UHGV virus genome: UHGV-0349585
From: a virus
Strand: one strand, 5' to 3'
Length of the DNA: 14,578 nucleotides
Part shown: positions 1 through 14,578 of the stretch, piece by piece
How the letters are laid out: every line of letters begins with the position of its first letter
How positions within the stretch are numbered: the first letter of the stretch is position 1
Notes under the pieces: model-generated
The model's input: the letters and a program-made list of their open reading frames with translations, nothing else
The model's database searches: none
Told to the model about the DNA's origin: nothing
Position numbers and translations under genes: made by a program

Positions 1-456
1 TCCAGGCTTTGGCTTTAGCCGCTTCGGTTCATCAGCTCTGATGCCAATCCACGTGGTGTAATTCCCTCGCCCGAAATGGTCATCACAGTATTTGGTGAAG
101 GGAACGAGTTTTAATCTGTCAGTGCAGAACGCGCCGCCGACGTATGGAGTGCCATATTTCTTTACCATATCGATAAATGGCTTCAGAACAGGCATTCGCG
201 TCTGAATATCCTTTGGTTCCCATACCGTATAACCATTTGGCTGTCCAAGCTCCGGGTTGATATCAACCTGCAATACGGTGAGCGGTATATCCCAGAACTT
301 CACAACTTCCCTGACAAACCGATATGTCATTGGATGTTCACAACCTGTATCCATGAAAACGTAATGCACGTCTTTACCTGCCCGTCGCTTTTGCTCCATT
401 AGCCAGAGCAAATATGCTGACGTCCTGCCACCGGAGAAACTAACGACATTTATCAT
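1..456 (-). CDS. NinC-position protein with PP-loop (PAPS-reductase-like) N-terminus; partial, C-terminus beyond window edge
   Basis: Minus-strand ATG at 456-454 overlaps ninB stop (ATGA); my own translation begins MINVVSFSGGRTSAYLL, containing an SGGxxS PP-loop motif; open to position 1. Confidence 0.55.
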   Translation of the reverse strand, partial: MINVVSFSGGRTSAYLLWLMEQKRRAGKDVHYVFMDTGCEHPMTYRFVREVVKFWDIPLTVLQVDINPELGQPNGYTVWEPKDIQTRMPVLKPFIDMVKKYGTPYVGGAFCTDRLKLVPFTKYCDDHFGRGNYTTWIGIRADEPKRLKPKPG

Positions 457-893
457 GCAGCCCTGTCTCCCCATCTCGCTTTCCACTCCAGAGCCAGTCG
501 CGCTTCGTCTGACCACTTAACGCCACGCTCTGTACCGAATGCCTGTATAAGCTCTAATAGCTCCGCAAATTCGCCTACACGCATCCTGCTGGTTGACTGG
601 CCTATTACCACAAAGCCATTCCCGTCAAGGTTAGGAACAACGTCCTGCTGCTTTAATGCTGCGGTAAACACACACTTCCAGCTTTCTGCATCCAGCCAGC
701 GACCATGCCATTCAACCTGACGAGAGACGTCACCAAGGCAAGCCCAAAGCTTTCGATTCTGGTCTAAGCTGCGGTTGCGTTCCTGAATGGTTACTACGAT
801 TGGTTTGGTTGGGTCTGGAAGGATTTGCTGTACTGCGTGAATAGCGTTTTGCTGATGTGCTGGGGATCGAATTTCAAAGGTTAGTTTTTTCAT
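453..893 (-). CDS. ninB: NinB (Orf-family recombination mediator), 146 aa
   Basis: ORF-track protein MKKLTFEIRSPAHQQNAIHAVQQ... matches lambda NinB as I recall it, same length and same position upstream of ninC. Confidence 0.85.
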   Translation of the reverse strand: MKKLTFEIRSPAHQQNAIHAVQQILPDPTKPIVVTIQERNRSLDQNRKLWACLGDVSRQVEWHGRWLDAESWKCVFTAALKQQDVVPNLDGNGFVVIGQSTSRMRVGEFAELLELIQAFGTERGVKWSDEARLALEWKARWGDRAA

Positions 894-1086
894 GACTTCC
901 CTCTCTAACAGATTTCAGGTTATTCCACTCCGTTACCGCACTGCGATAATTCGCGGCCGCCACAACAGCGTGGTTAGCGCAGTAGATTTGGCACCCGTTC
1001 TCCATGTCTAATATTGTCGGTGATTTTCCGCACTTACATTTTTTGGCACGCGGTGCGTCTGAACACATTCCGTTAACGGTGTTCAT
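874..1086 (-). CDS. Small Cys-rich (putative zinc-binding) protein in the ren position
   Basis: 70-aa ORF with CKCG...C..YC pattern; GAGGGG-like RBS upstream of ATG at 1086; overlaps ninB start by 20 nt; not lambda Ren. Confidence 0.4.
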   Translation of the reverse strand: MNTVNGMCSDAPRAKKCKCGKSPTILDMENGCQIYCANHAVVAAANYRSAVTEWNNLKSVREGSHEKTNL

Positions 1087-1111
1087 CAGGATACCCCTCG
1101 TTCTTAATCCA

Positions 1112-1145
1112 ATAAAAAAGGGCTACTGTGTAAATAGCCCCTGTT
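1112..1145 (-). terminator. Intrinsic terminator downstream of the helicase gene (tR2-like position)
   Basis: On minus strand: GGGCTA/TAGCCC stem with 7-9 nt loop followed by a T6 run, between helicase stop (1168) and next gene. Confidence 0.55.
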
Positions 1146-1167
1146 ATTAGCTCAGTGATGTAGATGG

Positions 1168-2544
1168 TCATACGTCCGCCCCTTGTGCATATCGTCTGCC
1201 ACGTGCAGCGGGTGCATTTGATGCTGTGCAAATCTGTCTGGCTTCATCCTGGTCACATGCAACAAAGTGTCCGTTGCAGAACCGCTGGTAAACCGTACCA
1301 AGCGAGCCAAAACGGTTTTTCGTCACGATGATTTCAGCAAATGGCGCGGCGCTACTGTTCTCGTCATATACAGCTTCCCGATAGAGCATGATGATTGAGT
1401 CTGCGTCCTGTTCAATGCTTCCTGAATCACGCAAATCTGCGTTTGTCGGGCGTTTGTTTGGTCGCTTCTCAACATCGCGTGAAAGCTGACTCAGGGAGAT
1501 AACAGGCGTTTTCAGGTCTTTCGCCATCGCCTTCAGGCTTCCGGAGATGTGAGCAATTGCGAGGTCGTTGCGATCTGCTTTCGGCTTCTCAATCAGGCCA
1601 AGATAATCCGCCATGATGAGTGACAGGTTGGGATTTTCCTGTTTGTGCCGCTCTGCGATTGAGCGAATTTCTTCTACCGATAACCGCGAGGCATCGACTA
1701 CCCATACATCCAAATCTGCAAGCTGACTCATGCCGTTAGCAACACGCGCCCAGCCTTCGTCATCCATCGATGCAGGATTTCGCAGTACGCTAACCGACAT
1801 CCTCCCGGCGTTGGCAATGCTTCGCTCTGCAATCTGCAATGCGCTCATTTCCATTGAGAAAATCAATACCCCGCGCCGGACGTCAGAACCAGGGATAACG
1901 CGGCTTGCAACGCCTTCGGCAATCTTCAGCGCCAGCTCGGTTTTCCCCATACCAGGACGAGCAGCGATTATCACAAGGTCTTCCGCGTTCATCCCTCCGG
2001 TGATAGCGTCAAGTTCTTCGATTCCGGTCTTCAGGGTATCTGACTCTTCTCCGTTCCTCAGACGCCTGTCAAGCGTGTCAGTGTAGTCAGTGATGATTTC
2101 CCCTAACCGTACAGGTTTAACCTCGTCACGGGGCTTTCTGATGGCTGAAAGACGCTTTACAAGTTCATCCATCGCCTGACTCGATGCGTCGATGGTTCCG
2201 CTCTGAATTGGTTCACGCATTTCATCCATGATTTCCAGCACCAGACGGCGGTGATAGTTATCCGCGACCATTCCGGCATATCCCTTCAGGTTTGCGGCAC
2301 TCGGGCAGTTTTTGCTGGTCATCAGGATTGACGTGAAATGCTCCTCTCCGCACGCCTCGGCAACCATCAGCGCGTCGATTAGGTTTCTGTTTCTCGCCTG
2401 CTTGCGGATAACCTCGAAGGCTTTCCGGTAGAGCGGAATTGAAAACGCTTCCGGCTCCAGCGTTGCCAGAACGTCACTGGCAGTTGGTGTTAATCCACCA
2501 ATCAGCAAGCCACCGATAACGCTCGCTTCGATATCCTGTTTCAT
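1168..2544 (-). CDS. Replicative DNA helicase, DnaB family (phage-encoded, P22 gene 12-like rather than lambda P)
   Basis: 458 aa; Walker A ARPGMGKT; DnaB-like N-terminal and RecA-like C-terminal layout; start overlaps O-like stop (ATGA at 2541-2544). Confidence 0.85.
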
Positions 2545-3371
2545 GCAATCCCCCTGTCTGCAAACTTCCCTTCCCGTACTCCCGTTAACGAATCTTCCCT
2601 CAGCAGGTAATCAAAATCTGCCGTCCAGCCCGTGTCGTTGTCTCCGAAGTAAAACGGCTTGGCCTGATGCACAAACGCCCTGACATACGCTCTGAAACCG
2701 TCCACGTTTGGCGTTTTCAGTTGCGGGATGATTTTCTTCAGGCGGCGTTTGCGTTTCTCGTTGACCGCAACAGCATGTGGAAGTCTGTCACCGACTTCGG
2801 TGTTGTAGGCGTTCAGGAAGGATTCGTAGTCGATTCGTTCTGCCTTGCGACGTTCAGGTTTAACCTGCCCATCGCCGCCCCCGTTAGGGGGTAAGGGGGT
2901 ATTTGTATTTATTGTCTTTTGTATATTGTCTTTTGTGTTTGACTGATTCGGTAAATTGCTTTTTACCGATTTGGTGAAGGTTTGTTTTACCGAATTGGTA
3001 AATGTTTTACCGAATCCGTTAACTTTCGTTTTCCACTCGGAAATGTTTGTATTCATACCAACTTGACGCCCCACCTGAATGAGAACTCCCATTCTGATAA
3101 GCTCGTTTTTGGCGGTAGAGCATTTGGTTGGTGCCATGCCAGTGAGTTCAGCGAACTGTTCGTTTCCGATCCAATCTATTTTTTTGTTGTAACCGTATGT
3201 CTTGCGCCACACAGCCATAACAATCAGTAACTGATGTAGAGTAAGTCCAGAAAGCATGGCGGCTTCTAACAGTGTGTTTGCAGTCCGAGTGTAGCCATCT
3301 TCGAGTTCTGCCACGCGATGCTCCACGACCTCCAGTTGAGGCCTGTAATCAGCTAACTTAACGACGCCCAT
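2541..3371 (-). CDS. Replication initiation protein, lambda O N-terminal-domain family, with iteron-encoded repeat segment
   Basis: 276 aa; [22 protein letters not shown] motif typical of phage O-like initiators; internal repeats [16 protein letters not shown] coincide with DNA iterons; AGGAG RBS before ATG at 3371. Confidence 0.8.
2898..3025. repeat. Origin of replication: iterons plus adjacent AT-rich tract inside the O-like gene
   Basis: TTTTACCGAAT core as three direct copies (about 2961, 2986, 3005) plus one inverted copy (2946-2955); AT-rich tract 2898-2940 with TGTCTTTTGT repeated. Confidence 0.65.
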
Positions 3372-3519
3372 GTTTCACTCCTGCTTTGGCTAGTCTGTAA
3401 ACACCAACAAGGCGCTCTGCGAACGCCCTGTTATTTGCTGCGGCTACCACTAATCCCTCAGGTGAATCAGGGTGTCGAATCTCTTCTTTTTCCTGGTATT
3501 TCTTACGACGTTTTGTCAT
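3358..3519 (-). CDS. Small basic hypothetical protein (53 aa) between cII and the O-like gene
   Basis: My own translation [53 protein letters not shown]; AGGAG RBS 6 nt upstream of ATG at 3519; not in the ORF track (<60 aa). Confidence 0.3.
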   Translation of the reverse strand: MTKRRKKYQEKEEIRHPDSPEGLVVAAANNRAFAERLVGVYRLAKAGVKHGRR

Positions 3520-3553
3520 AATTACTCCTGTGGATTGATCCAGTCTTTCTACA

Positions 3554-3832
3554 TCAGGCCTCGAAGAATTCGCCGTTCTTCGGGGCTTTTTCTTTTGTCA
3601 GCATTCTGGCTACTTTCTTAGCCAGTTCCGCCAACTCCTCGTCTTCAACACCCCATTCAAGAACAGCCAGAAGCATTCCCATTTTTGGGATGAAGCTGTC
3701 TTTCCATCGCGAAATTTGCGATTCATTAATCCCTAACGCGTCGGCAACCTTTCGCTGACCACGTACAGCAATTCGATTCAGGATGTTGCTTGTAATTGCA
3801 TTCGCTTTCTTGCGAGTACTTGTAAGTTGCAT
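3554..3832 (-). CDS. cII: CII-like transcriptional activator (92 aa), diverged from lambda CII
   Basis: Conserved core ALGINESQISRWK...FIPKMGMLLAVLEWGV resembles lambda CII; ATG at 3832 preceded by the lambda-like leader CTAAGGAAATACTTACAT; ORF-track frame extends further upstream but this start has the RBS. Confidence 0.75.
   Translation of the reverse strand: MQLTSTRKKANAITSNILNRIAVRGQRKVADALGINESQISRWKDSFIPKMGMLLAVLEWGVEDEELAELAKKVARMLTKEKAPKNGEFFEA
3557..3596 (+). terminator. Strong intrinsic terminator on the strand antisense to cII, overlapping the cII 3' end (oop-RNA-like arrangement)
   Basis: About 11-bp stem GGCCTCGAAGAA/TTCTTCGGGGC with 7-nt loop, followed directly by TTTTTCTTTT on the plus strand. 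Confidence 0.55.
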
Positions 3833-3859
3833 ATGTAAGTATTTCCTTAGATAACAATT

Positions 3860-3900
3860 GATTGAATGTATGCAAATAAATGCATACACCATAGGTGTGG
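3860..3900 (-). terminator. tR1 region hairpin between nutR and cII
   Basis: Perfect 8-bp inverted repeat TGTATGCA/TGCATACA (3867-3888) plus adjacent CACC..GGTG palindrome; matches lambda tR1 region as I recall it. Confidence 0.5.
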
Positions 3901-3911
3901 TTTAATTTGAT

Positions 3912-3943
3912 GCCCTTTTTCAGGGCTGGAATGTGTAAGAGCG
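3912..3943 (-). promoter_or_regulatory. nutR (boxA and boxB)
   Basis: On minus strand: boxA CGCTCTTA (3943-3936) then boxB hairpin GCCCTGAAAAAGGGC (3926-3912), just after cro. Confidence 0.8.
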
Positions 3944-3950
3944 GGGTTAT

Positions 3951-4160
<210 letters not shown>

Positions 4161-4177
4161 TTAGTACATGCAACTAT

Positions 4178-4247
4178 TATCACCGCTAGAGGTAAAATAG
4201 TCAACACGCACGGTGTTAGATATTTATCCCTCGCGGTGATAGATTTA
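4178..4247. promoter_or_regulatory. OR1-OR2-OR3 operators with divergent pR (toward cro) and pRM (toward cI)
   Basis: 17-bp operators at 4178-4194 (OR1), 4202-4218 (OR2), 4225-4241 (OR3); pR -35 and -10 as AGTCAA and ATTATC on the plus strand; pRM -35 TAGATA (4217-4222) and -10 GATTTA (4242-4247); cI ATG at 4252 is leaderless. Confidence 0.85.
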
Positions 4248-4248
4248 A

Positions 4249-4965
<717 letters not shown>

Positions 4966-5264
4966 AGAGGATAGATGGAGTTTAATGGCCATGAGTATCA
5001 AGCGGTCAAAAAGAAGCTCATCTATTCATTGAAAGCATAAGGCCATCTGAGTATATCCGTAATGATCTGGATATTGTCTATAACATCAATGACCGGACGA
5101 TAGATATCGGTGAGCAGCGTCCTGTATGGCAGGGTGAGGCAGGTGAAAAAACGTCCTGCCATCAACAAGAATCAAGTGCATCCGCTCTCTGGACAGATGG
5201 AAAATTTATTGGATGCAAAAAGATATGAAATAACACCTGTATAGCACGGAGCTTTCTCTGACCG

Positions 5265-5660
5265 ATGCACTTGAAGTTGTTAGGGCTGACCCAGCCTGCT
5301 GTTTCTTTAGAGCTTGCCGAGCGATACATCAACGCAACTGAGCCGAAGCCTAGCGACAGCAGCATTACTGCATATAAAAGCCGCATGGAAAGTGCAATCA
5401 AAAAGTTTGTAGCTTTCCAGTCTGGTGAAGAAATCCCATACACTCCGATTGACAAAGAATCCAGTGAGGAAAAAGATTTGACTGGCGAACCAACAAAAGT
5501 CGAAGGCAAGGCTAATGCACTTCATACCTATGATCTTCCAGTAGTTCTTCGACCTGAATCAGGGGTTACAGTAACGATTAAAGGCATTCCTAACGATATC
5601 ACAAACGAAGAAGCCGAACGCATCTCTTCAATTCTGAAGGTTTACGTTCGGCCTCAATAA
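5265..5660 (+). CDS. Hypothetical protein (131 aa) in the slot occupied by rexA/rexB in lambda
   Basis: Longest ORF between cI and the timm-like terminator, co-oriented with cI; acidic and Lys-rich composition; weak RBS; two antisense ORFs overlap it, so coding status is uncertain. Confidence 0.35.
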   Translation: MHLKLLGLTQPAVSLELAERYINATEPKPSDSSITAYKSRMESAIKKFVAFQSGEEIPYTPIDKESSEEKDLTGEPTKVEGKANALHTYDLPVVLRPESGVTVTIKGIPNDITNEEAERISSILKVYVRPQ

Positions 5661-5833
5661 TGCAAAAGCATTCAGCACAATGTCCAACTCCCCAGTCCGA
5701 CATTGATGCTGTTTAACCAGAGCCTCCAAAAGGAGCCCTTGTTAAGGTACACAATATTTGCGATGTAACCTTAGCGCGTCTGGTACATTTTTTCAAGCGG
5801 TTGTAGGGCTGCCGCCAATATGAGAAAACACAG

Positions 5834-5956
5834 ATGTCTACATACAATTTGAATGACCAATTCGATCGAGAAGTTCATGTGAATGCCTATGAACGGATAA
5901 GGCATGGAAATCTTGAACATGTGTGTGAGCATTATCGCTCAAGGCCACACCGCTAA
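5834..5956 (+). CDS. Small hypothetical ORF (40 aa) immediately upstream of the timm-like terminator
   Basis: My own translation MSTYNLNDQFDREVHVNAYERIRHGNLEHVCEHYRSRPHR; weak GAGA-type RBS; ends 5 nt before the terminator stem. Confidence 0.2.
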   Translation: MSTYNLNDQFDREVHVNAYERIRHGNLEHVCEHYRSRPHR

Positions 5957-5961
5957 TCATC

Positions 5962-5990
5962 AACCCGGCCTCCATGCCGGGTTTTCTTTT
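5962..5990 (+). terminator. Intrinsic terminator ending the cI operon (timm-like)
   Basis: CCCGGC/GCCGGG stem (5964-5981) with 6-nt loop followed by TTTTCTTTT. Confidence 0.6.
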
Positions 5991-6140
5991 CCTCTCGCCC
6001 CAAAAAAAACGCATAACCAATTGTATTTATTTCAAAATTAATAGATACAACTCACTAAACATCGCAATTCAGATCTCTCGATCACCTTCCCAATCCACAC
6101 AACCCTGCAAAAAATAAATCTATATAAAAAACATACAGAT

Positions 6141-6203
6141 AACCATCTGCGGTGATAAATTATCTCTGGCGGTGTTGACATAAATACCACTGGCGGTGAT
6201 ACT
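6141..6203 (+). promoter_or_regulatory. OL3-OL2-OL1 operators and pL promoter
   Basis: 17-bp operators at 6141-6157, 6161-6177, 6185-6201; -35 TTGACA (6175-6180); -10 GATACT (6198-6203). Confidence 0.9.
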
Positions 6204-6242
6204 AAGCACATCAGCAGGACGCACTGACCACCATGAAGGTGA

Positions 6243-6273
6243 CGCTCTTAAAAATTAAGCCCTGAAGAAGGGC
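6243..6273 (+). promoter_or_regulatory. nutL (boxA and boxB)
   Basis: boxA CGCTCTTA (6243-6250); boxB hairpin GCCCTGAAGAAGGGC (6259-6273). Confidence 0.85.
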
Positions 6274-6430
6274 AGCATTCAAAGCAGAAGGCTTTGGTGT
6301 GTGTGATACGAAACGAAGCATTGGCCGGAAGTGCGAATCCGGATTAGCTGCCAATGTGCCATTGCGGGGTGTTTTCGTTCAGGACTACGACTCCCACACA
6401 CAACCAAAGCTAACTGACAGGAGAATCCAG

Positions 6431-6757
6431 ATGGATGCACAAACACGCCGCCGCGAACGTCGCGCAGAGAAACAGGCTCAATGGAAAGCAGCAAATCCCC
6501 TGTTGGTTGGGGTAAGCGCAAAACCAGTTAACCGCCCTATTCTCTCGCTGAATCGCAAACCGAAATCACGAGTAGAAAGCGCACTGAATCCGATAGACCT
6601 TACAGTGCTGGCTGAATACCACGAACAGATTGAAAGCAACCTGCAACGTATTGAGCGCAAGAATCAGCGCACATGGTACAGCAAGCCACGCAGTGAAATG
6701 GGTGTGACTTGTGTTGGTCGCCAGAAAATGAAATTAGGCAGCAAACCACTTATTTGA
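6431..6757 (+). CDS. N: N antitermination protein (108 aa), lambda-like with a divergent C-terminus
   Basis: MDAQTRRRERRAEKQAQWKAANPLLVGVSAKPVNRPILSLNRKPK... with Arg-rich N-terminal motif; AGGAG RBS before ATG at 6431; ORF-track frame 6299-6757 is an upstream extension into the leader. Confidence 0.9.
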   Translation: MDAQTRRRERRAEKQAQWKAANPLLVGVSAKPVNRPILSLNRKPKSRVESALNPIDLTVLAEYHEQIESNLQRIERKNQRTWYSKPRSEMGVTCVGRQKMKLGSKPLI

Positions 6758-6765
6758 GGTGAGAT

Positions 6766-7236
6766 ATGACAATATCATGGAGCGTACCTTTTCCTGAATC
6801 AGAAACTGAACATGATGGAATGCCTGTTTTCTGGAGATTCCAGGCGACAGTTGAAGAATATGGAATCAAAATATTCGCACTTCAATATATAGCTTTTCAT
6901 CAGACAGAGCATTATGCATGGTTGGTTCCTGCGCATTGGATTGTTAATTTTAAACCAGCACCAAATCAGTGGTTACAGGAATGGAAACAAAAGAGAAATA
7001 GATATGCAATTAAGAAAGTAGCAAAAAATGCAGAAAGATCTTTTGCATTCCCAACGAAGAAACTTGCCATTGAAAGTTTATTGCGCCGGAAGAAATACCA
7101 TTTAATGAGAATCAAACAAGATTTGGCTGTTGTATCAACTCTTGTTGATGGGATGAAGAATATTGATACATCAACACCAGATATTGAATATAACTTTGGA
7201 CACAACCAAGAAACAGAAAATTGGGTATTTTATTAG
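6766..7236 (+). CDS. Hypothetical protein (156 aa), AT-rich accessory gene directly downstream of N
   Basis: GAGGTGAG RBS then ATG 8 nt after N stop; visibly AT-rich versus neighbours (by eye); no motif I recognise; Trp/His-rich N-terminal half, Lys/Arg-rich middle. Confidence 0.7.
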   Translation: MTISWSVPFPESETEHDGMPVFWRFQATVEEYGIKIFALQYIAFHQTEHYAWLVPAHWIVNFKPAPNQWLQEWKQKRNRYAIKKVAKNAERSFAFPTKKLAIESLLRRKKYHLMRIKQDLAVVSTLVDGMKNIDTSTPDIEYNFGHNQETENWVFY

Positions 7237-7250
7237 TACGAATAAGCACT

Positions 7251-7278
7251 GTGTATTCATTCCAACGAGTGAATACAC
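7251..7278. repeat. Perfect 9-bp inverted repeat with 10-nt loop
   Basis: GTGTATTCA (7251-7259) and TGAATACAC (7270-7278); no T-run follows. Confidence 0.5.
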
Positions 7279-7340
7279 GGAGCAATGTCGCTCGTAACTA
7301 AACAGGAGCCGACTTGTTCTGATTATTGGAAATCTTCTTT

Positions 7341-7367
7341 GCCCTCCGGTGTGAGGGCAATTTTTTT
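7341..7367 (+). terminator. Intrinsic terminator between the AT-rich ORF and the coiled-coil gene
   Basis: GCCCTC/GAGGGC stem with 6-nt loop followed by AATTTTTTT. Confidence 0.6.
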
Positions 7368-7379
7368 GACGGAGGATAT

Positions 7380-8348
7380 ATGAGTGAAGTAACAGATTTA
7401 GTTGTTATTGAAAAAGCAAATGCAATGACTGTATTTCAGTCTGCCGACCAGATTGAAGAAATCCTTCAAAAGGTTGAACGTGAAGTTATGTCCTTTGTGC
7501 CTGATATCACAACGGCAAAGGGCAGAAAGGAGATCGCTTCTCTGGCGTATAAAGTTGCGCAGACGAAAACATATCTCGATGGTCTTGGAAAAGACCTTGT
7601 TGCTGAACTGAAGGAAATTCCAAAGCTAATTGATGCCAACCGCAAGACAGTGCGCGATCGCCTTGATGAGCTGAAAGCCAAGGCACGCCAGCCTCTTACT
7701 GATTATGAAGAGGAACAGGCGCGAATTAAAGCTGAAGAAGAAGCTAAGGCAGCAGCTGAAGCTCTCGCAAAGCAAATTGAGTCTGACCATGAAATAGCGA
7801 TTTTGATGGATCGCGAATTTGACCGCCAAAGAGAAGAGGCAAGACTCAAAGCGGAGCAGGAAAAGCGAGAGCATGAAGAACGCTTAAAAAGAGAAGCTGA
7901 AGAGAAAGCCAGAGCTGAAGCCGAAGCAAAGGCAAAAGCCGAAATTGAAGCAGCAGCAAGGCGAGAAGCAGAAGCTAAGGCCGCAGCGGAACGTGCAGAG
8001 CGTGAACGCATTGAAGCCGAGCAACGAGCACAGCGCGAAGCAAAAGAGGCAGCAGAACGAGCTGAAAGAGAAAAGCAGGCAGCAATTGAAGCAGAACGCA
8101 GAAAAGCACAGGAGGAGGCTGAACGAATCCGGCGCGAGGCTGAAGCAAAAGAGCAAGCCAGAATAGCAGAAGAAAAAAGAATCAAGGACGAAGAAGAGCG
8201 TAGAGCAAAGGATAAAGCTCACCGAAAAGAAGTAAATAACAAAATACTTGCTGACCTTATCAAGGTTGGCGCATCAGAAGATGTTGCTAAAAATATCATA
8301 ACAGCCATCGTAAAAGGCGAAGTATTCGCAACAAAAATAACCTACTAA
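7380..8348 (+). CDS. Charged coiled-coil protein (about 322 aa) with Glu/Ala/Lys/Arg-rich low-complexity central region
   Basis: GGAGGA RBS then ATG at 7380 (MSEVTDL...); central 200 residues are EAKA/ERAE-type repeats; globular-looking ends; ORF-track frame starts 18 codons upstream without an RBS. Confidence 0.75.
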   Translation: MSEVTDLVVIEKANAMTVFQSADQIEEILQKVEREVMSFVPDITTAKGRKEIASLAYKVAQTKTYLDGLGKDLVAELKEIPKLIDANRKTVRDRLDELKAKARQPLTDYEEEQARIKAEEEAKAAAEALAKQIESDHEIAILMDREFDRQREEARLKAEQEKREHEERLKREAEEKARAEAEAKAKAEIEAAARREAEAKAAAERAERERIEAEQRAQREAKEAAERAEREKQAAIEAERRKAQEEAERIRREAEAKEQARIAEEKRIKDEEERRAKDKAHRKEVNNKILADLIKVGASEDVAKNIITAIVKGEVFATKITY

Positions 8349-8372
8349 TAAAACCAACATAAGGAACCACCC

Positions 8373-8504
8373 ATGATTTACGCAATCGCGGGAGGCGCTC
8401 GCATGGGTGCCTTCCAACTAAATGAATCTTTACTTGAACGAATCACCCGTAAATTACGTGACGGATGGAAAAGAGTTGAGGTCTTATTATGCGCAATGAA
8501 ATAG
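8373..8504 (+). CDS. cIII: CIII-like protein (43 aa), putative FtsH inhibitor
   Basis: My own translation MIYAIAGGARMGAFQLNESLLERITRKLRDGWKRVEVLLCAMK; shares the ESLLERITRKLRDGWKR core with lambda CIII; AAGGA RBS. Confidence 0.7.
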   Translation: MIYAIAGGARMGAFQLNESLLERITRKLRDGWKRVEVLLCAMK

Positions 8505-8641
8505 CCATCAATCACCAGATGCTTCGAGCAGCACAAAACAAAGCAGTAATAGCCAGATTTATTGGTGATTCAAAAATGTGGCTTGAAGCAAATAAAGCGA
8601 TGAAATCAGCTATCAACCTTCCGTGGTATCGCAGGAAATGA
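8489..8641 (+). CDS. kil: Kil-like protein (50 aa), putative cell-division inhibitor
   Basis: My own translation MRNEIAINHQMLRAAQNKAVIARFIGDSKMWLEANKAMKSAINLPWYRRK; resembles the lambda Kil segment ...IATFIGDEKMFREA... as I recall it; GAGG RBS; overlaps cIII 3' end. Confidence 0.55.
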   Translation: MRNEIAINHQMLRAAQNKAVIARFIGDSKMWLEANKAMKSAINLPWYRRK

Positions 8642-8715
8642 GTTTTACAGATAACTGGTCAGACAAAGAATTCATTCGTCAGATGAAAGAATTAATCGGT
8701 AACGAAGGAGATATG

Positions 8716-8886
8716 CATGTCACTTGCAACCACAGTGAAGGAGAGCAAGTTACAGAGACGCATGTACACTCAGCAGGCGTTAATGTATCGCCAGAAGGGA
8801 GATCGTGAAGGTGTTCGCGTATTTTTGAATGCGGCAAAGACTGAAGTATTAAATCAGCGTTATTTCCTTGGGCCATGTCCATTCTG
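8716..8886 (+). CDS. Small hypothetical protein (56 aa)
   Basis: AAGGAGA RBS 5 nt upstream of ATG at 8716; my own translation MSLATTVKESKLQRRMYTQQALMYRQKGDREGVRVFLNAAKTEVLNQRYFLGPCPF; competes with the ORF-track frame 8623-8808. Confidence 0.3.
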
Positions 8887-8895
8887 AGGTGAATT

Positions 8896-9603
8896 ATGGA
8901 TTTGAACAAATTCGATGAGCCATTCAGCCCCGAAGATATCGAATGGCGAATACAGCAAAGCGGTAAAACACGCGATGGCAAGGTGTGGGCTATGGTGCTG
9001 GCTTATGTCACGAACCGGGCAATCATGAAACGCCTGGATGATGTTTGCGGCAAAGCAGGATGGCGCAATGAATACCGCGATATTCCCAACAACGGCGGAG
9101 TTGAATGCGGCATATCAATCAAGATTGATTCCGAATGGGTAACCAAATGGGATGCTGCTGAAAACACGCAGGTAGAAGCCGTCAAAGGTGGTCGTTCCGG
9201 TGCAATGAAGCGTGCTGCCGTTCAGTGGGGAATCGGTCGGTATCTGTATAACCTTGAGGAAGGTTTCGCACAAACATCTCTCGACAAAAAGCAGGGATGG
9301 CACAGGGCAAAACTCAAGGATGGAACAGGATTTTACTGGCTCCCTCCATCGCTGCCGGGCTGGGCAATCCCAGCATCAGATAACAAACCATCACCAGAAA
9401 ATACCAACCAGAAATCTCCATCGGTTGACTGCGAACAAATCCTGAAAGACTTCAGCGATTATGCAGCGACAGAAACTGACAAGAAAAAACTCATCGAGCG
9501 TTATCAGCATGACTGGCAATTAATGGCTGGAAACGAGGAGGCGCAGGCTAAATGCGTTCAGGTAATGAACATCAGAGTTAACGAGCTAAAACAGGCGGCA
9601 TAA
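8896..9603 (+). CDS. Single-strand annealing protein, Rad52/Sak-like family (235 aa)
   Basis: RAAVQWGIGRYLY motif and overall size and layout resemble phage Rad52-family annealing proteins; GAGGTG RBS; directly precedes ssb. Confidence 0.7.
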   Translation: MDLNKFDEPFSPEDIEWRIQQSGKTRDGKVWAMVLAYVTNRAIMKRLDDVCGKAGWRNEYRDIPNNGGVECGISIKIDSEWVTKWDAAENTQVEAVKGGRSGAMKRAAVQWGIGRYLYNLEEGFAQTSLDKKQGWHRAKLKDGTGFYWLPPSLPGWAIPASDNKPSPENTNQKSPSVDCEQILKDFSDYAATETDKKKLIERYQHDWQLMAGNEEAQAKCVQVMNIRVNELKQAA

Positions 9604-10077
9604 ATGGCAAGCAGAGGCGTAAATAAGGTGATCATTATTGGTCGCCTTGGGCATGATCCAGAAATCAGATATTCACCATCAGGAACGGCATTTGCAAACC
9701 TTACAGTTGCTACGTCAGAACAATGGCGTGATAAGCAAACTGGAGAGCAAAAGGAGCAGACGGAGTGGCACCGCGTGGTAATGAGCGGGAAACTGGCAGA
9801 AATTGCCAGCGAATATCTGCGAAAAGGCTCTGAGGTTTATCTTGAAGGAAAATTGCGGACAAGAAAATGGCAGGATCAAAGCGGACAGGATAGGTTCACT
9901 ACCGAAGTCATCGTGGGCGTTGGTGGAACCATGCAAATGCTTGGTGGCAAGCAAGGAGGCAATGAACAGTCTTCACCTCAGCGAAATAATGGTCATCAAC
10001 AAAGACAGCAACCTCAGCAGCATGGAAATCACAGCGAACCACCTATGAACTTCGACGATTCGGATATTCCGTTCTAG
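9604..10077 (+). CDS. ssb: Single-stranded DNA-binding protein
   Basis: OB-fold N-terminus ([18 protein letters not shown]...), Gly/Gln-rich linker and acidic tail DDSDIPF. Confidence 0.9.
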
Positions 10078-10086
10078 GAGCTGAAT

Positions 10087-10566
10087 ATGAAAATCTGCTC
10101 AAGATGCCATCAACAGAAGGAAGAAAGGGACTTTCAAATCAGAAGAGCATCCAGAGATGGATTAACTGCCGCTTGCCGGGCTTGCCTGGCTGAATATGAC
10201 AAAGAGCGCGCGGGATTGCCACATCGAGTATCAGCAAGGAGAGAATATCAATCATCGGAACGCGGCAGAGAACGGTGTAACGCAGCCAAAAAGCGGTTCA
10301 TTCAGAGCAACCCATGGAAAAGAAAAGCCCACATCATCGTGGGTAATTTTTTGCGCGACGGTAAGCTAATCCGACCACCACAATGTGAGTGCTGCGGATC
10401 AGAATGTAAACCACAGGCGCACCACTGCGACTACAGCAAACCAACCGATGTGATGTGGCTCTGCAAGTCATGTCATGTCGAGTGGCACAAACATAACAAA
10501 CCTATCTACCCAGACGAGGAGCCAGTAACTCTCCCCTTCCCTCGTCACGCTATTCACGCAATTTAA
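10087..10566 (+). CDS. HNH-endonuclease-like zinc-binding protein (159 aa)
   Basis: Two Cys clusters (CSRCH...CRAC and CECCGSEC...CKSCH) with an HH...WH arrangement typical of HNH nucleases; GGAG RBS. Confidence 0.6.
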   Translation: MKICSRCHQQKEERDFQIRRASRDGLTAACRACLAEYDKERAGLPHRVSARREYQSSERGRERCNAAKKRFIQSNPWKRKAHIIVGNFLRDGKLIRPPQCECCGSECKPQAHHCDYSKPTDVMWLCKSCHVEWHKHNKPIYPDEEPVTLPFPRHAIHAI

Positions 10567-10574
10567 GGACTTAC

Positions 10575-11123
10575 ATGAATCACTTGATGGTTGACCTTGA
10601 AACAATGGGCAACGGGCCATACGCGCCAGTTATTTCTATTGGGTCGGTATTCTTTGACCCGAATACCGGAGAAACAGGAGAAGAGTTCTCGGTAAATATC
10701 TCGCTTGAATCATCAATGCGATATCGAGCGCGTCCTGACGCTTCAACGATTTTATGGTGGCTGGAACAGAGTGAAGAAGCCAGAAAATCGCTAACCAGCA
10801 ACACTCAGGAGCTTTCAACGGCTCTTTCATGGTTATCTGAATTCATCATAAAGAACGCTAACCACAAATTCGTTCAGGTTTGGGGGAATGGAGCATCATT
10901 TGACTGCGTTATTCTCCGAAACAGTTATTCGCTGACAGGGCAGCCAGTTCCGTGGCAGTGGTGGAATGACCGCGACGTAAGAACAATCGTCGAACTTGGG
11001 AAGGTAATAGGATTCGACCCTAAGCGAGATATGCCATTCAAAGGAACTCGCCACAACGCGCTTGATGATGCCATTCACCAAGCCAAATACGTTTCAGCGA
11101 TCTGGAAAAAGTTAGCTAAATAA
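10575..11123 (+). CDS. DEDDh-type 3'-5' exonuclease (DnaQ-like fold), 182 aa
   Basis: Exo I-like motif MVDLETMG near the N-terminus and Exo III-like motif H-x4-D (HNALDDAIH) near the C-terminus; AAGGA RBS. Confidence 0.7.
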   Translation: MNHLMVDLETMGNGPYAPVISIGSVFFDPNTGETGEEFSVNISLESSMRYRARPDASTILWWLEQSEEARKSLTSNTQELSTALSWLSEFIIKNANHKFVQVWGNGASFDCVILRNSYSLTGQPVPWQWWNDRDVRTIVELGKVIGFDPKRDMPFKGTRHNALDDAIHQAKYVSAIWKKLAK

Positions 11124-11139
11124 TCAACAGGAGAAAACC

Positions 11140-11436
11140 ATGCCAGCGCCTCTGTATGGTGCGGATGACCCGCGCCGCTGTTCCGGCAATTCCGTATCGG
11201 AGGTGCTGGAAAATATCAAGAATAATCTCGACGCGTTTCTTGCTCTGCCACCAGAAACAAAAGAAGAACGGAAGTGCCGACGCGATATACAACTCGCAGA
11301 AAAACAGGAAAAAGACCGAATAAACGAAACATCAATCCGACCATTCCGCAAAGCCACATATACCCACTTCCCTGAATATATCGACCCGCGCCTGCGTAAT
11401 TACCGCTCACGCTATGGCGCTATCAGTAATGACTGA
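11140..11436 (+). CDS. Hypothetical protein (98 aa)
   Basis: AGGAG RBS before ATG at 11140; ORF-track protein; no recognised motif. Confidence 0.55.
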   Translation: MPAPLYGADDPRRCSGNSVSEVLENIKNNLDAFLALPPETKEERKCRRDIQLAEKQEKDRINETSIRPFRKATYTHFPEYIDPRLRNYRSRYGAISND

Positions 11437-11446
11437 GGAATTTACC

Positions 11447-11737
11447 ATGAAAACAATGAAGCTAAACATCGACCTCGGAAAATACGTTATTACCGGAACC
11501 AAACACGATCTGATTCTTAGTGAAAGAGGAATTATCAAAGAAGGCGAGAATGCAGGGAAAGAAACACTAAGCCGTATCGGTTATTACAGCAAGTTTGAGC
11601 ATCTGGTTAAAGAATTATGCAACCGTGAAATCCTGTTATCTCAGGCGCAGACGCTACAGGATATTCAGCAGCATATCGAAACTTTAGGTATGTCACTTAG
11701 CATGGCTATTGACCAGTTCGTTGAGAGTAAATCATGA
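11447..11737 (+). CDS. Hypothetical protein (96 aa)
   Basis: GAGGA RBS before ATG at 11447 ([13 protein letters not shown]...); ORF-track frame begins upstream at 11414 without an RBS. Confidence 0.55.
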
Positions 11738-11901
11738 GAGGACTTGCATACAATCCCGGCATTCTTCCGGCAGAAATGATTATTCGCCAGCGCGTAAAGC
11801 CAATGCCATCGAGAGAGGAATTGCTTAAGAGAAAGAGTTTCGGTTCTGTTAATGACAACAAATATCTGAATGCGATGTGGCGTAAAGGAGGCAACCAGTG
11901 A
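11734..11901 (+). CDS. Small hypothetical protein (55 aa), translationally coupled
   Basis: ATGA overlap with the previous stop; my own translation [55 protein letters not shown]. Confidence 0.4.
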
Positions 11902-12164
11902 GTGAGTCAAAATGCCAAATTAATGGCAACAAGATAGAACCGTGCGCGGCGTTGGCACAATCCCTGGAGCATGACGCTGAATACACGACGCGAAAAGGTC
12001 TGCTGAAATACAAAATCTATAACCATGCATTAATTCATTCACAAGACCTGATCATGCTGCGGTCTGGTGAATTTTCTAAATCGCCTATTCGAGTTTCATT
12101 TTGCCCGTTCTGTGGTGAAAGTCTGAAAACGTGGGAAGCGGAGGCAACCAGTGAGCGAAATTAA
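11898..12164 (+). CDS. Hypothetical Cys-containing protein (88 aa), GTG start
   Basis: AGGAGG RBS 7 nt upstream of GTG at 11898 (GTGA overlap with the previous stop); C-terminal [10 protein letters not shown] zinc-ribbon-like motif. Confidence 0.5.
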
Positions 12165-12831
12165 TTACCAGGCACTGCGTGAGGCGGCAGTGAAAGCAAC
12201 GTGGGGAGACTGGGACTCATATAAACCACACCGTGGCGCACGTGGTTATGAGGTCCGACTAAGTAGTCAGGCCATTGCGCAACACGTTCTGAAAAACAAC
12301 GCTGAATTTATTGCTGCCTTTAATCCAAAGATTGCTTTGGCGCTACTGGATGAACGGGAAAGAAACCAGCAATACATCAAACGCCGCGACCAGGAGAACG
12401 AGGATATTGCACTAACGGTAGGGAGGCTGCGCGTTGAGCTTGAGGAAGTAAAACAACACGCTGAAGAATTATCCGAAACCAAGGCTGTTCGTAACCAATG
12501 GCGGCCAGATATTTGCCCAATAACCGGACGTGCATTTTTCATGTGGATTGAGCATCCAACATTGGGAAATGTGCCGACATATGGTGGCCCATTAGATAGT
12601 TACACCATTCCAACAAAGGACGGTGACGGTGAGTTTTCATGTGAGCGTTACGATCATGATTTTGGCGGTTGGGTAGAAAGCGAATGTCTTGGGTTATATC
12701 TGATTGATGATAGAGAACAATGCAGGGTCTACGAACTGGAGGAACGCGTTAAGGAACTGGATGCTCGGGAAATATCGCTCCCGGAACGTAGCAGCATGCT
12801 TCATCGAACAGATTTTCACGATGATTACTAA
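12151..12831 (+). CDS. Ead/Ea22-like family protein (226 aa), GTG start
   Basis: N-terminal YQALREAAVKATWGDWD and central coiled-coil are typical of Ea22-like proteins of lambdoid prophages; GGAGG RBS before GTG. Confidence 0.65.
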   Translation: MSEINYQALREAAVKATWGDWDSYKPHRGARGYEVRLSSQAIAQHVLKNNAEFIAAFNPKIALALLDERERNQQYIKRRDQENEDIALTVGRLRVELEEVKQHAEELSETKAVRNQWRPDICPITGRAFFMWIEHPTLGNVPTYGGPLDSYTIPTKDGDGEFSCERYDHDFGGWVESECLGLYLIDDREQCRVYELEERVKELDAREISLPERSSMLHRTDFHDDY

Positions 12832-12907
12832 ACGGTAATGGCATACAAAGTTTCTGAAGTCATCGCTGCAATCCGCGCCGCAGGCATTCGCATCAAAGGA
12901 GAGTGAT

Positions 12908-13504
12908 ATGAGCGCTATAACCAAAGAACGTATCGAATTATTCATTAAAAATCCGCTCGATAACGGACTTACCCGTGGCGAACAAATGGAACTTGCACGA
13001 ATTGCACTGGCATCGCTGGAAGCAGATCCAGTTGCTTATATTTTCAAACATCCGGCCGGGAAATTATTCTGGGCTTTAACGGATGAAAGCAATAAAGAGC
13101 AAGCGGACGTTATTCCTGTTTATGCCGCCCCTCCAGTGCCAGTAGTACCTGAAGAAAAACCAATGCCTAACCCTCTTAAAATGTACGCGGTCGATGCTGT
13201 TGCCGCTATTGCAGAGGTGAGAGGCTGGAATGCCTGCCGCGCCGCCATGCTTCAGGGTAAATCAGAACAACCACAAAACGCACAACAAAATATTCCGGAA
13301 AATTTTCCTGATGGCAACTATCCGGTAACTCCGGATGGTTGGGTTATGGTGCCCAAGGAGTTAACACCGGAAATGATGAGAGCCGTTCAGATTAGAAGTG
13401 AGCTTGGAGGGTATGCCACTTCCAATCTATCTGGTGCATACAATATGTTTTCTGAGTTCTGGAATGTTGCTGTCTCAGCTGCGCCTAAGGTGGATTATTT
13501 ATGA
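12908..13504 (+). CDS. Hypothetical protein (198 aa)
   Basis: AAGGAG RBS 7 nt upstream of ATG; Pro-rich central linker between two globular-looking halves. Confidence 0.6.
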   Translation: MSAITKERIELFIKNPLDNGLTRGEQMELARIALASLEADPVAYIFKHPAGKLFWALTDESNKEQADVIPVYAAPPVPVVPEEKPMPNPLKMYAVDAVAAIAEVRGWNACRAAMLQGKSEQPQNAQQNIPENFPDGNYPVTPDGWVMVPKELTPEMMRAVQIRSELGGYATSNLSGAYNMFSEFWNVAVSAAPKVDYL

Positions 13505-13803
13505 ATCTATATCGCTGCCCATTCTGTGGTTCCACTGTGCTTAACATCGGATACTCATTCAGTATCAGAGGGAAAATGCGCTATGTGTCATGCAAATGTG
13601 GTGCCAAAGGACCAGAAAAACGAACTAGATCTGAAGCGATTTCTTCATGGAATAGTCGAATGAAAGTATGGGTTTATGATCCAGAAACAATATTAAACGT
13701 TGAAGAGCGCAGGAGAACGGAAGTCTATATTCATAACCTTAATGAAGATGGATTTACACCAGTGCTTGTAAAGGCTACTCCGCAGGAGGTTAACCGTGGC
13801 TAA
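13501..13803 (+). CDS. Lar-family-like zinc-ribbon protein (100 aa), candidate restriction-alleviation factor
   Basis: N-terminal CPFCG...C.CG zinc ribbon followed by EAISSWNSR, resembling Lar-family proteins of Rac-like prophages; ATGA overlap with upstream gene. Confidence 0.55.
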   Translation: MNLYRCPFCGSTVLNIGYSFSIRGKMRYVSCKCGAKGPEKRTRSEAISSWNSRMKVWVYDPETILNVEERRRTEVYIHNLNEDGFTPVLVKATPQEVNRG

Positions 13804-14080
13804 CCTGCAACTTGCCGTTAAAGGTGAATACTTCGATGCCATGATTCGCGGAGAGAAAACGGAAGAGTATCGCCTGTGTAATGACTACTGGAATAAGCGA
13901 ATTCTGTTCCGCGAGTATGACCGCCTGATTATCACAAAGGGATATCCGAAGCGCGATGATTCCAGCCGCAGAATAGACGTCCCGTATGACGGATATGAAA
14001 TCAAGACAATCACGCATCCCCACTTCGGCGATAAACCGGTAAAGGTTTACGCGATAAAGGTAAATATCGGCAATGAATAA
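13796..14080 (+). CDS. ASCH/DUF3850-like small protein (94 aa), GTG start
   Basis: AGGAGG RBS 6 nt upstream of GTG; N-terminal ...AVKGEYFDAMIRGEKTEEYR... resembles the ASCH-like beta-barrel signature. Confidence 0.5.
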   Translation: MANLQLAVKGEYFDAMIRGEKTEEYRLCNDYWNKRILFREYDRLIITKGYPKRDDSSRRIDVPYDGYEIKTITHPHFGDKPVKVYAIKVNIGNE

Positions 14081-14084
14081 CAAT

Positions 14085-14110
14085 CCTCGCACTCGCGGGG
14101 ATTTCTTTTA
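14085..14110 (+). terminator. Possible intrinsic terminator after the ASCH-like gene
   Basis: CCTCGC/GCGGGG stem (one G-U pair) with 4-nt loop followed by ATTTCTTTTA. Confidence 0.4.
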
Positions 14111-14152
14111 TCTGAACTCGCTACGGCGAGTTTTGTTTTATGGAGATGATAA

Positions 14153-14320
14153 ATGCACTTCCGAGTCACAGGTGAATGGAATGGAGAGCCATTTGACAGG
14201 GTTATCGAAGCAGAGGACATCAACGACTGCTATAACCACTGGATGATATGGGCGCAGATAGCACATGCAGACATAACCAATATTCGAATTGAAGAACTGA
14301 AAGAACACAAAGCCGCCTGA
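14153..14320 (+). CDS. Small hypothetical protein (55 aa)
   Basis: GGAGA RBS 5 nt upstream of ATG; my own translation MHFRVTGEWNGEPFDRVIEAEDINDCYNHWMIWAQIAHADITNIRIEELKEHKAA; stop lies inside the next terminator. Confidence 0.4.
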   Translation: MHFRVTGEWNGEPFDRVIEAEDINDCYNHWMIWAQIAHADITNIRIEELKEHKAA

Positions 14321-14334
14321 TGGCGGTTTTTTAT
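14311..14334 (+). terminator. Intrinsic terminator upstream of the excisionase-like gene
   Basis: GCCGCC/GGCGGT stem with TGAT tetraloop followed by TTTTTTATT. Confidence 0.55.
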
Positions 14335-14377
14335 TGCCTGATTTGCAGGTTCGATTCCCTATTCGGAGATAGCACTC

Positions 14378-14578
14378 ATGCAACACGAACTACAGCCTGA
14401 TTCACTGGTTGATTTGAAATTCATCATGGCTGATACTGGCTTCGGTAAAACCTTCATCTATGACCGGATTAAGTCCGGAGACCAGCCTAAAGCCAAAGTT
14501 ATCCACGGGCGAGCAAGATGGTTATATCGTGACCATTGTGAATTCAAAAATAAGCTCTTAAGCCGCGCCAATGGGTAA
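14378..14578 (+). CDS. AlpA/excisionase-like helix-turn-helix protein (66 aa); likely Xis of the integration module
   Basis: ADTGFGKTFIYDRIKSGDQPKAKVIHGRARWLYRD matches the AlpA/Xis DNA-binding signature; sits at the distal end of the pL operon where xis-int lie in lambdoid phages. Confidence 0.6.
   Translation: MQHELQPDSLVDLKFIMADTGFGKTFIYDRIKSGDQPKAKVIHGRARWLYRDHCEFKNKLLSRANG

What the first reader, a model, noticed from the sequence alone, without database searches (positions are those of the whole stretch)
874..1086. Cys-rich small protein replaces Ren upstream of ninB
A 70-aa ORF with a four-Cys arrangement (CKCG...C...YC) overlaps the ninB start. Lambda has ren at this position, which protects against Rex exclusion. 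A different small zinc-binding protein here, in a phage lacking rexAB, may be another exchangeable accessory function.
Basis: inference. Interest (0 to 1): 0.3.

Follow-up and report, generated by a model that had tools for sequence, protein, structure and literature searches.

The report
HK97 gp60-type small cysteine-rich nin gene
The 70-codon ORF is a real, strongly conserved small cysteine/histidine-rich phage gene, a near-identical copy of the uncharacterised HK97 gene 60, that sits as a swappable accessory cassette just before the recombination gene ninB; it does not take the place of lambda's ren.

Summary
A 70-aa ORF lies on the minus strand at 874-1086 with C17-x-C19-G...C32-x3-C36-x2-H39 (plus C8), and it overlaps the ninB start by 20 nt. 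It is 96% identical to HK97 gp60 (PHROG 6308, function unknown). Diverged homologues differ almost only at third codon positions (4/5/33), so it encodes a protein under strong purifying selection. The family is tiny and confined to enterobacterial lambdoid prophages.

'Replaces Ren' is not supported. Ren lies upstream of the tR2 terminator. This gene lies downstream of a tR2-equivalent hairpin (1118-1142), and six related loci carry a Ren-related gene and gp60 together. 'Exchangeable accessory function' is supported: gp60 is one of several cassettes (DUF7301, phiTE_015, Lar-like) shuffled at the head of the nin region.

My best guess at mechanism is a zinc ribbon plus C-terminal helix resembling Lar/RalR (PF14354). 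The ligand and A..WN positions align, a Lar gene occupies the same slot in Stx phages, and AlphaFold2 on a mixed alignment gives pLDDT 75. However, Pfam does not match, the profile scores are not significant against shuffles, and the structure model is circular. Function remains untested. This is an ordinary, already catalogued hypothetical gene of low interest.

The parts
874..1086 (-). CDS, 70 aa, orthologue of HK97 gp60 (NP_037742.1); PHROG 6308
   Evidence: ORF. It is 96% identical to HK97 gp60. PHROG 6308 matches at E 9.9e-52 over positions 1-70 of 70. Codon-position differences are 4/5/33 against L014.
913..1038 (-). Conserved core, residues 17-58: CxCG knuckle, predicted three-stranded sheet, CxxH or CxxxC knuckle, and a helix carrying the invariant NYRSAVxEWN
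   Evidence: Invariant columns. AF2 on the mixed alignment gives E24-28, E31-36, E40-44 and H47-55 with pLDDT 80-88 over residues 11-60. MAFFT aligns C17, C19, C36 and W54 with the Lar family.
1048..1080 (-). Family-specific conserved N-terminal motif (D)TVNGMCSDAP, including invariant C8
   Evidence: N5-K16 is invariant in alignments A1 and A2. NGMCSD is kept in the most divergent member, L015. It has no counterpart in Lar proteins.
1094..1099 (-). Shine-Dalgarno-like GAGGGG, 7 nt upstream of the ATG
   Evidence: Read directly from the sequence and conserved in HK97. The G run is polymorphic among relatives.
1108..1142 (-). Intrinsic-terminator-like hairpin (10-bp stem, 5-nt loop) plus U tract. 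It sits where lambda/434 have tR2 and is a different hairpin sequence.
   Evidence: Terminator scan. RNA fold gives -18.3 kcal/mol, z -2.6. The alignment with 434, where a terminator is annotated in the corresponding segment between the same conserved flanks (the hairpin sequence itself differs). Identical in 51 of 58 IMG/VR loci examined.
1073..1171 (-). Tiny 32-aa ORF (HK97 gp56, called 'ninA' in CUS-3; PHROG 5907) that contains the terminator hairpin. It overlaps the helicase stop and the gp60 start.
   Evidence: Its first 10 codons are shared with lambda/434 orf26. Whether it is translated is unknown.
906..1140 (-). Mosaic module (alternative hairpin plus the gp60 body) that stands in place of lambda/434's 41-bp tR2 hairpin segment. 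The flanks at 1141-1171 and at 905 and below are shared with 434.
   Evidence: Three-way DNA alignment of window, 434 and HK97.
453..893 (-). ninB (Orf-family recombination mediator). Its start and ribosome-binding site lie inside the 3' end of the gp60 ORF, so the variable gp60 tail (residues about 60-70) is encoded by sequence that lambda also has.
   Evidence: Pfam NinB E 4.6e-55. The sequence GAGAGGGAAGTCATGAAAAAACT is shared with 434.
1168..2544 (-). DnaB-type replicative helicase, the last gene of the replication module. The ren slot between it and the terminator is empty here.
   Evidence: Pfam DnaB_C E 9.5e-78. HK97 annotation.

Best explanation
This is a genuine delayed-early gene of the rightward operon of a lambdoid prophage or phage, orthologous to HK97 gene 60.

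Shown: it is protein-coding and under strong purifying selection. It has its own Shine-Dalgarno sequence. It lies just downstream of a tR2-equivalent intrinsic terminator. Its stop overlaps the ninB start by 20 nt. It moves between phages as a small cassette at the head of the nin region.

Inferred from position: it should be expressed only after N-mediated antitermination and should be translationally coupled to ninB.

Inferred from conservation and a biased model: residues about 17-58 fold as a small zinc ribbon. The CxCG knuckle (C17/C19) and a second knuckle (C36-x2-H39, or C32/C36) would hold one Zn. A C-terminal helix follows, whose invariant face NYRSAVxEWN is the likely binding surface.

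Lead, not proven: this is the architecture of the Lar/RalR family (PF14354). That family occupies the same slot in Stx phages, and its founding member alleviates type I restriction. The most likely mode of action is therefore a small host-directed binder of the Lar type, that is, anti-restriction or host takeover, made during lytic growth.

Approximate confidences: real protein-coding gene 0.97. Accessory cassette distinct from the ren slot 0.9. Metal-binding ribbon-type fold 0.7. Lar-like fold or origin 0.4. Restriction alleviation as the function 0.2.
For: Coding: codon-position differences are 4/5/33, 6/9/37 and 7/10/37 against three diverged homologues, and dN is 0.07-0.19 with synonymous sites saturated.

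Identity: PHROG 6308 matches at E 1e-51, and the protein is 96% identical to HK97 gp60.

Position: terminator hairpin, alignment with 434 and 80 IMG/VR loci.

Cassette behaviour: present in 146 of 5426 E. coli genomes, with variable neighbours DUF7301, phiTE_015 and Lar.

Metal ligands: C8, C17, C19, C32, C36 and H39 are invariant.

Lar lead:
- MAFFT, without guidance, aligns C17, C19, C36 and W54 (plus K15, A50, N55) with the invariant Lar positions, and H39 falls on Lar's fourth Cys.
- hhalign gives full-length co-linear alignments with P 0.007 and 0.0096.
- A Lar HMM scores 2-6 bits.
- AF2 on the mixed alignment gives pLDDT 75.3 and pTM 0.61, with three strands and a helix, against 55.6 on the gp60-only alignment.
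- The named BFVD matches include Lar proteins.
- A PF14354 gene lies immediately upstream of and overlapping ninB in Stx phages 2851, 1717 and PA28.
- A PF14354 gene lies directly next to the gp60 homologue in L013 and is present in L077.
Against: No Pfam, NCBIfam, PADLOC or PDB-sequence match, even at E 10. PHROGs keeps family 6308 apart from the Lar family 599.

Against composition-preserving shuffles the Lar similarity is not significant. 5.75% of column shuffles reach the hhalign score, and 1.5-12% of sequence shuffles reach the HMM score. hhalign probability is only 4-5%. BLASTP against the adjacent Lar of L013 finds nothing.

The confident AF2 model used an alignment that contained Lar proteins, so it is circular. 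No Foldseek match reaches E 0.001.

gp60 has a CxC rather than CxxC first knuckle. It also has two extra invariant Cys (C8, C32) and a conserved N-terminal motif that Lar lacks. gp60 and Lar co-occur, so they are not simple alternatives.

The function of Lar itself is disputed: restriction alleviation, as cited within PMC4041452, versus a DNase toxin as that paper reports. No experiment on any gp60 family member was found.
Confidence: 0.45

Rival explanations
1. It is a small metal-binding protein unrelated to Lar, and the similarity is convergence of short Cys-rich ribbons. It would have some other role, such as a DNA- or RNA-binding regulator or a binder of a different host target.
For: Lar similarity is not significant against shuffles. 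Pfam and PHROGs do not link the families. gp60 has family-specific features: C8, C32, the TVNGMCSD motif and CxC spacing. gp60 and Lar co-occur.
Against: The co-linear match covers all ligand positions plus the A..WN helix motif. Lar occupies the same genomic slot in Stx phages. The sequence is accepted in a Lar-type fold by AF2.
Confidence: 0.3
2. It is an accessory partner of the NinB/Orf recombination mediator, co-translated with it and acting in phage recombination.
For: There is a 20-nt overlap with ninB. 71 of 80 IMG/VR loci have gp60 directly before NinB. Homologues that are 74-80% identical sit before NinB-type genes that are only 22-38% identical, and one sits before a DUF1367-type NinB analogue. 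Lar-like genes also abut recombination genes: ninB in Stx phages and recT in Rac.
Against: At least 8 loci have one to three other genes between gp60 and NinB. Most lambdoid phages have NinB without gp60, including lambda, 434 and 21. Adjacency is also explained by both genes lying at the tR2 to nin-region mosaic junction.
Confidence: 0.12
3. It is a RalR-like toxic nuclease or other growth-inhibitory host-takeover protein.
For: The founding Lar-family member RalR was reported as a non-specific DNase toxin (PMC4041452). gp60 is expressed only behind a terminator.
Against: This depends on the unproven Lar relationship. No antitoxin-like RNA or Rfam hit was found in the window. The gene is carried in many prophages with no sign of a partner gene.
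Confidence: 0.08
4. One reading: a functional substitute for Ren, meaning protection from Rex-type exclusion, or a replacement in the ren slot.
For: It lies between the replication genes and ninB, and the window has no rexAB.
Against: It lies on the other side of the tR2-type terminator from the ren slot. It co-occurs with Ren-related genes in 6 of 80 loci and with MarR/Ren-like genes in L004, L012 and L013. It has no similarity to Ren.
Confidence: 0.03
5. It is a chance ORF created by the overlap of the ninB leader and a terminator-flanking insert, and is not translated.
For: PGAP leaves it unannotated in at least one RefSeq E. coli genome. Its last 10 or so codons are simply the ninB ribosome-binding site and 5' end read in another frame.
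Against: Third-position-dominated divergence and saturated synonymous sites with 74-83% protein identity. Cys and His are invariant. There is a good Shine-Dalgarno sequence.
Confidence: 0.02

Closest known systems
HK97 gp60 (NP_037742.1) / PHROG 6308. The same gene is in HK446, HK544, mEp506, CUS-3, HF4s, IME10, Salmonella phage 29485 and Stx2_5044.
   Same: 94-97% protein identity, the same length, the same flanking orf32/terminator and ninB, and the same 20-nt overlap.
   Different: Three amino-acid differences from HK97 (N2D, L26F, V41A). The gene downstream of ninB differs: a methyltransferase in HK97 and a different gene in the window. No member has a known function.
Lar / RalR family (Pfam PF14354 Lar_restr_allev, PHROG 599). 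Rac prophage RalR (b1348) is the founding member.
   Same: Size is 60-80 aa. It has an N-terminal C-x(1-2)-C-G knuckle, a beta hairpin, a second knuckle about 17 residues later, and a helix with A-x3-W-N. It is a phage accessory gene. A member sits in the same tR2-ninB slot, overlapping ninB, in Stx phages.
   Different: The Pfam model does not match. Profile similarity is not significant against shuffles. gp60 has CxC instead of CPFCG and His instead of the fourth Cys. It has extra invariant C8 and C32 and a conserved N-terminal motif. It co-occurs with true Lar genes.
Lambda/434 Ren (PHROG 142)
   Same: A small accessory gene between the replication genes and ninB in lambdoid phages.
   Different: Ren has a different fold class (winged-helix/MarR-like N-terminus) and no similarity to gp60. 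It lies upstream rather than downstream of tR2. A Ren relative can be present together with gp60.
NinF and other small Cys-rich nin-region proteins
   Same: Small Cys-rich ORFs of the nin region with unknown function.
   Different: No detectable similarity, and a different position in the operon.

Membership tests
HK97 gp60 family (PHROG 6308) | Full-length match to the family profile | tested here: met
   E 9.9e-52 over positions 1-70 of 70.
HK97 gp60 family (PHROG 6308) | High identity and synteny with the type member | tested here: met
   96% identity, and the same orf32 - gp60 - ninB arrangement.
Lar / RalR (Pfam PF14354) | Score at or above the Pfam gathering threshold | tested here: not met
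   No PF14354 hit for seven family members, even at E 10.
Lar / RalR (Pfam PF14354) | Significant profile-profile or HMM similarity to a diverse Lar alignment | tested here: inconclusive
   hhalign gives P 0.007-0.0096 and probability 4-5%, with a co-linear alignment over 44-50 columns. However, 5.75% of column shuffles score as well. The HMM scores 2-6 bits, with shuffle p of 0.015-0.12.
Lar / RalR (Pfam PF14354) | Four metal ligands in two knuckles about 17 residues apart | tested here: inconclusive
   C17, C19 and C36 align with Lar Cys 1-3 and H39 aligns with Cys 4. The first knuckle is CxC, not CxxC. Some Lar members also lack the fourth Cys.
Lar / RalR (Pfam PF14354) | C-terminal helix with the A-x3-W-N-x-R motif | tested here: met
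   A50-V-T-E-W54-N55 aligns with the Lar AxxxWN. The Arg two residues after N is Leu in gp60.
Lar / RalR (Pfam PF14354) | Ribbon-plus-helix fold | tested here: inconclusive
   AF2 with a mixed gp60 and Lar alignment gives pLDDT 75.3, three strands and a helix. The gp60-only alignment gives 55.6 and an all-helical, meaningless model. The mixed alignment makes the test circular.
Lar / RalR (Pfam PF14354) | Alleviates type I restriction or enhances modification, or has DNase toxin activity | not testable with these tools
   Needs plating and biochemical assays.
Ren (PHROG 142) | Sequence similarity to Ren | tested here: not met
   BLASTP finds no alignment, and PHROG 142 is not hit.
Ren (PHROG 142) | Position between the replication gene and tR2 | tested here: not met
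   gp60 is downstream of the terminator. Ren relatives co-occur with it.
Zinc-ribbon proteins (generic) | Metal binding by conserved Cys/His | not testable with these tools
   Six invariant Cys/His.

The most novel reading that the evidence does not exclude
The gp60 family is a highly diverged Lar-type domain that existing models miss. On this reading, Lar-type ribbons placed directly in front of recombination genes (ninB/Orf in lambdoid phages, recT in Rac) form a conserved functional pairing. A possible purpose is to protect unmodified recombinant or replicating phage DNA from type I restriction while recombination proceeds.
Probability: 0.12. Interest if true: 0.45.

Novelty: already known. 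Interest (0 to 1): 0.2.

Why it matters
The practical value is modest.

First, it corrects the map. The slot between tR2 and ninB is a separate accessory site from the ren slot, and it holds a rotating set of small genes: gp60, DUF7301, phiTE_015-like and Lar-like.

Second, the gene is real, but current automatic annotation misses it in at least one RefSeq E. coli genome.

Third, it gives a testable lead for a family with no known function. The lead is a Lar-like zinc ribbon, hence anti-restriction or host takeover. The exact HK97 gp60 sequence is seen on at least 1000 public contigs.

If the Lar link were confirmed, it would widen a poorly understood anti-restriction family. It would not open a new field.

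Tried and rejected
- Pfam, NCBIfam, PADLOC and PDB-sequence searches gave no hits.
- An exhaustive HMMER profile search of 1.84 billion representatives found only 8 family members and no bridge to another family. The word-indexed search found 16 clusters.
- AF2 on the gp60-only alignment gave pLDDT 55.6 and was unusable.
- Foldseek against the PDB found nothing meaningful. Foldseek against BFVD found nothing at E 0.001 or below.
- Literature searches for HK97 gp60, its accession, its locus tag and the PHROG id found nothing relevant.
- Rfam found no hit in the window.
- A scan of GTDB species-representative genomes gave only one spurious 15-residue match.
- The 90% cluster of HK97 gp60 has 'HNH endonuclease' members. 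This looked like a lead that gp60 is a fragment of an endonuclease. I rejected it because those proteins are a NinB N-terminus fused to an HNH insert and share nothing with gp60.
- Direct BLASTP against NinF, Ren and the neighbouring Lar found no alignments.
- Obligatory coupling to NinB was weakened by loci with intervening genes.

Full report
**1. What is there**

Genes run on the minus strand in the order of a lambdoid rightward operon:
- cro, 3951-4151
- cII, 3554-3892
- an O-like initiator, 2541-3371
- a DnaB-type helicase, 1168-2544
- a 32-codon ORF, 1073-1171
- the ORF in question, 874-1086
- ninB, 453-893

The ORF encodes 70 aa: MNTVNGMCSDAPRAKKCKCGKSPTILDMENGCQIYCANHAVVAAANYRSAVTEWNNLKSVREGSHEKTNL. 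GAGGGG lies 7 nt before the ATG. The only addition is that the ORF is on the minus strand.

**2. Is it a gene?**

An ORF of this length is not remarkable on its own, because the window contains dozens of similar size. Comparison settles the question.

- The protein is 94-97% identical to an annotated gene in ten phages: HK97 gp60, HK446, HK544, mEp506, CUS-3, HF4s, IME10, Salmonella phage 29485, Stx2_5044 and PDP110P2.
- It matches PHROG 6308 ('unknown function') end to end at E 1e-51.
- I recovered the DNA of five more distant homologues, 56-83% identical at protein level, from public assemblies.
- Against these, differences fall overwhelmingly on third codon positions: 4/5/33, 6/9/37 and 7/10/37 over 62 codons. 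Synonymous sites are saturated while dN is 0.07-0.19.

That is the signature of a translated gene under strong purifying selection.

Invariant across all eight sequences are C8, C17, C19, G20, C32, C36, H39, the block NYRSAV and the pair W54-N55. The tail after residue 60 or so is variable. In the window it is simply the ninB ribosome-binding site and first codons read in another frame, from sequence that phage 434 also has without this gene.

**3. How widespread?**

The family is narrow.
- There are 16 clusters among 5.8 billion proteins.
- Only 8 representatives appear in an exhaustive HMMER profile search of 1.84 billion.
- No real hit appears in one genome per species of GTDB.

Within its niche it is common.
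- The exact HK97 gp60 sequence is on at least 1000 contigs, named only 'hypothetical' or 'prophage protein'.
- The gene is in 146 of 5426 complete E. coli genomes.
- IMG/VR holds at least 80 loci.
- In one RefSeq genome that I inspected, PGAP does not annotate it.

**4. Where exactly does it sit, and does it replace ren?**

The 32-codon ORF upstream (HK97 gp56, called 'ninA' in CUS-3) contains a 10-bp hairpin followed by a U tract at 1142-1108. The fold is -18.3 kcal/mol with z -2.6.

The alignment with phage 434 shows the following.
- The first 31 nt of this little ORF are shared with 434's orf26.
- The last 40 nt or so before and into ninB are also shared.
- 434's orf26 contains the annotated terminator. 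From my own knowledge, its sequence GGCCTGCTGGTAATCGCAGGCCTTTTTATTT is lambda tR2.
- Between those flanks 434 has only the 41-bp tR2 hairpin.
- The window has a different hairpin plus the gp60 body, at 906-1140.

In 434 the order is P - ren - tR2 - ninB. Here it is helicase - tR2-equivalent - gp60 - ninB. Ren is therefore on the promoter side of the terminator and gp60 on the far side, inside the N-dependent nin region.

The two slots are independent.
- Six of 80 IMG/VR loci carry a 96-aa Ren-related gene in the ren slot and gp60 downstream. That gene is 41% identical to 434 Ren over residues 1-58 and matches PHROG 1687 and PHROG 142.
- The divergent loci L004, L012 and L013 have a MarR-like gene after the replication gene as well as a gp60 homologue further on.
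- gp60 has no similarity to Ren.

The window does lack rexAB. There is only a 131-aa unknown ORF between cI and N. Nothing connects gp60 with Rex.

**5. Cassette behaviour**

In the 80 IMG/VR loci the terminator-bearing orf32 is always directly upstream.
- 71 loci have NinB directly downstream.
- 8 loci have DUF7301, a phiTE_015-like gene and/or a Lar-like gene in between.

Other orders also occur.
- L016 has DUF7301 then gp60 then NinB.
- L004 has DUF7301, a 64-aa ORF, phiTE_015, gp60 and then a NinB-like gene.
- L013 has gp60, then Lar, then NinB.

The downstream NinB-type genes range from 88% identity to undetectable similarity (a DUF1367-type analogue), while gp60 stays 56-83% identical.

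It weakens, without excluding, a specific partnership with NinB.

**6. What kind of protein?**

No curated family matches it.

Reading the sequence, I noticed the layout of the Lar/RalR family: C-x-C-G, a hairpin, C-x2-H and a helix ending A-x3-W-N. I tested this in several ways.

*Evidence in favour*
- Against a diverse Lar alignment, hhalign gives a co-linear, nearly full-length alignment in exactly that register. P is 0.007 over 44 columns and 0.0096 over 50 columns against 24 sequences.
- MAFFT, run without guidance on gp60 and Lar sequences, makes C17, C19, C36 and W54 invariant columns and K15, A50 and N55 nearly invariant. H39 falls on Lar's fourth Cys.
- The most divergent member, L015, even reads C-N-G-H where RalR reads C-N-G-C.
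- AlphaFold2 given the mixed alignment returns pLDDT 75.3, and 80-88 across residues 11-60. It predicts three strands and a C-terminal helix. The gp60-only alignment gave 55.6.
- Among the named BFVD matches several are Lar proteins, but the best E-value is only 0.08.

*Evidence against*
- The Pfam Lar model does not hit any of seven members at E 10 or below.
- hhalign probability is only 4-5%.
- 5.75% of column-shuffled gp60 alignments score as well.
- 1.5-12% of shuffled sequences reach the Lar HMM score.
- The AF2 and Foldseek results are circular, because the alignment contained Lar proteins.
- gp60 has features Lar lacks: C8, C32, the TVNGMCSD motif and CxC spacing.

*Genomic context adds independent but indirect support*
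- In Stx phages 2851, 1717, PA28, CP-1639 and SH2026Stx1, a PF14354 gene sits downstream of tR2, immediately upstream of ninB and overlapping it. That is the gp60 slot.
- In L013 a PF14354 gene directly follows the gp60 homologue.
- Many Lar proteins are tandem two-domain proteins.

My reading is as follows. A metal-binding ribbon-plus-helix fold is likely, at about 0.7. A Lar-type fold or origin is a reasonable lead, at about 0.4, and is not established.

**7. Mechanism proposed**

*Shown:* the gene is a conserved coding gene behind a terminator-like hairpin, it overlaps ninB, and it is mobile as a cassette.

*Inferred:*
- N-dependent delayed-early expression, translationally coupled to ninB.
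- One Zn held by C17/C19 and C36/H39, or alternatively C32/C36.
- An invariant helix face, NYRSAVxEWN, acting as the binding surface.
- Action as a small binder of a host target.

By analogy with Lar, the target would be a type I restriction-modification complex. RalR/Lar of Rac was first described as alleviating restriction and enhancing modification (King and Murray 1995, cited in PMC4041452). It was later reported to be a DNase toxin (PMC4041452). So even the analogy leaves the activity open. No experimental work on any gp60 family member was found.

**8. Verdict**

- The 'replaces Ren' interpretation is wrong on position and on co-occurrence.
- The 'exchangeable accessory gene' interpretation is right.
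- The gene is an already catalogued hypothetical (HK97 gp60, PHROG 6308), so novelty is low.
- The only new element is an unproven Lar-like reading.
- Interest is 0.2.

Noticed in passing
window 1073-1171 (-), hairpin 1118-1142: The 32-codon ORF annotated as gp56 or 'ninA' in HK97 and CUS-3 contains the tR2-equivalent terminator hairpin. Lambda/434 orf26 shares its first 10 codons but carries a different hairpin (classic tR2). Both versions stay open and read as hydrophobic peptides. Whether either is translated, or is only a by-product of the terminator sequence, is unclear.
   Followed up: partly
window 1087-1099 (-); proteins P0002, P0004, P0160: In some E. coli prophages a one-base difference in the G run of the gp60 Shine-Dalgarno (GAGGGG versus GAGGG) puts orf32 and gp60 in one frame. 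That gives 90-98-aa ORFs with a hydrophobic N-terminus fused to gp60 (20 member sequences, one on a 768-kb contig). None of the 80 IMG/VR loci had this. It could be real polymorphism or homopolymer sequencing error.
   Followed up: partly
L016 (NZ_CP128255.1) 1801-2013: RefSeq/PGAP leaves the gp60 gene unannotated between a DUF7301 gene and ninB, although it is intact and 99% identical to the window copy.
   Followed up: partly
proteins P0145-P0158 (cluster of HK97 gp60): The 90% cluster that holds HK97 gp60 is chimeric. Its 161-201-aa 'HNH endonuclease' members are a NinB N-terminus followed by an HNH endonuclease. This suggests an HNH gene inserted into or fused with ninB in some Salmonella and E. 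coli prophages. They share no sequence with gp60.
   Followed up: partly
window 5265-5660 (+): A 131-aa ORF of unknown function (PHROG 2602) is the only gene between cI and the N-like antiterminator. That is the position where lambda carries rexAB, so it is a candidate lysogen-expressed accessory or defence gene.
   Followed up: no
L004, L012, L013, L016, L069-L077: The head of the nin region holds a variable array of small cassettes in different orders and combinations: DUF7301, a phiTE_015-like gene (PF26207), a Lar-like gene (PF14354), gp60 and an unnamed 64-aa ORF. All lie before a NinB-type gene of one of three different families (PF05772, PHROG 72, DUF1367/PHROG 319).
   Followed up: partly
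window 874-1086 versus L004, L012, L013, L014: The proportion of synonymous differences is 0.8-0.95, at or above the random expectation of 0.75, while proteins are 74-83% identical and GC3 is the same (0.45-0.50). This is unusually deep silent divergence for such a conserved small protein.
   Followed up: no
L003 (E. coli K-12 Rac prophage) 2734-2928 and 6839-7009: Rac carries both RalR/Lar next to recT and a second small 'zinc-binding protein', YdaE, next to kilR. Small Cys-rich accessory proteins recur beside recombination genes in lambdoid elements.
   Followed up: no
window 988-1017 (+) and 1004-1150 (+): A weak sigma-70-like match (TTGGCA-16/18-AATATT/TATTGT) and a 48-aa ORF lie antisense to gp60. 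The number of promoter-like sites is within the shuffle expectation, so this is probably chance.
   Followed up: no

Follow-up and report, generated by a model that had tools for sequence, protein, structure and literature searches.

A probable pO-oop-tO cassette and a conserved HK97 gp53-type gene between cII and O in a mosaic lambda-like phage

Does a mosaic lambda-like phage whose cII allele differs considerably from that of lambda still encode an oop-like RNA antisense to the 3' end of cII, and is the small open reading frame (ORF) lying between cII and O a gene? Both questions are raised by a 14,578-nt stretch of the UHGV virus genome UHGV-0349585 (the window), in which the early-right operon lies on the - strand and whose nearest overall relatives are HK544, Sf6 and HK97. 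The cI gene of the window (4252-4965, + strand) encodes a protein identical to lambda cI in 234 of 237 aa. It is followed, all on the - strand, by a cro ORF (3951-4151), a gene for a CII-family transcriptional activator of 92 aa (3554-3832), a 53-aa ORF of the HK97 gp53 family (3358-3519; ORF53), an O-like replication initiator gene (2541-3371; Pfam Phage_rep_O, E = 4.2e-36) and a DnaB-like helicase gene (1168-2544). The O-like gene contains ori-like iterons (2961-3032), and a rep_origin is annotated at the equivalent position in Sf6 and ES18. The CII-family protein matched Pfam Phage_CII with residues 1-91 (E = 1.8e-42), shares 53% identical aa with lambda CII and corresponds to the gene annotated as CII in the records of HK544, Sf6 and mEp213; mechanical ORF calling extends this 92-aa gene upstream to 3892 and so lists a 112-aa ORF. 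Between cII and O the window has a gap of 182 bp (3372-3553), whereas the corresponding gap in lambda comprises only 32 bp and holds no ORF53-like ORF.

A terminator scan revealed a tO-like intrinsic terminator on the + strand (3556-3596). Its 14-bp stem, formed by 3556-3569 and 3575-3588, encloses a 5-nt loop and leads into a U-rich tail, with TTTCTTTTGT directly 3' of the + strand stem-loop at 3556-3588. The terminator overlaps the final 13 codons of cII together with the stop codon (3554-3596). Folding of the RNA from 3525 to 3600 yielded -27.9 kcal/mol (z = -4.78), a stability that not one of 200 shuffled sequences reached. For the - strand the scan reported no terminator-like signal at this site, so that the signal is one-directional and points against the pR operon. 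The original prediction had placed a strong + strand terminator, antisense, within the last cII codons and had likened it to lambda oop; the stem and its z-score bear out the terminator, and the comparison with lambda and P22 described below bears out the likeness.

Direct alignment of the lambda leftward strand (tttgtCATAATgactcctGTTGATAGATCCAGT) with the + strand of the window (tttgtCATAATtactcctGTGGATTGATCCAGT) showed that the -10 element of pO and the 5' end of oop have homologous counterparts in the window. The pO-homologous promoter predicted in this way (3494-3522, + strand) comprises TGGTAT at the -35 position (3494-3499; 2/6 to consensus), a 17-nt spacer, an extended -10 TG at 3514-3515 and the -10 element CATAAT at 3517-3522. 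The CAT of this -10 element is complementary to the ORF53 start codon, just as the CAT of the lambda -10 element (CATAAT at 38688-38683) is complementary to the O start codon. Mutations of the lambda -10 at 38683-38687 abolish pO function (PMC5869508). Aligning the window with position 38675 of lambda, where oop has its 5' end, places the first nucleotide of the predicted RNA at G3530 and gives an oop-like antisense RNA of about 67 nt (3530-3596, + strand). It is predicted to fold into a small 5' stem-loop (3530-3552) followed by the terminator hairpin. Over its whole length it is perfectly complementary to the pR transcript, covering 43 nt of cII and 24 nt of spacer, and the complementarity stops one base before the Shine-Dalgarno sequence of ORF53. 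Rfam 15 revealed no family for the window at either gathering or permissive thresholds; since Rfam holds no OOP model and lambda's own oop was likewise unmatched, this result is uninformative.

Closely related sequences are already annotated, and in two cases the RNA itself has been reported. At the corresponding sites, the P22 record (BK000583) lists a 'promoter: oop; similar to phage lambda' as well as a 'terminator: oop', and it places orf48 between these elements and gene 18; the record of phage L annotates the terminator. Small-RNA sequencing during P22 infection recovered a 63-nt 'P22C-oop' (PMC13397905), whose first 30 nt (GAUUGAUCCAGUCUUUCUACAUCAGGCCUC) are identical to window 3533-3562. 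A transcriptomic study (RNA-seq) of prophage BTP1 likewise reported OOP(BTP1), which lies antisense to the 3' end of cII (PMC7067206). BTP1 differs from window 3530-3601 in a single base (G3532 in the window, T in BTP1), positions 3533-3601 being identical, and a near-identical RNA has thus already been reported as a transcript. Both P22 and BTP1, for which the RNA was seen, carry the orf48-type -35 TGGTCA and not the gp53-type. Among 5426 complete E. coli genomes, 958 contain part of a 301-bp stretch around the feature and 271 contain at least 80% of this stretch; in these genomes PGAP annotates ORF53 as 'hypothetical protein' and leaves the oop RNA unmarked.

The -10 element, the 5' end of the RNA and the RBS and start codon of the next rightward gene all fall into a conserved lambdoid core of 33-35 bp, a boundary sequence at 3510-3544. 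In an alignment of lambda, P22, L, HK022, ES18 and the window the columns of this core are invariant, and BLAST searches detected it (query positions 31-65) with 97-100% identity in Stx phages, HK022, 933W and others. The Sf6 record labels the 33 bp equivalent to window 3512-3544 as 'bsq5; boundary sequence'. Hayes et al. (2012) described a 33-bp region common to 23 lambdoid phages and the order cII-oop-"orf"-O-P, in which "orf" includes the HK97 gp53-type; the ORF beginning at the conserved ATG belongs to the homologues of either P22 orf48 or HK97 gp53 (PMC3349717). The exact core pattern was present in at least 120 viral contigs. Together with reference phages, these viral-contig loci gave a comparison set of 127 instances with 36 distinct downstream sequences. 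Across the 127 loci, cII/terminator types reassort freely with the types of the right-hand gene, of which three kinds lie beside the core: lambda-type O directly, orf48 and the gp53-type. This reassortment confirms the core as the recombination joint between cII alleles and rightward genes.

The 36 downstream sequences fall into six terminator types. We folded ten sequences, namely one or two representatives of each type, ES18 and two relatives from Erwinia and Cronobacter phages. Every variant was folded singly, as the stems of eight short-class variants did not line up in a MAFFT alignment and RNAalifold gave no meaningful consensus for it. All ten formed a 5' stem-loop, a terminator hairpin and then a U-run. 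Their stems differ by paired changes, for example GGCCUCGAAGAAU/GUUCUUCGGGGCU in the window versus GGCCUCAAAACUG/CAGUCUUGAGGCU in P22, and the overlapping C-terminal peptides of CII vary freely (KNGEFFEA, QDCGNSFEA, SCANSFEA, SAGTLEA). Judged from these sequences, it is the predicted RNA structure that is conserved and not the protein sequence of the CII tail. The freely varying tails fit the finding that the last 17 residues of lambda CII are dispensable for its activity and are required for regulation by OOP (PMC3349717).

The one real weakness of the case for oop is the poor -35. A consensus promoter scan did not call TGGTAT-17-CATAAT in the window, which scored 7/12 overall and fell below the scan threshold. 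The same scan found pO of lambda (TTGAGT-17-CATAAT) and of P22 (TGGTCA-17-CATAAT), both of which also have the TG, and the miss in the window is therefore due to its -35 only. The poor -35 also accounts for the statement in the original prediction that no convincing promoter could be identified. That statement agrees with the consensus scan, but homology does place a pO inside the interval that had been proposed for promoter prediction (3480-3530). Full activity of lambda pO has been suggested to need sequences up to 94 nt upstream (PMC5869508), and the sequences upstream of the window pO differ from those of lambda. Three unrelated classes of right-hand gene other than lambda O nevertheless keep CCTGG(T/A)A at equal distance from the -10, where it forms codons 8-9 (Tyr/Phe-Gln) of these genes. 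In gp53 homologs of Salmonella, Cronobacter, Enterobacter and Erwinia phages, codons 8-11 (TAC CAG GAA AAA) are nucleotide-invariant, whereas the codons of most other conserved residues vary at synonymous sites (dS 0.8-2.3). This pattern is suggestive, not conclusive, of constraint at the DNA level on the -35 region despite its poor match to the consensus. Speculatively, pO of the gp53-type, with its poor -35, might require an activator or SOS induction and not be constitutive.

Extended -10 promoters can work without a good -35, and none of the variants lacks the extended -10 TG. This bears on a different reading of the locus, according to which phages of the gp53 class carry only a relic of the cassette: the core would be kept as RBS, start codon and recombination joint, the hairpin would persist for other reasons, and the promoter would fire too weakly for its RNA to matter. 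The uncalled 2/6 -35 of the window, beside the called promoters of lambda and P22, would agree with such a relic, as would the fact that direct RNA evidence comes from orf48-type promoters only. Decay is, however, hard to reconcile with the invariance of codons 8-11 among gp53 homologs whose other synonymous sites are saturated, or with CCTGG(T/A)A at a fixed distance from the -10 in three unrelated right-hand genes. At core-bearing loci, moreover, gp53-type genes adjoin terminators of six sequence variants, all of them intact, and even the distant Erwinia and Cronobacter phage relatives, which lack the exact core pattern, still keep the hairpin and the U-run. Intact terminators of such varied sequence argue for continued selection for ending a leftward transcript, and we consider a relic improbable. 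In another reading, the + strand terminator mainly insulates the immunity region from other leftward transcription arising in the replication genes or the origin, with no dedicated RNA involved, and the hairpin would indeed stop any + strand transcript arriving from the O side. A homologous promoter nevertheless lies 34 nt upstream of the hairpin, in the spacing class of P22, BTP1 and L, and discrete RNAs of 63-77 nt are documented for P22 and lambda (PMC13397905; PMC3349717), which makes a pure insulator very unlikely.

We therefore favour, with good confidence, the reading that the + strand of 3494-3596 represents the lambdoid pO-oop-tO cassette in this phage and serves to lower CII. A weak extended -10 promoter (TGTCATAAT), in which the start codon and the RBS spacer of the next rightward gene double as the -10, would start a transcript at about G3530 and direct it leftward against the pR operon. 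The transcript would end at the hairpin and U-run in the last cII codons and yield a two-stem-loop RNA of about 67 nt. If it acts as OOP does in lambda, the RNA would pair with the cII 3' end of the pR transcript and with the 24-nt spacer up to the ORF53 Shine-Dalgarno sequence; cleavage of the duplex by RNase III would then leave less CII and shift the phage toward lytic growth. Activity of the promoter variant of the window is inferred from its sequence, and both a dependence on RNase III and a lowering of CII would follow from what is reported for lambda, where OOP down-regulates cII in an RNase III-dependent manner (Krinke and Wulff, as cited in PMC7067206 and PMC2327240). Even in lambda the role of OOP is modest in some settings, and OOP is not the cause of CII loss after SOS induction (PMC2327240). 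A LexA-box-like motif, CTGT-N8-CCAG (CTGTGGATTGATCCAG; 3528-3543), appears to span the RNA start in the window and may confer a response to DNA damage. Lambda carries the equivalent motif (CTGTTGATAGATCCAG), and a LexA binding sequence within oop-pO has been described (Lewis et al. 1994, as cited in PMC5869508).

Concerning the second question, the 182-bp gap does hold a Lys/Arg-rich ORF of 53 aa with a strong RBS that is absent from lambda, as had been predicted: 14 of its residues are Lys or Arg, and AGGAG (3525-3529) lies five bases before its ATG. This RBS is the one that lambda uses for O. The ORF had also been taken to be unannotated, which proved incorrect, since it is listed as a hypothetical protein in HK97 (gp53), Sf6 (gp42), ES18 (gp58), mEp213, HK544 and RefSeq E. 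coli. A tblastn search showed 100% identity to HK97 gp53, and all of residues 1-53 matched PHROGs family phrog_1331 (E = 1.4e-37). We found 68 homologs across Enterobacteriaceae, which share the motif GLVVAA..NRAFAERL and whose indels comprise whole codons; the motif is conserved in phages of Escherichia, Salmonella, Cronobacter, Enterobacter, Citrobacter and Erwinia. Comparison with the homologs from Cronobacter, Enterobacter and Erwinia phages gave dN/dS values of 0.06-0.10, with dS saturated. By these sequence comparisons, ORF53 is a real gene under purifying selection.

ORF53 is distinct from the small gene that occupies its place in other phages. Homology to orf48 of P22/HK022 was considered and rejected, as BLASTP produced no alignment at E <= 100; at the DNA level the two genes can be aligned in their first ~11 codons only. 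The 'orf48' of Silas et al. was likewise set aside, since that numbering is private to Silas et al. and refers to an unrelated ORF. The stop codon region of the ORF53-type gene overlaps the O start by 14 nt at all 39 loci with a called O, and orf48 overlaps the O start by 8 nt (24 loci). The ORF53-type gene occurs with every cII/terminator type and is paired with five or more O alleles, of which two are also found beside orf48. Being combined with such varied O and cII/terminator alleles, it behaves as an independently assorting accessory gene.

The overlap between the ORF53 stop and the O start suggests translational coupling, and it could be asked whether ORF53 is a mere translated leader for the O start, or a chance ORF, whose product has no function as a protein. 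The very short ORF had no match in Pfam, NCBIfam, PADLOC or the PDB sequence profile. Its AlphaFold2 model reached only a moderate pLDDT of 68, with a disordered stretch at residues 1-20 (a basic/acidic N-terminus) and a helix at residues 21-49, and Foldseek searches with this model against PDB and BFVD revealed no significant match. All of this, like the overlap itself, would suit a leader or a chance ORF. Neither of the two explains the low dN/dS, the saturated synonymous change, the whole-codon indels and the conserved motif, which show that the peptide is conserved and thus more than a leader, and lambda translates O without any ORF53. We consider the absence of a functional protein highly improbable.

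A literature search on HK97 gp53 returned only unrelated gp53 proteins. We propose with low confidence that ORF53 modulates replication initiation or the cII/oop decision node. The more specific idea that the gp53 family is an undescribed small regulator at the oop node, for example one that tunes O translation or origin firing or binds the cII-oop duplex, is speculative and on balance unlikely. It draws on the strong conservation of the protein, its basic N-terminus and helical C-terminus, an RBS adjoining the oop 5' end, and the overlap of its stop with the O start. If it were true, phages with the gp53-type gene, with orf48 or with neither would differ in how they couple replication to the choice between lysis and lysogeny.

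The cassette as such is already known: it is a textbook regulator of lambda lysis-lysogeny and has been annotated or published in P22-, HK97- and Sf6-like phages. The present analysis supplies exact coordinates for the predicted promoter, start site and RNA in the window. It also shows that neither Rfam nor automatic annotation picks up oop, which consequently stays unmarked in about a thousand E. coli genomes.

Compared with the OOP/pO/tO system of lambda, the arrangement of the window is the same in its main features. In both phages the cassette is antisense to the cII 3' end and begins immediately to the left of the RBS that belongs to the next rightward gene; in both, the promoter combines CATAAT with an extended TG and has its -10 made by the start codon of that gene. 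The first ~15 nt of the two RNAs are near-identical, and each RNA has two stem-loops with the terminator inside the cII codons. The lambda RNA is 77 nt long, whereas about 67 nt are predicted for the window, whose 5' stem-loop is smaller and whose overlap with cII amounts to 43 nt instead of 52-55 nt. The terminator sequences of the two phages are unrelated, since their cII alleles are only 53% identical. The -35 of the window (TGGTAT) lies in ORF53 and is weaker than that of lambda (TTGAGT), which lies in O. Unlike lambda, the window has a gene of 162 bp between the oop cassette and O.

The P22 oop and the BTP1 OOP belong to the same short RNA class as the predicted RNA of the window and agree with it in the 5' 30 nt. 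The terminator of the window recurs in BTP1 and phage L, and P22 has a compensated variant of it. The gene order of P22 and BTP1 also resembles that of the window, with c1/cII, oop, a small ORF and O-like and DnaB-like genes; their small ORF, and hence the -35 region, is that of the 48-aa orf48 and not of ORF53. The closest counterparts are HK97 gp53, Sf6 gp42 and ES18 gp58, which are 94-100% identical to ORF53, occupy the same slot with the same 14-nt overlap with O and show no difference of substance from the gene of the window.

Grouping viral loci with the conserved lambdoid core by the gene to its right showed that CCTGG(T/A)A at the position of the -35 element of pO, the promoter of the oop cassette (window 3487-3499), is common to three unrelated right-hand genes. 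These are the gp53 type (named after HK97 gp53), the orf48 type (after P22 orf48) and a type beginning 'MTYENDKFQ...'. The same motif doubles as a Dcm site (CCWGG). In the gp53 homologs, the four codons at this position are invariant at the nucleotide level, with synonymous sites elsewhere being saturated.

Several of these small genes lack annotation. The BTP1 record (30532-30704) displays a 173-bp c2-O gap without a CDS, yet an orf48-type ORF lies inside it, and the gp53-type ORF is not annotated in IME10, ECP1 and Cronobacter phage ENT47670. A search of Rfam 15 with lambda's own oop RNA revealed no model that recognises it; any Rfam-based annotation would therefore miss oop-like RNAs. In Enterobacter phage ENT1 (L131, about 480-620), the gp53 homolog is located 3' of a gene without obvious resemblance to cII, and the spacer before the homolog contains an antisense hairpin with a T-run (GGGCCTTTGAAG..CTTCAAGGGCTT TCGCTTTTTT). 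Because hairpin and T-run occur here with a non-cII-like upstream gene, an oop-like terminator may have been kept in another context in this phage.

The window belongs to a mosaic phage with lambda immunity (imm-lambda), of the HK544/HK97/Sf6 type. Its immunity region (3951-4965) is that of lambda; the cI product is identical to lambda cI at 234 of 237 positions (changes T3A, K71N and G125V), and the cro ORF encodes what we take to be lambda Cro. Between cro and cII, the minus strand carries GCCCTGAAAAAGGGC (about 3913-3927), presumably the lambda nutR boxB hairpin, which fits the lambda-type immunity region. The adjoining cII shows just 53% identity to lambda CII. For replication, the phage has genes for an O-like protein and a DnaB-like helicase.

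Within the first codons of cII, a TTGC-N6-TTGT motif is found on the plus strand (3810-3823), at a position annotated in Sf6 and mEp213 as the site bound by CII/C1 and as the P_RE promoter. The O-like gene contains three direct repeats, TTTTACCGA(A/T)T.., at 2961-3032 with a spacing of 20-24 bp. These are probably origin iterons; Sf6 and ES18 have a rep_origin annotated at the equivalent place.

What the first reader, a model, noticed from the sequence alone, without database searches (positions are those of the whole stretch)
2898..3025. Iteron origin embedded in the O-like initiator gene
Three direct and one inverted copy of TTTTACCGAAT, with an adjacent AT-rich tract containing its own short repeats, lie inside the initiator coding sequence and encode the repeated KTFT.SVK peptide segment. 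This is the lambda-style ori-within-O arrangement, but paired with a DnaB-type helicase rather than lambda P. Replisome loading therefore probably bypasses host DnaB and DnaC.
Basis: partly seen in the sequence, partly recalled or inferred. Interest (0 to 1): 0.3.

Follow-up and report, generated by a model that had tools for sequence, protein, structure and literature searches.

The report
P22-type phage replication origin inside O gene
This is the well-known replication origin of P22-like lambdoid phages: four initiator-binding repeats plus an easily melted AT-rich stretch inside the initiator gene, next to a phage-encoded DnaB-type helicase; it is real but ordinary.

Summary
They give 8 strand matches where 0.01 is expected. 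A 39-bp AT-rich tract (2900-2938) follows, then a G/C-rich inverted repeat (2878-2899). All of it lies in the middle of the minus-strand O-like initiator gene (2541-3371).

The iteron block is about 93% identical to phage P22 gene 18. The downstream helicase is 90% amino-acid identical to P22 gp12. Iteron positions and spacing (20/24/23 bp) match lambda ITN1-4 to within one base, and the AT-rich tract opens with the same bases as lambda's.

Across 85 sequences (window plus 84 loci), iteron type follows the type of the initiator's N-terminal DNA-binding domain in every case. It does not follow the type of the C-terminal domain or helicase. Half-site columns are conserved even at third codon positions, so the constraint acts on the DNA.

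The only local feature of note is that this O gene is an HK97/P22/HK97 mosaic. Verdict: already known, low interest.

The parts
3006..3022 (-). Iteron 1, farthest from the AT-rich tract: TTAACGGATTCGGTAAA on the coding (-) strand, O nt 350-366
   Evidence: It sits at the same offset (-82) from the AT-rich tract as lambda ITN1 and HK97 iteron 1.
2986..3002 (-). Iteron 2: TTTACCAATTCGGTAAA, O nt 370-386. This is the best palindrome (14/17 self-complementary).
2962..2978 (-). Iteron 3: TTCACCAAATCGGTAAA, O nt 394-410
2939..2955 (-). Iteron 4, next to the AT-rich tract: TTTACCGAATCAGTCAA, O nt 417-433.
2900..2938 (.). AT-rich tract, the presumed DNA-unwinding element. It holds the 13-nt direct repeat TATTGTCTTTTGT at 2910-2922 and 2924-2936.
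   Evidence: About 75% AT and the least stable 40-mer within the O gene. Invariant between the window, P22 and HK97 and present in all 84 fetched loci. It opens with the same ACACAAAAGACA...ACAAAAGA as the lambda AT-rich tract. It stays unpaired in the single-strand DNA fold.
2878..2899 (.). G/C-rich element CCCCCGTTAGGGGGTAAGGGGG. It contains a 5-bp inverted repeat and bounds the AT-rich tract on the side away from the iterons.
   Evidence: Read directly from the sequence. A hairpin is predicted. It is conserved in P22 and HK97. Its position is analogous to the palindrome to the right of the lambda AT-rich tract; that comparison rests on my own knowledge.
2541..3371 (-). O-like replication initiator gene (276 aa). 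It is a mosaic: O nt 1-70 are HK97-type, about 70-430 P22-type, 430-495 shared by all, and 495-831 HK97-type.
   Evidence: Pfam Phage_rep_O. 80% amino-acid identity to P22 gp18. 41% identity to lambda O over aa 17-152 only. Three-way alignment.
3033..3317 (-). Coding region for the N-terminal Phage_rep_O domain (aa 19-113), the presumed iteron-recognition domain
   Evidence: Its type co-varies 85/85 with iteron type.
2541..2876 (-). Coding region for the C-terminal domain of the initiator (about aa 166-276), the presumed helicase-recruiting domain
   Evidence: No similarity to the lambda O C-terminus. About 97% nucleotide identity to HK97. Its type co-varies with helicase type. The recruiting role is an inference.
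1168..2544 (-). DnaB-type replicative helicase gene (458 aa). Its start overlaps the O stop codon (ATGA).
   Evidence: Pfam DnaB and DnaB_C. 90% identical to P22 gp12. Matches E. coli-type DnaB structures over nearly full length at E 2e-66.
4176..4204 (-). pR-like promoter (TTGACT-17-GATAAT) upstream of cro. It would transcribe cro-cII-orf53-O-helicase and so read through the origin.
   Evidence: Consensus scan only. It lies between the cI (4252-4965, +) and cro (3951-4151, -) genes identified. A role in activating the origin by transcription is inferred by analogy with lambda (PMC5043065).

Best explanation
The region is a P22-type version of the lambdoid phage replication origin, and it sits within the initiator's own coding sequence. 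Dimers of the O-like initiator are inferred to bind the four dyad-symmetric iterons (2939-3022) through the N-terminal Phage_rep_O domain and to form an O-some-like complex. That complex, helped by negative supercoiling and rightward (pR) transcription through the gene, would melt the adjacent AT-rich tract (2900-2938). The initiator's C-terminal domain would then bring in the phage's own DnaB-type helicase (1168-2544) in place of a lambda-P/host-DnaB complex, so host DnaB and a DnaC-type loader are probably not needed. Shown here: the anatomy, the homology to P22, HK97 and lambda, the DNA-level constraint, and the co-variation of iterons with the N-terminal domain. Inferred: binding, melting, helicase recruitment and host-factor independence.
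For: - Repeat statistics: 8 strand matches to the 17-mer against 0.01 expected, and the 11-mer gives 5 against 0.36.
- Gene content: Phage_rep_O initiator, DnaB-type helicase, and cII, cro, cI and NinB neighbours.
- Homology: the iteron block is 93% identical to P22 gene 18. The initiator is 80% identical to gp18 and the helicase 90% identical to gp12.
- Geometry: iteron offsets from the AT-rich tract (-82, -62, -38, -15) and spacing 20/24/23 are the same in the window, HK97 and lambda, whose iterons are annotated in NC_001416. Only the half-site sequence differs: TTTACC/GGTAAA here, TTAGCC/GGCTAA in HK97 and TCCCTC/GAGGGA in lambda.
- Natural domain swaps: in 85 sequences, N-domain type equals iteron type in all 85, while P22-type iterons occur with either C-domain/helicase type (51 with HK97-type, 16 with P22-type).
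- DNA-level constraint: among 35 distinct P22-type sequences, half-site columns vary in 7/48. Their third codon positions vary in 5/16 against 80/91 in the N-domain (Fisher p 6e-6). Inter-iteron columns vary in 14/21.
- The AT-rich tract is the least stable 40-mer in the gene and is invariant across types.
- Literature: P22 gene 18 contains four ~20-bp repeats and gp12 is a DnaB-type helicase (PMC8022706). A lambda hybrid carrying P22 18-12 replicates in E. coli and is indifferent to the dnaB-GrpD55 allele and to ori-lambda-directed inhibition (PMC3349717). Ori-lambda anatomy and mechanism are described in PMC7466680 and PMC5043065.
Against: - Nothing here shows binding, melting or replication for this particular sequence. 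All function is carried over from P22 and lambda by homology.
- The 85 sequences were gathered with patterns from this protein, so they are a biased and closely related sample. The N-domain and the iterons are physically adjacent, so part of their linkage could be simple co-inheritance.
- The AT-rich tract is not the most AT-rich stretch of the whole window; that is around 6000-6150.
- The single-sequence structure model of the initiator was uninformative (pLDDT 40).
- Independence from DnaC rests on my recollection of 1984 biochemistry on gp12, not on a tool result.
Confidence: 0.9

Rival explanations
1. The repeats are selected at the protein level, as a repeated KTFTxSVK peptide in a flexible linker. 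The DNA repeats would be only their shadow, and the origin would lie elsewhere.
For: The repeats do encode a repeated peptide. No origin assay is available for this sequence.
Against: - Each unit is a DNA palindrome, which a peptide repeat does not require.
- Third codon positions inside the half-sites are conserved (5/16 variable against 80/91 in the N-domain), whereas the codons between iterons change amino acids freely, for example N/R, Q/L and S/T between the window and P22.
- HK97 and lambda carry different repeats, encoding different peptides, in exactly the same DNA register.
Confidence: 0.02
2. The iterons are mainly regulatory initiator-binding sites, serving for example in autoregulation, incompatibility or exclusion of related phages. 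They would not be the site where replication starts.
For: Extra copies of ori-lambda iterons on plasmids do inhibit rep-lambda phages (PMC3349717), so iteron arrays can act in trans.
Against: - The full ori-lambda layout is present: four iterons, then the AT-rich tract, then a G/C-rich inverted repeat, at positions matching lambda to within one base.
- The AT-rich tract is invariant across specificity types, as expected for an unwinding element and not for a purely regulatory site.
- The two roles are not mutually exclusive.
Confidence: 0.04
3. The structure is a genuine origin by descent but is inactive in this copy, for example a decayed prophage or a mismatched mosaic initiator whose HK97-type ends do not work with the P22-type core.
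For: The O gene is a three-part mosaic. The window resembles resident prophages: the same gene is found in 34 of 5426 complete E. coli genomes.
Against: - Both reading frames are intact.
- 100%-identical initiator proteins recur on about 20 independent IMG/VR contigs.
- The same P22-core/HK97-C-terminus combination is found in 51 sequences, including sequenced Salmonella phages P6 and BTP1. This argues for a working and successful combination.
- P22 and HK97-type helicases are 90% identical.
Confidence: 0.04

Closest known systems
Phage P22 replication module (gene 18 initiator with internal ori, gene 12 DnaB-type helicase)
   Same: The iteron block is 93% identical, with the same four 17-bp palindromes. 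The AT-rich tract and G/C element are identical. The initiator is 80% and the helicase 90% amino-acid identical. Gene order orf48/53-O-helicase-nin is the same.
   Different: The first ~23 codons and the C-terminal domain of the initiator are HK97-type; the C-domain is only about 58% identical to P22 at the nucleotide level. Four substitutions fall in the iteron centres or between iterons and none falls in a half-site. The immunity region is lambda/HK97-like, not P22-like.
Phage HK97 (also HK544 and many Stx phages) O/P module
   Same: About 97.5% nucleotide identity over the helicase, the initiator's C-terminal domain, the AT-rich tract and the first 70 nt of O. The iteron register is the same.
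   Different: HK97 has a different N-terminal DNA-binding domain (26-28% ungapped nucleotide identity) and different iterons, TTAGCY-N5-RGCTAA. The origin specificity is therefore predicted to differ.
Phage lambda ori (ITN1-4 plus AT-rich tract inside gene O) with O and P
   Same: Four dyad-symmetric iterons lie at O nt 349-433, against 350-433 here, with spacing 20/24/23. An AT-rich tract of about 40 bp follows immediately and opens with the same ACACAAAAGACA. The N-terminal domains are 41% identical.
   Different: The iteron sequence is TCCCTC...GAGGGA. The C-terminal domain is unrelated. The partner gene is P, a loader for host DnaB, not a helicase (PMC5043065).
Iteron-type plasmid origins (P1, RK2, R6K, pSC101)
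   Same: They also have an array of initiator-binding repeats next to an AT-rich unwinding region (PMC5043065).
   Different: Plasmid iterons are direct repeats bound by monomers and work together with DnaA boxes. Here the units are palindromes, there is no DnaA-box consensus anywhere in the window, and the origin lies inside the initiator gene.

Membership tests
Lambdoid origin within the O gene (ori-lambda type) | Initiator with an N-terminal Phage_rep_O DNA-binding domain | tested here: met
   PF04492, aa 19-113, E 4.2e-36, 123.8 bits against a cutoff of 28.7. 41% identity to lambda O over aa 17-152.
Lambdoid origin within the O gene (ori-lambda type) | Four or more dyad-symmetric iterons of about 18 bp in the middle of the gene, just after the DNA-binding domain | tested here: met
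   Four 17-bp imperfect palindromes at O nt 350-433. 8 strand matches against 0.01 expected.
Lambdoid origin within the O gene (ori-lambda type) | Iteron register and spacing as in lambda ITN1-4 | tested here: met
   Spacing is 20/24/23 in both. Positions are O nt 349-433 in lambda and 350-433 here.
Lambdoid origin within the O gene (ori-lambda type) | AT-rich tract of about 40 bp directly on the promoter-distal side of the iterons | tested here: met
   2900-2938 is about 75% AT and is the least stable 40-mer in the gene. Its first ~24 nt are near-identical to lambda's.
Lambdoid origin within the O gene (ori-lambda type) | The initiator binds the iterons and opens the AT-rich tract, and the fragment supports replication | not testable with these tools
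   Only indirect support is available: co-variation of N-domain and iteron type in 85/85 sequences and DNA-level conservation of the half-sites.
P22 gene 18/12-type replication module | Iterons of P22 sequence type (TTTACC-N5-GGTAAA) | tested here: met
   93% identity to P22 over the 90-nt iteron block. All half-sites are identical to P22.
P22 gene 18/12-type replication module | Initiator homologous to gp18 over its full length | tested here: met
   80% identity over aa 10-268, E 7e-160. The N-terminal half is about 95% identical and the C-terminal half about 60%.
P22 gene 18/12-type replication module | The gene immediately downstream encodes a gp12-type (DnaB-family) helicase, not a lambda-P-type loader | tested here: met
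   DnaB N- and C-terminal domains. 90% identity to gp12 with no gaps. E 2e-66 to E. coli-type DnaB structures.
P22 gene 18/12-type replication module | Replication independent of host DnaB and DnaC | not testable with these tools
   In the literature, the lambda(18,12)P22 hybrid is unaffected by dnaB-GrpD55 (PMC3349717) and gp12 is called a DnaB-type helicase (PMC8022706). Independence from DnaC rests on my recollection of Wickner 1984.
Plasmid-type iteron origin (Rep monomers plus DnaA) | Direct, non-palindromic repeats together with DnaA boxes | tested here: not met
   The units are palindromic. There is no TTWTNCACA anywhere in the window.

The most novel reading that the evidence does not exclude
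The most novel reading not excluded concerns the invariant ~66-nt AT-rich/G-C element (2878-2938) and a second conserved patch near O nt 31-65. These may act as recombination joints through which an 'origin-specificity cassette' (DNA-binding domain plus its iterons) is exchanged between lambdoid phages independently of the helicase-interaction cassette. This window would then be a natural HK97/P22/HK97 triple mosaic produced in that way. This would illustrate a principle of lambdoid modular evolution that has long been proposed; it would not establish a new one.
Probability: 0.6. Interest if true: 0.2.

Novelty: already known. Interest (0 to 1): 0.08.

Why it matters
Its value is for annotation. 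It fixes the replication origin of this phage or prophage at window 2878-3022 and predicts P22-type origin specificity, despite the HK97-like helicase, initiator C-terminus and immunity region. It also gives a clean natural domain-swap data set: iteron type follows the N-terminal domain and not the C-terminal domain or helicase. That data set re-confirms the textbook two-domain model of O-type initiators. It opens no new question.

Tried and rejected
- Rfam scan of the whole window found no family at gathering score. The origin region is not a known RNA element, and oop RNA was not detected this way.
- A fifth iteron-like site at 161-177 (3 mismatches, 0.01 expected) looked like a possible outlying initiator site. 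It lies in ninC, and the identical 17-mer is present in lambda ninC, which uses different iterons. I rejected it as coincidence.
- The single-sequence AlphaFold model of the initiator, meant to show a structured N-domain and a disordered linker over the origin, gave mean pLDDT 40 and is uninformative.
- The repeat finder on 2880-2960 reported nothing, although the 13-nt repeat is plainly there by exact string search.
- A DnaA-box search found none in the window, so a DnaA-assisted plasmid-type origin was rejected.
- Sequence search of the PDB with the initiator found no solved relative.
- Literature searches for the primary P22 papers (Backhaus & Petri 1984; Wickner 1984; Vander Byl & Kropinski 2000) found nothing held in the library. 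Statements about them are marked as recollection.

Full report
**What is there**

The finding lies on the minus strand of a lambdoid early region.
- ORF 2541-3371 (-) encodes a 276-aa protein with a Pfam Phage_rep_O domain at aa 19-113 (E 4e-36).
- Its stop codon overlaps the start of ORF 1168-2544 (-), a 458-aa protein with DnaB N- and C-terminal domains (E 4e-13 and 1e-77).
- Upstream in the direction of transcription lie a 53-aa ORF, cII (3554-3892), a lambda-type cro (3951-4151) and a divergent cI (4252-4965, +). NinB lies downstream of the helicase (453-893).

**Checking the observation**

- It occurs twice exactly (2985, 3005), once with one mismatch (2961), and once inverted with one mismatch (2946-2956).
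- At one mismatch or fewer the window has 5 matches against 0.36 expected, and none of 200 shuffles reached 5. Four of the five cluster within 70 bp.
- Read on the coding strand, these are half-sites of four 17-bp imperfect palindromes: TTAACGGATTCGGTAAA, TTTACCAATTCGGTAAA, TTCACCAAATCGGTAAA and TTTACCGAATCAGTCAA.
- They lie at window 3006-3022, 2986-3002, 2962-2978 and 2939-2955, which is O nt 350-366, 370-386, 394-410 and 417-433, with start-to-start spacing 20, 24 and 23.
- Against the consensus TTTACCGAATCGGTAAA they give 8 strand matches with at most 3 mismatches, where shuffles give 0.01.
- The 'inverted copy' is the well-kept left half of the fourth iteron, whose right half is degenerate.
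- Next comes an AT-rich tract. 2898-2938 is 75.6% AT, with 26 T in 41 nt on the + strand, and carries the 13-nt direct repeat TATTGTCTTTTGT at 2910-2922 and 2924-2936. It is the least stable 40-mer in the O gene.
- A G/C-rich element with a 5-bp inverted repeat follows at 2878-2899.
- The repeats encode [17 protein letters not shown].

**What it is**

BLAST against phage genomes shows three things.
- Window 2853-3100 is 92.4% identical to P22 gene 18.
- Over the full O gene, Salmonella phage P6 is the best match, and BTP1 matches the whole O-helicase pair at 88.9%.
- The helicase, the 3' half of O and the first 70 nt of O are about 97.5% identical to HK97, HK544 and many Stx phages.

Three-way alignment resolves a clean mosaic.
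- O nt 1-70 are HK97-type.
- O nt about 70-430 (DNA-binding domain plus iterons) are P22-type.
- O nt 430-495 (AT-rich tract plus G/C element) are invariant in all three phages.
- O nt 495-831 and the helicase gene are HK97-type.

At protein level the initiator is 80% identical to P22 gp18 and the helicase 90% identical to P22 gp12, without gaps. The helicase also aligns over nearly its full length with solved DnaB structures (E 2e-66).

**Comparison with lambda**

In the lambda reference record the four ori iterons are annotated at O nt 349-366, 369-386, 393-410 and 416-433, with spacing 20/24/23. This matches the window to within one base.
- The lambda AT-rich tract begins ACACAAAAGACACTATTACAAAAGA. 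The window's begins ACACAAAAGACAATATACAAAAGA.
- At the same four offsets from that tract (-82, -62, -38, -15), the window has TTTACC-N5-GGTAAA, HK97 has TTAGCC-N5-GGCTAA and lambda has TCCCTC...GAGGGA.

The origin scaffold is therefore conserved, and only the recognition sequence differs. The initiator's N-terminal domain differs with it. That domain is 41% identical between the window and lambda, while the C-terminal domains are unrelated.

**Evidence that the repeats act as DNA**

I fetched 80 related loci from IMG/VR and added P22, P6, HK97 and the window.
- All 84 fetched loci carry the AT-rich anchor.
- N-domain type equals iteron type in 85 of 85 sequences, and C-domain type equals helicase type in 85 of 85.
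- P22-type iterons occur with both C-domain/helicase types: 51 with HK97-type (including the window) and 16 with P22-type.
- This is the pattern expected if the N-domain reads the iterons and the C-domain deals with the helicase. The caveats are that the sample is biased and that linked elements are physically adjacent.
- Among 35 distinct P22-type sequences, half-site columns vary in 7/48. Their third codon positions vary in 5/16 against 80/91 in the N-domain (Fisher p 6e-6). Columns between iterons vary in 14/21.
- The four window-versus-P22 differences in this block all fall in iteron centres or between iterons, and they change amino acids.

A peptide-level explanation for the repeats is therefore very unlikely.

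**Mechanism**

By homology with ori-lambda, the proposed steps are as follows (PMC5043065; PMC7466680).
1. Initiator dimers bind the four palindromic iterons.
2. The resulting nucleoprotein complex, together with supercoiling and transcription from the pR-like promoter at 4176-4204, opens the AT-rich tract.
3. The C-terminal domain brings in the helicase. Here the helicase is phage-encoded and DnaB-type, and the module contains no lambda-P or DnaC-like gene.

- P22 gene 18 is described as containing four ~20-bp repeats distinct from lambda's, and gp12 as a DnaB-type helicase (PMC8022706).
- A lambda hybrid in which O-P and ori-lambda are replaced by P22 orf48-18-12 replicates in E. coli. It gives the same burst on a dnaB-GrpD55 host that blocks lambda, and it escapes ori-lambda-directed inhibition (PMC3349717).
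- From memory, and not verified with the tools: Backhaus & Petri (1984, Gene 32:289) sequenced P22 genes 18 and 12 and placed the ori inside gene 18. Wickner (1984, J Biol Chem 259) showed that gp12 has DnaB-like ATPase and primase-supporting activity without DnaC. Work on lambda hybrids by Furth and colleagues in the late 1970s assigned ori specificity to the N-terminal part of O and P specificity to the C-terminal part.

Binding, melting, helicase recruitment and host-factor independence are all inferred for this sequence, not shown.

**Rivals**

- A peptide-only origin for the repeats is contradicted by the dyad symmetry, the third-position conservation and the same register carrying different sequences in HK97 and lambda.
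- A purely regulatory role is contradicted by the complete ori-lambda layout and the invariant unwinding tract.
- A dead origin is unlikely. The frames are intact, identical proteins recur on about 20 IMG/VR contigs, the same gene occurs in 34 of 5426 complete E. coli genomes, and the same mosaic combination occurs in isolated phages P6 and BTP1.
- A plasmid-type, DnaA-assisted origin is not supported, because the window has no DnaA box.

**Dead ends**

- Rfam found nothing.
- The extra iteron-like site at 161-177 is identical in lambda ninC and is a coincidence.
- The single-sequence structure model was uninformative.
- No solved structure of a relative of the initiator exists in the PDB by sequence search.

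**Verdict**

The only local point of note is the HK97/P22/HK97 mosaic of the O gene, with a junction at the invariant AT-rich tract, which is itself an expected feature of lambdoid modular evolution. Novelty: already known. Interest: about 0.08.

Noticed in passing
window 2541-3371 (junctions near 3302-3306 and 2876-2941): The O gene is a three-part mosaic: the first ~23 codons are HK97-type, the DNA-binding domain and iterons are P22-type, and the C-terminal domain is HK97-type. Both junctions coincide with stretches identical in P22 and HK97 (O nt 31-65, and the invariant AT-rich/G-C element), so these look like recombination joints.
   Followed up: partly
window 3521-3597 (+): An oop-like antisense RNA lies here. 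It contains the reverse complement of the conserved pO/oop 5' sequence quoted in PMC3349717 (GACTGGATCAATCCACAGGAGTAATTATG). A strong terminator-like hairpin at 3556-3588 followed by a T-run overlaps the 3' end of cII. Rfam gave no match.
   Followed up: partly
window 161-177: An iteron-like 17-mer (TTTATCGATATGGTAAA on the - strand, 3 mismatches to the consensus, 0.01 expected) lies inside ninC. The identical 17-mer is present in lambda ninC, which uses different iterons, so it is a coincidence of coding sequence.
   Followed up: yes
window about 6000-6150: This is the most AT-rich and least stable DNA of the whole window (up to 81% AT in 43 nt). It lies just upstream of the N-like antiterminator ORF (6299-6757, +). 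Its nature (pL/nutL region, moron boundary or other) was not examined.
   Followed up: no
window 8896-11123 (+): The early-left operon encodes an Erf-like annealing protein (8896-9603), a phage SSB (9604-10077), an endonuclease-like protein (10087-10566) and an exonuclease-like protein (10575-11123). The phage therefore supplies its own SSB as well as its own helicase.
   Followed up: no
window 3358-3519 (-) and 874-1086 (-): Two conserved small ORFs of unknown function flank the replication genes. They match phrog_1331 (53 aa, at the position of P22 orf48 and HK97 gp53, overlapping the O start) and phrog_6308 (70 aa, like HK97 gp60).
   Followed up: no
whole window: There are no matches to the DnaA-box consensus TTWTNCACA on either strand (1.6 expected). 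This is not significant.
   Followed up: yes

Follow-up and report, generated by a model that had tools for sequence, protein, structure and literature searches.

A lambda-type leader joined to a P22 C1-type cII allele at a short shared block: an inherited mosaic joint in a lambdoid phage genome

The stretch of DNA analysed here in its full length of 14,578 nucleotides, which we call the window, comes from the UHGV virus genome UHGV-0349585 and, by gene order and strands, reads as the conventional lambda map reverse-complemented. Pfam assigns CII, Cro, CI, replication protein O, a DnaB-type helicase, NinB and N, and the genes follow one another in the order cI, cro, cII, a gp53-like ORF, O and helicase, with cII lying between cro/nutR/tR1 on one side and the replication genes on the other. 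The features on which the following argument is built are these:

453..893, minus strand: ninB (ORF list and Pfam)
1168..2544, minus strand: DnaB-type replicative helicase at the position of lambda P (Pfam DnaB_C, E = 9.5e-78)
2541..3371, minus strand: O-family replication initiator, a non-lambda allele of the Sf6/HK97 type (Pfam Phage_rep_O, E = 4.2e-36)
3358..3519, minus strand: 53-aa ORF, homologous to HK97 gp53 and Sf6 gene 42 (neighbouring annotations in Sf6, mEpX2 and HK633)
3554..3832, minus strand: cII, 92 aa, allele of the P22-C1/HK97/Sf6 type, called W
3867..3888, minus strand: palindrome of the tR1 region, TGTATGCATTTATTTGCATACA, identical to lambda (direct sequence reading, within the 345-bp identity run described below)
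3912..3943, minus strand: nutR (in-register mapping of the HK542 and lambda annotations)
3912..3926, minus strand: nutR boxB, GCCCTGAAAAAGGGC (mapped from the HK542 and lambda annotations)
3936..3943, minus strand: nutR boxA, CGCTCTTA (mapped from the HK542 and lambda annotations)
3951..4151, minus strand: cro, 100% identical to lambda cro with 0 mismatches (Pfam Cro PF09048, E = 5.9e-35)
4204..4176, minus strand: pR, found by scan, from which cII is transcribed
4252..4965, plus strand: cI repressor of the lambda immunity type (Pfam and lambda alignment)

A Pfam search with the 53-aa ORF (3358..3519) gave no match, and an Rfam scan of the whole window at gathering thresholds returned nothing, leaving nutR and the oop-like element described below without a curated RNA family.

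The cII product matches the Pfam family Phage_CII (PF05269) over positions 1-91 of 91 with E = 1.8e-42 and 143.9 bits (cut-off 21.3). Its identity to P22 C1 across the full 92 residues is 86%; with lambda CII it agrees at 45 of 85 residues (53%), and both Pfam and the protein alignment identify lambda CII and the window CII as true homologues. In DNA, the gene is at least 99% identical to its counterparts in HK542, Sf6 and mEpX2 and ∼80% identical to P22 c1. An earlier reading made from the letters alone (the sequence-only reading) had described the product as a diverged CII-like protein; judged by these matches, it is recognizable as the well-known P22 C1/HK97-Sf6 type of allele and not as a lambda cII that has diverged in some unusual way. 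An in-frame ATG at 3892 on the minus strand opens a 112-aa ORF (3554..3892) that runs through tR1 and the leader, and extended CII genes are annotated in N7 (366-nt CDS) and HF4s (384-nt CDS). We rejected 3892 as the real cII start; homology to lambda, P22 and HK542 fixes it at 3832.

Compared with lambda by BLASTN, the window falls into the following segments:

1..905: lambda-like, including ninB/ninC, 98.7%
906..3829: no significant lambda DNA similarity except two short islands
within cII (first island): a 48-nt conserved core, 81% identical to lambda
3830..4961: lambda-like immunity block, 98.1%
5962..6732: lambda-like, pL to N, 92%

Neither the O-family initiator nor the DnaB-type helicase has DNA similarity to lambda in this comparison, in keeping with the earlier claim that the genes downstream of cII are non-lambda. 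The second island (1140..1171) is 32 nt long and 97% identical to lambda 40567..40598, at the end of ren and before ninB; it sits at the helicase stop codon, between the non-lambda replication genes and the lambda-like nin genes, and is probably another boundary block.

The immunity block aligns to lambda (J02459) without gaps, lambda 37231..38362 corresponding to window 4961..3830 over 1132 bp with 21 mismatches (98.1%), and this local alignment terminates precisely at the G of the cII ATG (A at 3832, G at 3830). All 21 mismatches are within 4175..4961. The 345 bp from 4174 to 3830, which hold cro, boxA and boxB of nutR, the tR1 palindrome, the cII leader and the ATG, are 100% identical to lambda, so that the lambda-like character attributed by the sequence-only reading to nutR, tR1 and the leader up to and including the ATG holds without exception; the string that it quoted, CTAAGGAAATACTTACATATG, lies on the minus strand at 3850..3830. 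The first base past the ATG is already a mismatch, the next 167 nt have an identity of 0.52, and the alignment of the entire cII gene to lambda reaches a DNA identity of 0.57. A two-rate change-point fit against lambda locates the switch at 3829 (support interval 3831..3829) and gains 211 in twice the log-likelihood relative to no change, which excludes a gradient. The identity drop is abrupt, not gradual, and a CII-like protein that differs from lambda CII does begin straight after the ATG, as had been proposed.

The region upstream of the joint is of the lambda immunity type: its CI, its Cro and its OR operators hardly depart from those of lambda. CI differs from lambda CI by 3 substitutions in 237 residues (T3A, K71N and G125V) and Cro by none; single-base differences from lambda fall in OR3 (4232), in OR1 (4187) and just past the pR -10 (4175), and those at 4187 and 4175 are also found in HK542. 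Divergence from lambda is uneven within 3830..4961, amounting to 2.7% in 4175..4961, mostly at third-codon positions of cI, and to 0 in 3830..4174. If mismatches were spread evenly, the chance of such unevenness would be about 5e-4, that is, (787/1132)^21. A further, more recent exchange boundary near OR/pR is suggested. Similarity to lambda ends at 4961, four bases before the end of cI, and rexA and rexB are absent downstream of cI. Instead, window 4940..6000 is 99.9% identical to the cI-adjacent segment of VT2-Sakai, Nil2, Stx1-converting and other Stx phages; ∼1 kb takes the place of rexA/rexB, and the Stx phages carry ∼328 bp more there. This Stx-type segment includes a 131-aa ORF (5265..5660, plus strand) with no match in Pfam.

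Comparison with relatives other than lambda puts the step at the ATG into a different light. It defines a short block that the window has in common with both kinds of relatives and that overlaps the elements of the promoter pRE, which reads toward cI:

3830..3849, minus strand: shared 20-nt block, TAAGGAAATACTTACATATG (match edges in relatives and direct sequence reading)
3837..3842, plus strand: -10 hexamer of pRE, AAGTAT, inside the shared block (in register from the HK542 annotation, identical to lambda)
3810..3823, plus strand: putative CII/C1 binding site, TTGCGAGTACTTGT, spanning the pRE -35, inside cII codons 4-8 (pattern match)

For phages that combine the lambda-type leader with a lambda-type cII (lambda, SfI, HK633, Louie, 434 and others), the match to the window ends at 3830, whereas for those that carry allele W behind another leader (mEpX2, N7, IME10, HK630 and several Stx phages), the match starts at 3849. 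Against lambda and HK633, the abrupt change of identity is at 3829/3830; for mEpX2, HK630 and Gally, it is at 3849/3850, and change-point fits against the W phages with the other leader give 3849..3848. All that Gally and HF4s have in common with the window are the 20-mer and the 48-nt cII core. On the minus strand, the block contains the cII Shine-Dalgarno sequence (AAGGA) and ATG, and on the plus strand it contains the -10 and the start region of pRE, a CII-dependent promoter; its right edge is the G of the ATG and its left edge lies 17 nt upstream of the A, which places the junction at a gene boundary. It is identical in leader types A and B, which elsewhere have 27% ungapped identity, and before both cII alleles, which have 52% identity after it.

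Because both parental lineages possess 3830..3849, the ATG marks only the right-hand edge of the possible crossover zone. To judge from these alignments, the crossover must lie within 3830..3849, and an exchange at any point of the block gives the same product. The earlier placement of a recombination junction at the start codon therefore stands as far as the step at the gene boundary is concerned, which is real, but the crossover cannot be fixed to the ATG, only to the 20-nt block.

The block also divides pRE in two. Between the -35 spanned by the predicted CII site TTGCGAGTACTTGT and the -10 hexamer AAGTAT lies a 17-bp spacer, and the joint would fall in this spacer. The homologous positions are annotated as a CII site in HK542 (EF120458) and as a C1 site in P22 (BK000583). 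Over the whole window, TTGC-N6-TTGY occurs 3 times where 2.4 occurrences would be expected; as this count shows no enrichment over chance, what argues for TTGCGAGTACTTGT is its position together with the homologous annotation. A second, perfect TTGC-N6-TTGC, TTGCTTGTAATTGC, is found at 3786..3799 on the plus strand, inside cII and 24 bp upstream of the -35 site, and the records differ as to which of the two is the CII site: TTGCTTGTAATTGC is annotated in mEpX2 and HK630, the -35-positioned site in HK542 and P22. No CII site of the pI type is found within the window. Drawing on the sequence and on established lambda and P22 biology, we infer a functional rationale for the joint. The shared block would supply the -10, the Shine-Dalgarno sequence and the ATG, and each cII allele would bring its own activator site (TTGC-N6-TTGY at the -35) in its first codons. 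With the activator site embedded in the codons of its own cII, activator and site would move together, and the recombinant product would work because the joint lies in the pRE spacer.

The joint is not peculiar to the window. Leader A followed by cII W, at an identity of at least 99%, is present in the independently sequenced phages HK542, HK544, HK244, Sf6, HK446 and Bas106, and the same arrangement is found in CL707 and Huey; in Sf6, HK446, Huey and Bas106, which have other repressors, the match begins at 3945, right after the cro stop. A survey of 5,426 complete E. coli genomes with a 121-nt probe across the joint found matches in 1,049, with the joint itself spanned in 112. In 40 evenly spaced E. 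coli records, 4 matches covered the full probe and 1 more spanned the joint, 11 began exactly at 3849, 23 ended exactly at 3830 and 1 ended at 3835. Since published phages and many prophages carry the joint, it is not an event of this genome; it was inherited and not made here. The same distribution bears on whether the window could be a chimera of assembly or sequencing. Nothing specific points that way; what can be set down in its favour is that a counterpart covering at least 80% of the window was found neither among phage records (best 48%) nor among complete E. coli genomes (best 59%). The window is a mosaic combination of its own. Against a chimera stand the identical joint and its flanks at 99% or more in the six independently sequenced phages named above and in the 112 complete E. 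coli genomes, and these occurrences exclude it.

Two leader classes and two cII classes can be told apart around the block, that is, leader A (lambda-type) and leader B (HK620/mEpX2-type, with the ungapped identity of 27% to A given above), and cII of the lambda type and of type W. All four combinations occur in named phages:

leader A with lambda-type cII: lambda, HK633
leader A with cII W: the window, Sf6, HK542
leader B with cII W: mEpX2, HK630, N7
leader B with lambda-type cII: Gally, HF4s

A scan of IMG/VR that required an exact match to the 20-mer gave at least 120 stretches, 116 of which were listed with full flanks. Among these 116 contigs, A with lambda-type cII was found 51 times, A with W 14 times, B with lambda-type cII 16 times and B with W 35 times, counts that refer to the matches listed and to an exact block and are not population frequencies. 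Each side fell into its two classes, and no intermediates or alternative joints were seen among the 116 listed contigs. Leader type and cII allele are associated in this set (odds ratio ∼8), which is not a random sample. One and the same leader haplotype can be found in front of either cII allele, and identical cII haplotypes likewise stand behind both leaders. We do not take this haplotype sharing to prove that crossovers in the block recurred, because phages with the same leader can recombine anywhere in the common leader of at least 135 bp and end up with an unchanged joint.

The four combinations do decide against a history without recombination, in which leader and cII would have descended together, the leader being frozen by purifying selection while the cII coding sequence diverged fast. 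Such a history would accord with the density of regulatory signals in the leader (nutR, tR1 and pRE) and with the true homology of lambda CII and the window CII. Yet it would have to account for 345 bp of perfect identity giving way to ∼52% within one base, and for the presence of W at 99% on an unrelated leader (27% ungapped identity) that carries lambda-type cII as well. With all four combinations of leader and cII in existence, a single tree, or co-divergence without recombination, is ruled out, and we regard this explanation as wildly improbable.

The exchanged unit seems to have a second defined end. Two further features lie at the other side of cII:

3512..3544, minus strand: downstream boundary block, ACTGGATCAATCCACAGGAGTAATTATGACAAA (match of 32/33 to the Sf6 feature annotated 'bsq5; boundary sequence')
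3556..3597, plus strand: oop-like intrinsic terminator, a 14-bp stem followed by a T-run, antisense to the cII 3' end (terminator scan)

The block ACTGGATCAATCCACAGGAGTAATTATGACAAA holds the Shine-Dalgarno sequence and ATG of the next gene and, on the opposite strand, CATAAT (3517..3522), the putative -10 of an oop-type antisense RNA if lambda pO and the annotated P22 record are taken as a guide. The terminator has a predicted folding energy of -27.9 kcal/mol (z = -5.6), and an oop terminator is annotated at the homologous place in P22. The block at 3512..3544 matches lambda at 30 of 33 positions. In lambda itself, the last ∼55-63 nt of cII (lambda 38591..38653, the oop region) form a short conserved block that overlaps the oop RNA; only this 3' block of lambda cII is common to phage 21, Stx phages and Salmonella P22-like phages (91-100% identity), in which cII is otherwise different.

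The similarity of HK630 and P22 to the window ends at 3510, and HK633 matches the window perfectly over 3945..3830, departs from it throughout the cII reading frame and regains identity between ∼3540 and 3341. Since only the cII frame is swapped relative to HK633, the exchange of cII and the replacement of the replication genes are separable, and with a second block after the cII stop closing the cassette, cII alone can be swapped. On these alignments, cII appears to be a two-allele cassette bounded downstream by the second conserved block. Another recurrent breakpoint lies at 3341, in the 5' end of the O gene, where the matches of HK542, Sf6, mEpX2, Huey and IME10 end; P22 gene 18 gives a match of its own, at 91%, over 3341..3201, and the joint at 3341 lies inside a gene and not at a boundary. 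A further joint is found within cII itself. In mEp213 (714..992), cII is chimeric, lambda-type for the first ∼170 nt and W-type after that, and its internal joint (∼window 3660) lies in the conserved core ATGCT.CT.GCTGTTCTTGAATGGGG, where the two alleles are nearly identical. As this joint is in a place of high local identity, joints form where identity exists and not only at gene ends. Joints at places of local identity favour homology-guided exchange.

How such joints arise has been framed by two models of module boundaries, namely, homologous recombination at short conserved boundary sequences and illegitimate recombination combined with selection (PMC3233612). We think it likely that the window carries an inherited joint of two exchangeable lambdoid modules, leader A and cII W, produced by a homology-guided crossover in the block. 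This crossover would have occurred inside the 20 nt between co-resident lambdoid genomes, through host RecA or a phage single-strand-annealing recombinase, and later spread would have used longer flanking homologies. As experiments have shown, lambdoid mosaics result mainly from relaxed homologous recombination, with Rad52-like phage recombinases preponderant on diverged sequences (PMC3945230), and the exact and recurrent block edges, the lack of alternative joints and the mEp213 chimera favour the homology model as far as alignments can speak to it. What counts against this model is length. Efficient pairing is quoted as needing at least 23-27 bp with Red-beta and 31-34 bp with RecA (PMC3945230); the block, with its 20 nt, is shorter, so that crossovers inside it would be inefficient. 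Further caveats are that the IMG/VR census was conditioned on an exact block match and that, after one A+W phage had arisen, reassortment could run through the extended leader identity or through the genes downstream.

Illegitimate recombination would have struck at more or less random positions, with selection keeping those products whose genes and signals were intact, and the identity of the block would then reflect functional constraint and not a guide to the exchange. This model is established for phage mosaicism without boundary homology (PMC3233612), it is at ease with a block below the measured minimal pairing segments (PMC3945230), and the content of the block is plainly functional on both strands according to the HK542 and P22 annotations. 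It fits poorly, however, with two block edges that are both met exactly and repeatedly in hundreds of genomes and with the lack of intermediates or alternative joints among the 116 listed contigs, and in mEp213, too, the joint of the chimeric cII falls where local identity is high. Constraint alone does not predict 20/20 identity either, given that P22, whose version before the ATG matches 13/20 block positions, works with it. Experiments, moreover, favour homologous over illegitimate exchange in lambdoid phages (PMC3945230). Taking these points together, we hold an illegitimate origin of the joint to be rather unlikely. Under the homology-guided crossover that we prefer, the blocks would stay identical because they are constrained on both strands, and this identity would then offer a substrate for recombination.

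One may go further and speculate that both blocks are selectively maintained linkers, that cII is a balanced two-allele cassette and that the association of leader and cII reflects functional coupling and not just ancestry. We regard this extension as unlikely; if it were true, the locus would allow the linker model of phage mosaicism to be weighed quantitatively, in nature, against the model of illegitimate recombination. The value of the locus as it stands is didactic: both edges of the 20-nt block can be read to the base, the four combinations are abundant, and the joint would split pRE in such a way that each activator stays with its own site. Annotators are warned by it that the cII allele cannot be predicted from a 'lambda-like' leader.

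Textbooks have covered mosaic joints between the genes of lambdoid phages for decades, and boundary sequences are an old and established concept. Degnan, Michalowski, Babic, Cordes & Little (2007, Mol Microbiol 64:232) reportedly found a conserved lambda immunity region to be flanked by differing N and CII alleles, the joints showing microhomologies. The joint analysed here is itself already known, in that it sits in the annotated GenBank records of HK542, HK544 and Sf6. The sequence-only reading was thus right to see in it a clean example of modular exchange at gene boundaries, but one that is inherited and is already on record. A 2022 paper on co-transfer in lambdoid phages mentions neither cII nor breakpoints. 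The concept of the 'boundary sequence' (bsq) is used for HK620 and Sf6 (AF547987 annotation), and in the Sf6 record the 20-mer at the cII ATG bears no boundary-sequence annotation; the 20-mer as a boundary block may be one small point that is not explicit in the records.

Among known systems, the wild lambda-immunity coliphages HK542, HK544, HK244 and CL707 (EF120455-EF120459, JQ086373/4; Degnan et al. 2007) have the same leader-cII joint at the same base, with 99.6% (HK542) and 98.8% (HK544) identity over window 3341..4300, and the records of the HK542 group annotate pRE, the CII site and nutR. The window differs from this group in that (i) its cI has more synonymous differences and (ii) 4962..5961 is of the Stx-phage type and not of the HK542 type. 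Sf6 (AF547987, region of genes 40-43) has the segment from nutR through tR1, leader and cII to gene 42 at 99.3% over 3341..3945 but a 434-type repressor and cro. P22 c1 (BK000583) is likewise 92 aa long, has its C1 site (TTGC-N6-TTGT) in the same codons and carries an oop-type terminator at the 3' end of the gene, whereas its leader is unrelated, its DNA is ∼80% identical and its block before the ATG has diverged. Lambda (J02459) has the same gene order and a CII site likewise embedded in the first cII codons; the window cII, in contrast, has 57% DNA identity and, over 85 residues, 53% protein identity to that of lambda and falls 5 codons short of it, and the replication genes of the two are unrelated in DNA.

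What the first reader, a model, noticed from the sequence alone, without database searches (positions are those of the whole stretch)
4178..4241. Operator and pR -10 bases differ from the canonical lambda sequences as I remember them
OR1 reads TATCACCGCTAGAGGTA where I recall lambda as TATCACCGCCAGAGGTA, and OR3 reads TATCACCGCGAGGGATA where I recall TATCACCGCAAGGGATA. The pR -10 neighbourhood reads GATAATAGT versus GATAATGGT, and the pL -10 reads GATACTAAG versus GATACTGAG. Alongside a few cI substitutions these may be natural co-variation of a lambda-immunity relative, but operator changes at these positions can alter repressor affinity and lysogen stability. The lambda sequences are from memory and may be misrecalled.
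Basis: partly seen in the sequence, partly recalled or inferred. Interest (0 to 1): 0.35.

Follow-up and report, generated by a model that had tools for sequence, protein, structure and literature searches.

The report
Natural variants of lambda's operators
The four bases that differ from textbook phage lambda are real. They are common, previously sequenced natural variants at the least critical positions of the lambda repressor switch, so this is an ordinary wild relative of lambda.

Summary
Window 4178-4241 is the right operator (OR1-OR2-OR3, with divergent promoters pR and pRM) of a mosaic lambdoid prophage that carries the lambda immunity module.

- **Operator changes.** Two lie at the same operator position, 8' (the innermost base pair of the non-consensus half-site): OR1 at window 4187 and OR3 at 4232.
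- **Promoter changes.** The other two are not operator or -10 hexamer bases. They are position -6, the first discriminator base, of pR (4175) and pL (6204).
- **Seen before.** OR1, OR3 and pL -6 are in phage CL707. pR -6, OR1 and pL -6 are in phage HK542. Both GenBank records date from the 2007 Little-lab survey of wild lambda-immunity phages.
- **Seen widely.** The exact 131-bp OR sequence occurs in 7 complete E. coli genome records. Single alleles occur in 12 to 253 genomes. The pL allele is about three times commoner than lambda's own.
- **Small effect.** The OR1 change has a measured cost of 0.4 kcal/mol for CI binding.
- **No excess, no co-variation.** Divergence in the control region (3%) matches that in cI (2.8%), and the alleles reassort freely.

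Verdict: observation confirmed; it is known, near-neutral natural polymorphism of low interest.

The parts
3912..3943 (-). nutR (boxB 3912-3926, boxA 3936-3943)
   Evidence: Sequence read. Coordinates transferred from the CL707 annotation (offset +3544). This block is 100% identical to lambda.
3951..4151 (-). cro, identical to lambda cro in nucleotide and protein sequence
   Evidence: ORF. There are 0 differences in 201 nt against NC_001416.
4169..4204 (-). pR: +1 at 4169, -10 GATAAT at 4176-4181, -35 TTGACT at 4199-4204. The variant is at 4175, which is -6 (G to A on the non-template strand), the first discriminator base.
   Evidence: Promoter scan, CL707 and HK542 annotation, alignments. The allele is present in HK542, in 24/120 IMG/VR loci and, together with the OR1 variant, in 68 E. 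coli genomes.
4178..4194 (.). OR1, TATCACCGCTAGAGGTA. The variant is at 4187, position 8' of the non-consensus half (lambda C, here T).
   Evidence: Same allele in CL707 and HK542. Found in 76/120 IMG/VR loci and in at least 152 E. coli genomes. Measured ddG for CI is +0.4 kcal/mol.
4202..4218 (.). OR2, identical to lambda
4225..4241 (.). OR3, TATCCCTCGCGGTGATA on the + strand. The variant is at 4232, position 8' (lambda T, here C). It lies in the pRM spacer at -20.
   Evidence: Same allele in CL707. Rare: 3/120 IMG/VR loci and 12 E. coli genomes.
4217..4252 (+). pRM: -35 TAGATA at 4217-4222, -10 TAGATT at 4240-4245, +1 at 4252 (the A of the cI ATG; leaderless). Both hexamers are identical to lambda.
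   Evidence: CL707 and HK542 annotation transferred. Alignment.
4252..4965 (+). cI repressor, 237 aa. It has three substitutions relative to lambda (T2A, K70N, G124V in mature numbering), the same three as CL707.
   Evidence: There are 20 nucleotide differences in 714 bp, of which 3 change an amino acid. Ala2 (92/109) and Asn70 (86/109) are the commoner alleles among IMG/VR loci. Val124 is rare (3/109).
5962..5983 (+). Terminator-like hairpin at the position of lambda t_imm. Homology to lambda resumes here.
   Evidence: Terminator scan. BLAST block 5962-6732 against lambda. CL707 and HK542 records annotate Timm at the equivalent place.
6141..6201 (.). OL3 (6141-6157), OL2 (6161-6177) and OL1 (6185-6201), all identical to lambda
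6175..6210 (+). pL: -35 TTGACA at 6175-6180, -10 GATACT at 6198-6203, +1 at 6210. The variant is at 6204, which is -6 (G to A).
   Evidence: The allele is present in CL707 and HK542, in 60/74 IMG/VR loci, and in 253 E. coli genomes against 85 with lambda's G.
6243..6273 (+). nutL (boxA CGCTCTTA at 6243-6250, boxB at 6259-6273)
   Evidence: Sequence. Identical to lambda in the alignment.
6431..6757 (+). N antiterminator. It is lambda-type, and its 3' end diverges from lambda.
   Evidence: phrog_271, E = 8.7e-27. The BLAST block against lambda ends at 6732.

Best explanation
The stretch is the OR control region of a mosaic lambdoid prophage that carries the phage-lambda immunity module: cro, pR/OR1-OR2-OR3/pRM, cI, then OL/pL and N.

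It most likely works as in lambda. CI dimers bind OR1 and OR2 cooperatively, which represses pR and activates pRM. OR3 and OL mediate autorepression. Cro binds OR3 first.

The four differences from reference lambda are standing natural polymorphisms of wild lambda-immunity phages, and they sit at weakly constrained positions.

- Two are at operator position 8', the innermost base pair of the non-consensus half-site. There CI discriminates least. The measured cost of the OR1 change is 0.4 kcal/mol, about 1.9-fold in Kd. Using the same OR1-derived matrix and assuming additivity, the OR3 change would tighten binding by about 0.3 kcal/mol.
- Two are at -6 of pR and pL. They lie outside the operators and outside the -10 hexamers, at the non-template discriminator base that contacts sigma region 1.2. 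They can at most modestly change open-complex lifetime.

The expected net effect on the switch is no more than about 2-fold in any single parameter, within the range the lambda circuit tolerates.

Shown here: the presence of the changes, their positions, their occurrence in other phages and genomes, and the measured OR1 ddG. Inferred: the OR3 and -6 effects, and the near-neutrality for lysogen stability.
For: **The changes are real.** Alignments to NC_001416 show them.

**They are in published wild phages.** CL707 (EF120459) carries the OR1, OR3 and pL -6 alleles and the same three CI substitutions. HK542 (EF120458) carries the pR -6, OR1 and pL -6 alleles. [quoted passage not shown] 2007; citation seen).

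**They are widespread in E. coli.** The exact 131-bp OR sequence is found at 100% identity in 7 complete-genome records. Counts by exact 30-mer:

| Allele | Genomes |
|---|---|
| pR-6 + OR1, window type | 68 |
| OR1-T with lambda pR | 84 |
| lambda type (pR/OR1) | 325 |
| OR3-C | 12 |
| pL AAG (window) | 253 |
| pL GAG (lambda) | 85 |

**IMG/VR shows where variation falls.** In 120 loci sampled without conditioning on operator sequence, variation is confined to a few sites: pR -5 and -6, OR1 8', OR3 8' and the spacers. In 74 loci with OL, it falls at OL1 8', OL2 8' and pL -6, -4 and -2.

**The measured cost is small.** In the Sarai-Takeda ddG table, G10-C32 to A-T costs 0.4 kcal/mol. All substitutions at that position cost 0.2-0.5, against 2.5-2.7 at the symmetric consensus-half position.

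**The protein and promoter parts are intact.** Cro is identical, and no canonical DNA-contact residue of CI is changed as far as I recall them. The promoter hexamers are intact.

**Divergence is not elevated.** The intergenic rate is 3.0% against 2.8% in cI.
Against: - No binding, transcription or induction measurement exists for this exact combination of alleles.
- The Cro ddG values for position 8' could not be retrieved.
- The OR3 estimate assumes additivity and uses a matrix measured on OR1.
- A review states that -6G on the non-template strand flips into a sigma-1.2 pocket. The two -6 changes may therefore not be fully neutral for pR and pL open-complex stability.
- OR3-C and CI G124V are rare alleles (about 2-3%), so their neutrality is less well supported by frequency than that of the other alleles.
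Confidence: 0.9

Rival explanations
1. Adaptive retuning or compensatory co-variation. On this reading, the operator and discriminator changes and the CI substitutions (T2A in the N-terminal arm, K70N, G124V) were co-selected to shift the switch set-point, for example the induction threshold or basal pR/pL leak. The haplotype would then be a functional unit rather than neutral drift.
For: - Changes recur at equivalent positions: 8' in OR1, OR3, OL1 and OL2, and -6/-5/-4 in both pR and pL.
- The OR1 and OL1 8' variants are almost mutually exclusive. Only 1 of 74 loci has both (Fisher p = 3e-4, not corrected for phylogeny).
- OR1-T is almost always found with CI Ala2: 75 loci against 1.
- -6G is a sigma-1.2 contact.
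- A simple CI-only occupancy model gives about 1.9-fold more unrepressed pR and somewhat higher OR3 occupancy (parameters recalled from memory).
Against: - The alleles reassort. Ala2 occurs with both OR1 alleles (25 loci with C, 75 with T). pR-6 and pL-6 are uncoupled: 45 loci have pL-A with lambda-type pR.
- Recurrence at 8' is what relaxed constraint predicts, because ddG there is 0.5 kcal/mol or less.
- The linked sites are 70 bp apart, so association is expected from linkage alone.
- Divergence in the region is not elevated.
- The OL1-A loci come from several backgrounds, but there are only 11 of them.
Confidence: 0.07
2. The sequence is a laboratory-derived operator mutant or an engineered construct, such as a virulent or operator-constitutive lambda derivative or an expression-vector cassette, rather than a natural allele.
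For: The region is 98% identical to lambda. Point changes in OR1 and OR3 are the classical way such mutants were made.
Against: - The flanks are a natural mosaic. There is a non-lambda cII, an O-like initiator plus a DnaB-type helicase, a Rad52/Erf-type recombinase, and other cargo in place of rexAB.
- The same alleles occur in wild isolates from California and Hong Kong and in dozens of E. coli chromosomes from humans, animals and water.
- Position 8' changes cost 0.5 kcal/mol or less, so they would not give an operator-constitutive phenotype.
- All 23 lambda-OR matches found in the genome-contig scan, nearly all of them in genera that are not lambda hosts, carry the reference alleles, not these.
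Confidence: 0.01
3. The four differences are sequencing or assembly errors in an otherwise reference-lambda operator region.
For: All four are single-base transitions.
Against: - Identical bases are found in independently sequenced phages and genomes.
- The nearest IMG/VR locus differs by only 3 of 1015 bases over cro-cI.
- The changes form known haplotypes together with 20 further differences in cI.
Confidence: 0.01

Closest known systems
Phage lambda OR/OL immunity region (NC_001416 / J02459)
   Same: The architecture is the same: three 17-bp operators at OR with 7-bp and 6-bp spacers, divergent pR and pRM, and three operators at OL overlapping pL. OR2, OL1, OL2, OL3 and all four promoter hexamers involved are identical. 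Cro is identical. CI is 234/237 identical.
   Different: - Four single-base transitions: OR1 8', OR3 8', pR -6 and pL -6.
- Three CI substitutions.
- rexAB is replaced by unrelated cargo.
- cII, the replication genes and the recombination genes are non-lambda alleles.
Wild lambda-immunity phage CL707 (EF120459; Degnan, Michalowski, Babic, Cordes & Little 2007)
   Same: CL707 has the same OR1, OR3 and pL -6 alleles and the same three CI substitutions. It is 99.6% identical over cro-OR-cI.
   Different: CL707 has lambda's G at pR -6. It also has different cargo between cI and OL (a 301-aa ORF) and a more divergent nutL/N region.
Wild lambda-immunity phage HK542 (EF120458 / JQ086373)
   Same: HK542 has the same pR -6, OR1 and pL -6 alleles. 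Its OL/pL segment is identical to the window's over 81 bp.
   Different: HK542 has lambda's T at the OR3 variant position. It carries different cargo in the rex position (two ORFs).

Membership tests
Lambda immunity group (imm-lambda) operator/promoter module | Tripartite OR with three 17-bp pseudo-symmetric operators of the lambda consensus (TATCACCGC half-site), lambda spacing, and overlapping divergent pR and pRM | tested here: met
   OR1 is at 4178-4194, OR2 at 4202-4218 and OR3 at 4225-4241. There are 98/101 identities to lambda across the region. The pR hexamers were found by the scan.
Lambda immunity group (imm-lambda) operator/promoter module | Tripartite OL overlapping pL, followed by nutL and N | tested here: met
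   OL3, OL2 and OL1 at 6141-6201 are identical to lambda. pL has a single change, at -6. nutL and N are present.
Lambda immunity group (imm-lambda) operator/promoter module | Cognate lambda-type CI and Cro flanking OR | tested here: met
   Cro is 66/66 identical. CI is 234/237 identical.
Lambda immunity group (imm-lambda) operator/promoter module | Functional homoimmunity with lambda: a lysogen is immune to lambda, and the reverse | not testable with these tools
   This needs plating tests. Indirect support: CL707 and HK542, which between them carry all four variant bases, come from a study whose title says the phages have the immunity specificity of lambda.
Operator-constitutive / virulent (v-type) lambda operator mutants | A base change at an operator position that strongly reduces CI binding (about 2 kcal/mol or more) | tested here: not met
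   The OR1 change (G10-C32 to A-T) has a measured ddG of 0.4 kcal/mol. Every substitution at that position costs 0.5 or less. The OR3 change is at the equivalent position.

The most novel reading that the evidence does not exclude
The recurrent transitions at operator position 8' (OR1, OR3, OL1, OL2) and at the pR and pL discriminators (-6, -5, -4) might not be neutral. They could be naturally selected tuning sites that set the stability and induction threshold of the lambda switch in the wild. The near-exclusive distribution of the OR1 and OL1 8' variants would then reflect a constraint on total CI affinity across the OL-OR loop.
Probability: 0.07. Interest if true: 0.4.

Novelty: already known. 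Interest (0 to 1): 0.08.

Why it matters
It matters little for discovery. The window is an ordinary wild member of the lambda immunity group, and the variant bases were deposited with annotated operators in 2007.

The useful points are practical:
- Reference lambda is only one haplotype of a polymorphic natural population. At pL -6 it carries the rarer allele.
- Natural variation marks out the weakly constrained positions of a textbook switch: operator position 8', the discriminators and the spacers.
- Differences from the reference at these sites should not be read as operator mutations.

Tried and rejected
- **Failed scan.** A first anchored IMG/VR scan used the wrong gap length and found nothing. 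It was repeated correctly.
- **Papers not held.** I tried to read Degnan et al. 2007 (PubMed 17376085) and Sarai & Takeda 1989 (PMC297874). Neither is held. The Degnan citation was confirmed only through reference lists. The Sarai-Takeda values were taken from Table 3 of PMC2194778.
- **Cro data.** Cro ddG values for OR1 mutants are not tabulated in that paper.
- **Empty literature searches.** Searches for CL707, HK542 and CI G124 gave nothing relevant.
- **A claim I corrected.** The first IMG/VR result suggested lambda's OR1 allele is the minority. Counts in complete E. coli genomes do not support this for OR1: 325 genomes have the lambda type, against at least 152 with OR1-T. I therefore claim only that both alleles are common. 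For pL -6, lambda's allele is the rarer one in both data sets.
- **Species-representative scan.** It returned only reference-lambda haplotypes, in 23 assemblies that are nearly all from genera that are not lambda hosts. This looks like laboratory lambda carry-over and says nothing about the host of the window.
- **Source of the window.** No complete E. coli genome matches more than 59% of the window, so the source prophage was not identified.

Full report
**What is there**

The window is read with cI on the + strand.

| Feature | Window coordinates |
|---|---|
| cro | 3951-4151 (-) |
| pR | +1 at 4169, -10 GATAAT at 4176-4181, -35 TTGACT at 4199-4204 (-) |
| OR1 | 4178-4194 |
| OR2 | 4202-4218 |
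| OR3 | 4225-4241 |
| pRM | 4217-4245, +1 at 4252 |
| cI | 4252-4965 (+) |
| OL3, OL2, OL1 | 6141-6201 |
| pL | -10 GATACT at 6198-6203, +1 at 6210 |
| nutL | 6243-6273 |
| N | 6431-6757 |

**Checking the observation**

The changes are these:
- 4187: OR1, lambda C, here T.
- 4232: OR3, lambda T, here C on this strand.
- 4175: pR.
- 6204: pL.

- The -10 hexamers are unchanged. The pR and pL changes are both at -6, the first discriminator base, which lies three bases beyond the end of OR1 or OL1. They are not operator changes.
- Both operator changes fall at the same operator position. This is 8', the innermost base pair of the non-consensus half-site, next to the central base pair.

The CI protein differs from lambda at three residues: T2A, K70N and G124V in mature numbering. 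Cro is identical even at the nucleotide level.

**Is it more than chance?**

It is not. Over cro-OR-cI there are 23 differences from lambda in 1015 bp.

| Segment | Differences | Length (bp) |
|---|---|---|
| cro | 0 | 201 |
| cro-cI intergenic region | 3 | 100 |
| cI | 20 | 714 |

Three in 100 (P = 0.40) and two in the 51 operator bases (P = 0.32) are what the regional rate predicts. Of the 20 cI changes, 17 are synonymous. The control region is therefore less diverged than silent sites, as expected under purifying selection.

The window is 100% identical to lambda from 3830 to 4174 and about 2.9% diverged from 4175 to 4964. This suggests an old recombination junction near pR/OR1.

**Related sequences**

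The best phage match is CL707 (EF120459), at 99.6% over cro-OR-cI. Next come HK244, HK542, HK544, mEp332, HK97, HK106, mEp234 and lambda itself, at about 96-98%.

The EF1204xx records are immunity-region sequences with annotated operators and promoters. They belong to Degnan, Michalowski, Babic, Cordes & Little 2007, Mol Microbiol 64:232. I could confirm that paper only as a citation. I could not read it.

CL707 carries the OR1, OR3 and pL -6 alleles and the same three CI substitutions. HK542 carries the pR -6, OR1 and pL -6 alleles. Every variant base was therefore already in GenBank in phages described as having lambda's immunity specificity.

**Population frequencies**

The exact 131-bp OR sequence (4140-4270) is found at 100% identity in 7 complete E. 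coli genome records out of about 620 that carry this OR.

Exact 30-mers that force the allele state give these counts in complete E. coli genomes:

| 30-mer | Genomes |
|---|---|
| Window pR-6 / OR1 combination | 68 |
| OR1-T with lambda-type pR | 84 |
| Lambda pR / OR1 combination | 325 |
| OR3-C | 12 |
| Window pL (GATACT-AAG) | 253 |
| Lambda pL (GATACT-GAG) | 85 |

In 120 IMG/VR loci retrieved with anchors outside the operators, the OR variation is as follows:
- OR1 8' T: 76/120.
- pR -6: 24/120.
- pR -5: 20/120.
- OR3 8' C: 3/120.
- A few spacer sites also vary, and a few OR2 positions vary at low frequency (4210, the central base pair, in 7/120).

In the 74 loci where OL was recovered:
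- pL -6 A: 60/74.
- pL -4 A: 40/74.
- OL1 8': 11/74.
- OL2 8': 2/74.

Natural variation therefore concentrates at operator position 8', the discriminators and the spacers. The window's alleles are ordinary members of that spectrum. Only OR3-C, and the linked CI G124V, are rare.

**Likely function**

The Sarai & Takeda systematic substitution data for CI on OR1 are reproduced in Table 3 of PMC2194778. They give +0.4 kcal/mol for exactly this change (G10-C32 to A-T), and 0.2-0.5 for any substitution at that position. The symmetric consensus-half position costs 2.5-2.7.

Using the same matrix and assuming additivity, the OR3 change (T to C on the equivalent strand) would be about -0.3 kcal/mol. 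That would be slightly tighter binding. This is an inference.

I ran a CI-only occupancy model with ddG1 = +0.4 and ddG3 = -0.3. The baseline energies were recalled from memory, so this is illustrative only. It gives about 1.9-fold more unrepressed pR and moderately higher OR3 occupancy at lysogenic CI levels.

For the -6 changes, a review states that with a six-base discriminator the non-template -6G flips into a pocket of sigma region 1.2, and that GGG is the preferred discriminator start (PMC4496709). G to A at -6 could therefore modestly shorten open-complex lifetime at pR and pL. This has not been measured.

From general knowledge, marked as such: Little, Shepley & Wert 1999 showed that the lambda circuit tolerates much more drastic operator exchanges.

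**Co-variation**

The sites reassort.
- OR1 x CI residue 2 shows all four combinations (T/Ala 75, C/Ala 25, C/Thr 18, T/Thr 1), plus one locus with a synonymous Ala codon.
- pR-6 x OR1 also shows all four combinations.
- pL-6 A occurs in 45 loci with lambda-type pR.

The associations that exist are between sites tens of base pairs apart, so linkage explains them.

One pattern remains unexplained. The OR1 and OL1 8' variants are almost mutually exclusive: 1 of 74 loci has both (Fisher p = 3e-4). The 11 OL1-variant loci have several different OR haplotypes and cargo lengths. The test is not corrected for ancestry, and the sample is small.

**Context**

The prophage is a typical mosaic.
- Homology to lambda is limited to 1-905 (the nin region), 3830-4961, 5962-6732 and 7246-7366.
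- Upstream of cro lie a non-lambda cII (Phage_CII), an O-like initiator, a DnaB-type helicase and NinB.
- rexA and rexB are replaced by about 1 kb of other sequence, including a 131-aa ORF of unknown function (phrog_2602).
- Downstream of N lie unknown ORFs, a Rad52/Erf-type annealing protein, SSB, an endonuclease and an exonuclease.
- No complete E. coli genome covers more than 59% of the window.

**Verdict**

The feature is already known, and interest is low. The residual novel reading is that position 8' and the discriminators are selected tuning sites. I give that about 7%.

Noticed in passing
window 4966-5961: The rexA-rexB position between cI and t_imm/OL holds unrelated cargo. It includes a 131-aa ORF (5265-5660, + strand) that matches only phrog_2602 (unknown function, no Pfam hit), plus some small ORFs. 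Related loci carry different cargo of varied length at the same place: cI-to-OL distances range from about 1300 to 2400 bp.
   Followed up: partly
window 3830-4174 versus 4175-4964: The nutR-cro side is 100% identical to reference lambda (345 bp, 0 differences). The OR-cI side has 23 differences in 790 bp. P for 0 differences in the 201 bp of cro is 0.01 at the regional rate. This suggests a recombination junction at about pR/OR1, inside the immunity module.
   Followed up: partly
window 4624-4626 (cI codon for mature residue 124): CI G124V is a rare allele: 3 of 109 IMG/VR loci, and also present in CL707. It is linked to the rare OR3-C allele. It lies about 12 residues downstream of the Ala111-Gly112 self-cleavage site, so an effect on RecA-mediated induction is conceivable. 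A literature search found nothing.
   Followed up: partly
window 4187 (OR1) and 6192 (OL1); IMG/VR loci L003-L122: The same 8' G-to-A transition is polymorphic in OR1 (76/120) and OL1 (11/74), but the two variants almost never occur together: 1 of 74 loci (Fisher p = 3e-4, not corrected for ancestry). The window has the OR1 variant and lambda-type OL1.
   Followed up: partly
window 4174-4175 and 6204-6208; IMG/VR loci: The discriminators of both early promoters are hotspots of G-to-A polymorphism in wild lambda-immunity phages. The frequencies are pR -5 in 20/120, pR -6 in 24/120, pL -6 in 60/74, pL -4 in 40/74 and pL -2 (A to G) in 9/74. The -10 and -35 hexamers are almost invariant.
   Followed up: partly
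loci L124-L146 (genome-contig scan): The lambda OR sequence occurs in 23 species-representative assemblies. Nearly all are from genera that are not lambda hosts (Enterococcus, Marinobacter, Desulfovibrio, Kitasatospora, Mycobacterium, Helicobacter and others); Citrobacter youngae may be a genuine host. Several are contigs of about 48.4 kb or of low coverage. All carry the reference-lambda haplotype, including CI Thr2. This looks like laboratory lambda DNA carried over into assemblies, and it inflates database counts of the reference alleles.
   Followed up: partly
window 6766-8348: Two ORFs lie just downstream of N: 156 aa at 6766-7236 and 340 aa at 7326-8348. They match only PHROG families of unknown function (phrog_1636, phrog_1376) and have no Pfam hit. 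They sit where lambda has sieB, ral and the ea genes.
   Followed up: no

Follow-up and report, generated by a model that had tools for sequence, protein, structure and literature searches.

The rex position of this lambda-immunity prophage is occupied by degraded slot DNA of the VT2-Sakai/Sp5 type, and its main open reading frame (ORF), of 131 aa, is an accidental fusion that a 327-bp deletion created, not a native gene. The best overall explanation, to which we give a probability of about 0.7, combines this degraded Sakai-type cargo with an addiction-like regulatory circuit in the intact module from which the cargo derives. The ECs1184 gene disrupted here was already known yet uncharacterised; what is of interest is the knock-out allele, together with an unannotated RNA and an unannotated micro-protein. 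Throughout, "the window" denotes the whole stretch of 14,578 nucleotides that was analysed (UHGV virus genome UHGV-0349585), and "the slot" denotes the interval between the cI stop codon and the terminator that follows it.

Position and Flanks of the Slot

The window is a mosaic lambdoid prophage whose sense is reversed relative to the lambda map. Its gene order is P and O (minus strand), cII, cro, OR, cI (plus strand), the slot, OL/pL, and N (table 1). To the left, the cII-cro-OR-cI region (3830–4961) was 98.1% identical at the nucleotide level to lambda 38362–37231, and the HTH_3 and Peptidase_S24 domains were found on the L006 gene that is identical to the window cI. To the right, 5962–6687 was 94% identical to lambda 35826–35104, and both pL and pR were found. 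The homology to lambda stops at the cI stop codon and restarts at 5962, the base directly after the rexB stop codon, and the 1.4 kb of lambda rexA-rexB has been swapped for 1.0 kb of unrelated DNA. The flanks are therefore lambda-like, as the initial annotation had described them. The timm-like terminator that it placed at the right edge was also recovered, with an 8-bp stem containing six G-C pairs and a folding energy of −14.3 kcal/mol (z −4.3), and in AP000422 the equivalent sequence carries an annotation as the rho-independent terminator that ends the pRM transcript. A second hairpin, weak and terminator-like, is located at 5283–5297 and counts against pRM transcripts reaching the small ORF.

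The same annotation had taken the interval for the rexAB position carrying different cargo, and had named a decayed rex remnant as the alternative. In the slots of both the window and Sakai, tblastn searches with RexA and RexB returned chance matches only (E ≥ 2.8), and DNA similarity to lambda 35827–37230 was absent from the slot. The reading as different cargo thus stands, and a decayed rex remnant is ruled out.

Table 1. Features of the slot and its borders in the window
Feature	Position	Strand	Basis or remark
cI repressor, lambda type, 237 aa	4252–4965	+	Left edge of slot; ORF call
DUF3024 pseudogene, 113 aa when intact (PDC-S43, a candidate defence gene in PADLOC)	4975–5312	+	Nucleotide alignment, tblastn
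131-aa ORF, chimera, judged a pseudogene	5265–5660	+	Deletion map and reading frame
Junction of the 327-bp deletion	5309–5311	.	Alignment to VT2-Sakai; L001 3346–3672 missing; 1 nt microhomology
Conserved structured RNA, about 145 nt	5673–5815	+	Between ECs1184-family stop codon and small ORF
RNA helix P1	5673–5711		
RNA helix P2	5716–5721/5779–5784		Long-range
RNA helix P2a	5726–5733		
RNA helix P3	5743–5773		
RNA pseudoknot	5734–5739/5805–5810		With P5 loop
RNA helix P5	5797–5815		
40-aa His/Cys-rich micro-protein gene (VT2-Sakai H0092; phrog_21154)	5834–5956	+	Intact
Intrinsic terminator, lambda timm homologue	5962–5990	+	Right edge of slot; hairpin and U-run
pL with OL operators (context)	6175–6203	+	TTGACA-17-GATACT; lambda homology

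Origin of the Cargo and the 327-bp Deletion

The cargo had been described as unrecognised. We found that window 4966–5990 has counterparts with 99.9% identity in the cI-N slots of Stx phages (44 records, among them VT2-Sakai, Nil2, and Stx1 and Stx2 phages of O157) and that, out of 5426 complete E. coli genomes, about 235 (~4%) show the same 99.9% match, O157 Sakai included. The match to the phage records and the genomes was always split in two pieces spanning 1353 bp, and the intact form was present in all 44 matching phage records and in every E. coli genome among the matches listed. Compared with VT2-Sakai (AP000422, our locus L001), the window slot has a clean 327-bp deletion and one SNP at 5017 and is otherwise the same; every base of 5310–5990 is identical. 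At window 5310, position 3345 of L001 is joined to position 3673. The VT2-Sakai interval is annotated with cI, a 173-aa hypothetical protein (H0093), a 40-aa protein (H0092), and the terminator of the pRM transcript. H0093 is the same gene as Sp5 ORF23, ECs1184, and Nil2 ORF22 (phrog_2602).

The deletion took an intrinsic terminator (GGTCGCAGAGGTGCGGCC-T6; fold −15.9 kcal/mol, z −4.7), a sigma-70-like cassette promoter (TCTTGCAT-17-TAAACT), and also the 5′ UTR with its RBS, the ATG, and codons 1–57 of ECs1184/H0093. The removed part of the protein amounts to half to most of its integrase-core-binding-like domain. Both ORFs of the initial annotation are present as called, and the larger one, in which no motif had been recognised, proved to be a 5′-truncated allele of the 173-aa ECs1184 gene preceded by 15 foreign codons. 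These 15 codons (5265–5309) are out-of-frame sequence from the 3′ end of the DUF3024 pseudogene, and the remaining 116 are codons 58–173 of ECs1184/H0093 (5310–5660), which are in frame with the upstream ATG because 327 is a multiple of 3. Accordingly, residues 16–131 of the product matched positions 58–173 of the phrog_2602 profile (E 1.7e-64). What is kept is the C-terminal half, that is, helix 4, the linker, and the beta-hairpin/helix with the pattern P..R P..G...I.G.P.D.T..EAE.I.S.LK.Y. What is missing is the TARNLKNS core of the N-domain (invariant columns T28–S35; family motif TARNL.NS); only two of the four helices remain, and the structure model loses the N-domain fold. The ribosome-binding site, already suspected to be weak, is a GGAG 13 nt upstream of the ATG at 5265, and since this spacing is too long, a good RBS is lacking. 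The ORF is likewise without a promoter, 5′ UTR, RBS, or upstream terminator of its own, the whole segment having been deleted. The truncated ECs1184 protein is most probably non-functional.

The exact 131-aa product was called on four metagenome contigs from three samples, to which the window is 99.99–100% identical; the deletion allele is thus genuine, and an error of assembly can be dismissed. It is also rare: the exact junction did not occur in any of 5426 complete E. coli genomes or 50,697 phage records, nor in the GTDB species representatives or IMG/VR. One IMG/VR contig (L028) carries the same lambda-type cro-cI (98.4%) together with an intact cassette, an arrangement that likely represents the ancestral state of the window allele.

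Upstream of the ORF, the slot begins with a pseudogene. It is 82% identical in nucleotides to the intact vBEcoSP27_25 (gene positions 1–335) of the 933W-type Stx phage P27, whose gene 25 encodes 113 aa and lies directly 3′ of cI in 933W-type phages. A Proteus DUF3024 protein matched the pseudogene in two frames (tblastn, E 4e-6); this intact homologue also lies directly 3′ of cI and matches PADLOC PDC-S43 over its whole length (E 4e-37). Homology to DUF3024 extends over the full 113 aa, and the reading frame is absent, being broken by two 1-nt deletions at about 5007 and 5149 and by an in-frame TAA at 5232–5234 (a TGG-to-TAA change). The final bases are clipped by the 327-bp deletion, and VT2-Sakai carries this pseudogene too. 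Neither this pseudogene nor the conserved RNA at 5673–5815 appeared in the initial annotation.

The attractive reading that these findings correct was that both ORFs, of 131 and 40 aa, represent intact and novel genes for superinfection exclusion or defence, which pRM transcribes along with cI. We consider it highly improbable, and for the 131-aa ORF it is largely refuted. The place between cI and the terminator is indeed the classical one for such genes, slot variants hold the Stk kinase, DUF3024/PDC-S43, and a PDC-M63A-like pair, and the 40-aa ORF is a real gene (see below). However, the main ORF is a deletion artefact deprived of the TARNLKNS core, RBS, and promoter, the intact form is the one found in 44/44 phage records and the listed genome matches as against 0/5426 genomes with the junction, and PADLOC gave no match for either product.

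The Micro-Protein Gene

The 40-aa ORF is preceded by an SD-like GAGA (5822–5825) 8 nt before its AUG, and its product matched phrog_21154 (E 5e-8). Among the E. coli, Salmonella, Cronobacter, and Yersinia versions, dN/dS was 0.05–0.13, and of the 40 sites at each codon position, 9 varied at the first, 5 at the second, and 24 at the third. The family contains an in-frame 9-nt indel, and the length is kept at 40–44 aa in E. coli, Salmonella, Cronobacter, Yersinia, and an uncultured phage. Judged by these patterns of substitution, the 40-aa ORF is a real gene under purifying selection. The 40-aa gene is annotated in none of the RefSeq genome records among those listed for this stretch, in which the RNA of about 145 nt is unannotated too, and a protein search with the peptide retrieved only three gene calls. 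The micro-protein is hydrophilic and unlike any known toxin.

All 41 family loci surveyed had the same layout, namely an ECs1184-like gene, a spacer of about 150–175 nt, and a small Cys/His-rich ORF. The small ORF exists in three types: type A has 40–44 aa and the motif HVNAYER..GNLEHVCEHYRSRPH; type B has 57–61 aa, is arginine-rich, and ends in ..LDAH.YGYKCWSFPVR; and type C has 47 aa with CxxC...CxC. The window ORF belongs to type A, with the motif intact and located about 173 nt past the ECs1184-type stop codon. The 40-aa gene and the RNA are present in 234 of the 5426 complete E. coli genomes, and at least six genera have prophages with one or another of the three versions, which are interchangeable.

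A Conserved Structured RNA in the Spacer

The 173-nt spacer (5661–5833) was 92–97% identical across relatives and 82% identical in Yersinia, whereas the adjacent ECs1184 coding sequence in the same sequences was 77–82% identical, with third positions at 60–70%; the spacer is better conserved than the neighbouring coding DNA. We tested its fold in 32 spacers, comprising 10 of a long class, which includes the window, and 22 of a short class. For the long class (MAFFT alignment), scored on the same 10 sequences from which the structure was derived, 95% of cells were paired compared with 26–45% in slid controls, nine pairs had changes on both sides, P5 and the pseudoknot covaried, and the observed score was reached by 0 of 500 shuffles. 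For the short class, likewise scored on its own source sequences, analogous P1, P2, and P3 helices were found with 88.9% pairing (33–49% in slid controls), 16 pairs had changed on both sides, and the long-range P2 was 99% paired across about 50 intervening bases. The minimum free energy of the spacer had a z of −2.9. Single-stranded UAGCG (5772) and UCAAG (5793) are conserved and common to both classes.

From a pooled MAFFT alignment of all 33 spacers, RNAalifold derived no structure, since long and short spacers misalign with each other; the two classes were therefore treated separately. A covariance model of the short class did not detect the window spacer (E 0.41), and homology of the two classes would rest on their shared architecture and the two short motifs. 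At the gathering threshold, Rfam had no match in the window or in seven loci representing all spacer classes; at E ≤ 10, it had only sub-threshold matches anchored on the terminator. The known EHEC prophage sRNAs AgvB/AsxR and the Pas sRNAs were considered as candidates and rejected, being located in late regions outside the slot. The spacer thus shows a conserved, pseudoknotted fold that has no Rfam family and is backed by covariation, and since this fold lies directly upstream of the SD and AUG of the small ORF, the RNA is a candidate leader.

It is rather improbable that the conservation of 5661–5833 reflects a role at the DNA level, such as a recombination linker, promoter, or operators, instead of an RNA. 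The slot boundaries of three loci (L047, L086, and L087) lie in or beside this segment, hairpin-loop inversions point to DNA-level events, and the strand test that compares G-U with A-C pairs showed no preference for the plus strand in the short class (26 vs. 30). Nevertheless, compensatory changes hold the long-range helix together over its whole intervening distance, the pseudoknot covaries along with P5, and in the long class the strand test favours the plus strand (15 G-U vs. 4 A-C pairs).

The ECs1184 Family and Its Cassette

A profile search retrieved 655 cluster representatives at E ≤ 1e-3, and nearly all of the 150 listed among them are full-length proteins of 157–208 aa. The 44 close relatives of H0093 come from E. 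coli, Salmonella, Cronobacter, Yersinia, Serratia, and Morganellaceae, and dN/dS in the family is 0.10–0.25. In all close loci examined, irrespective of the type of immunity, the gene is found in the interval from an S24-type repressor to N, and five further genera show the same placement of an ECs1184-like gene; a scan of GTDB loci yielded one locus only. An extra cargo gene is sometimes interposed between the S24 repressor and N in the close loci. Distant members (33–46% identity) occupy other phage accessory sites, where an Arc-like/antirepressor pair or tail-fibre genes adjoin them or a cytosine methylase is close by.

Seven divergent loci have in common, 5′ of the gene, a terminator hairpin with an invariant stem, a conserved promoter (TCTTGC-17-TAnAAT), and a conserved GATC...CAATAACTTAGAGAGA leader. 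Morons are accessory cassettes of lambdoid phages with the order terminator-promoter-gene-terminator. Since these three elements are shared by the seven loci, the cassette appears to be organised as a moron and not as a mere passenger of pRM. In its intact form, it would be self-contained, running from terminator and promoter through the gene, the RNA, and the micro-protein gene to a second terminator. Simple co-transcription with cI, as the initial annotation supposed, would consequently not apply to the intact cargo, which by its sequence sits behind a terminator and promoter of its own.

ECs1184 is predicted to start with a domain of four helices, which a disordered linker connects to a small C-terminal beta-hairpin/helix domain, and in the structural models the N-domain shows the fold of the core-binding domain of tyrosine recombinases. 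Searches of Pfam, NCBIfam, and PADLOC with ECs1184, the 40-aa protein, and 45 distant members gave only sub-threshold integrase-SAM matches. A profile-based sequence search of the PDB had no credible match, and a BFVD fold search had none at E ≤ 1e-3. The protein is not a complete tyrosine recombinase: the catalytic R-H-R-Y domain is absent, Phage_integrase does not match, and full-length ECs1184 ends after the 40-residue beta-hairpin/helix.

The Rex Position as a Cargo Site

The position had been proposed as suited to cargo or defence genes, and the variants that we found agree with this. In 933W-type phages, a DUF3024 gene, a 153-aa gene, the Stk kinase, and a 54-aa gene lie between cI and N, and Salmonella and Yersinia prophages have other genes in the slot. 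Another lambda-immunity contig (L087) carries a DUF6932/PDC-M63A-like pair that has replaced all but the last 19 codons of ECs1184 and removed the cassette promoter, while the RNA and the 40-aa ORF are kept. The reverse case is L047, which has an undamaged ECs1184-type gene and a disrupted small ORF. The slot boundaries of L047, L086, and L087 all fall within or adjoin 5661–5833. These comparisons support the view that the rex position is a hot spot for the exchange of cargo, defence genes included, bounded by the 3′ end of cI and the timm terminator. A further locus, L085, first looked like a second truncation at residue 58 and was rejected, as it is actually a contig end plus a frameshift.

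On balance, what had been observed in the slot is partly confirmed, and its interpretation as a site of lysogen-expressed defence is partly supported. A defence function of the intact parts gained nothing from PADLOC, which has no match for ECs1184 or the 40-aa protein.

A Possible Addiction-Like Circuit

When Sp5 genes were deleted systematically, deletions of ORF23/ECs1184 and, likewise, of ORF21/ECs1180 were unobtainable, and the loss of ECs1184 was judged lethal to the lysogen (Mondal et al. 2016, PMC5155283). ECs1184, a gene of an Stx2 phage, is considered a requirement for the main O157 toxin phage to maintain stable lysogeny. Considering that it was reported undeletable from Sp5 lysogens, the window is a natural knock-out allele, and the window and L087 together are natural loss-of-function alleles of an ECs1184-type gene. 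Both of these losses took the promoter as well. The shape of the 327-bp deletion, by which promoter and terminator were lost too, bears on the question of ECs1184 lethality.

With moderate confidence, we hypothesize that the intact module forms an addiction-like regulatory circuit. Transcription of the intact cassette would run from the cassette promoter to the timm-type terminator, and the micro-protein would be restrained by the ECs1184-type protein, a regulator that would bind nucleic acid and act through either the leader RNA or the cassette promoter. In the window allele, the sole transcripts of the RNA and the micro-protein gene would be those that start at pRM, include cI, and read through, which is possible because the internal terminator is deleted. 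Such a circuit would explain why an in-frame deletion of ECs1184 from Sp5 lysogens fails and why the two natural losses examined include the promoter. The reverse case of L047 also counts in its favour, as does a pull-down of the RNA interactome of EHEC Sakai in 2025, which recovered ECs1184 at an FDR of 0.065; in an RNA cross-link labelling assay of the same study, ECs1184 gave background signal only (PMC7618764), its cross-linking to RNA in vivo being weak or absent. This background signal speaks against the addiction-like reading, as do the micro-protein's lack of resemblance to known toxins, the 173-nt spacer, which is unlike classical type II toxin-antitoxin pairs, and the chance that the failure to delete ECs1184 was technical or specific to Sp5.

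Beyond this, we tentatively suggest that the intact module might be an unrecognised three-part prophage system, in which an RNA switch couples the ECs1184-type protein to an interchangeable micro-protein. If this were true, the system would control lysogen survival, prophage induction, or phage exclusion, and the window would be a natural "safe" knock-out, the ECs1184-type protein being losable only together with its promoter.

Two other functions of the intact module have to be weighed, and we regard each as unlikely. The first is an anti-phage system of the abortive-infection type, with the core-binding-like protein as sensor or brake, the micro-protein as effector, and a disarmed copy in the window. 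The moron organisation, the lysogen-expressed position, and the accessory sites of distant members beside tail fibre genes, a methylase, and the Arc/antirepressor region would all suit such a system, of which lethality on losing one component is typical; however, PADLOC, Pfam, and NCBIfam offer no match, and an enzymatic domain is absent. The second was proposed by Mondal et al. (2016, PMC5155283), namely a role of ECs1184 in lysogeny maintenance; it would act on DNA as a second repressor or an anti-antirepressor, and the window phage would have lost it since lambda-type immunity needs none. In its favour, the fold predicted for ECs1184 belongs to a DNA-binding core-binding domain, SPbeta-like phages have repressors built on such a domain (8a0a MrpR, 9rd5 SroF), one distant homologue adjoins an Arc-like/antirepressor pair, and the natural losses are in lambda-cI backgrounds (window, L087). 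Nevertheless, lambda-cI phages with an intact cassette exist (L028, L039), family members accompany many unrelated repressors and are also found away from immunity regions, and the conserved RNA and the micro-protein would be left unexplained. The addiction-like circuit therefore remains our preferred reading of the intact module.

Comparison with Known Systems

In lambda, rexA-rexB are transcribed from pRM in lysogens (PMC3564112). The window slot likewise lies between the cI stop codon and the timm terminator; however, it has no sequence similarity to rexA-rexB, and the cassette, when intact, is equipped with a terminator and promoter of its own. The closest likeness is to Sp5/VT2-Sakai, with the same upstream pseudogene, small ORF, and terminator, the differences being the 327-bp deletion and the attachment of the slot to lambda cI in the window and to Sp5 cI in Sp5. 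With the 933W-type slot, the window shares its first element, the 82%-identical DUF3024 copy, but this copy is dead and the kinase is absent; a passage of PMC3564112 that cites Friedman 2011 presents Stk as a documented abortive-infection gene of the 933W slot. The predicted fold of the ECs1184 N-domain is shared with the core-binding (SAM-like) domain of tyrosine recombinases. Unlike the recombinases, SPbeta MrpR, and phi3T SroF, ECs1184 is without any catalytic domain, active or inactive, and its 173 aa include an unrelated beta-hairpin/helix C-domain. As for type II toxin-antitoxin systems, a structured spacer of 150–175 nt parts the two genes, and no toxin or antitoxin match was found in Pfam, NCBIfam, or PADLOC. 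Finally, the ECs1184 cassette resembles morons in being bounded by terminators and having its own conserved promoter, and it resembles addiction modules in that the loss of one cassette gene is reported to be lethal (Mondal et al. 2016). From both morons and toxin-antitoxin pairs, it differs in its lack of likeness to known toxins and antitoxins and in its three-part build, with a structured RNA between the two genes.

Exchange of Cargo between cI and the Terminator

The lambda-type cI of the window and the cI of Sp5 (locus L001) were found to be 96.6% identical over their 3' 410 bp, and the two genes differ outside this common segment. The common coding sequence for the C-terminal domain of cI and the common terminator probably act as two recombination arms for exchange of the cargo between them. 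In contig L087 (IMGVR_UViG_2703718791_000008), where the lambda-type cI is nearly the same as that of the window, this interval holds two other genes, encoding a 192-aa DUF6932 protein that matched PDC-M63A of PADLOC (E 2e-10) and a 309-aa protein without family. Downstream of them lie the last 19 codons of the Stx-phage gene ECs1184, then the spacer RNA and then an intact 40-aa ORF. Salmonella and Yersinia prophages (L017, L020, and L021) carried extra cargo genes on the repressor side of the ECs1184-type cassette, none of which had a Pfam or PADLOC assignment.

Features in the window and in related loci.
Feature	Coordinates	Length	Remark
Common cI 3' segment	window 4555-4965; L001 2590-3000	410 bp	
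Cargo region, L087	1441-2945		two genes, other than the window's cargo
Cargo gene, L017	2736-3773	345 aa	between repressor and ECs1184-type cassette
Cargo gene, L020	3348-3773	141 aa	between repressor and ECs1184-type cassette
Cargo gene, L021	3291-3773	160 aa	between repressor and ECs1184-type cassette
GATC-bearing 5' UTR segment	L001 3465-3500; equivalents in 6 other loci		deleted in window
P1 loop	window 5685-5698		
WP_434087148.1	L003 2602-2763	53 aa	E. coli O157:H7 PV15-279; counterpart of window 5067-5228
ORF after N	window 6766-7236	156 aa	directly 3' of N

Variation around the Spacer RNA

The type of small ORF following the spacer RNA was not linked to the class of this RNA (alignment A7: L042, L050, and L078 vs. 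L053, L013, L074, and L076), and the zinc-ribbon-like type C was found behind the long as well as the short class. Thus, one micro-protein gene has been exchanged for another downstream of a gene and RNA that stay together as a conserved unit. Within ECs1184-type 5' UTRs, a GATC (Dam site) was invariant inside TCGATCTG...CAATAACTTAGAGAGA in L001 and the six other loci.

The loop of P1, the first hairpin of the RNA, reads CCAACTCCCCAGTCCG in E. coli and is reverse-complemented (CAGACTGGGGAGTTGG) in Salmonella, while spacers of the short class (L057/L058 type) showed an independent inversion (TTTGGCGA vs. TCGCCAAA). Thus, inversion of the hairpin loop is recurrent, with retention of the stem.

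Flanking Genes

The RefSeq "hypothetical protein" WP_434087148.1 corresponds to a single reading-frame fragment of the DUF3024 pseudogene, aligning to positions 32-59 of the phrog_3467 profile (113 positions). The ORF after N, which had no Pfam match, was also found behind N in L087. At the equivalent position, Sp5 carries ECs1180 (83 aa), the other gene, besides ECs1184, that was reported impossible to delete (PMC5155283).

Follow-up and report, generated by a model that had tools for sequence, protein, structure and literature searches.

What is a reading frame that stays open for 77 sense codons directly behind a phage repressor gene and contains no codon from which it could be started? This question is raised by the stretch of 14,578 nucleotides analysed here (the window; virus genome UHGV-0349585), which represents the early region of a lambdoid phage. 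On its minus strand lies cro (3951..4151), and on the plus strand follows a lambda-type cI repressor gene (4252..4965), a 237-aa ORF; HTH_3 and Peptidase_S24 domains were found on the identical gene of another contig, L025. The last ~65 nt of cI are common to the cI ends of VT2-Sakai and 933W. Cargo genes lie downstream of cI in operon position and are closed by an intrinsic terminator at 5962..5993 (plus strand; an 8-bp stem with 6 GC pairs, then a T-run), located upstream of oL/pL (around 6140-6200), with the N-side genes to the right.

A preliminary description of this DNA had noted the frame as start-less, and this is correct. Inspection of the sequence between TGA 4992-4994 and the TGA 5226-5228 which ends the frame (4995..5228, plus strand) yields 77 sense codons at 4995-5225 and no ATG, GTG or TTG among them. 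The closest real start, ATG 4975, leads only into a 21-aa ORF which ends with TAA 5038-5040. Start codons make up 5.4% of the non-stop triplets, which gives a probability of ~0.014 per frame for a run of 77 codons without any. However, of 94 stretches in the window that are open over 60 codons or more, three have no start codon, that is two further ones besides 4995-5228, and 18% of shuffled windows contain a run of 77 or more open codons without a start. The frame is therefore statistically unremarkable and within chance, and the reality of the feature rests on homology and not on statistics. At 421-720 (plus strand) the window contains a start-less open stretch of 99 codons, too, which overlaps a NinB-like gene on the minus strand (453..893) and is probably the shadow frame of that gene.

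A DUF3024 gene with three lesions

Two origins had been considered for the frame, a gene remnant or a recoded region. We are confident that the first is correct and that 4975-5310 (plus strand) is a dead copy of a DUF3024 gene (PF11225, phrog_3467, PADLOC PDC-S43), an ordinary pseudogene which is not recoded; this assignment is based on tblastn, DNA alignments, profiles and codon periodicity. The comparison with phages that the preliminary description had proposed was run as tblastn and found an intact homologue. As query we used a conceptual protein in which the 21-aa ORF from ATG 4975 was joined to the start-less frame, and the matches fell into two classes. Those of the Sakai class are 97% identical and cover only the middle segment. 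The second class covers the whole query with 71-75% identity and is annotated as 'DUF3024 domain-containing protein', and it is through these intact homologues that the remnant can be recognized as such.

In nucleotide alignments with the intact copies the end of cI, the Shine-Dalgarno sequence of the former gene (AAGAGGA, 4965..4971, plus strand), which is kept in intact homologues, and the ATG at 4975 are all conserved, and GGGTAA[A/G]GAGGATAGATGG is common to the window, Sakai, 933W and ST160. The ancestral frame then runs through three segments, 4975-5007, 5008-5148 and 5149-5310, with coordinates modulo 3 of 1, 0 and 2, respectively. Lesion 1 (5008..5012, plus strand) is a 1-nt deletion in an A-run, with the alignment gap after 5007; the run reads AAAAA in the window and AAAAAA in intact E. 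coli alleles, and the frame is shifted by -1. At lesion 2 (5146..5151, plus strand) a C has disappeared between 5148 and 5149, where GAAA-AAAC in the window aligns with GAAACAAAC, and the result is a second -1 shift. Lesion 3 (5231..5233, plus strand) is a TAA at the place where every intact homologue has TGG, and the residue concerned, Trp87, is invariant in 65 family members. Compared with every intact copy the window and Sakai show exactly two 1-nt gaps and the TGG-to-TAA change, all common to both. Due to the two deletions and the nonsense codon no full-length DUF3024 protein is possible. An uninterrupted ORF of ~113 codons for the whole domain is absent from the window copy, and because its ORF is broken by two 1-nt deletions and a TAA the locus is to be regarded as a DUF3024 pseudogene and not as a functional member of the family.

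What is left of the original gene start is a residual ORF of 21 codons, MEFNGHEYQAVKKKLIYSLKA (4975..5040, plus strand), which has the original start codon and is ancestral in its first ~13 codons only. Ribosomes would probably produce nothing but this 21-aa peptide from the region, which probably still forms the 3' portion of the cI message from pRM/pRE, in the manner of rexAB in lambda. The start-less frame has no start codon because the true one, ATG 4975, is now in another frame. It is the middle ancestral segment extended by chance at both sides and does not hold together as the unit it was taken for: only at 5013-5148 does it follow the ancestral reading frame, and from 5149 on it is in a different one. 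Its codons 7-52 correspond approximately to DUF3024 residues ~14-58, while 5149-5225 constitute an out-of-frame tail.

The profile searches agree with this division. In the 77-residue frame the Pfam profile PF11225 matches residues 6-52 on profile positions 11-55 with 25.4 bits, and the PHROG profile phrog_3467 matches residues 5-52 on profile positions 12-59. A full-length family match is reached only after restoring the three frames: the restored protein scores 79.8 bits with PF11225 (cut-off 24.9) over profile positions 4-111 of 112, with 107 of the 112 positions matched, and 103 bits with PADLOC PDC-S43. In the restored frames most substitutions relative to the intact alleles affect third codon positions, and the codon-position phase switches exactly at the two deletions. 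Within 5149-5310, 22 of the 33 differences from 933W lie at coordinates with modulo 1, which are second codon positions in the start-less frame.

Six columns are invariant in 65 family sequences (M1, W76, Y79, W87, D106 and F111). In the window copy W87 is replaced by a stop and the near-invariant residues A2, Q41 and R82 are altered as well. The gene order of the phage subgroup is present, as the locus lies directly 3' of a cI-like repressor gene and has the conserved Shine-Dalgarno sequence. In the 3' end of the pseudogene a short GC hairpin with a T-rich tail (5283..5297, plus strand) resembles a weak terminator; Sakai has it too, and its stability is not above that of shuffled sequences. 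No Pfam match was obtained for the minus-strand ORFs 5022..5168 and 5162..5509 or for the 21-aa ORF. Inside the pseudogene position 5017 is the sole difference between the window and VT2-Sakai (C versus T); in the restored frame it changes Val15 to Ala, in a column which is invariant in close homologues.

Intact counterparts are found in phage 933W (ST933Wp24, NP_049484.1) and in the Salmonella phage ST160 (gp23), whose DUF3024 genes comprise 113 codons and start ~60 nt past the stop codon of the repressor gene. Like the window copy they occupy the slot after cI/c2, with the conserved cI 3' end, Shine-Dalgarno sequence and ATG, and they match the same families, PF11225, phrog_3467 and PDC-S43. 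Nucleotide identity to the window is ~82-85%, and protein identity amounts to 71-81% after frame restoration. However, both genes are intact while the window copy carries two frameshifts and a nonsense codon, and in 933W the cargo downstream consists of a RuvC-like gene and stk and not of orf22. The 933W record annotates the terminator after the stk operon as the end of the pM transcript. Intact homologues directly after cI are found in many Stx phages as well.

In lambda the same slot, from the cI stop to the terminator before oL/pL, is occupied by rexA-rexB, exclusion genes which are co-transcribed with cI and expressed in the lysogen. The cargo of the window has no sequence or family relationship to rexAB, and no ORF in 4966-5960 showed a Pfam or PADLOC match to Rex. 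The likeness is one of position, and by analogy the logic of lysogen-expressed accessory or exclusion genes may hold for the window slot, too. Because this slot is the position of rexAB in lambda and of stk in 933W, what the ancestral gene provided was probably an accessory function of the exclusion or defence type, expressed in the lysogen. The AF2 model of the DUF3024 family is a single compact alpha-beta5-alpha domain. A literature search found no paper mentioning DUF3024, and in the papers searched PDC-S43 appears only in a list of predicted systems, as a candidate defence system. Outside phages, members of the family are located near toxin-antitoxin genes, TIR-domain genes and IS elements.

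Distribution and history of the broken allele

In VT2-Sakai/Sp5 and related Stx1/Stx2 phages the ~500-bp gap from cI to orf22 is unannotated. By megablast, 4900-6080 of the window matches VT2-Sakai/Sp5 and some 40 further Stx1/Stx2 phages with ~99% identity; the match is divided in two, as the phage records contain an additional 328 bp. Over 4966-5310 the identity to VT2-Sakai/Sp5-type phages is 99.7%, and the three lesions are the same. The repressor genes differ, as Sakai has its own cI type and the window a lambda-type cI.

With at least 99% identity the broken allele is present in 233 of 5,426 complete E. coli genomes, and in the sampled rows the span of the record equals the span of the query, without indels. 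Intact alleles, located directly behind cI, were found in 158 complete E. coli genomes with 80-90% identity, and there the match is 2 nt longer. In IMG/VR all 17 contigs with a Sakai-type 5' end carry all three lesions, and the loci link the broken allele to at least three cI types. Two of them (L014 and L024) combine a lambda-type cI with a full-length orf22 and look like the parent arrangement of the window. The ancestral pair of genes in intact form, DUF3024 and behind it the 173-aa orf22, is seen in the locus L006. An intact Sakai-type allele was not found among 5.8 billion clusters, the closest intact protein being 81% identical to the reconstruction.

All diverged full-length homologues that were found are single ORFs of ~112-141 aa. 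Other short matches are fragments only, for example a broken 933W-type copy in two assemblies. In the 5.5-Mb E. coli assemblies GCA_046575805.1 and GCA_046575725.1 (loci L032 and L033, 3001-3341) the 933W-type DUF3024 gene is split into an 84-aa and a 29-aa part, and in one of them neighbours such as stk are fragmented too; the split is likely the result of homopolymer sequencing errors. The rare ORF calls P0016-P0018 are recombinant or further-mutated versions of the allele. P0017, an 84-aa call on a Logan contig, reads MEFNGHEYHAVKKKFIYSLNSIRPSEY... and has a 1-nt insertion ~30 nt past lesion 1, which restores the frame after a scrambled stretch of seven residues; either a compensating mutation or a read error could explain it.

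When the restored frame is compared with intact alleles, dN/dS amounts to 0.10-0.18; among the intact alleles it is 0.12-0.25, at a dS of 0.6-1.0. Therefore most of the divergence accrued under selection: for a long time the allele was a diverged functional gene, and its inactivation is recent relative to its divergence. Signs of relaxation are modest and consist of private replacements and of two substitutions in the stop codon; the reconstruction has six private replacements at otherwise invariant columns, versus 0-3 in intact members. That the broken allele is widespread and was kept through several recombination events counts against a dead copy. Loss of DUF3024 would carry no cost for the phage.

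Unlikely readings: RNA, truncated products and recoding

Apart from encoding a dead gene, the DNA could now act as a non-coding RNA with a regulatory function, either by providing the cI message with a long 3' UTR or by giving rise to an sRNA. We consider this unlikely, and it would be compatible with pseudogene status, too. The region lies inside the cI transcription unit, the hairpin with the T-rich tail at 5283-5297 and a stronger hairpin just downstream in Sakai could be read in its favour, and Hfq-bound sRNAs are known to originate from EHEC prophages (PMC12197685). However, there is no Rfam family match in 4966-5310, neither at the gathering threshold (whole window and Sakai locus) nor at E <= 1 (4900-6100), local folds are no more stable than shuffles, and the substitutions are distributed as in a protein-coding gene. 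Moreover, the stronger hairpin is deleted in the window, yet such phages were recovered in three further assemblies. In the literature on Sp5 sRNAs we located none in the cI-orf22 interval.

It is very unlikely that a truncated product is functional, be it a protein of ~84 aa made by a single -1 slip at CAAAAAG or a 53-aa ORF initiated at CTG (5067..5228). The 84-aa product, initiated at ATG 4975, would join the N-terminal half of DUF3024 to a novel tail of 26 residues. PGAP calls the 53-aa CDS (WP_434087148.1) in many O157 genomes, and the 84-aa product is exactly what the recombinant alleles of P0016 (12 member sequences) encode, in which the 5' end is intact and 933W-like. However, both truncated products end in 26 out-of-frame residues, and judged from the AF2 model they would lack the C-terminal helix of the domain and at least its last three strands. 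CTG 5067 has no Shine-Dalgarno sequence upstream, and the 53-aa call is a prediction, a 'hypothetical protein' for which no evidence is stated, and is missing from many annotations of the same sequence. In O157:H7 (locus L003) WP_434087148.1 spans 1668-1829, equivalent to 5067-5228 of the window, and is half in the ancestral frame and half out of frame. A more specific version, in which low-level -1 slippage at CAAAAAG (5007-5013) yields the 84-aa product and this has a partial or dominant-negative activity in Sakai-type lysogens, seems to us just as poorly credible.

The recoding suggested in the preliminary description could not be substantiated, as there are three independent lesions, no stimulatory structures, and intact homologues which are unshifted. 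To obtain the full-length DUF3024 protein, two programmed -1 frameshifts, at C_AAA_AAG (5007-5013) and at the A6 run (5146-5151), would have to be combined with readthrough of TAA 5231, and we regard this as extremely improbable. Both shifts are indeed -1, the A-rich runs in which they fall (CAAAAAG and GAAAAAAC) are potentially slippery, and a -1 slip at AAA_AAG would exactly restore ...AVKKEAHLF..., where the intact sequence is ...AVKKEVHQF.... The low dN/dS of the restored frame fits recent inactivation, but is equally expected of a recoded gene that is still translated. However, three independent events are needed, and the TAA to be read through stands at an invariant Trp and is two substitutions away from TGG. 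Neither slip site is a canonical X_XXY_YYZ heptamer in full: site 1, C_AAA_AAG, is canonical in its A-site half only, and site 2, the A6 run, allows only P-site slippage. The 60 nt downstream of the two sites fold worse than shuffles (z +1.19 and +0.54), and no AGGAGG-like sequence, as a Shine-Dalgarno-like stimulator, is found 8-14 nt upstream of either. Conservation of the frameshift does not extend beyond one near-clonal allele, as the intact homologues are all unshifted, and the rare variants P0016-P0018 carry other indel states.

Frameshift sites of the dnaX type combine A_AAA_AAG with a Shine-Dalgarno sequence and a hairpin as stimulators of the -1 shift. Lesion 1 resembles them in that it leaves CAAAAAG in the incoming frame, where a -1 slip would restore the ancestral frame. 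It differs from them in having C instead of A as first base and in being without an upstream Shine-Dalgarno-like element and a downstream hairpin; furthermore, the frameshift of the window is not conserved in homologues and two more lesions follow.

That homopolymer sequencing or assembly errors, or a chance ORF in spacer DNA, account for the locus is practically inconceivable: both indels touch A-runs and start-less frames of this length occur in 18% of shuffles, but 44 phage records, 233 complete genomes and 17 IMG/VR contigs, dating from 1999 on and produced by various technologies, show identical lesions, the TAA differs from TGG by two substitutions and not by an indel, and the family matches are highly significant. 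Sequencing error is thus excluded by population data, with the same three lesions across E. coli genomes, IMG/VR and Stx phages, and a plain intergenic spacer is rejected due to the significant PF11225, phrog_3467 and PDC-S43 matches.

The 328-bp deletion and the cargo of the slot

The DUF3024 pseudogene is followed in the window by a second damaged gene. Alignment with VT2-Sakai and relatives places the junction of a 328-bp deletion at 5310..5311, with a microhomology of 1-2 nt. The deletion takes out the DUF3024 stop codon, the hairpin GGTCGCAGAGGTGCGGCC with its T-run, the ribosome binding site of orf22 and orf22 codons 1-57; in Sakai the stop codon and the hairpin with T-run are still there and orf22 has its full 173 aa. 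The result of the deletion is a fusion ORF of 131 aa (5265..5660, plus strand), in which orf22 residues 58-173 follow 15 codons that stem from the pseudogene 3' end but are out of its frame; the orf22 part matches phrog_2602 (function unknown) on profile positions 58-173 of 173. The fusion ORF has no Shine-Dalgarno sequence upstream, and its ATG lies out of frame inside the pseudogene 3' end. For orf22 itself phrog_2602 is the only match, as searches against Pfam, NCBIfam, PADLOC and PDB gave none.

The fusion ORF and the start-less frame are in the same reading frame (coordinate modulo 3 of 0), and the two stops reported between them are there (TGA 5226-5228 and TGA 5259-5261). However, the connection which this seemed to imply does not exist: the ORF is the 3' two-thirds of orf22, fused via the deletion, and that both use one frame is a coincidence.

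Searched for as an exact DNA pattern, the junction did not turn up in GTDB species genomes, IMG/VR or JGI metagenomes, nor in any of the phage or complete E. coli matches listed. Only an exact-protein look-up returned the fusion protein, on four contigs from two ENA metagenome assemblies (ERZ27281561 and ERZ27254723) and one SRA run (Logan SRR7351967). The 328-bp deletion is therefore real but rare among the sequences searched; sequence and junction are identical in the three contigs that were compared (L025-L027). One of these, L027 (ENA ERZ27254723 k141_269136), is 1.2 kb long, corresponds to 4882-6080 of the window and ends almost at the boundaries of the Sakai-like module (~4900-6080), which suggests that the module is flanked by sequence common to other phages of that sample. 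The conserved 3' end of cI and the region before oL appear to be recombination linkers.

Towards the right end of the module an ORF of 40 codons (5834-5956; MSTYNLNDQFDREVHVNAYERIRHGNLEHVCEHYRSRPHR) ends just before the terminator; it is 100% conserved in Sakai-type phages and has no Pfam match. Over the terminator, at 5865-5994, the only Rfam matches are two below threshold (GadY, E=0.32, and Hrs1, E=0.85), probably due to the terminator hairpin. Past the terminator, at ~6005-6015, an A-run is two bases longer than that of VT2-Sakai; substitutions follow up to ~6080, where the lambda-type oL region takes over from the Sakai-like sequence.

The assumption that the cargo of the rex slot has been remodelled therefore proved right: instead of rexAB the slot contains the two-gene cargo of the Sakai type, and both genes are now damaged. 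The value of this finding lies mainly in annotation, and it does not challenge current understanding. In VT2-Sakai/Sp5-type Stx phages the ~350 bp after cI, which are either left blank or assigned to a 53-aa 'hypothetical protein', should read DUF3024 pseudogene, and the 131-aa ORF of the window should be flagged as a 5'-truncated orf22. Beyond this, there are matched phage lineages which carry an intact (933W-type) or a dead (Sakai-type) copy of a candidate defence gene in the repressor operon, and this contrast is a convenient start for testing the role of DUF3024/PDC-S43.

Follow-up and report, generated by a model that had tools for sequence, protein, structure and literature searches.

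The open reading frame (ORF) that follows the antiterminator gene N in a 14,578-nucleotide stretch of viral DNA (UHGV virus genome UHGV-0349585; the whole stretch is called the window below) is very probably an exchangeable accessory gene of the early-left operon, one that works on its own. The window comprises the immunity and early-left region of a lambdoid prophage, and the ORF at 6766-7236 exactly fills the slot between N and a conserved 121-bp element (Table 1). As the initial annotation had stated, it encodes 156 amino acids, begins 8 nt past the N stop codon and has a good ribosome-binding site: the TGA of N (6755-6757) is separated from the ATG by the gap GGTGAGAT, and the Shine-Dalgarno sequence, GAGGTGA, overlaps the stop codon. 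Judged by its conservation it is a real gene, because its homologues keep their length, because dN/dS is 0.07-0.24 wherever dS is not saturated, and because antisense and off-frame ORFs of the AT-rich stretch are not conserved among the homologues. A candidate antisense gene in the cassette, a 79-aa minus-strand ORF (6966-7205) with a weak promoter-like site at 7255-7227, was rejected on this last ground.

Table 1. Features of the immunity and early-left region, in coordinates of the window
Feature	Position	Strand	Remarks
Lambda-type cI	4252-4965		
pL promoter	6175-6203	+	TTGACA-17-GATACT by pattern scan; identical hexamers at the annotated lambda pL/oL region
nutL boxB hairpin	6259-6273	+	GCCCTGAAGAAGGGC; same hairpin picked up at the annotated lambda nutL
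Antiterminator gene N	6431-6757	+	Pfam N36, E = 1.5e-26
31-bp linker (putative portable junction sequence)	6738-6768	+	last N codons, Shine-Dalgarno sequence and start codon; GCAGCAAACCACTTATTTGAGGTGAGATATG
156-aa accessory ORF	6766-7236	+	ATG start; AT-rich; PHROG 1636
Conserved backbone element, 121 bp	7246-7366	+	closes the variable slot
Hairpin 1	7251-7278		perfect 12-bp stem, 4-nt loop
Hairpin 2	about 7279-7319		
Intrinsic terminator	7339-7360		8-bp GC-rich stem, then T7; T-run to 7367

The junctions of the slot, at about 6768 and about 7246, were located by comparison with phages whose flanks are near-identical to those of the window. HK544 matches the window up to 6768 and, on the other side, from 7246 on, with orf28 and ral inside the slot; the equivalent segment of lambda, from N to the 121-bp element, holds sieB, orf28 and ral; and that of Sf6 holds g36, orf28, ral and g34 between the same junctions. 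The slot is occupied by an unrelated ORF of 130 or 84 aa in HK633 and mEp234, by a 63-aa Cys-rich ORF in Louie and by a 150-aa membrane protein in HF4s; phage Huey is collinear with the window throughout and carries the ORF gene. Altogether, at least five mutually unrelated cargos are found in the slot among related phages. An empty-site test, in which the query joined the two flanks of the slot, revealed no empty slot among the matches listed that span both flanks; several insert sizes were found instead. The cargo of HK633 and mEp234 ("similar to VT2-Sap20") was considered as truncated copies of the ORF, but its translation (MEFHESAICDF...) is unrelated, and therefore it represents a different cargo rather than decayed copies. 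These comparisons bear out the initial annotation, which had placed the ORF in the hotspot of ral and sieB, had regarded it as a horizontally acquired accessory gene and had proposed its presence or absence in related prophages as a check: between the two junctions, near-identical flanks carry the ORF in some phages and other cargos in their relatives. Among these other cargos, membrane proteins of 140-150 aa are found in Sf6 (g34) and HF4s. The products of Sf6 g34 (locus L004, 2701-3123), HF4s_37 (L018, 196-645) and HK633_044 (L016, 973-1149) are all membrane proteins that have in common a near-identical C-terminal tail (…WLKIWLAPKLYLIEYAASLVK) and differ in their N-terminal parts, a hint that small membrane proteins of this hotspot form a modular family, perhaps active in exclusion.

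At the left junction, the 31-bp linker is 100% identical in Sf6, where it is located between g36 and orf28/ral (L004, 2344-2374). It precedes orf28/ral in HK544, and in Bas106 it precedes the same ORF as in the window, there after a different gene; one of its occurrences is in locus L025 (about 1975-2003). As far as sequence comparison can tell, this linker has the look of a portable junction at which cassettes are shuffled by recombination, and short shared linkers are likely to be the substrates of cassette exchange. The ORF is an accessory cassette that consists of one gene of the lambdoid pL operon, and its exchange between phages probably took place by recombination at such short conserved junctions. 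Its gene has been found in combination with three types of N and as many recombination modules, namely that of 933W (Red), that of HK97 (Erf) and that of the window (a Rad52-like gene with SSB), and in phi296 it directly follows ral, which identifies the ORF gene and ral as independent cassettes and not as alternatives.

The 121-bp element on the right (7246-7366) is 98% identical to positions 33925-34045 of lambda, between ral and ea10, and occurs at 97-99% identity in Sf6, 933W and other lambdoid loci (HK633, mEp234, Louie, HF4s). It is present also in HK544, and lambda, Sf6 and HK544 all possess it without the ORF gene. The annotation of Sf6 describes it as the boundary sequence bsq4 together with a homologue of tL2A. 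Its RNA is predicted to fold with -46.4 kcal/mol (z = -4.5) into three hairpins, the last of which is the terminator. The element is conserved although the genes on both sides differ between phages, and its conservation is far above the need of a plain terminator. We also considered it as a known small RNA, but no Rfam family matches it, and it is treated here as a terminator and boundary element. The initial annotation had recognized the hairpin at 7251-7278 and the terminator behind it, and their places are correct; its view of them as boundaries borne by the cassette has to be abandoned, because with 98% identity in lambda they belong to the backbone and not to the cargo. Hairpin and terminator mark the limits of the slot rather than of the cassette.

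The ORF had also been described as more AT-rich than the flanking genes, with which our windowed calculation agrees: its GC content is 35.5% (GC3 27.4%), whereas the window as a whole has 46.3%, N 49.5% and the gene after the ORF 45.7%. In the 14.6 kb, no other segment of 471 nt has a lower GC content (z = -2.9); segments as GC-poor make up only 0.4%, and every one of them overlaps the ORF. Homologues in other genera likewise lie 5-10 GC points under their surroundings. The ORF displays two marks of a cassette, namely conserved flanks with unrelated alternative cargo at the same junctions and a composition atypical for the backbone.

The neighbouring genes present a mosaic of their own. N is 99% identical to lambda over 6394-6687, its last ~54 nt are of the 933W/HK97 type, and the block of match to 933W covers 6704-7366; the gene is therefore chimeric, lambda-type to about 6690, with a crossover inside the coding sequence. 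The C-terminus of the chimeric N (…PRSEMGVTCVGRQKMKLGSKPLI) is unlike that of lambda N. Downstream of cI (4966-5660), rexA and rexB are absent, and their place is taken by a remnant of a gene similar to 933W L0084 (83% DNA identity) with at least two frameshifts and a stop codon. The remnant is followed by a 131-aa ORF (5265-5660), whose match to PHROG 2602 is confined to the C-terminal two-thirds of the latter, and by a terminator at 5962-5983. This arrangement suggests the decay of prophage-expressed cargo. On the other side of the slot, 7380-8348 encodes a 322-aa protein of the Sf6 gene 33 family (PHROG 1376; no Pfam family), with a long, Glu/Ala/Lys/Arg-rich, coiled-coil-like middle, whose homologues have been annotated inconsistently as "TolA", "hypothetical" or "phi80 Agt-like Gam antitoxin".

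As a sequence, the gene was known before: it corresponds to HK97 gp45 and 933W L0079, which have been catalogued since the first genome papers, and with its place in the hotspot for accessory genes that follows N, the ORF is an ordinary case of something already known. Its product is 97-99% identical to HK97 gp45, 933W L0079, vb_24B_11c of phi24B and the counterpart in H-19B, which lacks an annotation. Its DNA is 98-99% identical to that of about 80 phage records, and the gene as such is contained in about 85. Among its carriers are most of the Stx1/Stx2 phages sequenced, as well as HK97, H-19B, 933W and phi24B; of the 5426 complete E. coli genomes, 598 (11%) contain it, with up to four copies per genome. 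Full-length homologues with 55-72% identity were identified in Pectobacterium, Brenneria, Cronobacter, Rosenbergiella, Symbiopectobacterium and a Salmonella phage; the length is kept down to 55% identity, and with the dN/dS values given above the gene is under purifying selection. Residues 1-156 match PHROG 1636 over profile positions 1-156 of 156 (E = 5.9e-110). Every source annotates the homologues as "hypothetical protein" or "prophage protein"; a clear homologue among the housekeeping proteins of phages, for which the initial annotation had allowed, did not emerge, and the literature searched on L0079 of 933W, VT2-Sap20, vb_24B_11c and HK97 gp45 yielded nothing on this protein.

Relatives of the gene have been identified also outside lambdoid prophages. 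A 64%-identical homologue is encoded at 27034-27510 of the Salmonella phage NX263, the full annotation of which lists no integrase or repressor. It is the first gene of a small leftward cluster, located between coat and head-tail genes, whose other members encode a DNA-binding protein, a MarR-like protein and a sliding-clamp-like protein. Another copy is present in a metagenomic phage contig as a single gene inserted among structural genes. Relatives by fold were found in phages of Erwinia, Rhizobium, Achromobacter, Delftia, Tenacibaculum and Cellulophaga, and a tblastn search with a distant superfamily member found one phage only. As the NX263 copy and the non-lambdoid fold relatives indicate, the gene is not tied to lysogeny.

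The encoded protein has a mass of 18.6 kDa, a pI of 9.0, 20 K+R against 17 D+E and a GRAVY of -0.51, and with a maximum Kyte-Doolittle 19-residue mean of 0.59 it has no transmembrane segment; it is thus predicted to be soluble and basic. Residues 74-117 contain a cluster of fourteen positions that are always basic, and for the segment 76-120 the pI is 11.2. No motif could be placed in the ORF by the initial annotation, and none was found by us: Pfam, NCBIfam and the sequences of the PDB gave no match, and PADLOC-DB gave only a 13-bit, 45-residue match to Cas1_II (E = 0.008), which we take as noise. An exhaustive profile search of 1.84 billion representative proteins (E < 1e-3) returned 87 relatives, most of them of 130-165 aa, which make up a wider superfamily. 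A match to P0057 (940 aa, seven matched stretches) was discarded as spurious, because this is a low-complexity repeat protein (DUF7507). Only G33, T47, K87 and A101 are near-invariant across the superfamily of 79 sequences, in which the motif K..K....RFAF.TK..A...L..RK..QL.HLK is recognizable. All 79 members match PHROG 1636; the proteins of the superfamily all map to PHROGs without assigned function, and none to Pfam.

Fold prediction, which had been proposed as a check, gave a poor AlphaFold model with a shallow alignment (pLDDT 66) and a confident one with the alignment of 79 sequences (pLDDT 94.9, pTM 0.81). The modelled fold comprises a three-stranded β-meander (19-55), two short helices, a short strand (83-86) and a 33-residue helix (98-130), followed by an ordered C-terminal tail. 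No fold match was found in the PDB, and the top structural matches are weak ones to Tudor/KOW-like small β domains (PipX, the C-terminal domain of UvrD, CarD, Spt5), so that the protein has a confidently predicted fold unlike solved structures. The superfamily exhibits no conserved set of catalytic-looking residues, which suggests a binding protein rather than an enzyme. One could imagine, on these features, a developmental regulator of the phage, whose basic strand-helix segment binds phage or host DNA or RNA and modulates early transcription, termination, RNA stability or the lysis-lysogeny decision, instead of acting against a host defence. The basic character of the protein and of its segment 76-120 would fit such a role, as would the presence of RNA polymerase binders among the weak structural matches and the probable co-transcription of the gene, possibly with translational coupling, with the antiterminator N. 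Nevertheless, we regard a regulator as unlikely.

The expression of the gene has to be considered together with that of N. In a consensus scan, pL is the only promoter-like site upstream of the ORF on the plus strand within the early-left operon, and a pattern scan revealed no promoter-like site on this strand between 6203 and 6766. The first terminator-like site past pL in the consensus scan is that at 7339-7360, with none between N and the ORF. From pL as the sole upstream site and this first terminator we infer that the ORF is read on the N transcript, silent under cI and made at the very start of lytic development. RNA driven by pL would carry both N and the ORF, the 8-nt spacing would allow coupled translation of the two, and the protein would be made within minutes of the onset of infection or induction and would be absent from the repressed prophage. 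Every homologue examined in a temperate lambdoid context is encoded on the strand of the early-left operon, either immediately ahead of xis-int or in the interval that extends from the repressor or N to cIII or the recombination genes; the same strand is used by a 23%-identical relative in the contig of an unrelated temperate phage, with a cI-like repressor on one side and RecT/YqaJ/SSB on the other. In prophages of Cronobacter, Pectobacterium and Brenneria, the homologue either lies in the interval from N to cIII or is the gene that directly precedes xis-int, with an intrinsic terminator about 15-30 nt upstream of its start codon, which leaves no room for a promoter of its own.

This pattern of expression bears on the idea that the ORF is a superinfection-exclusion or prophage defence gene, which like lambda sieB or rexAB protects the lysogen. 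The ORF does stand in place of the lambda segment that contains sieB, low-GC accessory genes of prophages are often defence genes, and the gene is widespread in prophages of E. coli. However, no promoter-like site separates the ORF from pL, whose operon is repressed by cI. The exclusion proteins SieB and RexB are membrane proteins, which the soluble product of the ORF is not predicted to be, the PADLOC match is not above noise, and the protein has a close homologue in a phage whose annotation contains no lysogeny genes, as well as fold relatives in many non-lambdoid phages. An exclusion function therefore appears quite improbable.

The reading that we favour, and to which we give about an even chance, is that of an early accessory protein of the lytic cycle, active in counter-defence or host takeover by binding a host protein or nucleic acid. 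It is favoured because the gene is probably on the earliest transcript and is located in a hotspot common with ral, because it moves among phages both temperate and devoid of annotated lysogeny genes, because it is under purifying selection, and because the hallmarks of exclusion genes expressed from the prophage (own promoter, membrane segments) are not seen in it. According to this proposal, the conserved Lys/Arg-rich strand-helix segment (residues 74-117) would bind a host macromolecule, be it a defence factor, a housekeeping factor or a nucleic acid, and the role would be of the functional class of Ral with a target different from that of Ral. We infer the expression timing, the binding mode and the pro-phage role alike.

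Many small proteins of the early-left operon, such as Kil, are toxic, and the gene is absent from many successful relatives of the phage. The product could accordingly be a host-toxic or growth-arresting early protein (a Kil-like takeover), or the gene could be essentially neutral, hitch-hiking cargo without benefit in most hosts. Neutral cargo is difficult to reconcile with strong purifying selection across genera (dN/dS as given above) and with retention in more than a tenth of the E. coli genomes and in the major Stx phages, and we assign little probability to this pair of alternatives. Precedents for the counter-defence or takeover reading come from published screens: in one screen of accessory genes, the abortive system gop-beta-cII was triggered by orf184, which belongs to an accessory region that contains ral (bioRxiv 10.1101/2023.04.06.535777), and genes of such regions can have counter-defence or abortive-trigger activities. 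The ORF was considered as orf184 itself and rejected: the AlphaFold file deposited for orf184 in the screen of Silas et al. begins with MEALVVERSEDGYWT, a different protein. This peptide is absent from all the loci compared, and the peptides and accessions of the ORF are absent from the supplements of both papers.

A broader version of the counter-defence reading, which we hold to be doubtful rather than probable, makes HK97 gp45/933W L0079 the founding member of a phage-wide family with a new structure, whose immediate-early proteins, built of a β-meander and a long basic helix, would serve counter-defence and neutralize, or be sensed by, a conserved component of bacterial immunity. The family would extend over phages of Enterobacterales, Vibrio, Rhizobium, Achromobacter, Delftia and Bacteroidota, and if it is true, the version of the Stx phages would help to set which E. 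coli strains get infected and converted. Located next to N, the gene is probably contained in the first transcript made on infection or induction, and if it serves counter-defence or takeover, its product would be one of the earliest-acting proteins of the phage and could affect the range of hosts open to Shiga-toxin-converting phages. The interest of the ORF lies in its being a very common, probably immediate-early protein of the major Stx phages and HK97 with an unmatched predicted fold, and the confident fold, together with easy genetics, makes it a cheap and well-defined experimental target.

Compared with known systems, the ORF is closest in sequence to HK97 gp45, 933W L0079 and phi24B vb_24B_11c, which have the same length and the same place, after N and before the hairpin-terminator element, and from which its product differs by only 2-4 residues. 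In contrast to 933W and HK97, the ORF is found here beside a lambda-type N and the lambda immunity region, and the gene that follows it also differs, being similar to Sf6 gene 33 here, ssb/ea10 in 933W and cIII in HK97. Morons in the sense of Hendrix and Juhala are units of promoter, gene and terminator expressed from the prophage, such as HK97 gp15. The ORF resembles them in its low GC content, in its presence or absence between related phages and in the terminator downstream. However, no sigma-70 promoter of its own was detected immediately upstream and it would be read with the early operon, and the terminator does not travel with the gene but belongs to the backbone, since phages devoid of the gene (lambda, Sf6, HK544) have it as well. 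With lambda SieB and RexAB the ORF has in common the neighbourhood, sieB being located in the homologous lambda segment; it differs from them in encoding a soluble, basic protein without transmembrane segments of the SieB/RexB type, in having no promoter-like site of its own immediately upstream, and in its orientation, as the ORF is on the strand transcribed from pL and lambda sieB is annotated on the opposite one. Anti-restriction proteins that mimic DNA (Ocr/ArdA type) have an acidic surface, which is not seen in the basic product of the ORF. Ral of lambda, of 66 aa against 156, has no sequence similarity to the protein and belongs to a different PHROG, and neither a Ral PHROG nor a Ral Pfam match was found for the ORF. 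On the other hand, Ral and the accessory region from N to tL2 offer a parallel in the slot, the strand, the junction sequences and, probably, the early expression driven by pL, and the ORF gene and ral are alike in being small, non-essential and variable between otherwise identical backbones.

Follow-up and report, generated by a model that had tools for sequence, protein, structure and literature searches.

We analyzed a 14,578-nucleotide stretch of DNA from the virus genome UHGV-0349585 (hereafter the window), in which a perfect 9-bp inverted repeat occupies positions 7251-7278 and comprises GTGTATTCA (7251-7259), the 10-nt spacer TTCCAACGAG (7260-7269) and TGAATACAC (7270-7278). The repeat lies exactly where the original prediction had put it, in the intergenic region after an AT-rich gene (GC 0.355 in 6801-7200), and the genes and signals around it are collected in Table 1. 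Upstream, window positions 6103-6732 align with lambda 35689-35062 (oL/pL, nutL and N) at 95% identity and on the same strand, which places the palindrome on a pL transcript, as had been supposed; judging by this homology, pL is the origin of the hairpin-bearing transcript. The true start of N likely lies near 6434, inside the mechanical ORF. The product of the AT-rich gene that follows N had no match in a Pfam search, and the interval 6704-7366, covering the end of N, the counterpart of L0079 and the spacer, is 98.6% identical to phage 933W. We also observed a mosaic joint in the last ~50 nt of N (6704-6732), with lambda-like sequence (95%) upstream of it and 933W-like sequence (98.6%) downstream.

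Table 1. Features of the window around the inverted repeat, in order of position
Feature	Positions	Strand	Basis or remark
pL promoter, TTGACA-17-GATACT	6175-6203	+	Promoter scan, 10/12 matches; inside the 95% lambda block
nutL boxB, GCCCTGAAGAAGGGC	6259-6273	+	Scan hairpin GCCCTTCTTCAGGGC on the minus strand; matches the lambda NutL annotation
Lambda-type antiterminator N, mechanical ORF	6299-6757	+	Pfam N36, E = 2.5e-26, residues 46-80; 95% DNA identity
AT-rich 156-aa gene, function unknown (933W L0079, H-19B gp17, phrog_1636)	6766-7236	+	Upstream neighbor of the palindrome
Left edge of the cassette, GAATAAGCACT	7240-7250	+	Aligned flanks of >100 loci
Palindrome, core of the RNA stem-loop (allele A)	7251-7278	+	Stem 7251-7262 with 7267-7278, loop CAAC 7263-7266
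Homologue of lambda sRNA LPR1/PreS, 88 nt	7280-7367	+	Sequence identity to lambda
PreS seed core, TGTTCTGATTATTGGAA	7315-7331	+	Region removed by the published lpr1 seed deletion, primers P970/P971
PreS intrinsic terminator, equivalent of lambda tL2a	7339-7367	+	First terminator-like site downstream of pL; terminator scan
322-aa gene, function unknown (phrog_1376)	7380-8348	+	One of ~8-10 alternative downstream neighbors

The spacer that holds the palindrome corresponds to a known small RNA locus, with window positions 7246-7366 being 98.3% identical over 121 nt to lambda 34045-33925, the ral-ea10 spacer. The lambda sRNA LPR1, renamed PreS, is Hfq-dependent and ~88 nt long with a processed ~68 nt form, and has the terminator tL2a as its 3' end; it is expressed in the lytic cycle only, silent in lysogens and appearing on pL derepression, and it activates dnaN translation, which yields more of the host sliding clamp DnaN and favors lytic replication (Silverman et al., bioRxiv 10.1101/2024.10.31.621285). 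According to the cloning primers of the same study, the published lpr1 clone begins GAGCAATGTCGCTCGTAACT (bioRxiv 10.1101/2024.10.31.621285). This start is window position 7280, and 7280-7367 is exactly 88 nt, where 7280 as the PreS 5' end stands for the authors' clone start together with a Northern size estimate and not for a mapped nucleotide. The seed core in the window matches, base for base, the stretch that the published seed mutant lacks, and the stem of the tL2a equivalent, TTGCCCTC-CGGTGT-GAGGGCAA at 7339-7360, is followed by a T7 run at 7361-7367. By its sequence, seed, terminator and location, 7280-7367 belongs to the PreS/LPR1 family. The separate terminator that had been noted 60 bp past the palindrome is thus real, but it had escaped notice that the 60 bp and the terminator together are the known sRNA, ending at tL2a. 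The lambda locus resembles the window in sequence (98% over the 121 nt), in its position in the pL operon, and in its seed, terminator type and palindrome, and differs in its neighbors, which are ral and ea10 in lambda, whereas the window has a 933W-type gene upstream and a gene other than ea10 downstream.

The homology arm of the published deletion primer P969 ends in CACTGTGTATTCATTCCAACGAGTGAATACACG (bioRxiv 10.1101/2024.10.31.621285), so that lambda carries the identical palindrome one base upstream of lpr1. The palindrome, ending at 7278 against a start equivalent to 7280, lies outside the sRNA as published and is a flanking element. We found no mention of the palindrome or of the origin of the PreS 5' end in the main text of the PreS paper or the supplementary files examined, and neither these nor the other sources searched contain RACE or other end-mapping data, or nuclease data, on that end. 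A full-text literature search with the PreS seed sequence returned no paper, and a search of Rfam at gathering as well as permissive thresholds returned no family, the best hit being RyhB (E = 0.4), which covers the terminator only. Papers on Pas-sRNA, HnrS and an anti-sRNA (Tree 2014) were set aside, as they are about other loci. We also rejected a 32-codon ORF at 7285-7383, which is a CDS in phage Huey, as a gene: its GGAG-to-ATG distance is only 2 nt and its 3' part crosses the PreS terminator into variable sequence, so that it is probably no gene. This ORF starts inside PreS, and its stop codon overlaps the start of the next gene as ATGA.

By itself, the 9-bp repeat has no significance, since about one per window is expected from chance: when spacers of 3-20 nt are allowed, the window holds 2 perfect inverted repeats with 9-nt arms, compared with 1.24 +/- 1.39 in 300 first-order Markov simulations, 100 of which (100/300) contained at least 2. 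RNA structure prediction, a check that the original prediction had proposed, gave a 12-bp stem with a CAAC loop for the plus-strand RNA, including a U7260.G7269 pair, at -21.7 kcal/mol (z = -7.3), and this fold was matched by none of 200 dinucleotide shuffles. Weaker outer pairs extend the structure to 7246-7283, with 17-nt arms that are 82% complementary, and a fold of all 132 nt of the spacer reaches -46.1 kcal/mol (z = -5.2). Directly 3' of the stem stands GGAGCAATG and not a T-run, and the palindrome is absent from our terminator scan, in agreement with the earlier judgment that it is unlikely to be an intrinsic (Rho-independent) terminator.

We then compared this site across phages and bacterial genomes. 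Using 7237-7368 as the query, the block at ~7240-7367 was found in 327 phage records at about 97-98% identity, nearly all of them falling within 95-99%, including lambda, HK022, 933W, Stx1 and Stx2 phages, SfI and Salmonella phages. Among complete E. coli genomes, 2,234 of 5,426 (41%) gave a match to this query, with as many as 6 copies in a genome, and none of the eight E. coli records listed carries a feature annotation under the match. Our survey of hairpin alleles covered 186 loci with the PreS seed, drawn from two IMG/VR scans. The window type (allele A) accounts for 120 loci and is almost invariant in 119 of them; the variants seen are two changes in the loop, an A-to-G change through which a U.G pair is retained, and two C.A mismatches, each a singleton. 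HK022, counted as allele A, has its 5' arm replaced at a recombination joint and folds only weakly at the hairpin site (-6.1 kcal/mol, z = -0.4).

Another 64 loci carry a second hairpin, allele B (mEp043 type), which reads TATAGCAGATT-UACG or UGCG-AGTCTGCTATG and lies in the same flanks as allele A (GAATAAGC ... GAGCAATG), a single base again separating the stem from GAGC. The allele B fold has 11 continuous base pairs and an energy of -15.9 kcal/mol. Of the 9 outer pairs, 7 have changed on both sides from one allele to the other and are still Watson-Crick, and the inner U.G and U-A pairs are common to both (pairs were counted by our own script in the structural register; a MAFFT alignment of the alleles gapped the 5' arm). 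This is, at the level of sequence comparison, the covariation expected of a structured RNA, provided by two lineages only and therefore amounting to two observations with no continuous series between them. No third hairpin allele was found in IMG/VR or in species-representative genomes.

These data bear on whether the hairpin could be a functionless passenger, conserved because a young PreS block spreads by recombination. Within allele A the cassette is uniformly ~98-99% conserved, and polymorphism is low across 7246-7347 with no extra constraint on the stem, which is what a passenger would show and which also speaks against a role for the hairpin. The frequency of 9-bp palindromes expected by chance fits a passenger equally well, as does HK022, which keeps PreS despite its broken hairpin. 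Against this, 64 loci have at this position an independent hairpin of other sequence, identically spaced, only 6 of 4000 core shuffles fold as well as allele B and 0 of 4000 as well as allele A, and most of the polymorphism inside either allele is confined to loops or yields G.U pairs. On balance we consider a mere passenger improbable. It is the extended complementarity and fold, the near-invariance in 119 of the 120 allele-A loci, and the different hairpin at the same site in 64 loci that together lift the palindrome above chance.

The two alleles also allowed us to ask on which strand the structure would act. Minus-strand RNA folds more weakly for both (-15.8 kcal/mol for allele A and -12.7 kcal/mol for allele B), because the T.G positions of both alleles become A.C. 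Since those T.G pairs hold only in plus-strand RNA, the predicted folds point to the pL-sense RNA. This has consequences for a protein-binding palindrome, as the original prediction had suggested, that is, a DNA site for a dimeric phage or host protein acting as operator or roadblock. Perfectly complementary 9-bp arms with a 10-bp spacer would suit such a site, and alleles with wholly different arms around a similar centre are a pattern that variants of operator specificity could give. The T.G positions, however, favor RNA pairing on one strand, and allele B, folded as single-stranded DNA, does not clearly outperform shuffles (z = -1.8). Nor does the half-site recur in any meaningful way: the window holds one more exact copy of GTGTATTCA, at 11978-11986 on the minus strand, which is isolated and which we judged to be chance, and there is no operator-like cluster. 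Moreover, the alleles share no arm sequence, and allele A is found in different immunity regions, with no fewer than 15 gene sets upstream and ~8 downstream of it and no consistent partner gene. We regard a protein-binding site as very unlikely.

To place the hairpin relative to the mosaic joints of these phages, we examined the flanks of the cassette, whose neighboring sequences form 21 clusters on the upstream side and 10 on the downstream side. Hairpin, sRNA and terminator thus travel as one among lambdoid phages, beside many different genes. Left breakpoints between phages cluster 5-11 bp upstream of the palindrome, at 7240-7246 (homology to lambda and to a Salmonella phage begins at 7246), and the right edge lies just past the T-run, ~90 bp from the palindrome. 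Breakpoints at or inside the hairpin were seen only in mEp043-type loci, where homology resumes exactly at 7280, and in HK022 (~7257). By these alignments, the mosaic joint appears in most loci to lie a few bases upstream of the hairpin and not inside it. An exact allele-A hairpin ahead of non-PreS sequence, as scored at diagnostic start positions, gave 0 hits in two IMG/VR scans of 2.9 million viral contigs, from which it follows that the hairpin belongs to the PreS unit and not to the AT-rich gene.

It had also been proposed that the palindrome is a recombination junction marking the cargo boundary, and that the same palindrome be sought at cargo boundaries in other prophages. The hairpin is indeed found beside many gene sets, but in almost all loci inside the conserved block and not at the joint; what stands is a mosaic boundary 5-11 bp upstream, and the palindrome itself is probably not that boundary, as it sits within the cassette and travels with the sRNA. 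A signal that marks or creates the boundary would draw on the start of homology to many phages so close upstream, and on the mEp043-type and HK022 junctions at 7280 and ~7257. In almost all loci, though, the palindrome lies within the conserved block and not across a joint, the right-hand joints are ~90 bp off, there is neither a recombinase association nor a duplicated site, and ordinary homologous exchange inside a linker common to these phages would account for the pattern. A recombination signal accordingly seems to us highly improbable.

The left edge itself preserves what may be a trace of an older gene. In several phages, as read from the printed sequences, the TAA in GAATAAGCACT is placed as a possible stop of unrelated upstream ORFs, and at four loci (L007, L024, L049 and L076) unrelated upstream regions end in GAA TAA right before the hairpin. 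In the window, the ORF stops at TAG (7234-7236), which is followed in frame by TAC GAA TAA. The recurrence of GAA TAA at the cassette edge suggests, from sequence, a shared ancestral gene end. We also found a second conserved non-coding block, absent from the window, in lambda-type loci (e.g., L004, L011 and L015), where an extra terminator-like hairpin, GGCCG-CATAGT-CGGCC followed by TTTATTTTT, lies ~35-60 nt before the equivalent of 7251 in many loci and is followed by a shared 45-nt linker.

We next considered how PreS itself arises. Our consensus scan found no plus-strand terminator-like site between pL and 7339, from which we infer an N-independent pL transcript of ~1.16 kb that runs from pL (~6210) through N and orf156 and ends at the PreS terminator. 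No plus-strand sigma-70-like promoter for PreS was found in the promoter scan, with no -35/-10 pair at the right distance from 7280; a minus-strand promoter match from 7255 to 7227 was dismissed for its low score and non-conserved sequence. Were 7280 a transcription start and the palindrome overlapped by a PreS promoter, the -35 and -10 positions would lie in the conserved block, and allele B does contain TGCTATGTG, a weak extended -10-like string. Allele A, by contrast, has no suitably spaced hexamer in which the key positions 2 and 6 are A and T, the scan shows no plus-strand promoter-like site, and PreS is absent in lysogens and appears only on pL derepression, all of which makes a dedicated promoter most unlikely. 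With no promoter in the scan and silence in lysogens, PreS would have to come from the pL transcript.

Our preferred reading, to which we assign a probability of roughly 55%, is that the palindrome forms an RNA stem-loop on the pL transcript that would serve as the 5' boundary of a portable 3'-UTR cassette of hairpin, PreS and terminator, and that its probable function is to position the cleavage releasing PreS, to cap the upstream mRNA, or both. Such a cassette would run from the stop codon of the upstream gene through the hairpin and PreS to the tL2a terminator. PreS, having no promoter of its own, would be cut out of the pL transcript, with the stable hairpin directing an endonuclease, most likely RNase E, to cut at its 3' foot. 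Afterwards the hairpin would stay behind as a 3'-terminal cap that may shield the N-orf156 message from 3' exonucleases, and a second cut near 7298-7300 could give rise to the published ~68 nt species.

The enzyme that had originally been put forward was RNase III, and here the two parts of that suggestion part ways. Processing as such is plausible because the palindrome adjoins an RNA 5' end known from the literature, abutting the published lpr1 start at 7280, but RNase III as the enzyme fits poorly. According to this alternative the hairpin is an RNase III site on the pL transcript, like those of lambda sib and the N leader, and a cut within the stem makes the PreS 5' end or triggers decay of the upstream RNA. 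Lambda uses RNase III elsewhere on pL transcripts, and a stable RNA duplex next to an RNA 5' end, whose helix is lengthened to 7246-7283 by the outer pairs, is compatible with this enzyme. Typical E. coli RNase III substrates, however, offer a largely unbroken duplex of roughly 20 bp, or about two helical turns. The hairpin falls well short of that length: its continuous helix has 12 bp in allele A and 11 bp in allele B, and 14-16 bp when mismatches are allowed. An in-stem cut would, in addition, place the 5' end within the 3' arm and not past it. We judge RNase III processing to be quite unlikely.

Several observations also count against the stem-loop as a PreS processing boundary. The foot of the stem, ACACG/GAGCAAUG, is a poor match to the RNase E preference RN/WUU (slashes mark the cut). 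In addition to the uniform conservation of the cassette, two of the singleton variants break a pair and one keeps a G.U pair, and HK022 has PreS despite its replaced 5' arm. In lambda itself, N-modified polymerase should read through tL2a, a difficulty for 3' end formation there. A role of the hairpin as an insulator of PreS was considered and dropped, as in equilibrium folding of 17 upstream contexts the hairpin did not consistently lower the pairing of PreS with sequence upstream of it (means of 15.8 with the native hairpin, 13.4 with one arm mutated and 10.1 with the hairpin deleted); in the same 17 contexts, seed accessibility was slightly higher with the hairpin (0.35 vs. 0.30).

Comparison with known systems places the proposed cassette among several types of RNA element. 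CpxQ and SroC are enterobacterial Hfq-dependent sRNAs derived from 3' UTRs and released by endonucleases. Like them, PreS uses the terminator of the mRNA, apparently lacks its own promoter and also exists in a shorter, processed form; it is encoded beyond the stop of the last gene ahead of the first pL terminator. Unlike them, PreS has a strong stem-loop immediately 5', and the unit is portable between unrelated upstream genes. REP elements are stabilizing stem-loops at the 3' ends of bacterial mRNAs; by analogy, the palindrome is a stable hairpin without a T-run just past a stop codon and would end the upstream fragment after a downstream cut, but it has no sequence relation to REP elements and is linked to the downstream sRNA and not to any upstream gene. 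The RNase III sites of lambda sib and the N leader are also hairpins on pL transcripts that control RNA fate, with much longer, irregular duplexes, whereas the stem of the palindrome has only 12 bp. Finally, Juhala et al. in 2000 and related work reportedly described conserved linker or boundary sequences at the joints of lambdoid modules, which the cassette resembles as a short conserved non-coding block with interchangeable flanking genes and joints at gene ends. It differs from them in encoding a functional sRNA with a structured 5' element, beyond serving as a crossover substrate.

Together, these results indicate that the palindrome is a real, conserved RNA hairpin, an undescribed detail of the known PreS system, and that it likely indicates the point of PreS excision from the pL transcript. 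A stem-loop that abuts the sRNA, two compensating alleles, and the occurrence of allele A only with PreS lead to a testable idea of PreS biogenesis, for a unit present in 41% of complete E. coli genomes, Stx phages included. More tentatively, and at what we would put as clearly short of even odds, the hairpin may be the dedicated biogenesis signal of a plug-and-play sRNA cassette, fixing the release of PreS and sealing the upstream mRNA whatever the gene, with two equivalent, sequence-unrelated alleles kept and the output of PreS independent of context. If the hairpin is such a portable biogenesis signal, this would explain how PreS keeps its function as it is passed around between lambdoid and Stx phages. 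The locus also carries a warning for annotation, as the spacer is not empty: RefSeq shows no feature there, and one phage record calls the probably spurious 32-codon ORF.

We additionally noted natural variants of the cassette and other minor features. At three loci (L107, L065 and one allele-B locus), PreS is joined after the seed (..GGAAATC, the equivalent of 7334) to another terminator, GCCGCTCTATATGGGCGGC then ATTCTTTT, a naturally occurring swap. In phage PA45 (L008), an insertion sequence with two ORFs annotated as "mobile element protein" breaks the 5' part of PreS at ~7293, and the hairpin is lost. The hairpin with PreS, identical to lambda or nearly so, was also found on contigs assigned to Pseudoxanthomonas, Shewanella, Chromatium, Bradyrhizobium, Neobacillus, Kitasatospora and others (L191, L192, L194, L195, L198, L199, L202-L206, L208-L210 and L214), several with coverage near 1 and some ~48.5 kb long; these hits on contigs of unrelated organisms almost certainly reflect contamination of the assemblies with lambda DNA and not host range. 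Finally, farther downstream in the window, 48 bp at 8424-8471 are perfectly identical to cIII of lambda and 933W amid differing surroundings, and this match sits in a 43-aa cIII-like ORF at 8373-8504.

Follow-up and report, generated by a model that had tools for sequence, protein, structure and literature searches.

The window analysed here, a stretch of 14,578 nt from the virus genome UHGV-0349585, contains at positions 8373-8641 two short genes, cIII and kil, which overlap by 16 nt (Table 1), exactly where the first-pass annotation of this DNA had placed them. The + strand corresponds to the pL direction and carries, in this order, cI, N, other genes, a coiled-coil gene, cIII, kil, two ORFs, a Rad52-family gene and SSB. 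Lambda-like cI and N are located upstream of cIII on the same strand, and the order N ... cIII - kil - recombination genes is the same as in lambda, P22 and HK022. The position of cIII directly upstream of kil and overlapping with it within the early-left operon is likewise found in lambda, HK022, P22 and Sf6. We consider it very probable that cIII and kil are functional genes of the early-left (pL) operon, belonging to a lambdoid phage or prophage and representing the allele pair first annotated in Shigella phage Sf6; the activities of the two products are extrapolated from lambda. Homology, mosaic structure, conservation and population frequency of the pair are established here.

Table 1. 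Features of the cIII-kil region and of the window, with positions counted from the first nucleotide of the window
Feature	Position	Strand	Description
Lambda-like islands	1-905; 3830-4961; 5962-6732		blastn vs lambda: nin region; cro/cI (98%); N (92%)
Further lambda-like islands	7246-7366; 8424-8471		98%; 100%; a few more further downstream
Left boundary of the putative module	7246-7366	+	121-nt patch, 98.3% identical to lambda (blastn), where it lies between ral and Ea10
Coiled-coil gene	7380-8348	+	322 aa, centre rich in Ala/Glu/Lys/Arg; homolog of Sf6 gene 33
Shine-Dalgarno sequence of cIII	8361-8365	+	AAGGA, 7 nt 5' of the ATG, read from the sequence
cIII	8373-8504	+	ATG to stop, 43 aa, MIYAIAGGARMGAFQLNESLLERITRKLRDGWKRVEVLLCAMK; short-tailed Sf6-type allele, predicted FtsH-inhibitory lysogeny factor
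mRNA hairpin	8390-8415	+	11 bp, cIII codons 6-15, GGGAGGCGCUC-GCAU-GGGUGCCUUCC
cIII core	8424-8471	+	48 nt encoding ESLLERITRKLRDGWK; 48/48 nt identical to lambda
cIII tail	8472-8504	+	R-VEVLLCAMK-stop; overlaps the kil ribosome-binding site and kil start
Shine-Dalgarno sequence of kil	8478-8481	+	GAGG, 7 nt 5' of the kil ATG
kil	8489-8641	+	ATG to stop, 50 aa, MRNEIAINHQMLRAAQNKAVIARFIGDSKMWLEANKAMKSAINLPWYRRK; HK022/Sf6-type allele, predicted host cell-division inhibitor
gp42.1-like and gp42-like (HK97) ORFs	8638-8808; 8717-8887	+	PHROG 2123 and 1723; right end of the putative module
Rad52/Rad22-family single-strand annealing protein	8896-9603	+	PF04098, E=5e-26; Sf6 gp28 type, outside the module

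The two peptides had been recognized as CIII and Kil homologs from the sequence alone, and database searches bear this out. CIII matches the Lambda_CIII family (PF02061) over residues 2-36 with 56 bits (E=4e-15; gathering cut-off 25.7 bits), and Kil matches the full profile (1-31) of Lambda_Kil (PF06301) with 72.6 bits (E=1.7e-20; cut-off 27.6 bits). The corresponding PHROG families are 550 (E=1.6e-20) for CIII and 2055 (E=1.2e-35) for Kil. The pairwise comparison with the lambda proteins, which the first-pass annotation had named as a way to check its proposal, gave 24/35 identities for CIII (BLASTP, E=1e-13) and 17/30 for Kil (E=3e-9). Taken with the Pfam and PHROG scores, these values lie far above chance, so the observation is real. 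Both peptides are very short, which limits statistical power in general, but with Pfam scores 2-3 times the gathering thresholds, the above pairwise E-values and the retained synteny with lambda, P22 and HK022, a fortuitous resemblance of short ORFs to lambda CIII and Kil is practically inconceivable and was rejected on the Pfam and BLASTP scores. A search of NCBIfam with six proteins, the CIII and Kil peptides included, returned no matches, the promoter/terminator scan of 8373-8641 found nothing exceeding the shuffled expectation, and no RNA family emerged from the Rfam scan of the entire window at gathering thresholds. Two ORFs on the minus strand of the interval (8378-8536 and 8512-8616) were regarded as arising incidentally from the coding strand. 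The sequence ATAAGGA ahead of cIII is invariant across the window, Sf6, HK022, lambda and P22.

In lambda, CIII inhibits the membrane protease FtsH competitively while also being one of its substrates, protects CII and promotes lysogeny (PMC1838920). It functions as an oligomer (PMC1838920), and its residues 14-37, which form an amphipathic helix of 24 residues, are both essential and sufficient according to the summary of Kornitzer 1991 given in PMC1838920. Alanine substitution of S17, R24, L26, R27 or R32 results in a cIII- phenotype (PMC1838920). The window CIII is indeed shortened, as had been noted (43 aa vs 54 aa in lambda), and it retains at residues 18-34 (nt 8424-8474) the core ESLLERITRKLRDGWKR that the earlier reading had emphasized, identical to that of the lambda protein, whose gene has the same place in the pL operon. 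Lambda 14-37 can be aligned gap-free with residues 16-39, 18 of 24 positions being identical, and all five functionally essential residues are conserved (S19, R26, L28, R29 and R34). Compared to lambda, the N-terminal third is P22-like and two residues longer, the last five residues of the essential region differ (VEVLL vs LIDIL), and four residues (CAMK) stand in place of the 17 residues 38-54, which lie outside the 14-37 region. For the helical hydrophobic moment we obtained 0.55, compared to 0.25±0.13 for shuffled sequences, only 1.6% of which reach this value; it is somewhat lower than that of lambda CIII (0.67). AlphaFold2 predicts one helix spanning residues 3-42, with pLDDT of 91-93 over residues 21-40. 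By homology, this 43-residue amphipathic-helix peptide would competitively inhibit the host FtsH, which would stabilize CII and push the infected cell to lysogeny.

Lambda Kil (47 aa) is a helix-turn-helix peptide with helices 4-18 and 21-38 separated by a G19-D20 turn (PMC11762379), and it disrupts FtsZ rings in a ZipA-dependent manner (PMC3961180; PMC11762379). The window Kil is 47% identical to it overall and shares 17 of the 35 residues of the helix-turn-helix core. The AlphaFold2 model (mean pLDDT 86) comprises a helix (2-25), the same Gly-Asp turn (G26-D27) and a second helix (28-42), and the FIGD motif is kept. The termini diverge: the window protein has seven additional N-terminal residues and ends with YRRK, whereas lambda Kil ends with RSSKSIH. 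A C-terminal RSK/RSSK motif is said to be present in nearly all homologs of lambda Kil, and YRRK, although basic and similarly positioned, differs from it in sequence. By homology, the 50-residue peptide would block FtsZ-ring assembly through a ZipA-dependent mechanism and would cause filamentation during lytic growth or induction.

The pair as such is not new: its annotation goes back to Sf6, PGAP assigns names to both genes, and 502 of 5,426 complete E. coli genomes (about 9%) contain it over at least 80% of its length. In Sf6 (NC_005344), gp32 (CIII, 43 aa) and gp31 (Kil, 50 aa) are 100% identical to the window proteins and their genes have the same 16-nt overlap. At the DNA level cIII is 100% identical and the rest of kil 96%, with a few synonymous differences in kil. 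The neighbors are also those of the window (the coiled-coil gene 33, genes 30/29, the Rad52-like gp28, SSB and gp26), whereas the Sf6 record shows 434-like operators and the window has lambda-type immunity. Among the matches listed, the E. coli copies are 99.3-99.6% identical and carry the RefSeq names "protease FtsH-inhibitory lysogeny factor CIII" and "host cell division inhibitory peptide Kil". In 33 phage records, including N7, Sf101, mEp043 and Stx1a-converting phages, the match extends over 80% or more of the 269-nt interval, with about 97-99% identity among the matches listed. P22-like phages have early-left operons that are highly mosaic, and cIII and kil homologs are described as belonging to their normal content (PMC2629481). 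An identical 43-aa CIII was found in 80 of the 80 best IMG/VR contigs, a set retrieved with a CIII alignment in a search that returned only contigs with identical CIII.

In 18 related haplotypes, a small and non-independent sample, we counted 3 variable sites in the 132 nt of cIII and 19 in the 153 nt of kil. The cIII variants comprise 3 synonymous and no non-synonymous changes, a count that says little on selection because identity of the CIII protein was the criterion by which these contigs had been chosen. In kil there are 13 synonymous and 6 non-synonymous changes, with 4 of the latter 6 falling in the last seven residues, a distribution consistent with purifying selection. The gap in diversity between the two genes could be due either to cIII being constrained at the nucleotide level (mRNA structure) or to differing recombination histories. 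In the record of phage N7 (MH717096, locus ~7628-7759) kil is annotated and the 43-aa cIII is omitted, while the DNA is 99.3% identical over both genes; the missing cIII is an annotation gap and not a biological difference. This omission, together with a product 11 residues shorter than lambda CIII, might suggest that the short cIII is a truncated, decaying remnant without function and that kil alone is functional. We regard this as highly improbable, as the protein is identical in Sf6 and in all of the 80 contigs, the E. coli copies listed are annotated by PGAP as intact CIII, and the start codon, the Shine-Dalgarno sequence, the essential region and the five essential residues are all intact. 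A pseudogene interpretation was rejected on the same conservation in Sf6, in the 80 contigs and at the essential residues. The 43-aa ORF, easily overlooked by gene callers, is a genuine conserved cIII, and the value of its recognition lies mostly in correct annotation.

Nucleotide comparisons with other lambdoid phages reveal that cIII itself is a mosaic. The first 17 codons (8373-8423) are closest to c3 of P22 (78% identity, vs 43% for lambda). In the core that follows, the identity to P22 and HK022 is 75% and 42%, respectively, while the flanks of the core are only 42-50% identical to lambda. The segment 8472-8488 is closest to none of the four sequences compared (35-50%; lambda 50%, HK022 35%), and from there on the sequence is that of HK022, with 16/16 nt identical in 8489-8504 and 97% identity in 8505-8641; in the alignment, the identity to HK022 starts at 8485. 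HK022 (AF069308) encodes a Kil 100% identical to that of the window, has the same overlap of the cIII stop with the kil start, and its CIII ends with LCAMK like the window CIII. The core of HK022 CIII is diverged, with 40% overall identity to the window protein, and Kobiler et al. (PMC1838920) placed it in a separate "HK022 class", whereas the window CIII, unlike it, has a lambda-class core. Salmonella phage P22 shows the complementary resemblance: the N-terminal third of its C3 and the mRNA hairpin are similar to those of the window (78% at the nucleotide level; MIIAIAGSARMG vs MIYAIAGGARMG), and c3 is followed by kil and then by recombination genes as in the window. Unlike the window protein, P22 C3 keeps a long lambda-like tail, and the P22 Kil (62 aa) is only 32% identical to the window Kil.

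The gene can therefore be described as a P22-like 5' part, with the start region and the mRNA hairpin, that would have been joined to the 48-nt lambda-identical core, and the latter in turn to a 3' end of the HK022 type, in which the final codons coincide with the ribosome-binding site and start codon of kil. The proposal that cIII and kil homologs had been retained while the surrounding lambda genes were replaced holds insofar as both genes are true homologs, but they are alternative alleles in which only 48 nt (8424-8471) are lambda-like. From the same comparisons, the short CIII tail is the HK022-type ending, most likely a by-product of gene assembly, set by the HK022-type kil start, with which the "shortened" C-terminus overlaps. 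HK75 (NC_016160) provides a natural counterpart: it encodes MQYAIAGWPVAGCPSESLLERITRKLRDGWKRVEVLLCAMK, in which a lambda-type 5' half is joined to the same core and to the window-type VEVLLCAMK tail, followed by the same kil (98.2% nucleotide identity over 8424-8641), so that the difference from the window lies in the 5' third of cIII, lambda-type in HK75 and P22-like here. This chimera implies at least one crossover inside the 48-nt core and independent assortment of the cIII halves.

Whether the core is more generally a preferred intragenic crossover point, at which the 5' and 3' halves of cIII are reassorted among lambdoid phages, is a tentative proposal, and we consider it somewhat unlikely. 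According to it, the 5' half would bring the translation-control hairpin and the N-terminus, the 3' half would bring the tail, kil and downstream genes, and the four combinations would be those seen in lambda, HK75, the window/Sf6 allele and P22. If true, cIII would be a clear and quantifiable linker for modular exchange inside a 130-nt gene, with its low synonymous diversity perhaps additionally due to nucleotide-level constraint. The clean evidence for the core as an intragenic crossover is only a slightly new angle, which fits the established mosaicism of lambdoid phages, and it would be of modest interest even if general. The natural cIII chimeras share the core but differ in their 5' half (lambda-type or P22-like) and in the length of the tail. 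They form a ready-made panel in which the roles of the 5' mRNA hairpin and of the CIII termini in translational control, FtsH inhibition and turnover of CIII could be compared.

The complete identity of the core to lambda could alternatively be due to a nucleotide-level function, i.e. an RNA or DNA element, instead of recent exchange combined with selection at the protein level. Hundreds of phage records have the core at 98-100% identity with differing flanks, and the haplotypes show fewer variants in cIII than in kil, as described above. On the other hand, P22 keeps 14 of the 16 core residues despite 12 nucleotide differences, the HK022 core is only 42% identical, and both HK022 and P22 are still classed as CIII homologs (by record annotations or in PMC1838920); moreover, no Rfam match was found in the window and the haplotype sample is small and non-independent. 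We therefore regard a nucleotide-level function of the core as improbable.

Upstream of the core, the 11-bp hairpin in the 5' part of cIII may have a role at the RNA level. The region 8355-8430 (76 nt) folds with -22.9 kcal/mol (z=-2.5), P22 c3 forms the same hairpin with one compensatory double change of G-C to A-U, and HK022 and lambda cIII have hairpins at the matching position. The covariation rests on four sequences (window, P22, HK022 and lambda), as the contig search gave only identical CIII. The 5' region of lambda cIII has been described as a translational RNA thermometer operating via alternative mRNA structures (Altuvia 1989, as cited in PMC6524683), and conserved translational control by the cIII hairpin is plausible. 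In thermodynamic models for 30, 37 and 45 °C, the accessibility of the Shine-Dalgarno sequence underwent no switch in the window, P22 or HK022, and none that was clear in lambda; nearest-neighbor folding is unable to probe the thermometer idea here. The hairpin may also explain the conserved N-terminal "AIAG" residues of CIII, the function of which was called unknown by Kobiler et al. (PMC1838920).

The first-pass annotation suggested that the altered C-terminus of CIII could change its interaction with FtsH or its own turnover. The missing residues 38-54 lie outside the lambda 14-37 region, i.e. outside the segment summarized in PMC1838920 as necessary and sufficient, and the HK022-type ending is a standard one, hence we do not expect FtsH inhibition to be lost or altered. 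A weaker version of this suggestion is that the short C-terminus makes the protein quantitatively different from lambda CIII, e.g. in the rate of its degradation by FtsH or in oligomerization, so that the set-point of the lysis-lysogeny decision would be shifted. CIII is both an FtsH substrate and an oligomer (PMC1838920), hence its ends and helix packing could matter, and the replacement of 17 lambda residues by CAMK, the different end of the helix (VEVLL vs LIDIL) and the lower amphipathic moment all point in this direction. Against it stand the location of the removed part and the occurrence of the same tail in HK022, HK75, Sf6 and the ~9% of complete E. coli genomes, which marks it as a standard variant and not a lesion; moreover, as the overlap with the kil start determines the tail sequence, selection for a property of CIII need not be involved. 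Our literature search found no experiment on the 43-aa CIII or on the HK022/Sf6-type Kil. Altogether, we consider a quantitative shift rather unlikely, and favor the interpretation of the tail as a by-product of gene assembly.

The pair does not usually travel alone; in the 80 contigs with identical CIII it is mostly co-inherited with its immediate neighbors, including the coiled-coil gene. The similarity of these contigs to the window usually extends from about 7240 to 8888. The left edge falls at 7237-7280 in most of them, and, of the 63 contigs long enough to reach the right edge, 50 have it at 8888, i.e. 8 nt before the ATG of the recombinase gene. These shared boundaries indicate a moving unit larger than cIII-kil, and on the evidence of the alignments the module would comprise the coiled-coil gene, cIII, kil and the gp42.1-like and gp42-like ORFs, about 1.65 kb in total. 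Its left boundary coincides with the 121-nt lambda-like patch, inside which a terminator scan revealed a strong terminator-like hairpin (7339-7360) followed by T7, and the equivalent region of Sf6 is annotated as the boundary sequence bsq4 and the terminator tL2A.

The coiled-coil gene had been called novel, a description that does not stand, as it corresponds to Sf6 gene 33 (97% nucleotide identity) and is found in many sequenced phages, with 97-98% nucleotide identity in Sf6, N7, IME10, mEp234, HK544 and others. It matches PHROG 1376 and 21365, shows no match to Pfam, and in most related contigs forms part of the shared block. Lambdoid and P22-like phages commonly carry it, under labels that vary by record ("TolA", "antitoxin", "hypothetical"). 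The TTG at 7326, listed as the start of this ORF, runs through the 121-nt patch. The ATG at 7380 is the more likely start. Long minus-strand ORFs over this gene (e.g. 7703-8185) resemble artefacts of its repetitive GAA/GCA composition. At the right end of the module, the gp42.1-like and gp42-like ORFs, both annotated in Sf6 and HK022, encode 56 aa each and overlap by 92 nt in different frames, and both are annotated in several phage records. In the 18 haplotypes the variants within this overlap are mostly synonymous in the 8717 frame, while the 8638 frame acquires missense, stop-gain (E53*, R55*) or stop-loss changes from them, thus the 3' part of the 8638-8808 ORF may not be under selection.

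Beyond the module lies the gene that had been described as a non-lambda recombinase, correctly so, as its product is a Rad52/Rad22-family protein and not lambda Bet. Downstream of CIII, 49 of the 80 contigs possess an Erf of the HK022/HK97 type and 25 the Rad52-like gene of the window, while lambda Bet or Gam was found in none of the 80; upstream, lambda Ea10 is present in 4 of 80. The Rad52-like gene thus appears interchangeable with Erf beside the cIII-kil module. It is followed by SSB and by an ORF of 159 aa on the + strand (10087-10566), rich in Cys and corresponding to Sf6 gp26 ("endonuclease"), for which no significant Pfam match was found. Finding a nuclease in this setting of recombination genes is unusual (PMC2629481).

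On the scale of the whole window, the module-level mosaicism proposed from the sequence alone is evident: compared to lambda, the window is a patchwork of near-identical islands and unrelated DNA. The lambda genes Ea10, Gam, Bet and Exo, which flank cIII-kil in lambda, are absent from the window. In the immunity region (3830-4961), cro and the 237-aa cI are about 98% identical to lambda. The adjoining replication genes (1168-3371) are not those of lambda O/P at the DNA level, and the 458-aa ORF 1168-2544 falls within features that the HK544 and Sf6 records label as a DnaB-like replicative helicase. The lambda-like cro/cI with non-lambda neighbors indicates that lambda immunity is combined here with replication and recombination modules of non-lambda type.

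Follow-up and report, generated by a model that had tools for sequence, protein, structure and literature searches.

Where phage lambda carries its Red genes, virus genome UHGV-0349585 encodes a Rad52/Sak-type annealing protein, a single-stranded DNA-binding protein (SSB), an HNH-like zinc protein and a putative 3'-5' exonuclease. The original prediction regarded the polarity of this exonuclease as a puzzle, and saw no Gam-like RecBCD inhibitor unless one of the small ORFs fills that role. The question raised by this locus is which enzyme prepares the DNA ends for annealing, and what the two phage nucleases contribute. The stretch analysed here, referred to as the window, comprises 14,578 nucleotides, and the features of interest are collected in Table 1.

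Table 1. Genes of the recombination cluster and its upstream flank, with window coordinates
Feature	Position	Strand	Length (aa)	Basis of assignment
cIII	8373-8504	+		PF02061, E = 4e-15
Kil	8489-8641	+		PF06301, E = 1.7e-20
Two small, overlapping ORFs	8623-8808 and 8717-8887	+		PHROG 2123 and 1723; Sf6/HK97 annotation
Single-strand annealing protein (predicted activity)	8896-9603	+	235	Pfam Rad52_Rad22, PF04098
Bacterial-type SSB	9604-10077	+	157	PF00436, TIGR00621
HNH-like (beta-beta-alpha-Me) zinc protein, putative	10087-10566	+	159	Motif
DEDDh 3'-5' exonuclease (predicted polarity), Rv2179c-like / T4 DexA family	10575-11123	+	182	PF16473
Abc2 anti-RecBCD (RecBCD-modifying) protein	11140-11436	+	98	PF11043

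The four ORFs of the original prediction were found exactly where it had placed them, all on the plus strand and separated by spacers of 0-9 nt. The upstream cIII and kil genes place the cluster in the early-left operon, at the position of lambda Red and P22 erf, and the order cIII-kil-(small ORFs)-annealing protein-...-abc2-DUF2737 is common to P22, Sf6, HK97 and Bas106. The two small ORFs are homologues of HK97 gp42.1/gp42 and of Sf6 genes 30/29. They sit at the position of P22 arf, and were rejected as Arf candidates, the best BLASTP match to Arf being non-significant (E = 0.69). A promoter scan of the cluster returned two promoter-like sites where 5.1 are expected by chance; with no sign of an internal promoter, co-transcription is likely. 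Promoter and terminator scans alike gave sites not above chance level, which leaves independent, moron-type expression unsupported, and a search for repeats in 8300-11800 gave only short matches of the kind that chance would produce, with none at the boundaries.

The Rad52_Rad22 profile matches residues 4-136 of the annealing protein (E = 5e-26, 91.9 bits against a cutoff of 20.3), and is present in all 120 of its homologues among the matches listed. The top 16 PDB matches of its AF2 model (pLDDT 84) in a Foldseek search are all Mgm101 and human RAD52, with probabilities of 0.99-1.0. Profile and model thus both point to the Rad52/Sak type, as originally proposed, with annealing of single-stranded DNA as the predicted activity. 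This domain (approximately residues 4-136) is accompanied by a disordered linker (162-175) and a C-terminal three-helix domain (157-235). Its last ~70 residues share 66% identity with the C-terminal end of P22 Erf (BLASTP against Erf residues 134-205, E = 3e-31). As a strict docking domain for Abc2 this Erf-like region was rejected: it is absent from Sak4-type modules that possess Abc2 (TL-2011a), and weaker copies occur in mEp234 and EhrS_49, both of which are listed without an anti-RecBCD function (PMC12315714, Table 1). The neighbouring gene product is, again as proposed, a dedicated SSB (PF00436, E = 1e-38, 131.9 bits; TIGR00621, 181 bits against a cutoff of 53.95), which terminates in a free acidic tip, ...NFDDSDIPF.

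The exonuclease matches PF16473 over 177 of 177 profile positions (E = 2.4e-72, 242.8 bits against a cutoff of 27), and all of the catalytic residues, D7, E9, D110, H160 and D165, are present. A match to the exodeoxyribonuclease of PDB entry 8kel (E = 1.9e-13), whose sequence is the one annotated as dexA in a T4-like phage, further supports the DnaQ-like family assignment that had been put forward. The family spans both DNA (DexA) and RNA (Rv2179c) exonucleases. Junction sequences show the exonuclease cassette as an insertion that follows the stop codon of the preceding gene and ends ahead of the abc2 ribosome-binding site. A 60% identical exonuclease adjoins xis in phage LLS, which possesses neither an annealing protein nor a Rec module, and in RcPutin a family member adjoins a DNA polymerase gene, again without an annealing protein. 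LLS depends on active RecBCD, and the window exonuclease adjoins Abc2, which keeps RecBCD active; this may be a clue to its role.

A further gene of the module lies immediately downstream. An ORF that starts 17 nt past position 11123, where the module had been thought to end, matches Abc2 by Pfam (PF11043, E = 6e-44, 148.6 bits against a cutoff of 25), by PHROG 656 (E = 5.5e-50) and by PDB entry 8b1t (E = 5e-40). The module boundary had therefore been set one gene short, and the view that no RecBCD-directed protein is evident does not hold. The protein is 71% identical to P22 Abc2 and contains R67-P68, of which the PpiB-site proline, P68, is conserved. P22 Abc2 binds RecC, and phages that encode Abc2 lack an exonuclease of their own because RecBCD is co-opted (PMC9836394); the sak4-ssb-abc2 module of HK620 has been described in the same terms (PMC5928155). 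Profile searches detected no YqaJ/lambda-Exo, RecE, Bet/RecT or Gam family member in any ORF of the window. The claim that this is not a lambda Exo/Bet/Gam system thus stands, and the canonical phage 5'-3' exonuclease that would contradict it was looked for in these ORFs and not found. Abc1 was likewise sought, and BLASTP at E <= 1e-3 gave no match, with only chance matches at E~10; the ORF at 11414-11737 was rejected as a P22 Abc1 candidate, since it bears no significant similarity.

The distribution of these genes among relatives indicates which of them belong together. In a sample of 81 loci whose annealing protein is at least 98% identical to that of the window, the SSB is present in all 81, and Abc2 in 81 of the 81 that extend to its position. 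In contrast, the gap between ssb and abc2 is variable: it contains neither nuclease in 33 loci, the exonuclease only in 26, the HNH gene only in 18 and both in four. The HNH and exonuclease genes are, therefore, two independent optional cassettes. As each is absent from most near-identical modules, and as the LLS exonuclease occurs without an annealing protein, neither is an obligate partner of that protein. The combination of two nucleases in a five-gene module is rare, not only in this sample but also among complete E. coli genomes, 100 of 5426 of which carry the full module (1107 of 5426 giving partial matches); it is also found in phage Bas106.

It seems, therefore, that positions 8896-11436 probably represent, by analogy with characterized phages, a recombination module of the P22/Sf6/ES18 type in a lambdoid prophage, which would borrow RecBCD by means of Abc2 and in which the nucleases are optional. 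The core working set would comprise three genes, those for the annealing protein, the SSB and Abc2. From the gene identities, their order, their presence or absence and the junctions that we observe, we infer the following biochemical steps. Abc2 would, as its P22 and HK620 homologues do, bind the RecC subunit of host RecBCD and alter the response of the enzyme to Chi. The modified RecBCD would then unwind phage DNA ends and preferentially degrade the 5' strand without the need for Chi. The lack of Chi sites in the window carries no weight here, as a mere ~0.4 are expected by chance. The phage SSB would coat the resulting 3' single strand, and the Rad52-type protein would anneal this coated strand to its complement, leading to recombination-dependent, concatemer-forming replication and to genome mosaicism. 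Indeed, in HK620 (PMC5928155) and in phages of S. aureus, cognate pairs of annealing protein and SSB are functional units. Whereas lambda has a 5'-3' nuclease of its own, this phage would borrow that activity from the host: Abc2 is proposed to make RecBCD the engine of resection, so that the phage itself would require no 5'-3' exonuclease, and neither the HNH protein nor the DexA-like exonuclease would be the resection nuclease. The apparent polarity paradox, which arose because abc2 had been missed, is thereby removed.

Several points weigh against this reading of a borrowed RecBCD. To our knowledge, Abc2 has been shown to cooperate with P22 Erf and with lambda Bet, but with no annealing protein of the Rad52/Sak type. 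The nuclease genes share the orientation of the core genes and lie close against them, and Zheng et al. regard contiguous nucleases, DnaQ-like and HNH proteins included, as probable genuine members of Rec modules (PMC12315714). Furthermore, an unrelated module in a Hafnia prophage encodes an ExoX-like DEDDh exonuclease, followed by Sak4, an SSB-2 type protein and an HNH homologue, and this recurrence hints at a contribution of such nucleases to recombination. T4 DexA, in addition, takes part in break-repair-dependent intron homing. That the nucleases are dispensable in relatives is compatible with a real, modulatory role in recombination.

The HNH-like protein consists of an N-terminal CxxC...CxxC ribbon, a helical middle region and a C-terminal CxxC-HH-CxxC-H-H motif, in which the His-His...His catalytic or metal-binding residues are framed by two Cys pairs. 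Across the 31 sequences of its family, C100, C103, H112, H113, D115, Y116, C126, H130 and H134 are invariant, while C129 is retained in at least 90%. The conserved Cys/His motif thus bears out the proposed HNH-like zinc protein; against this, no curated HNH profile in Pfam or NCBIfam matches the protein or any of the 31 homologues, and PDB searches with the single sequence or with a profile returned no match. What sets this family apart is its position. In every one of the 79 diverse phage loci sampled, its gene directly follows a gene whose product ends in an acidic tip of the form ...[DE][IVLM]PF, an adjacency also found in four further contexts, and the tip-bearing product may be an OB-fold SSB, an HkaK-like SSB, a Sak4-like ATPase or a protein of unknown fold. 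We tentatively suggest that this family, for which Pfam has no model, is undescribed and locked to the C-terminal tip of SSBs. If so, it would be either a homing lineage specialized on the evolutionarily frozen DNA that encodes the tip, or a nuclease that the tip itself recruits and licenses; our best guess for the protein is, correspondingly, a mobile nuclease of the homing type or a nickase linked to the C-terminal tip of the SSB.

In the first of these possibilities, the HNH protein is a selfish, freestanding homing endonuclease that cuts an HNH-less ssb gene near the DNA encoding the DIPF tip, is copied in during repair, and adds nothing to the recombination function of the module. This explanation is plausible, yet we consider it somewhat less probable than its negation. 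Besides the constant proximity to tip-coding genes, whatever the fold of the product, it draws on the structure of the insertion site. The 22 loci with HNH differ from the 59 without by a precise indel at the DIPF codon: within the window lineage, the SSBs of HNH-bearing loci stop at a free -DIPF, whereas the 171-aa SSBs of HNH-less loci read MDFDDDIPF-APVTL... across the tip and carry beyond it a conserved 15-residue extension, APVTLPFPRHAIHAI. The final 14 codons of the HNH gene (10522-10563) specify 14 residues identical to those at the end of this extension. A tract of ~27 nt just upstream co-varies with the presence of HNH in both SSB sequence types, and two HNH types that are just 48% identical occupy one site with an identical 3' flank. 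However, a nuclease that depends on the SSB tip would equally give adjacency to non-homologous tip-bearing proteins, the loci without HNH could have arisen by deletion, and recombinase-dependent HNH nucleases do exist (P1 Ref and PhiNM1 Gp16). By either route, the arrival of the HNH gene would, if this is true, rewire the possible binding partners of the SSB.

For the exonuclease within the proposed RecBCD-borrowing module, our best guess is that it trims 3' ends, either by clearing annealed intermediates of non-homologous 3' tails or by blunting 3'-tailed ends for the loading of RecBCD-Abc2. An unlikely alternative function is that of an anti-phage weapon which, similar to EcD, a homologue of DexA from E. 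coli, would degrade the 5-hydroxymethylcytosine (5hmC) DNA of superinfecting T-even phages. The protein is a DexA homologue with every catalytic residue retained, its presence or absence is moron-like, and its family is found outside Rec modules. Its W130 aligns with DexA W152, which we take to be the 5hmC-recognition tryptophan of PMC12153337; DexA D169, the aspartate proposed to read 5hmC, has no clear counterpart in the alignment. When carried on a plasmid, EcD protects E. coli against T4; it cleaves T4 DNA and leaves unmodified DNA intact (PMC12153337). Nevertheless, the window gene lies within a repressed early-left operon in which promoter-like sites do not exceed chance, and should therefore be silent in a lysogen, while PADLOC returned no match among ten early-left proteins. 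The equation with EcD is further weakened by an alignment that is ambiguous around DexA D90 and by the absence of EcD (HAK9828821.1) among the accessions listed for the exonuclease cluster; a candidate shorter homologue proved to be the C-terminal domain of a ~820-aa pseudogene product.

The least probable reading, in essence that of the original prediction, is a self-contained machine of four proteins, in which the HNH protein nicks or cuts, the exonuclease resects 3'-5' and so exposes single strands, the SSB coats and the Rad52-type protein anneals without any need for RecBCD: the tight, co-directional packing, the Rec-module status accorded to contiguous DnaQ-like and HNH genes, the similar functions drawn from unrelated families in the Hafnia prophage and the constant adjacency of the HNH family to SSB-tip genes favour it, but the 33 near-identical modules with neither nuclease and the mere four with both, the invariant and adjacent Abc2, the occurrence of the exonuclease family without an annealing protein in LLS and RcPutin, and the observation that 3'-5' exonucleases usually lower recombination (PMC12315714) argue against it.

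The module, which probably borrows RecBCD, is as such an ordinary prophage recombination cluster of a class already catalogued in 2025, DnaQ-like and HNH nucleases included, and since modules of this kind are common among prophages the finding as first given changes little. The corrections are that Abc2 is part of the module, that the polarity paradox is gone and that both nucleases are optional by population data. What is new is the HNH family that invariably lies behind an SSB-tip gene, a side observation that may matter more than the module itself. The masked tip of the HNH-less SSBs, moreover, bears on phage SSB biology and on recombineering designs that use SSB-tip contacts.

Among known systems, small HNH proteins in or by recombination or SSB genes recall P1 Ref, PhiNM1 Gp16, SPP1 gp36.1 and the Mob/Seg-type endonucleases of T4, of which Ref and Gp16 are RecA-dependent nickases. 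In SPP1, the recT-like gene 35, the SSB gene 36 and the HNH gene 36.1 even follow one another in equal order; however, a sequence relationship of any of these to the window HNH protein is not detectable, and Gp16 has a NinB-like N-domain in place of the zinc ribbon and helical region. The exonuclease shares the DEDDh fold family and the catalytic residues with T4 DexA and EcD (Kang et al. 2025, PMC12153337), but at 182 aa against 227 it is shorter than DexA, lacks its extra loops, is ~35% identical to it and is encoded in the early operon of a temperate phage. Lambda Red occupies the same genomic slot and presumably serves the same purpose, single-strand annealing that starts from DNA ends and supports replication and recombination; it differs in its YqaJ-type 5'-3' exonuclease, its Bet/RecT protein and its Gam, which blocks RecBCD where the window is proposed to use it. 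The hkaM-sak4-ssb-abc2 module of HK620 likewise combines an annealing protein, a cognate SSB and Abc2 in the absence of a phage exonuclease (PMC5928155), and the last six residues of its SSB are required for stimulation of the recombinase (Hutinet et al. 2018, PMC5928155). Its recombinase, in contrast, is the RecA-like Sak4, its SSB is not an OB-fold SSB-1, and Sak4-type modules lack the Erf-like C-terminal domain.

P22 (arf-erf-abc1-abc2) is closer: the operon position after cIII-kil is the same, Abc2 and the C-terminus of Erf are shared, and the product of the gene that follows abc2 (DUF2737/ORF56) shows 73% identity. The annealing domain, however, is Rad52/Sak PF04098 in the window and Erf PF04404 in P22, and the window lacks Abc1 and Arf, with the SSB, HNH and exonuclease genes filling the abc1 slot, so that only Abc2 and the Erf C-terminal domain remain in common with the P22-type set of Erf domain, Abc1, Arf and Abc2. 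The ES18 class of lambdoid Rec modules, composed of an anti-RecBCD protein, an SSB, a nuclease and a single-strand annealing protein, with DnaQ-like and HNH nucleases included (PMC12315714), describes the window better, as all of these functions are encoded in its contiguous block. The survey of Zheng et al. (2025) recorded 0-4 module genes in each phage and a function represented by two genes in only three of them (PMC12315714), whereas the window has five module genes, two of them for nucleases. Close known counterparts are Sf6, whose genes 28-25 share the annealing protein-SSB-HNH-Abc2 arrangement at 95.5% nucleotide identity, and Bas106, which has the identical five-gene order at 96.8% nucleotide identity.

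The stretch derives from a lambdoid prophage, of which it is the immunity and early region; its module proteins occur in exactly this form on hundreds of contigs. Region 8400-11500 shares 96.8% nucleotide identity with phage CurroJimenez_Bas106 and 95.5% with Shigella phage Sf6. The early-right nin region, at the far end of the window, encodes NinB, a recombination mediator of the lambda Orf family, and hence a second, separate recombination function. A scan of the cluster for promoter-like sites returned two, against 5.1 expected by chance.

Features of the recombination module and its surroundings in the window
Feature	Position	Strand
NinB, DnaB-type helicase, O-like initiator, cII, cro	453-4151	-
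NinB	453-893	-
cI-type repressor	4252-4965	+
Early-left operon: N, cIII, Kil, recombination genes, Ead/Ea22, Lar-like protein, excisionase-like ORF last	after 4965	+
340-aa protein	7326-8348	
Small overlapping ORFs	8623-8808, 8717-8887	
Annealing protein	8896-9603	+
Erf-like C-terminal domain (residues 157-235)	9364-9600	+
SSB	9604-10077	+
HNH-like protein	10087-10566	+
DEDDh exonuclease	10575-11123	+
Abc2	11140-11436	
DUF5405 ORF	11414-11737	

Several neighbouring genes may be noted. The 340-aa protein, encoded just upstream of cIII, is a homologue of Sf6 gene 33 and falls in PHROGs of unknown function; it has no Pfam match, its long Glu/Lys/Ala/Arg-rich middle is probably a coiled-coil, and its region displays a strong AT skew. 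At the position of P22 arf, two small ORFs overlap in different frames; these are homologues of HK97 gp42.1/gp42 and Sf6 genes 30/29 with the PHROGs label 'recombinase', and comparison with P22 Arf revealed no similarity. The DUF5405 ORF, which overlaps the end of abc2, is a homologue of Sf6 gene 24 (PHROGs label 'replication initiation protein') and a variable cassette among related loci.

The coordinates originally assigned to the four ORFs of the module proved exact, and profile matches bear out the Rad52-like SSAP, SSB and DEDDh exonuclease families. The annealing protein matches Pfam Rad52_Rad22 (E=5e-26). In its AlphaFold model (pLDDT 84), a structured N-domain is joined by a disordered linker (162-175) to a three-helix bundle at the C-terminus; each of the 16 best matches in the PDB is to Mgm101 or human RAD52. 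The C-terminal domain shares 66% identity with that of P22 Erf and 37% with that of HK97 Erf, whereas the N-terminal annealing domains of the window protein and P22 Erf belong to different families. The protein is a chimera of a Rad52/Sak annealing domain and an Erf-like three-helix C-terminal domain, which accounts for its being labelled 'Erf-like' in Sf6 and in PHROG-based annotation. The Erf-like domain is present in 166 phage records, with counts per organism name that largely parallel those of 226 Abc2 records. A role as strict Abc2 adaptor is nonetheless ruled out, since Sak4-type modules having Abc2 are devoid of it and weaker copies occur in phages listed without anti-RecBCD; it is a shuffled, putative partner-interaction domain. 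The SSB is of the bacterial type and terminates in DSDIPF.

The original prediction also held that the module is not of the lambda Exo/Bet/Gam type, and indeed no lambda Exo/YqaJ, RecE, Bet or Gam family is present anywhere in the window. It also saw no Gam-like RecBCD inhibitor, unless among the small ORFs, but missed a RecBCD-directed protein: the ORF beginning 17 bases past the exonuclease gene is Abc2 (PF11043, E=6e-44; 71% identity to P22 Abc2). This ORF matches the Abc2 chain in the cryo-EM structure of RecBCD-Abc2 (E=5e-40) and retains the PpiB-site proline. The observation is real apart from this missed gene, and its interpretation partly right. Abc2 binds RecC, and the published model has it commandeer RecBCD for producing single-stranded DNA and for loading the phage recombinase; for this reason, the paper notes, phages that encode Abc2 have no exonuclease of their own (PMC9836394). 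The HK620 module is described in the same terms (PMC5928155). On this model, the apparent paradox of a 3'-5' exonuclease, opposite in polarity to lambda Exo, is removed: 5'-3' degradation would be borrowed from the host, and the phage enzyme need not be the resection nuclease. It is quite probable that the annealing protein, the SSB and Abc2-modified RecBCD constitute the working core, with the nucleases as accessories.

The exonuclease matches the Rv2179c-like 3'-5' exonuclease family across the whole profile (E=2.4e-72), with residues D7, E9, D110, H160 and D165 present. Only one relative has a solved structure, PDB 8kel (E=1.9e-13), whose sequence is that of a dexA product annotated in a T4-like phage. 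In phage LLS, which lacks a Rec module, a 60% identical exonuclease is encoded next to xis. Relatives further removed are found in replication clusters or as parts of larger fusion proteins. In other lambdoid prophages, much larger 'putative exonuclease' proteins of ~820 aa, encoded beside xis/int, end in a DexA-like DEDDh domain of ~180 residues (prophage PPompW_EH1846, 1088-3555; PHROGs 2082, 20376 and 255). RecBCD needs nearly blunt ends. The favoured role is to trim 3' ends: flaps on annealed intermediates, or 3' tails so as to let RecBCD load. This fits phage LLS, which depends on active RecBCD and carries an exonuclease relative. An anti-T-even role, as suggested by the E. coli DexA homologue EcD (PMC12153337), is a viable though unlikely rival, weakened by the location of the gene within a repressed operon.

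The accessory status of the nucleases may be viewed against 80 viral contigs with an annealing protein at least 98% identical to that of the window, plus Bas106 and Sf6. SSB and Abc2 are present in all 81 loci that extend far enough, and the interval between them is empty in 33, holds the exonuclease only in 26, HNH only in 18 and both in four. Each nuclease gene is, therefore, an optional cassette independent of the other, and the window's pair is the rarest state. Among 5426 complete E. coli genomes, 100 have the full five-gene block and 1107 contain parts of it. A self-contained machine of HNH, exonuclease, SSB and annealing protein likewise seems unlikely.

Presence of the HNH gene goes with the form of the SSB C-terminus (window 10057-10566). 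In all 22 HNH-containing loci the SSB ORF ends in a free DIPF; in 59 of 60 HNH-less loci it extends 15 residues further, APVTLPFPRHAIHAI, the exception being a truncated locus. This extension and the HNH protein share their final 14 residues. One insertion site, with an identical 3' flank, is used by two HNH types of only 48% identity, and in both SSB sequence types a tract of ~27 nt just before the junction varies in step with the presence of HNH. The family corresponds to PHROG 2340 and has no Pfam model. In four of four unrelated contexts of distant homologues, the product of the adjoining upstream gene terminates in an SSB-type tip. Across 80 diverse viral contigs (34-61% identity; 402 kb), 73 of the 79 loci with upstream sequence possess an upstream ORF ending [DE]..[DE][IVLM]PF at -8 to +95 nt from the HNH match, the other six having variant tips; elsewhere in the same 402 kb only three such ends occur among about 949 plus-strand ORFs. 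The tip-bearing proteins represent several unrelated folds, including a Sak4-like AAA_24 protein. These sequence patterns suggest one of two things: a homing-type nuclease that has specialised on the constrained DNA coding for the tip, or a nuclease whose action would require the SSB tip.

Clustered at 90% identity, the HNH protein falls together with 157-aa SSBs, and SSB-HNH and HNH-exonuclease hybrids (P0055, P0058, P0068, P0097) are found among the homologues; the shared tail probably accounts for some cases and local deletions or frameshifts for others. An unrelated module in a Hafnia prophage (1901-4540) encodes, in order, an ExoX-like DEDDh exonuclease (PF00929), a Sak4-like protein, an HkaK-like SSB ending DDDIPFN and an HNH homologue; this is an independent second case in which a 3'-5' exonuclease and a PHROG 2340-type HNH accompany recombination genes. 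No paper stating the HNH/SSB-tip adjacency was found in the literature searched, and this relationship is the one thing here worth following up. Related precedents are SPP1, with recT-like 35, SSB 36 and HNH 36.1, for HNH beside SSB, and P1 Ref and PhiNM1 Gp16 for recombination-linked HNH.

The module itself is of an already catalogued type. Zheng, Casjens, Davidson, Amundsen and Smith (2025) analysed 325 lambdoid genomes; a Rec module, by their definition, combines SSB, nuclease, strand-annealing protein and anti-RecBCD functions, and they reported DnaQ-like 3'-5' and HNH nucleases within such modules (PMC12315714). The survey observes that 3'-5' nucleases usually inhibit recombination (PMC12315714). 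The remark that the exonuclease's partnership is 'mechanistically unclear' restates a published open point. The survey's modules comprise 0-4 genes each, with two genes of one function in only three phages, and its ES18 class, listing 25 phages, has all four functions (PMC12315714). The window module belongs to this class, so its composition was already known; the only departure is the presence of two nucleases in one module.
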